A stretch of 63,598 nt of DNA, filler included, from Ministeria vibrans ATCC 50519 (taxonomy: Eukaryota > Protista > Filasterea), in NCBI GenBank assembly GCA_943704425.1. It is 5 parts of 5 records of this genome, joined end to end, with 100 filler letters (N's around TTAATTAATTAA, not from the genome) between each part and the next. Parts side by side here need not be neighbours in the genome. Positions count along the whole stretch, not along the records: positions 45,621 to 53,178 come from CALSCP010002459.1; 4 more parts are not named here. One strand, given 5' to 3'. The notes beneath the pieces were generated by a model. That model had not been told where the DNA came from. It saw only the letters and a program-made list of their open reading frames with translations, and ran no database searches. The position numbers and the translations under genes were made by a program. Below, one piece after another: positions 1 through 63,598 of the stretch (positions are counted from its first letter, which is position 1; every line of letters starts with the position of its first letter).

Positions 1-40133: not shown

Positions 40134-43100
40134 TCAACACGGACAGTCACGCGGTTCAATCAGGATCTCGTTGACAGCGACATGCGAGGGCACTGTCACC
40201 GCATAGAGCACAGCCGACGAGATGTCCGCAACGTCAAGCATCTGATTGCGCTTAGCGGTCGTGTCGGTTGCCTCCTCAATGCTGTCCGCCCCCACAAACT
40301 CTTTAAAAGCCTCCTTGTCCGTCGTGTTCAACAGAATCTCCGTTGCCACATCACCAGGCTACAAAGAGAGGAAGAGGAAGAGGGAGAGGAAGAGGGAGAG
40401 AAGAGGAGAGGGAAAGAAACAAAGTGATAGAGAGATAAAGAAACAAGTGATAGAGAGAGGAGAGGGAAAGAAACAAAGTGATAGAGAGGAGAGGGAAAGA
40501 AACAAAGTGATAGAGAGAAAGGAGGGGGAAAGAAACAAAGTGATAAAGAGAGAGAGAGAGGAGAAAGAAACAAAGTGATAGAGAGGAGAGTAAGTGTGTG
40601 AGAGTGGAACAAGAAAAAAAAAGAAGAGGAGGAAGAAGAAGAAAACACCACGAATAATACACATACAATATTATACACACGAAAAAAAAGAATAAAAAAA
40701 AAGAAAAAAAGAAAGTACCTGGACGGTTGTGACGCGCAGACCAGAGCCGGCCGTCTCGGAGCGCAACCCCTTCGACAGCGCCTCGACAAAGAACTTGGTT
40801 GCACTATAGACGGCGAGGCCCGGGAAGACCTGGCGTCCAGCGTCGCTCGAGATGTTGACAATGTGGCCGGCAGAGCGCGCGAGCATACCATCCAGCACTG
40901 CCCCAATGCAATTCATGACGCCCTTGCAGTTCACGTCGACCTGTTGCTCCCACTCATCTTCGTGCAACGCTCGCATGTTCGTGTAGTACATCACCCCCGC
41001 TGCATTCACCAGAATGTCCACAGGCCCCATACGCGTCTCGGCCGTCTCGGCCAGTCGCTTCGCATCGCTGCGCTGGGTCACGTCCGTCTCCACCGCAATC
41101 GCAGTCAGTCCTTGCTCGCTCAGCGACCCGCACAGCTCTTCCAATCGCGCCACACGTCGCCCAGCACACACCACAGCACAACCTGGGAAAAAAAGAAAAG
41201 AAAATGGAAAAAGAAAGTAAGGCAGAGAGGAGAAAAGCGAGTAAACAAAATAATTATAATTGCGCACCGGCTTGAGCAAGAGCAACACAAACGCCGCGAC
41301 CAATACCGCTGGTGGCACCCGTCACAATGGCAACTTTTCCCGTGAGGGGACGGGACACGGTAGTGGCGGCGAGGGTGGCAAGGGCGGGCGGAAGGCCCAC
41401 CGAGCGCATCTGGGAAAAGGCACGTGCCAAAAAGGCCTCGTCGACGGGCGGGTAGGCATGCTCGAGCACAGCCTCCGCCTGTGTAACCGTCGCACGCGTG
41501 TGCATGCCTGAAGTAAGTGCCTCCGCGGTGGGTAGACTCAGCAGCAACGACGCAAGAGGTCCGTTGTCGCGCGCAATAAGCTGCGCACGTCGTCGCCACT
41601 CGTCAAAGGGCACCGTCGCCACCTCGTAGCCCTGCGTGCGCGCCCACTGCATCACTCGCTCGGCGCGCATAGGCTTGGGATTGATAAAGTGGTAGGTGCG
41701 TCCAAAGGCGTCGGTGGAGCCAGTGCACGCCACAATGGCCCGTGCAACCATGTCCACAGGACTCATCTCAATGTGCCAGTCGGGCACGTTGGGCGCAGCG
41801 CGACAGTCTAGACACGCACGCAGCAAGAGCGCAATAAAGTCGCGTGGGTTCCACTGTGCACCCACCCCACTGGCGTATACAGTGTCAGCGGGTCCCGCCA
41901 GATTACCCAGGCGGTACACAACGGAGGGCAGTCCGGCAAGACGAGCACGCATGACCAGCCGCTCAGCGACCCACTTGCTCTGCGCATACCCTGAGTCGAG
42001 TGTTGCCCAGCCAGCGTCCACTCGTGCATCGTCCGTCTCGCTGTACACCGCCGGTGCGTCCGAATCGGCTGCGGCGGGCGCCAACACTGCGTCCGAGCTG
42101 ACAAAGTGCAGCACTTTAATGCGCTGCTCCAGACAAAAGTCAATGACGTAGTTTGTGCCGTCCACATTGGCAGCGCGCAATGCCGAGTACGGGAAGACGA
42201 GGTTGACTTGGGCAGCAGCGTGGATTACTACCGAAACGTCGGTCACAAGCGCACCATAGTCGTCGTCGCTCATGCCGAGCCGGGGCAACGACACGTCGCC
42301 CCCAATGGCCACGACACGCTGGTCAAATGCATCGCACCACGACGTGTCGCTGTCGGCGTAGAGCTGGGCCACAAGCACGCGCATGCGTCGTTTCATGTTG
42401 GCCCGACCCGCTGCGTCGTTGTCGTCGCCATGCTGATGATTGTCGTCGTCGTGCGTGGGTCGCATGAGACAGTAGACGTCGCTGGCGGTATTTCGCAGAA
42501 GCGCACACACCAGGAAGGGTCCTAGCCAGCCTGTCGCACCTGTCACTAGGTACGCTCCACGTCGCACCAGTCCACGGTGCTGCATGCTACGCCAGAAGGA
42601 ACGCAAGTGTAGTGTGTGGTCGCGACCAAATGCATCGTAGCGCTCCACCTCGCCCACGAGCGACAGTGACGCAGCAACCTTTGCCGCAGCAACTCCTGCC
42701 TCGCCTCCTCCTGCGCACTGCGTGCGCAGCTTCACCACACTTGCCAGCTCGCTGACACTGGGGCACGCAAAGAAATCACCAATGGTAAGTGACACGCCAC
42801 AGTGCTGCTCGACAAGCGAAACAAGACGCGCTGCCGAAAGTGAATGACCGCCCAGGTCAAAGAAACTCTCGTGGACATCATCGACACTTGCGACGTGTAG
42901 TGCCTGGCTGAAGAGCGACGCCAACGAGCGCTCCAGGTCGGTGGATGGCGTCACCTGACACTCGCGAGTGGCCGTGTCCCGATCAAAGACGGGCAAACGC
43001 TTCTTGTCGAGTTTGCCACTCGTTGCGTGCAATGGCAGCTCGTCAAGACGCACAAAGAAGCTCGGGACCATATAGTGGGGCAGAAGACGACGGACCTCGG

Positions 43101-45076
43101 CCCGCAGCGTCTTAACCGAGGCGGGAGACACGCCGGGTGGAGCAACCCAGTAGGCAATCAGCTGCTTGTCTTCGCCCTCATCGCCATGAACGACAACCAC
43201 AGCCGAAGACACGTGCTCAAGCTAAAGTACACCAAACGCAACACCGTCATGTAACAGAGACATTCAGACATGCACACACACAGAGAGAGAAAGGAGAAAG
43301 AAACAAAGTGATAGAGAGGTCGTAGAAGAAGGGAGAGAGGAAGTAAAAATATTTACTCTTCTCGCTTCCATTATTTTGTTTTTTCATCCTTCTCTCACAC
43401 ACTTTGTTTTTCTTTTTCTCCTCCTCTCTCTCACTTTTCTTGTATGTGCGTGTATATTATGCGCATACCTGTGTGAGAGTGGCTTCGATGGCACGTACTT
43501 CGACGGAGTAACCGCGAATCTTGACCATGCCATCACAACGACCCATGATCTCGAGTTGGCCATCGGAGAGCAGGCAGCCCCAGTCGCCCGTCTTGTAGAG
43601 ACGCACTGACGACGACGAAGGGTCTGCGCTGTTTGGATTGAGGTGGGAAGGAGACTGGATGAAGCGCTGTTGGGTGAGGTCGGGGCGGTTGAGATAGCCA
43701 ATGGCAAGCGTGGGGCCCGCGACGTAGATTTCGCCGGGAACACCAATGGGGAGGGGCTGAAGGTCAGTGGTGAGGACGTGGATGCGGACATTGGGGAGGA
43801 GGAAGCCGGCAGGCATGTATTTGCGGGCGGCGCTAGTGGCACCGAGGTGGGTAAGATCCGATGCTGAGACGTCGTGTGCCTCGGAGATGGAGTAGAGATT
43901 GAGCAGACGCACGTGTGGTAGCTGGGCGACGAGACGTGCGCGCAGTTCGCCTGTGACCACCTCGCCACAGAGCCAGACGGTGCTAAGAGAGGCAAGACGC
44001 ACTGCCAGCGAGGCGTCAGCGCCCTCTGTAGTACTGGTAGTGTCGAGAAGAACGGCATCGAGCAGCGATGGTGTGAAGAGGATGCGAGTGATGGCATGTT
44101 CGGCAAGGAAGGCGACCAGCAGACGCGGATCGTAGATGACCGTGTCGGGAATGATGTAGAGCGTGGCACCCGCCAGCAGCGGCCGCAGCATTTCCCAGAC
44201 AAAGAAAACATTGCAAGCTTCGCGTTCGAGACCATTGTTGTTATTGTACGGCACAAACTGATGGCGCCAGTAGTAGCTCATGACGGCGCCACGATGAGGA
44301 CAGCAGATTCCCTGGTAGGCGTTTCATTTGAGCCGAGGAGGCGTATATTGCACACTGAAAAATACAACCCCGTACCTTCGGAACACCAGTGGTACCGCTG
44401 GAGAAGACAACATAAGCGAGGTCGTCGAGGGACACCGTGACGGCAGTCAGGTCCTGAGCGGCGTCGTCGTCTTTGATGTCCTGCCAGTCGTCGGGCAGCA
44501 CGAGCACCGTGGTGTCGCTGCTCTCAATACGACCCACAAGCGCACTGTTCGTAATGACCACGGTCGCTTCGGTCGTGATGCGTTCCAACAGCGAGTCGGG
44601 ATACGCAGCCTGAGCAGCAGACAGACAGACAAGAGTGTGAGAATGAGACAGGATCATCTGGGTGCGCCACGCACCTCAATGGGCGCGTAGCCTCCGCCCG
44701 CCTTGTGGATCGCAATGTAGCTGATGGTGTAGTTGAGTGACCGCTCCATAAAGATACCCACAACCTTTCCCGTGTCGACGCCACGCTCTACAAAGGAAGG
44801 AAGGAAGAAAAAGAAAAAAAAAGAGAGAGAGAGGTTCAGAGGGCAGTGTCGCCTCATCCACGACAACCTACGACGCAATTGGCGTGCCACCATGTCGGTG
44901 ACGGTATCCAGCTGCTTGTACGTGAGTGAGAAGGACTCGCCAGGCGACACAACGGCGATTGCGTCGGGAGTGGAGCGCACTTGTTCACGAAACATTTGGT
45001 GGAGAGGAACGTCGGGATAGGACATGTCGGCGGGCATGCGCGCAATTGAACTCGTTGGGGCGTCTGCGGAGGCCAT
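40134..45076 (-). CDS. NRPS-like A-T-R-R enzyme, glycine betaine reductase (ATRR)-like
   Basis: A domain (YVVFSSGTTGVPKG, NLYSISE, PGEIYVAGPTLAIGYLNRPDLT, LYKTGD, VKIRGYSVE, SGKLDKK); PCP (FFDLGGHSL); thioester reductase (VTGATGWLG, HAAAQVN, GYAQSKWVAE); C-terminal SDR (VTGATSGIG, NAAG, NISS, YSATK). Confidence 0.88.
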
Positions 45077-45422
45077 TCTGCGACAACTGAGACAAATTAT
45101 TACTTCGATTTGCTGCTGACGATCAGTCAGGGGTACTTACTTGATTACTAATAATATTTAATTGTTGTTTAATCTTTTGTTTGTTTCACAGTTTTTTTTG
45201 CCTTTGACTGGAGTTTGGGCTGATAGGATGGCTGGGCAAGCGGGTGAAATGTGGGTGGCGGGCGGGCGAAAGGGTCTTGTTGAGCATTTGCGTGCACACG
45301 ACACACTGGTGTCACTGGACGAGACACTGCCGTCGCGGCGTGGGGCGGAGGACCCGATATGGATTGGAGACAGGTCCGCTGTGCCGCATGTCTCTTGCGA
45401 GACGAGCGTCACTAATTCTGAC

Positions 45423-45520
<98 letters not shown>

Positions 45521-45620
45521 NNNNNNNNNNNNNNNNNNNNNNNNNNNNNNNNNNNNNNNNNNNNTTAATTAATTAANNNNNNNNNNNNNNNNNNNNNNNN
45601 NNNNNNNNNNNNNNNNNNNN
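45521..45620. other. Artificial contig linker (44N-TTAATTAATTAA-44N)
   Basis: Same 100-nt cassette. Confidence 0.97.
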
Positions 45621-45805
45621 TTTTTTTTGCCAAAAAAACTCAAACGAAAGAATCAAAGTGATAAAAAAAAAAAGAGAAAAAAAAAGAACACATTCCGCTA
45701 CGCTGTGCCTGTCGCACCGTGCCTCTAACTTTGGAAAAGAGAGTCATCCGCACCGTCCACGACGTGCGCTGTTCAGCGCGTCTCCCAATCCGTTGAGACA
45801 TTCTC

Positions 45806-45837
<32 letters not shown>

Positions 45838-45867
45838 CTCTCACTCTCTGCACCTTCTTCTCAACAG

Positions 45868-46490
45868 AGGGCGCCAATGACATTATCGACGAGACGCTCC
45901 GCTTCTTCAAGGGTGCGAAACGAGCTGCGTCGTCTTCTCTCTGTGGCTCATCCCATTGTGTGTGTGTGTGTGTCTCTCTTTGTTTTTTCCTTAGCCAACG
46001 TTTTCTTCCGCAACTACGAAGTCAAGGGCAACGCCGACCGTCTCCTTGTCTACATGACTCTCTACACAACACAGTGCCTCGAAAAGCTGCAGAAGTGCTC
46101 TTCCAAAAACGACGTAAGAGCCCACAAATGGACAGCACACTCCTTCTTGTCTCTTGACGCTGCCTTGTTGTGCAGGGCTTGAAAGCACTCAACTCGCTTG
46201 CCATGGAGAGCTTTGCACTTCCCGGCGAAGGCCGTTTCCAGCTCAACGCACTCTACACCGCCCCCAAAGACCGTTCCGAGAGCGACCAGATGCGTCAGTA
46301 CCTTCTCCAATGCCGTCAGGAACTTGGCGTGCGCATCTGCGAGCTTGTCTTCAAGAATGGCGACAAGCCCGACAAGGTGCGACACAACACTCGCCAATAC
46401 CCTCATTCTCCTCACACTTCTTTCTTTCTTTTTTCTCTGTAGTGGTGGATGTGCTTTGTGAGGCGCAAGTTTCTTAACAAGTCTCTCTGA
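45868..46490 (+). CDS. ARPC3: Arp2/3 complex subunit 3 (p21-Arc); 5' exons missing
   Basis: [35 protein letters not shown]...FALPGE..F.LNALY..P...[15 protein letters not shown]...[18 protein letters not shown]. Confidence 0.96.
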
Positions 46491-46826
46491 GTTCGACCGT
46501 CCTCTTCTCCTTTTCCTTCTCTTCAACCCTTCTTTTTTTCTTTTTTTAATACACTATTGACAGCCTCTTGATTGAGCCAACGTGTTTATCTCTCGCTAGT
46601 CCCTGTTGGAGTCTCGACCGCTGCGTCCTGTATCTGTGGCTGAGCTGCATTCTCACTTGACTTGACATTGCCATTTAATCCCATTTATCCTTCACCACAA
46701 GTGATACCATAAGTAATCAGGATTCAGGAGTAAGGAATCATCTCTCAATGAACTCATTGATAAAGTCAATTCTGTAACCTTTAAATAACCTTTCGTCTTC
46801 ACTCTTTACTCATCAATCATTTTCCC

Positions 46827-49800
46827 ATGTTGCCCATCGTGATCGCCCTTCTCTTTGCCCTTGGGCTCGGGGGCGACCCAGTGGCAGGCGCTGTCCTGTT
46901 CAGCGACGACTTCGACCTGGCAGTGGGTCTCGTCTCCTCCAAATGGGATTTGACGACAACCGCCTTCATCGACGACCAACGATGCACTTCAATGGAACAT
47001 TTCCTCGTCATGTTCGACGATGCGACCACGCGCCAACTCAAGACGGTCTCCCTGGACCTCACCAATGCAGTCATTCTCTCCTTCTTCTTCTCGAGCGGCG
47101 TGGGAACCTGTAAGAGCGACACACACACACACACACACAACACAGCCATTCTCAATCATTCGCTTTTTCCTCAGCTTGCAACGAACCACAGGCGTCGCAG
47201 GCCGTAAGCGTCGGCTACGTGGGGGCCAGCCTTCCTGTCGACATGGACTTGATGTTTGGGCGGCACTCGGCGCTCGAGAAGCGGCTGCTGTTGCCGGTGG
47301 GAGCGCAAGGCAACGCCACGACACTGTACTGGGAGCAGAACACCTTCTCGACGACGCTCGACAACTGGGGCATCGACATGGTGCGCGTCATCGCCATCGA
47401 CAGCCAAGGTCCACCTGTGACCATGACCGACACTTTTTCGAGCGCAACACCCGACAAATGGACCTACCAGATTGGAGGGCAGCTGCAAGCGGCCTTTTGC
47501 CAGCGTCTCAACGTGCTCCTCTTCAGCACCCTTTTCAACACAGAGGCGACCTTTCGTTTTGCCGAAACCCAACTACTGGATCTATCGTCGCAGACCAATG
47601 CCACTGTGCAGTTTGTTCTCACCGTCGGCTGTGGCGTCGACGACGACTTCGCAGCCGTCGAGTTGCAGTACCGCACACTCTCGGGCGACATCTGGACCAG
47701 CGTCCACAGCGACACCTGCTACGAGTCATCGTCTGTGGACTTGCCCGCCTGCACCGTTTTTCACCCCGAGACCATCTACCGTGCGGACGATTTCCCGACT
47801 TTTCGTCGTGTCACCGTCACCAGCCTGCCTTCCACCAACGAGACGGTCGCCTTCCGTCTGCGGCAGCTCGCCGGCCTTCCCGTCACCAACTGGGCGCTGG
47901 CGCACTTCTACGTCGGCTCCAACTGCTCCGACATCACGTGCTCCTTCCGCGGCATTTGTTCCGACGGTATCTGTGAGTGCGACTCTGGCTACACCGGCGA
48001 CACCTGTTCCATCATCACCACCCCTCTGCCCACGTCGCTTTACGACGACTTCGAGTCCGTAGCGGTGTCTTTTGCCCTCTACGCCGCCAGCAGCGCCGTT
48101 ACCTTTGCGTCGACCTCGTGTGGCGTTGCCTCGCAAGGCAATGGTGCCGTATTCCTGGGTGCTGGCCGGCGCTTTCTCGAGACCCACGACCTCAATGTCA
48201 CTGACGCCCAGGTCATCTCCTTCTTTGTCGCGACGGGCATTCAGAGCGGATGCGACGTCAGCGAAGGCGGCAGCGAGGCCCTTCGCATCGCTTTTTCGAC
48301 TAACGCCGGCTCCACCTGGACACGCTTCTACACTGCCCCCTCCGCCTCTGTCACCCAGGTCATCGCGTCCATTCCCGACGCCGCTCGCAGTGCTCCCCTC
48401 GGCGCACGCTTCCGTATCTGGCAACCCGTGGCGGACGGGTCTTTGTTCGACGGCTGGGTCCTCGACGACCTTTTTATTGGCGGCCTCTCCACCGTGCCTA
48501 CCTACCTGCTTGATGCTCTTGATGGCGTCAGCGCCCCCAGTACCGCCTGGCTGTACCCCGCCATCAATGGCATCCACAACACCACTTGCACCGAATCTGC
48601 AACACAGTCGCTTGTCTTTGACACCGACTCGCCCTTTCAGCTCGCCTCCACGCACACTCTCCACCTCTCACCTGCCGCCTTTGCCCAATTCGACCTGGTC
48701 ATTAACTGCGCCGGTGCCGTCACCGCCTCCGCCTACGACGTGCTCCTCGAGTACCAGGTGGGCAGCCCCGACAGCGAGTGGAAGGTTGTCGTCGACGAGC
48801 CCACCTGCCAGTTCTCCTCTTCCCTCTACGACGAGCCTAGCTGCGACACTTTCACCCGCTCAACCCTCTACTCGTCACGCGAGTACACCTCGTGGCGTCG
48901 CATCACCGTGCCCACACTCAACGTGCCCAATGGCGGCCAAGACATGCGTCTGCGCTTCATTGTCCAGTCTCAAGTCACTGGCGGACGCTGGTCCATCAAG
49001 AATGTGTACATTGGTGACGGCTGCAACGGCACCTTCTGCTCGGGCCATGGCTACTGTCGCCACACTGCCTGTGAGTGTGACACGGGATTCACCGGAGACC
49101 ACTGTGAGCTGTTCACGGGCACGAACGAGCGCGAGCTCCTTGCTGACTCGTTTCTCACGGACCCCGCCTCCCTCCTGGGCTTCGACTACCTTTCGCTCTC
49201 CGCCATTGCGGGCCTTTCGACTGCCTGCCAGGCCAACGGTGTCGGCAATGGCATGCTCTTTCACGGCTTTGGACCGCGTATCTTTGAGACGGTCGACCTG
49301 AACCTTGTAGGCTCCAGTGTGGACTACGTGCCGTTGATCTCGTTCCTGGCGGGTACATCGACGACTAACGGATGCGACCGCGCAGAGGACGTTGGCGAGG
49401 GCATCTACGTGGCGTACTCGACCAACGGCGGCGTACACTGGCATCGTTTCTACGACGACTCGTCCGACCCGCTCGGTGTCCCCTCAGGCGACGGCACCTA
49501 CGAGATCCTTCGAATCGTGCCTGACGTTGCGCGCACCGAAAACACTCGCATTTTGCTGTGGCAACCATCGTTCTCGGGGCCCAACAATGACAACTGGCTC
49601 ATAGACAATTTGTATTTGGGTGGTCGTCCACTGGTCACCGCCATCAATGCCGACACGAAAATTTCCGAAGCGTTCATGTGGAGCGGTCTGGGCGCAACGT
49701 CTGGTACGTTCTGCGGACGCGACTTCTCCTTGAGCTTTGCCGGCAAGGACACTGCCAACACACTCACGACCCACCCGCTTGCACTCGGCCGCATGACGAA

Positions 49801-52800
49801 CCCTGTGCTCTCCTTTGAGCTTAACATTGGCTGTGGCGTCGAAGACCTCGCAGTCCGCATTTCCGTCACCTATCAACTTCCCAATGCTGTACGACAATGG
49901 TGAAAAGGAGGGAGAGAATTAATACTGACGTTATAATGGGCTTCGACCCTCTATTAAATTTTAGACCGGTTGGAAACTTGTCCAGTCACAAGATTGTTTT
50001 TCATCGAACATTGGCGTTCTACAATGCGACTCTGCCTTCCAATTCCAATCACTCTATGCGTATCGTGATGCCTACGCCTGGCGTCGCTTCTACATTGTTG
50101 ATCTTCCGGCCGAGATGCGCGTGGATGGTGTCCAGATTCGCATTGGTCAGGTTGACGCGACGGGCACATCAAGTTCGTCGTGGGGTGTGCGCGAGGTGAT
50201 TCTTGTGGACGGCTGTAACAACCACTGCAATGGCCATGGGAGTTGCATGAGTGCTGGTGTGTGTGCTTGCGATACGGGCTTTACTGGCGCCGACTGTGCC
50301 GAAGTGAGCTCGCCATTGGCCACTGAGATTCGCGATGAGTTTGAAGACGACCTGGTCTCGCCTGTGCACTACGAGTACCATTCGGGGGTTGAGGTGTCCA
50401 CGAGCGCGTGCGAGACAGTCGTCAGTGGTGACCGTCTTGTCTTTACGCGTGGCTACACTCGCTACTTGATGACACGCGAGCTCAATCTTACTCACGCCGA
50501 TTTGATCACCATGTACACCTTCACTGGCTCGGGCGTCTTGTGTGAGACCGTTGACAATATTGCGACTGAGGAGCTCTCCTTTGCGTACTCTGTTGACGGT
50601 GGCGTGCGCTGGACAACGCTGCCACAGCCGAACACTCGCTTTGTGTCGTCGCCCGGTGAGAGCACCATCCACTTGCCTGGTGGCGCCAAACAAGTTGCGG
50701 TGCGTATTCTCATTTGGCAGGCGGCGCTTTCGTCGTTTACGGGTGATGTGATGGCTGTCGATTCGCTCTTCATTGGTGGCATCTCAGCCAACCTGACAAC
50801 CATGACCGACTCGTTTGCACCGTACAACGTTGATCAATGGATCTGGCCAGGCATTGGAACCACCGGTACCTTCTGTGGCAAGCCCGATGCACTTATGTTT
50901 CTGGGCAACGACGGAGAGTCGGTGCTTGCCACCAAGGCCATGAATCTCGCGGGACGCCTCGAGACTGTCGTTCAGTTTGAAATTAATGTGGACTGTCTCA
51001 TTGCCACGAGCGGCTTTTCCGTTGCCCTGCAGTACCTGGACATCACTGGTACCTGGCTCTATCTTGTTGTCTCCAGCTGTGCCTTTGCGAATCCCAACGA
51101 CAACGACTGCTCCAACTTTTCGCTGTCGACTGAGTACACCTCGTACGAGTTTGGTTCCTGGCGACGCGTCACCGTCACCAACTTGCCTTCAGCCGCCTTG
51201 TACGACCAGGTGCGCTTTCGATGGGTTGTCCCCGGCGGTGGCTCCACGTCGACCTCGTGGGCCGTGCGCAATGTGTATATTGGCTCGGGCTGCGGCGCCG
51301 CAGGTTGCTCGGGACACGGTACTTGTTCGTTTGACCTGTGCACATGTGACACGGGCTTTACGGGTGCCCAGTGTGACGCGATGCTTGTAGGCATCCTGCC
51401 CACCTCTGTGCGCTCCACTTTTAACAGCAGCTCGTCGCCGTTGCCCTTGCAGTGGCCTGTGGTCTCGGCCGTGTCACACGGCACCAAGTGTAGCGAGGCC
51501 AGCGACGGCACGGGTGCGCTTTTTTCCGGTGCAGGACGTCGCTATTTGATCAGCGCCGATCTCAATCTTACTTCGGCGCGTCTGCCTCTCGTGTCCTTTT
51601 TCTTTAGCGGCGGCTCGCCCTGCGACCCCTCCGAGAGCTTGGAAGAGACTGCGCATGTGGCGTACTCCACCGACGGCGGCAACAACTGGGTGCGACTTGG
51701 ATGGACCCCACTCAGATTGTCGAGTCCCGAGTTCGCAGCGTTTTTTCTGCCTTTGTCGGTGACACAGGCGCAAGCTTTGCGTGTCATGTTGTTCCAGCCG
51801 ATGCAGTCGTCCAATACGGCCGACGAATGGCTTGTGGACGACGTTTTCATTGGTGACGGGGAGGCTGTCTCGCCCTACGCTGATTTGGCGACCCGTTCCG
51901 TCTACGCGGGCAGCGACGCCTTTGACGACAGCCTTTTGCTGTACGCGTTGCAAGCGGAGCAGGTGTTTCCTCAGACGAGTGTGGAGGGTCAGCTGTGCGG
52001 CTACAGCGGCGCCGAAGCGGCGCTGGTGTTTGGCCGCGCTCGCGGCGACTATGGTCTGCGCATGGCCCAGACGCGCGTCTTCAACCTTACTGGTGCCTCG
52101 GTCGATGATGCCACGGTGCAATTTGAACTGGCGCTCAGTTGTGATCAGTTTGTGTCGTCGTCTATCAGCATCGAATTGGAGTACACGACTGTGTTAGATC
52201 CGCACACTGGGGACTGGCTTCCCGTCCACGAGACCTACTGCCACACATGTAATACCTTTGGGTCGTTGCGCACCTCGTACACCTCCAATGATTACTATCT
52301 GGCGACATTTCATCGCTACTCAGTCCCTCTCACGTCCGCCATGCTCGTTCCCTCTGGCGTCTCCTTTCGCTGGCGTCTCGAAAATGGTGCCTCCCGCACT
52401 GAATTTGCTCTCAAGTCGCTCTACGTTGGTGCCGACTGCCCTCTCCGCTGCTTTGGTCACGGAAGATGTATGCCAGGGGGTACATGCGCGTGCGATTCGG
52501 GCTACTCGGGTCTCAGCTGCGAGACAGCAGCCACTAACCAGGGTGCGCCCGTCCACATTGACCTCACTGTGTCTACTTCGTCGCGTCCTCTCGTCGAGCG
52601 TCACTCCGATGCTCTTGTTGTCAGCTCCTGTGGCGGCCCTTTCTCTATGATGACCTTTCAGCACAATTCGCGTTTTATTGAGACAGTTGATTTTAATGGT
52701 AACGGACAAAAAGTTTGTGTTTAAAATAATAATAGTAATAATTATTATTACTATTATTATTATCATTATTATTTAGTTCCCAGCTTTGGCACAGTCCTTC

Positions 52801-52947
52801 GTATTTCGATTCTGATGGGAGGACAGTGCGAGATTCCAGACAGTGGCGAAGATGTGTATGTGCTGTTTAGTGTGGATGCGGGGTCTTCGTGGAAGCCGCT
52901 GGGGAGTATCAACAGTGCAAACACCAATTCTGTGGGGATCCACAATG
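46827..52947 (+). CDS. Secreted reelin-repeat protein (at least 5 reelin repeats); 3' end lost at contig edge
   Basis: Signal peptide MLPIVIALLFALGLGG. Repeating subrepeat-A / EGF / subrepeat-B units with Asp-boxes (FSTNAGSTW, YSTNGGVHW, YSVDGGVRW, YSTDGGNNW, FSVDAGSSW), WRRITV, RI..WQP, W.(L/I)D..(F/Y)IGG, and CSGHG.C...C.CD.G(F/Y)TG..C EGFs. Exons at 47176-49888 and 49965-52712 splice in frame. Confidence 0.88.
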
Positions 52948-53070
52948 TAAGAGAATGAGAAAGAGGGAGAAAGGAGGGAGAAGAAAAAGGAAAAAAACAA
53001 AGTGATAGAGAGAAAGAAGCAAAGTGATAGAGTGATAGAGAAAAATGGATAGAAAGAAAGTGTGTGTGTT

Positions 53071-53177
<107 letters not shown>

Positions 53178-53178
53178 G

Positions 53179-53278
53179 NNNNNNNNNNNNNNNNNNNNNN
53201 NNNNNNNNNNNNNNNNNNNNNNTTAATTAATTAANNNNNNNNNNNNNNNNNNNNNNNNNNNNNNNNNNNNNNNNNNNN
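53179..53278. other. Artificial contig linker (44N-TTAATTAATTAA-44N)
   Basis: Same 100-nt cassette. Confidence 0.97.
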
Positions 53279-53456
53279 CCTCTGCAGTGCGAACAAGACA
53301 GCGAACTGTGCCATTCTCAAGAAGAGTAAACACGGAACTCAAATCGGGTGATAGCGTTGCTCGCTCGCGTTCACTCGTTGGCACATGGCGCAGCAGCATG
53401 TTTGTCGCGTACTCGCATGCGGCATCGGTCGCAATGGAGGGCCATGAATCGCTCAT
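53279..53456 (-). CDS. Hypothetical protein 5' fragment at contig edge
   Basis: ORF MSDSWPSIATDAACEY...FTLLENGTVRCLVRTAE has coding-like composition and follows an AT-rich upstream region; family not established. Confidence 0.35.
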
Positions 53457-53675
53457 GGAGTGAACTGAATAAATTGAAATTATTTAACATTTTTTTTAAT
53501 TTTTTTACGATCAAAATGTGCGAAGAAACGGGAATCCCTTGCTCCTACTTTTCGATTCTGACAGAGTCTCTTCTTCAACACACCAACTGATTTTTTTTTT
53601 GTCGCAAACAATAATGTCGTAGTGTCACAAGGAGAGAATCATATTACATGGTACAACGACGCCGGATGGGACGGA

Positions 53676-54572
53676 TCAAGCACCTTTGGCTTTGTACGTG
53701 CCCGCACCAACCTGACGTTGTTTGTGGCGCGGATTGGTCGAGCAAATGACACGCAGGCGCCCTTTTCGTCGAACAAACTACAAGAGAGGGTACAGGTGTC
53801 ACTCATGATCATGATCAATTGATCATTCAATAGACACAGTTGTTTGCTGTACGAGCTGCGCAGCAGCCATGAGCACATCACTCATGTTCCCTTCCTCCCT
53901 CCCTCCCCCCACACTGCATCGAGCGAGCTGAGTGCATTTTGTTGAGACACAAAAGTGAAGTTTAACCAACGTATAACTAACGTACAATGATTATTCAACA
54001 GGAAACGAAATTGCTCGCGAAACACACTGCCAGAATAAGATCAAAAAACGGTCAACAGGACACACACAGTACACGAGATCAAAGGCTGGTGCCCATACAG
54101 GTCCGTTGCGTGTCGCTTAGCCAACAGAAAAAGCAGAAAAAGTGCAAAGAGAGAAAAAAAAGGAAAAGTTTCAATGTTGACGGACCACCACGACTTGTTA
54201 GAGCACAGGGCTGCCAGGCACGACATACACACGTGCACTACGGCCCACCGGAGGCCACCAGCGTGCCGCTGCGACTCAAGTGCGAGCGAGATTGGACACT
54301 TTCTGTTTCATTTTTTTTTTTTTTTTTTTTTTNNNNNNNNNNCTTAATCTTGGCGTACTTGTCCTCGTTGAGGGCAAATTCAGGGTCGACGCGGAAGACA
54401 TCGAGACCAGTCAACAGTGCACAGCACAAGACGAAGAGGCCGCCACGGGGCTTACCATGCAGGTCTTGCACATCTTCTTCACGCTGACGCGGACCTTCAT
54501 GGCCTGCGGCATCGTCGTGTGCAGGAGAGAGGGCATTGTTGCGTGGAAGAATCGCGCAACCGTCACAAACAT
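53676..54572 (-). CDS. MRPL36: Mitochondrial ribosomal protein bL36m with targeting presequence, 2 exons
   Basis: MFVTVARFFHAT...MKVRVSVKKMCKTCM|gtaag..~680 nt..tag|FVRRKGRLRVICSTNPRHKQRQ; Zn-ribbon CxxC..C..H intact. Confidence 0.9.
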
Positions 54573-54761
54573 CGCAAGAGCCTCTGCCGTCGCTTTCTTT
54601 GGCTTTCCCTCGGTTGGGGCACAACGGCGCAAGTCGATAGGCGGACTGTTGAATGCAAACAAAGGGAAAACGAGTGAGTATTGAGTGAGATCAATGTTCC
54701 ATGAGAACTGTGATTCGATCACTCAAGTTATTCGTGAGTTATTCACTCAAAGTGCTATAAA

Positions 54762-57700
54762 ATGCTCCTCAATCGATTGGTTGTGGGCAACACGACGCTG
54801 CTCACCAAGGGGGCGCGGTTGTCGACGACGCCCGCGCTGATGGCGACGCGCTTTAAAGCGGTTATTTTTGATCTGGGTGGTGTTGTGTACGGAAACCCCA
54901 CAGGGGCCGCGCGAGCGTACGCCGCCAGCCTGGGGGCGTCACCCGAGGCGGTCAAGCAGATCTACACGGACGGCGCGACCAAAGATCTCGTCGTTAAGCT
55001 GGAAACGGGTCGCGTTAAGTTGGACGACAAGTTTTGCGATTTGTTTACCGACTCTGCCAAGACTGTCATTGGCGCTTTCCACGCTCGGTAGGCCCTCAAA
55101 AGTGACAAACTCCGACGATTGCGTACAATCCCAGTGGCACCCGTAGCGCTATTCGCTCTCTTTTTGTGCACTGCTGAAGAATGTATTTCTTTTTATTGTT
55201 CTCCTTTTCGGTTTAGTGACTTCTTCATGGCGGTCCAATCGGGACTGCAGCCCATCCACAACAATGTCATTGACACAATCAAGCTTCTCCGCGAAGCCGG
55301 CATCAAAACGGCGGCTCTGTCGAACACTTGGGTATGGACGATGTACTATTCATTTGATCTTGATCTTGATCTGAATAGTGATGTACTATTCATTTGATCT
55401 TGATCTGAATAGTGTTGTATCTATACTATTCTTCGTATTTATCTTCTTCTTGATCTAACACTTTATTGCATGCTTTTTTATTTGTTCTGGGAGCAGGAGG
55501 GCTCCGAGTTGCATCCTCTACCTCTTGACGAGCATACGGTGCTCTTTGACGCTATTGTTCAATCCGCCAAAGTGGGCCTTCGAAAGCCCAACCCTGAAAT
55601 TTACAAGGTACCCTCTATAGAAAGCATCATTAAATAAAACACCATCGCATCTTATTGTGCGCTTGTGGAATAGCTTGTGACCGAGAAACTGGGCGTCGAC
55701 GCGAGGGAATGCGTGTTCATCGACGACATGGGGCGTAACTGCGTCGCTGCGTCCGACCTGGGCATGACGGCTATTCACGTCACAAACAACGACACCGCCA
55801 GTGCAATGGCTCAAGTGCGCTCGCTACTCATCCCTGCTCAACCCACTCCCTCTCATTCTGCTGCTGTTGACTCTGTCCTTCCCGCTTCTCATCGCTTTGA
55901 CGAATCCGCTCTTCTGCGCTATCTCATTGCCCACAAGTATGCCCCGCAAAACAGCTCATTGACTGTTCAAAAGTTCTCGCATGGACAGAGTAATCCGACG
56001 TATCTTCTCACACTCAAAACCGGTACGTTTGATTCACTCTCTTTTCAGAAGGATTCCTATACACTTGGATCTTAGAATGATTTGACTTCTTCCTCACTTT
56101 CACTCATCGAACTTGTTTTGTACCTCCTCTTTCCCCGTGAAAAATTAGACCAATCTGCCCCAATTGAGTATGTTCTGCGGAAACAGCCGAGTGGAGCACT
56201 TCTCAAGGGCGCACACAATGTGACACGCGAGCACACCATCTACACTCACCTGCGCACTCACTCGTCTGTGCCCGTTCCCCACTCGTTTTGTGTCGAGACG
56301 GATCGTTCGGTTATTGGCACTGACTTTTGTCTCATGTCCTATGTCAACGGAACGCTCTTTAAGGATCCCGCCATGCCCTCTGAAGCACCCCAGACGCGCA
56401 AGGCAGTGTATGCGTCGCTTGTGCGCACCTTGGTTGCGCTTCACTCTGCCCCATTGCCCCAAACAGCCACGGCCACACAGACGCAGCAGACCGACAAGCT
56501 GGAGAAGAAGAAGACGAAGAAGAAGTCGTACTATGAGCACCAGATTGCACTCTGGTCCAAACAGTACAGCGCGTCGGTCGCGGCTGAAGGAGTTCCAGTG
56601 GACCCGCGAATGAGTCAACTGAGTGCCTCTCTACCCACTGCACTACTGGCGCAACAACATCAGCAGCTGTGCGACACGAGTGGGGCGTCGGGCGAGACCA
56701 CTACGCTTGTGCACGGTGACTATCGCCTTGACAATCTGCTCTTTGATCCCCACTCACTTGCTGTCAATGCTGTCCTTGACTGGGAACTTTCCTCAACCGG
56801 CTGTCCCCTTTCTGATCTTGCGTACCTCTGTGTCCCGTACCACATTCCCCGCTCCTCTCAATCCCTTCCAGGTCTCCACGACCCACACTCGCCCCTTCCC
56901 GAAGGAATCCCCACCGAATCCCAACTTGTCGATTTGTACTTCTCTCTCTCTCCGGCATCCCTTGTGCGCCCGTCCCCTCTTCACTGGAACCTCTATGTCT
57001 CCTTTGCCTTCTTCCGTGTTGCGGCTATTCTTGCGGGTGTGCGAGCTCGCTCAAAGGGCGGTCAGGCCAGTTCTCGTCAGGTCCGATTGTTTTGTGTGTC
57101 TGTCTGAGAGATTGGGAAAGAGAAACAGATCTTACTGAGTGCGTGAATATTGAATGTTACGATGTGGAGACTTGCAAATATGTGAGTCACTCATTGAATG
57201 GTCCCTGTCTGATAGTATTTGTTTATGTGAATAATCGATTCTGATTGTGCGTGTGAACTGTTTGTGTGTTTTTGCGATTGTGTTTCGTTGCATTAACTCT
57301 TGCATCTCTCTATCTCTTTTTTTATTCACAGGCGGTCATTGTTGGAAATGACACTGACAAAATGATCACAATCGCTCACAATCTGTTCCTCTCAGCTCAA
57401 CCCAAAACGAACACCACCCAAAGCAACACCAAACCATCTACTCGCTCTCGTTCCTATCACACTCACGCTCATTCCCATCACCCAAACTCTCTGTTGTTTT
57501 CCCGCCCCTCTTACTCTCTTTCCCATTCCTCTCGTCGCCGCTTCTCCTCCTCCTCTCACTCTTCTCCTCTCTTTCCCGTCTCTGAACGTGCCCAACGCAT
57601 TACGGATCAAGTTGACGAGTTTATCCGCTCCGAGATCATTCCCATTGAATCTGTGTTTATGGAGCATCAGTTCAGTGACTCACGCTGGACCATTGTTCCT

Positions 57701-59592
57701 CAAATGGAACAGTTGAAGGTAAAAAAACGACAACTAATTTGTCCCTCAAACAGTTCTCTATGTGGATGTTTTGTGATTGTGTCTCTCTCTTTGTGCTTAA
57801 TAATTGTGTGTGTGTGTGTGTATGTGTGTGTGTGTGTGTATGACACAATTATTAAGCACAAAGAGAGAGACACAATCACAAAACATCCACAAAGAGAACT
57901 GTTTGAGGGACAAATTAAAGAGAGATGCACTATACTAATTTGGTCACATTTTCATGTGTCACAATGCATGAAAAATAACATTACAATAATAATATTATAT
58001 TTTAATCTTACACTGTGTTTCCTCTTTCAACAAGGCCAAAGCGAAGAGTGCCGGACTGTGGAACCTGTTTCTGCCCTTGGAGAGCGATAATGGCAAATAT
58101 GGCGCAGGGCTGACCAATGCTGAGTATGCGCGCATTGCGGAGCTCACTGGTCGCTCTATGTTTGCTCCAGAGGTGTTCAACTGCTCTGCTCCCGGTAACA
58201 CATGCAGAGAGTAGAGTCGAGAGTTTGAGAGAAACAAAGTGATAGAAAAAAAGTGATAAAAGGAGCATCATATACTCTGATAAAGAGAGATGCACTATAC
58301 TAATTTGGTCACATTTTCATGTGTCACAGTGCATGAAAAATAACATTACAATAATAATATTATATTTTAATCTCAGACACTGGCAACATGGAAACATTGG
58401 TGCGCTATGGAACCGATGCACAGAAGACCCAGTGGCTTGTTCCTCTGCTTGCGGGTGAAATCCGGTCGTGCTTTGCGATGACTGAGCCGGCTGTGGCATC
58501 GTGCGACGCGACCAACATTGAGTCGAGCATTCGGGTGGATCCGGATGATAGTGCCATGTTGATTCTGAATGGGCATAAGGTGTGGGACGAAATTTCACTT
58601 TTAGGATGATATTATATCTCTCTTATCTTTGTATTTTAGCATTGGATTAGCGGCGCAATGGACCCGCGTTGCAATGTAGCGATCTTTATGGGCAAGTCAC
58701 GCCACGACGGACCCACACACACTCAGCAGTCAATGGTCCTCGTGCCGATGGACGCGCCTGGGGTGACTGTCGTCCGCCCACTGCGTGTGTTTGGGTTTGA
58801 CGATGCGCCTCATGGCCATGCGGAGATGCGCTTTGAGAATGTGCGTGTGCCAGTTGAATCACTCTTGGTCGGTCATGGTCATGGATTTGCCATTGCGCAG
58901 GGTACGCATGGAACCCTACCCTCTCACCCTGACCCTAATCCTGACCCTTAGGACGTCTTGGTCCGGGCCGCATTCATCACTGCATGCGTCTCATTGGCCA
59001 TGCCGAACGTGCTCTCGAGCTCATGTGCGAACGGGTCACAACCAGAGTCGCTTTCGGTATGCTTACCTCCTTCGTTTTCGCATGCAATCAAACACACCAT
59101 ATTAGGCAAAACACTGTCTGAGATGGGAATGATTCGTAACGACATTGCTCGCAGTCGCGCTGAAATCAACCAAGCGCGTCTACTCACACTCGAAGCTGCG
59201 TCGCTGATGGATCGAGTTGGAAACAAAGTATTGTTGTCCATGTGCAACGATATTTTGTTTGACTTTTTTATTTTTATTTTTTATTTCATTTTTAGGCCGC
59301 TCGAAAGGAGATTGCACTGATCAAAGTGGTTGCTCCTGAGATGGCACAACGTGTCATTGACCGAGCAATGCAGGTAAAAAAAAAAAAAAAAGAAACGCCT
59401 ACTAAACTCGAATCCTAACCTAACCTAACCGTAACGGCCTATCAGGCTTTCGGCGCCAATGGTCTCTCGAGTGACACTCCGCTCTCTCAACTCTTTGCTT
59501 GGGCTCGTGTCCTCCGTCTTGCTGACGGTCCTTCCGAAGTCCATCTCGAATCGGTCGCGAAAATGGAACTCAAAAAATACGCTCAGAAATAA
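54762..59592 (+). CDS. ACAD10: Acyl-CoA dehydrogenase family member 10 (HAD hydrolase + APH kinase + ACAD)
   Basis: [21 protein letters not shown] (HAD); [36 protein letters not shown] (APH); [52 protein letters not shown] (ACAD). Confidence 0.95.
57735..57917. mobile_element. MITE-like foldback element in ACAD10 intron (~75-nt inverted repeats around a (GT)n loop, TA flanks)
   Basis: TAATTTGTCCCTCAAACAGTTCTC...AATAATTGTGT is the reverse complement of ACACAATTATT...GAGAACTGTTTGAGGGACAAATTA, with one mismatch seen. Confidence 0.6.
57916..58373 (+). repeat. ~92-nt direct repeat in the 3' parts of two consecutive ACAD10 introns (57916-58007 and 58282-58373)
   Basis: TAAAGAGAGATGCACTATACTAATTTGG...TATATTTTAATCT present twice, one mismatch. 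Confidence 0.93.
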
Positions 59593-59731
59593 AATGAAAT
59601 TTCTTCTATTGTTACTCATTATAAAATGAAATTTCTTCTCTGGATTGTTACTCATTATAAAATGAAATTTCTTCTCTGAATTGTTACTCATTATAAAATG
59701 AAATTTCTTCTCTGGATTGTTACTCATTATA
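59589..59731. repeat. 36-nt tandem repeat x4 between convergent ACAD10 and TBCC stop codons
   Basis: ATAAAATGAAATTTCTTCTCTGGATTGTTACTCATT units; the first has a 4-nt deletion. Confidence 0.93.
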
Positions 59732-61376
59732 CATTTCAATGTGAAACTCTTTTTGTTGATCTGACGCGGTCATTTTGGCCCAATTTGGCGAATGGCTCTG
59801 TCGAATCCAGTTGAAATCGTCCAATGAATCCCAGTGGTTATTTATTCGATCCAATTCAGTCTCCTATTAAAACAACAACCAATTTTTTAATAGGTGCTAG
59901 CAATAAGGGAATTTTTTTAGGGGGGGATATTTTCACCTTATAATGGTCATTGAGGAGTGGGTAGTGCAAAGAGTAGGGAGCAACAGTGATTTGTGAGGAG
60001 TCCTCGATGATGCCACGTGCAACGACATGAAGGTGAATGGCGCAGGAGGTGCTCTCGTGCATGCGCAGCTGGAAAGGAAAGTAAGTGTGAGTGGTGTATT
60101 GTGGTGTGTCACAGAGAATGACTGAGTCTGATATTGTCAAAGAATGAGTGAGACACAAATCAAAATCACACACACACCCTCTCTCAACAAAACAAGAGAG
60201 CTTGAGTCGTGGTCGCATTGACTCTGACCTGTTGACAGGCGACCACAAAAGTTGTGTGATGGCAATTGTGGATGAAAATGGGGCCACGAGAGGGTCCGCA
60301 GAGGACAGTGCAGTGGGTGAGGTTGGCACAGCGGATGCTGCTGGTGGCCAGAGGAATGCTGACGATGGAGGCGTGGATGTCGCTGAGGGAGAGGTCGCTG
60401 AGTGGAGCAAGAGACTGGACAGTTGAGTAAGTCGTGTTTTGGTTGTTGTTTTCATGTGAGTCGTCTGCTGCTACTGCGGTGGTGGTGGCGGCGTGAGGGC
60501 GAACGTGAATGTGTGTGCTGCTGATGTAGACGTGCGCGTTGTGGATTCCATGCGCGCCCGGTTGTGTGGATAGGTCTTCGGCATTCGTCAGCGCTATACA
60601 CAGTGAGAGTGTGAGGGAGACAAAGAAAGCGAGAGGGGAAGAAGTGATAGAGAGAGAGAGAGAGAGAGGAGGGGAAAAGAAACAAAGTGATAGAGAGAGA
60701 AAGAGACAATAAGTCAGAGGCGGGTTTGGATCTTCCACAATATCTCAATTCTAACCTCTGGCAGAGGCGAGTTTGCGTTGATCCTCAGCGGCGCTGGAGG
60801 TGTCACGCTGCTTTGATATGCCTATTCTCTTGGTGAACGTAAACTTCTTCTTAGGGACAAGGCGCCCGCGGGTCTCGGCGACACTCTGCTTGACGCGGTC
60901 GATGGCGCGTTGTGATTTTCGTCGGTCGAAGGGCGCAAGAAAGAGCGCAGCATTGGCGACTGTCGTCTCGAGCGACAGCACTGCGGCAGTCACACACGTA
61001 TCAAAGTACACACGACGCTCGTCGACCGTCAGCTCTTCCGCTTGTGCAAGCATCTCGTTGAGTGCTACACGCAGCAGAGAGCAAGAGAGAGAGAGAGAGG
61101 GTTAGGAGTGAGCTGCAAAGGGTGTCATGGAAACGCCTCTCTCTCTTTCTCCGTTGGGCTTACCCGTTTCTCGCGCCTCAAACGTTGCCCAAAACTCGTC
61201 GGGCGTCTCATTTGGATCATCTTGATCGGCACGGGCGAGACGACGGTCCTCCCAGGCGCTCTGGCGCTCTGTTTCGCGCTGTGTTACGCTTGCGGGAGGC
61301 TGCAATGCATTAGAGGGAGTCCCAGGTTAAACTACAACTGCTGATCAGTGGAGAGATCTCGTACGAGGATAGACAT
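59720..61376 (-). CDS. TBCC: Tubulin-specific chaperone C
   Basis: N-terminal helical bundle FLAPFDRRKSQ..LVPKKKFTF; CARP domain CGPSRGPIFIHNC..VVACQQLRMHES..LHV..GIIEDS..VAPY; NHWDSLDDFNWIR..SPNW. Confidence 0.93.
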
Positions 61377-62544
61377 CTAAAGAGGGTAGCTCGGGCAGAG
61401 GTTCGAAGAGAGAAAAAGAGGGAGCTCTCGAAGTGATAATAGATAAAATAATATTGTTTATTATTTTTTACTTTGCTGAATAGTGAATAGTGTACCTACT
61501 GATCAACACACTTTTATTAAATAATATATTTACTAGTAAAGTAATGAGTCTGTAGTCGGTACTCTGTAGACTGTAGTGGCTCGTGGGTAGTGAAGTAGTG
61601 AGGAAGCCACTGCGGCACTGTCCTCTAAGACGTAATTCTTAATTGGTCAGACCCAAACAGTTAACTCAATCGACTCTTGATTCTTGAAAGAGAACAACAC
61701 AATAACTTATAACAATACACATGCAACCAACCCATTACACAATATAAAAAAAGAAAGAAGAAGAAGAAGAAGAAGAAGAAGAAGAAAAAAAAAAGAAAGT
61801 AGGCGTTGACGGTCCATCGCGAGAGGTGCAAGGCAATGGCCATCTTGCCGAAGTCTTTGAGCAAGCTCAAAGGAACAACGACCGCTTCGAAAAATAAATT
61901 TGATCTTGTTCCAGCCGAAGCTGGAGAAATTCGATCAAAAATTTCAGAACAGGTACTACACTTGATCGGAGCGAAAACTCCTAAAAGCGTAGCGATCTTA
62001 AGAAAATCGTTGGGTGGAAGCAAAATCGCGAAAAACTCAGGCAATTGTGGGTGTGCCGTTCCACGCGGTGCGGGCTCTCTCGCCCCCTGCGATCACCGCA
62101 GACCCTCATCTACCCAACAAGTGACTGTGCCTGCAAGAAATGTGCGTTGTAGATGCTTCTGATCGAGTCGGTGAGTCGGTTTGGTTTTTTTTTTGAACGA
62201 CAGGTCGACGAATATTTTATTGCCTCATATTACTATCAAGCGCCTTTCTTCACCTCCAATTGTCCCATAACTGAGCAGTGAGGCGTGAGCAAAGTGTAAA
62301 TGCTCACTAAGCAGGGTCATACGTCGTGCATTGAAGGTCCTAGTTATAAAATAAACCCAAAATTTGTGATTAATCGATCATTTTTTAAAGAGTACTTCTT
62401 CACACAGGTAGCATGTTCAACATTTGACAACGCCACAACTGTGAACTGACAACGGTGTAATCGGTGTTTATTAAAAGAGAAATGGTAGATTGCGCTTGTT
62501 TTTATTTATTTATTATTATTATTAATTTATTATTATTATTATTA

Positions 62545-63598
62545 TTACAGGATGGCGGTGACGTTCGACACCATATCGGTGGCGTCGACGAGTCCCACTT
62601 GGTCGACGAGGAAGGAGAAAGCCTTGTCGGCCATGAGTTCCCAGACGTCCATGAGGTGCGCGAGACGCAGACGGAGGTAGGCGATGGCGAGAGCAGTGGC
62701 GACAATCTCGGGCAGGGCGGAGCCAGTCGCGCGCTGAACTGCGTCTGCCGTCACGCCACAGGCGGACGTGAGTGCGCTGCTCATGGGCATCGCGCCATTG
62801 ACGCCCTGTTGCTGTACGATCAAGTCGAGCACGGCCGTTGAAGAGACAGGTGCGGGTGCAGGCGGGGCAGAGGGTGAGGAGAAGGAACCACCAGAGGGTG
62901 GCGCACTACCTTTCGGCTGGAAGGTGAATCCTGCAAAGAGGTCATCAGCAGGAGCACTGCCGGGATCGTTAAACGACGATGACGACGACGGCGAATTGCA
63001 GGAAGCCTGGGAGGTGAAGCTGTTGTCAAAGCAGTAGTTTGCATCGGAGGAGCGGGAGACGGGCGCGCTTGCGCGAGGCGCAGGCTGTGAGACACGGCTA
63101 CCGAACGAGAACATGTTCGAAAAGGTGCCTGCAATGGCCGAGCCGACGCCCGCCATCATACCATCACCACCCATGCCACTGCTCTTCTTCTTTGATTTTG
63201 ACGCCGAATTGAAGAAGCAGGCCGATTGCTCCCCGAGCGACTCAGACTGGCACTGGAGCGAGTCAAGACGATCGCTGCGATCAAGCACACGTTCAACGGA
63301 CGACCTGATGGACTCATGGTGCACAGGGGCGGCACACGAGCGACGCTGACGACTGGTCATTGAGCCACCACGACCACGACTACCACCACCACAACTGCCG
63401 AATCCAGCCACCTGTGGTTGGCAGTACTGCTGTTGTTGGTGCTGAGGTGCACAGCCGAACGTGCCAAATTGACGAGCCTGCGACTGGGGCGCCATGGCGG
63501 GCACATCAACATGTTGAACCCATCCGCCGCACTGCAGTCGCTCGTGGAGAGAGCGCACGTCGACTGCGACAAACGATGTGTGTGTGCTGGCCAGATTG
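62545..63598 (-). CDS. C-terminal part of a VIT/VWA5A-like protein containing a synaptobrevin-like coiled coil; 5' part outside window
   Basis: NLASTHTSFVAVD at the window edge and the C-terminal LIVQQQGVNG...ATALAIAYL...WELMADKAFSFL module are typical of VWA5/BCSC-1 proteins. Confidence 0.75.
   Translation of the reverse strand, partial: NLASTHTSFVAVDVRSLHERLQCGGWVQHVDVPAMAPQSQARQFGTFGCAPQHQQQQYCQPQVAGFGSCGGGSRGRGGSMTSRQRRSCAAPVHHESIRSSVERVLDRSDRLDSLQCQSESLGEQSACFFNSASKSKKKSSGMGGDGMMAGVGSAIAGTFSNMFSFGSRVSQPAPRASAPVSRSSDANYCFDNSFTSQASCNSPSSSSSFNDPGSAPADDLFAGFTFQPKGSAPPSGGSFSSPSAPPAPAPVSSTAVLDLIVQQQGVNGAMPMSSALTSACGVTADAVQRATGSALPEIVATALAIAYLRLRLAHLMDVWELMADKAFSFLVDQVGLVDATDMVSNVTAIL

What the first reader, a model, noticed from the sequence alone, without database searches (positions are those of the whole stretch)
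46827..52947. Reelin-repeat protein in an apparently unicellular holozoan
Seen: signal peptide, one partial N-terminal subrepeat, then five EGF-centred units each flanked by A and B subrepeats with Asp-box and W..D..IGG motifs. No N-terminal Reeler domain is present, and the gene runs off the contig. Known: this repeat architecture is characteristic of reelin, regarded as an animal extracellular signalling protein. Inference: if the host is non-metazoan, reelin repeats predate animals. The subrepeats have carbohydrate-binding-like jelly-roll folds, suggesting an ancestral adhesion or glycan-binding role.
Basis: partly seen in the sequence, partly recalled or inferred. Interest (0 to 1): 0.8.

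Follow-up and report, generated by a model that had tools for sequence, protein, structure and literature searches.

The report
Reelin-repeat protein gene, host unidentified
This short contig carries a real gene for a secreted protein built from at least five reelin-type repeats, but it is not the animal brain protein reelin, and since such repeats already sit in public choanoflagellate and bacterial sequences it extends a known family.

Summary
Observation confirmed. On the + strand of 46827-52946 lies a spliced eukaryotic gene. It has 4 exons and GT-AG introns of 65-78 nt. The 5' end is complete and the 3' end is cut by the contig end.

It encodes a signal peptide, one degenerate B-type subrepeat, then five A-EGF-B reelin repeats, the fifth incomplete.
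- Pfam Reelin_subrepeat-B: 1.5e-70 and 3.8e-62.
- Mouse reelin R5-R6: E 3e-71, collinear over 736 residues.
- An AlphaFold model of one unit matches reelin crystal structures at TM 0.74-0.79.
- No Reeler domain.

It is not an orthologue of bilaterian reelin. Bilaterian reelins show clean one-to-one R1-R8 repeat orthology, and this protein shows none. In a quick tree its repeats form their own clade with a EukProt protein that is probably choanoflagellate.

The host could not be identified. Nothing above about 50% identity exists among 1.84 billion representatives. The neighbouring ARPC3 fragment is 55-62% identical to animal and amoebozoan ARPC3. A bilaterian host is unlikely; a unicellular holozoan is plausible but unproven.

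The idea that reelin repeats predate animals holds without this contig. Salpingoeca infusionum has a 3549-aa protein with 12 subrepeats. Bacteroidota secreted proteins carry the subrepeat too. I found no paper that says so. Verdict: a new member of a known kind, of moderate interest.

The parts
45868..46490 (+). Neighbouring gene: the 3' part of ARPC3 (Arp2/3 complex subunit 3, p21-Arc). Exons end at 45912, then 45995-46113, 46176-46376 and 46443-46487, with the stop at 46488-46490. The 5' exons lie beyond the left end of the contig.
   Evidence: Frames and GT-AG junctions read. Exon 3 matches human and bovine ARPC3 at E 7e-14. Exon 2 retrieves PF04062 proteins.
46827..47109 (+). Exon 1: start codon, signal peptide, and the N-terminal half of a degenerate B-type subrepeat (B0). 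Ends in phase 1.
   Evidence: Pfam PF21471 model positions 6-49, E 0.0044, below the gathering score.
47110..47174 (+). Intron 1, 65 nt, GT..AG, containing a (CA)n run.
47175..49888 (+). Exon 2: the rest of B0, repeat 1 (A1-EGF1-B1), repeat 2 (A2-EGF2-B2), and the first half of A3. EGF1 is at 47924-48007 and EGF2 at 49022-49105.
   Evidence: Pfam PF21471 at 1.5e-70 with 4 stretches, plus EGF_Teneurin and EGF_2. PDB reelin R5-R6 at E 3e-71. EGF cysteine pattern.
49889..49964 (+). Intron 2, 76 nt, phase 0, lying inside subrepeat A3.
   Evidence: The two A3 pieces (96 + 83 aa) add up to one subrepeat length.
49965..52698 (+). Exon 3: the second half of A3, EGF3-B3, repeat 4 (A4-EGF4-B4), A5-EGF5 and the start of B5. 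EGF3 is at 50214-50297, EGF4 at 51291-51374 and EGF5 at 52437-52520.
   Evidence: Pfam PF21471 at 3.8e-62 with 4 stretches and EGF_Teneurin at 2.4e-19 with 3 stretches. A model of repeat 4 (50724-51869) matches reelin structures at TM 0.74-0.79.
52699..52776 (+). Intron 3, 78 nt, GC 15%, containing an (ATT)n repeat. Phase 1.
52777..52946 (+). Exon 4: the middle of subrepeat B5, with an Asp-box variant.
   Evidence: Pfam PF21471 model positions 39-85, E 0.0024. Sequence read.
52947..53178 (+). Start of intron 4 (GTAAGA donor). It runs into a 22-nt tandem repeat, then (GT)n and (GA)n, up to the contig end. The rest of the gene is missing.
   Evidence: All three frames are closed by stops.

Best explanation
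A real, expressed-looking eukaryotic gene for a large secreted or cell-surface glycoprotein. Its body is a tandem array of reelin repeats. Each repeat is a compact unit in which two eleven-strand-type jelly-roll subrepeats (A and B) clasp a small EGF module.

Shown:
- the gene structure;
- the signal peptide;
- the domain order B0-(A-EGF-B)x5, with the fifth B incomplete;
- homology and fold match to reelin repeats;
- absence of a Reeler domain;
- absence of repeat-by-repeat orthology to bilaterian reelin.

It therefore belongs to the wider and older family of reelin-repeat proteins. That family also occurs in choanoflagellates, a sponge and uncultured marine eukaryotes. It is not the reelin orthologue.

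Inferred function: the array forms a stiff extracellular rod. The jelly-roll modules are relatives of carbohydrate-binding modules, and bacteria use them on secreted surface proteins and proteases. Here they would bind glycans or protein ligands for adhesion or capture at the cell surface, not for ApoER2/VLDLR-type signalling.

Inferred host: a non-bilaterian eukaryote absent from current protein collections, most likely a protist related to animals.
For: Gene model and motifs.

Family: Pfam PF21471 at 1.5e-70 and 3.8e-62, with teneurin/tenascin-type EGFs. Mouse reelin R5-R6 at E 3e-71, collinear over two repeats.

Fold: the AlphaFold2 model of repeat 4 has pLDDT 76 and pTM 0.80. Foldseek gives TMq 0.79 at rmsd 3.3 A to 3a7q and TM 0.74-0.77 to reelin R8 (7lyu). 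The next matches are CBM22 and CBM51 carbohydrate-binding modules.

Not an orthologue: the control, Callorhinchus against Tachypleus, gives a perfect R1-R8 diagonal for both A and B subrepeats. Our subrepeats give no diagonal against four bilaterian reelins. In a tree of EGF+B units our four repeats form a clade with repeat 7 of P0008 (SH-aLRT 95). They lie outside all eight bilaterian repeat clades, each supported at 91-100.

Wider family:
- S. infusionum EP00049_P002869 has 12 PF21471 stretches.
- P0008 has 17 stretches plus SRCR, pentaxin and SH2.
- Tara Oceans contigs carry long-exon reelin-repeat genes.
- Bacteroidota T9SS protein P0026 has 12 stretches at 985 bits, and thermolysin-type protease P0063 has 3.

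Unsampled host: of 343 hits, none exceeds 35% identity over a long stretch; only a few short pieces reach 40-49%.
Against: - The function is inferred from fold and context only. No ligand, expression or localisation data exist.
- The 3' end is missing, so a membrane anchor, a cytoplasmic domain or further repeats cannot be excluded.
- The tree is a quick search with SH-aLRT support only. The split between bilaterian and other repeats is weakly supported (47).
- Sponge repeats fall on both sides of that split, so an early-branching or fast-evolving animal host is not excluded.
- The ARPC3 evidence is weak: 136 residues, best identity to a chelicerate, and no unicellular holozoan ARPC3 could be retrieved for comparison.
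Confidence: 0.72

Rival explanations
1. It is the true reelin orthologue of a poorly sampled or fast-evolving animal, such as a non-bilaterian or a parasite with a compact genome. Divergence would have erased the repeat-by-repeat signal.
For: The regular A-EGF-B architecture at a period of about 360 residues is exactly that of reelin. The top-scoring relatives are bilaterian reelins. The best ARPC3 identity is to a horseshoe crab. A sponge has reelin repeats as well.
Against: - No Reeler domain, and no room for one.
- No R1-R8 diagonal, although that signal survives between a chimaera and a horseshoe crab.
- The repeats cluster with each other and with a EukProt protein, outside all eight bilaterian clades.
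- ARPC3 reaches only 55-62% identity to animals and lacks the C-terminal SGPG tail that the animal sequences retrieved here carry.
- Exons of 2.7 kb with 65-78 nt introns and exon GC near 60% differ from the many-exon reelin genes of vertebrates. That comparison rests on my own knowledge.
Confidence: 0.15
2. The contig is a contaminant in the assembly it was taken from, or the gene was acquired by horizontal transfer. In either case it would say nothing about the nominal host.
For: The contig is only 7.5 kb and is bounded by microsatellites. The subrepeat domain also occurs in bacteria.
Against: The reelin-repeat gene and the housekeeping ARPC3 gene share a strand, the same intron style (62-82 nt, GT-AG) and similar exon GC, so the gene is native to whichever eukaryote owns this contig. 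A bacterial origin of the gene as it stands is excluded by its introns, its EGF modules and its eukaryotic signal peptide.
Confidence: 0.1
3. It is a decaying pseudogene or an assembly chimera, not a working gene.
For: The gene is truncated. The N-terminal subrepeat B0 is degenerate: it has no Asp-box and its second half gives no Pfam hit.
Against: There are 1967 codons without a stop across four exons, with consistent splice phases that restore whole subrepeats. All EGF cysteines and the subrepeat end motifs are conserved. GC3 of 0.65-0.76 in the long exons contrasts with 0.15-0.46 total GC in the introns.
Confidence: 0.03

Closest known systems
Bilaterian reelin (RELN), e.g. mouse reelin structures 2ddu, 2e26, 3a7q, 7lyu. 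Eight-repeat reelin-like proteins of Callorhinchus, Ptychodera, Tachypleus and Tubulanus.
   Same: The same repeat unit: subrepeat A, EGF, subrepeat B, with Asp-box motifs and a period of about 360 residues. About 30% identity. Secreted. The predicted fold of one unit superposes on the crystal structures at TM 0.74-0.79.
   Different: No Reeler domain and no reelin-specific N-terminal region. It starts with a lone degenerate B subrepeat. Its repeats have no one-to-one counterparts among R1-R8 and branch outside those eight clades. The C-terminal region is unknown. The gene has very few introns.
Choanoflagellate and uncultured-eukaryote reelin-repeat proteins: Salpingoeca infusionum EP00049_P002869 (P0010), EukProt P0008, Tara Oceans P0155/P0011, P0014 and P0161.
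   Same: Non-bilaterian-type reelin repeats at the same period. They fall in the same half of the repeat tree. P0008 repeat 7 is the nearest outside relative, with SH-aLRT 95. The environmental genes also have exons of several kb.
   Different: Only about 30% identical. S. infusionum has few EGFs for its 12 subrepeats. P0008 adds SRCR, pentaxin and a C-terminal SH2 domain. Our protein is the most regular A-EGF-B array of the group, as far as it is preserved.
Bacterial proteins with Reelin_subrepeat-B domains: Bacteroidota T9SS-sorted protein MBX3100897.1 (P0026) and a thermolysin-type metalloprotease (P0063).
   Same: The same jelly-roll subrepeat domain with Asp-box, in tandem arrays on secreted proteins. 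PF21471 scores 985 and 240 bits.
   Different: No EGF modules, so no composite A-EGF-B unit. Prokaryotic secretion signals (Por_Secre_tail). Combined with PKD, CUB and protease domains.
Carbohydrate-binding modules CBM22 and CBM51.
   Same: A single subrepeat shares the beta-jelly-roll fold. These are the first non-reelin Foldseek hits.
   Different: No detectable sequence similarity. TM is only about 0.28 over the whole unit. No sugar-binding residues were tested.

Membership tests
Reelin-repeat proteins (Pfam PF21471 Reelin_subrepeat-B with an intervening EGF) | Subrepeat domains matching the family profile above the curated threshold | tested here: met
   235 and 208 bits against a cut-off of 27, four stretches in each long exon.
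Reelin-repeat proteins (Pfam PF21471 Reelin_subrepeat-B with an intervening EGF) | Composite unit of subrepeat A, EGF and subrepeat B, repeated in tandem | tested here: met
   Five EGF modules at a 359-382 residue spacing, each flanked by subrepeats. Collinear alignment to two mouse repeats.
Reelin-repeat proteins (Pfam PF21471 Reelin_subrepeat-B with an intervening EGF) | Compact fold with two jelly rolls in contact and the EGF at the side | tested here: met
   The AlphaFold2 model of repeat 4 has pTM 0.80. TMq is 0.79 at rmsd 3.3 A to 3a7q, and TM is 0.74-0.77 to 7lyu over the whole unit. This is a prediction from an 11-row alignment, not an experiment.
Reelin proper (RELN orthologue) | N-terminal Reeler domain after the signal peptide | tested here: not met
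   No Reeler hit in any exon. The start codon lies 336 nt after the stop of the upstream gene.
Reelin proper (RELN orthologue) | Eight repeats, each orthologous to the same-numbered repeat of other reelins | tested here: not met
   The bilaterian control gives a perfect diagonal and ours gives none. Our repeats lie outside the eight repeat clades. The repeat number is unknown beyond five because the gene is cut.
Reelin proper (RELN orthologue) | Conserved basic C-terminal region | not testable with these tools
   The 3' end of the gene lies beyond the contig end.
Reelin proper (RELN orthologue) | Receptor-binding lysines of repeat 6 that dock into ApoER2/VLDLR LA1 (known from 3a7q and 5b4x) | not tested
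   Without repeat orthology there is no defined equivalent of repeat 6. The residue mapping was not attempted.
   No RNA marker on the piece. The ARPC3 fragment is 62% identical to Tachypleus, about 55% to mammals and 57% to Planoprotostelium. No near-identical protein or DNA was found anywhere.

The most novel reading that the evidence does not exclude
The contig comes from a unicellular relative of animals that no public protein collection has sampled. Its gene would show that the complete, regular reelin-repeat array (A-EGF-B in tandem on a secreted protein) was already assembled before animals arose, as a cell-surface binding or adhesion rod. Bilaterians would later have fused it to a Reeler domain and fixed it at eight repeats to make reelin.
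Probability: 0.45. Interest if true: 0.6.

Novelty: new member of a known kind. Interest (0 to 1): 0.45.

Why it matters
The papers I could search still treat reelin as a vertebrate, or at most bilaterian, invention (PMC3308698; PMC12867693). I found none that mentions reelin repeats in relatives of animals.

This gene changes that picture when set beside the choanoflagellate, sponge, marine-plankton and bacterial sequences found here.
- The subrepeat is an old extracellular binding module.
- The A-EGF-B unit very likely predates animals.
- Eight-repeat reelin with fixed repeat identities goes back at least to the bilaterian ancestor.

That gives a concrete path for how a neuronal guidance protein was assembled from older parts. 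It also offers simpler organisms in which the original role of the repeat can be tested.

The limits are plain. The key sequences are already public, the host of this contig is unknown, and the gene is incomplete.

Tried and rejected
Searches that gave nothing:
- Word-index protein search with exon 2: no hit. The length window and word filter probably explain this, so I then used the exhaustive HMMER search.
- Exact look-ups of ORF 50115-52721 and of P0046: not on record.
- An exact 35-mer from exon 2: absent from genome contigs and metagenome contigs.
- Rfam on the piece: nothing.
- Protein Atlas: only a generic reelin cluster, with no useful taxonomy.
- The 2015 reelin evolution paper (PMC4687978) is not held.

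Taxonomy through ARPC3:
- The region-limited search with exon 2 gave 8 hits at 62-77% identity.
- Their contigs are marine metagenome contigs without a reelin neighbour. The full-length hits group with arthropod ARPC3 in the profile search.
- That profile search listed almost only bilaterians, so no unicellular holozoan sequence was available for comparison.

Ideas considered and rejected:
- Minus-strand ORFs of 189-312 aa overlapping the gene have no family match. I take them for by-products of GC-rich coding sequence.
- A bacterial origin of the gene as it stands is excluded by its introns and EGF modules.
- P0126, one of the hits with higher identity, proved bacterial: it carries a Por_Secre_tail.

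The spliced protein was never searched or folded as one joined sequence. Exons were handled apart, by reference.

Full report
**The piece and its genes.** The piece is 45621-53178, 7.5 kb. It holds two genes on the + strand and ends on both sides in low-complexity DNA.

At the left is the 3' part of an ARPC3 gene. Its exons end at 45912, then run 45995-46113, 46176-46376 and 46443-46487, with the stop at 46488-46490. I identified it by eye and by matches to human and bovine ARPC3 (E 7e-14) and to PF04062 proteins.

After 336 nt of AT-richer spacer, the gene of the finding starts at ATG 46827.

**Gene model.**

| Exon | Coordinates |
|---|---|
| E1 | 46827-47109 |
| E2 | 47175-49888 |
| E3 | 49965-52698 |
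| E4 | 52777-52946 |

- The introns are 65, 76 and 78 nt, all GT..AG, with GC of 0.46, 0.38 and 0.15. The exons have GC of 0.51-0.61.
- GC3 is 0.65-0.76 in the two long exons.
- The splice phases restore whole domains. The two halves of subrepeat A3 (96 + 83 residues) add up to one subrepeat. E1 and E4 match complementary parts of the B-subrepeat profile, positions 6-49 and 39-85.
- There are 1967 codons without a stop.
- After E4 a GTAAGA donor opens an intron that runs through a 22-nt repeat, (GT)n and (GA)n to the contig end. All three frames are closed there, so the gene is cut.

The spliced product was never handed to any tool as one joined sequence. All searches were made exon by exon, by reference.

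**What it encodes.** A hydrophobic leader is followed by a degenerate B-type subrepeat and then five units of subrepeat A, EGF and subrepeat B. The fifth B is incomplete.

- The EGF cysteine pattern occurs five times at a period of 359-382 residues.
- Pfam gives Reelin_subrepeat-B at 1.5e-70 and 3.8e-62, against a cut-off of 27 bits. It also finds teneurin/tenascin-type EGF.
- Against solved structures, exon 2 aligns collinearly over 736 residues with mouse reelin repeats 5-6 at E 3e-71.
- I modelled repeat 4 from an 11-row alignment of our own repeats and repeats from two environmental loci. The model has pLDDT 76 and pTM 0.80.
- Foldseek places that model on reelin R5-R6 (TMq 0.79, rmsd 3.3 A) and on reelin R8 (TM 0.74-0.77). 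The next matches are the carbohydrate-binding modules CBM22 and CBM51.

**It is not reelin itself.** The exhaustive HMMER search of 1.84 billion representatives returned 343 hits. The best are eight-repeat reelin-like proteins of a hemichordate, a horseshoe crab, a chimaera and a nemertean, all at about 30% identity.

I cut these and our protein into A and B subrepeats and scored all pairs.
- Chimaera against horseshoe crab gives a perfect diagonal: every repeat is best matched by the same-numbered repeat, for both A and B.
- Our subrepeats give no diagonal against any of the four. Their scores are in the range of the off-diagonal cells.
- Our repeats are also as distant from each other as from any foreign repeat.

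In a maximum-likelihood tree of 57 EGF+B units (quick search, SH-aLRT), the bilaterian repeats fall into eight orthologue clades with support of 91-100. Our four complete units form a clade of their own together with repeat 7 of a EukProt protein, P0008 (support 95). That clade sits in the half of the tree that also holds Salpingoeca infusionum and the environmental proteins. The deepest split itself is weak, at 47, and the sponge Sycon has repeats on both sides of it.

**The wider family.**
- P0010 is EP00049_Salpingoeca_infusionum_P002869, a choanoflagellate protein of 3549 residues with 12 subrepeat matches.
- P0008 is a EukProt entry that carries the same TransDecoder-style name, so I infer it is another choanoflagellate. 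It has 17 subrepeat matches plus SRCR, pentaxin, EGF and a C-terminal SH2 domain.
- In both, several EGFs are spaced about 360-390 residues apart.
- Tara Oceans and other metagenome contigs carry reelin-repeat genes with exons of up to 4.9 kb followed by further reelin-repeat ORFs, a gene structure like ours.
- A 288-kb contig carries a 4090-residue ORF of subrepeats.
- The subrepeat alone is strongly present in bacteria. A Bacteroidota T9SS-sorted protein has 12 copies (985 bits) and a thermolysin-type protease has three.

**Host.** This is the weak point.
- No rRNA or tRNA lies on the piece.
- No protein above about 50% identity exists in the collection.
- The word search, the exact look-ups and the exact DNA scans were all blank.
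- Over 136 residues, the ARPC3 fragment is 62% identical to Tachypleus, 55-60% to other bilaterians and 57% to the amoebozoan Planoprotostelium. It ends at ...NKSL without the SGPG tail of the animal sequences retrieved.
- No ARPC3 of a unicellular holozoan could be retrieved, because the listing was filled by bilaterians.

Together with the repeat tree, this argues against a bilaterian host. It fits a protist related to animals. It does not exclude an early-branching animal or another amorphean.

**Mechanism.**
- Shown: a secreted protein with a tandem array of compact reelin repeats.
- Inferred: a stiff extracellular rod whose jelly-roll modules bind glycans or protein ligands for adhesion or capture. 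This rests on the CBM-like fold and on the bacterial use of the same module on secreted surface proteins and proteases.
- Reelin-type signalling through LDL-receptor relatives is not implied. The Reeler domain is absent and no equivalent of repeat 6 can be defined.

**Literature.** Searches for reelin together with choanoflagellates, Capsaspora, holozoa and related terms found no paper that reports reelin repeats outside animals.
- Hynes 2012 lists reelin among later-evolving matrix proteins (PMC3308698).
- A 2026 paper states that reelin was long thought to exist only in vertebrates. It cites a 2015 analysis that places its origin with arthropods (PMC12867693).
- That 2015 paper is not held.

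**Verdict.** The gene is a new and well-preserved member of a family whose pre-animal age can already be read from public sequences, although it seems not to have been written up. Interest is moderate. It would rise if the host proves to be a unicellular relative of animals and the full gene is recovered.

Noticed in passing
window 45868-46490: Partial ARPC3 gene with three short introns (82, 62 and 66 nt) in its last 136 codons. The protein ends at ...NKSL, as in the amoebozoan sequences retrieved, without the SGPG tail seen in the animal ARPC3 sequences.
   Followed up: partly
window 45802-45849, 47117-47143, 52741-52773, 52990-53174: Microsatellites sit in introns and at both contig ends: (TC)n, (CA)n, (ATT)n, a 22-nt repeat, (GT)n and (GA)n. 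They probably explain why the assembly broke here.
   Followed up: no
P0001-P0004 (Ptychodera, Tachypleus, Callorhinchus, Tubulanus): Eight-repeat reelin-like proteins of a chelicerate and a nemertean show clean one-to-one repeat orthology with a chimaera and a hemichordate. Eight-repeat reelin therefore dates at least to the bilaterian ancestor, earlier than much of the literature states.
   Followed up: partly
P0008 (EukProt, 4693 aa): Seventeen reelin subrepeats are combined with SRCR, pentaxin and EGF modules and a C-terminal SH2 domain. This looks like a receptor that links reelin repeats to phosphotyrosine signalling. The source species is not shown.
   Followed up: partly
P0026 (MBX3100897.1) and P0063; L011:3-1619: Bacteroidota T9SS-sorted proteins and a thermolysin-type metalloprotease carry 3-12 strong Reelin_subrepeat-B domains. 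The subrepeat is thus not specific to eukaryotes. The direction of any transfer is unknown.
   Followed up: partly
L006:706-7479, L010:115-9204, L009:8001-25689: Marine metagenome contigs (Tara Oceans and others) hold reelin-repeat genes with exons of several kb, separated by short gaps. These belong to uncultured eukaryotes whose repeats group with Salpingoeca infusionum.
   Followed up: partly
P0013 / P0158 (Sycon ciliatum): A sponge protein of up to 5793 residues joins reelin repeats to a long run of Notch-like EGF modules. Its repeats fall both inside and outside the bilaterian repeat clades.
   Followed up: no
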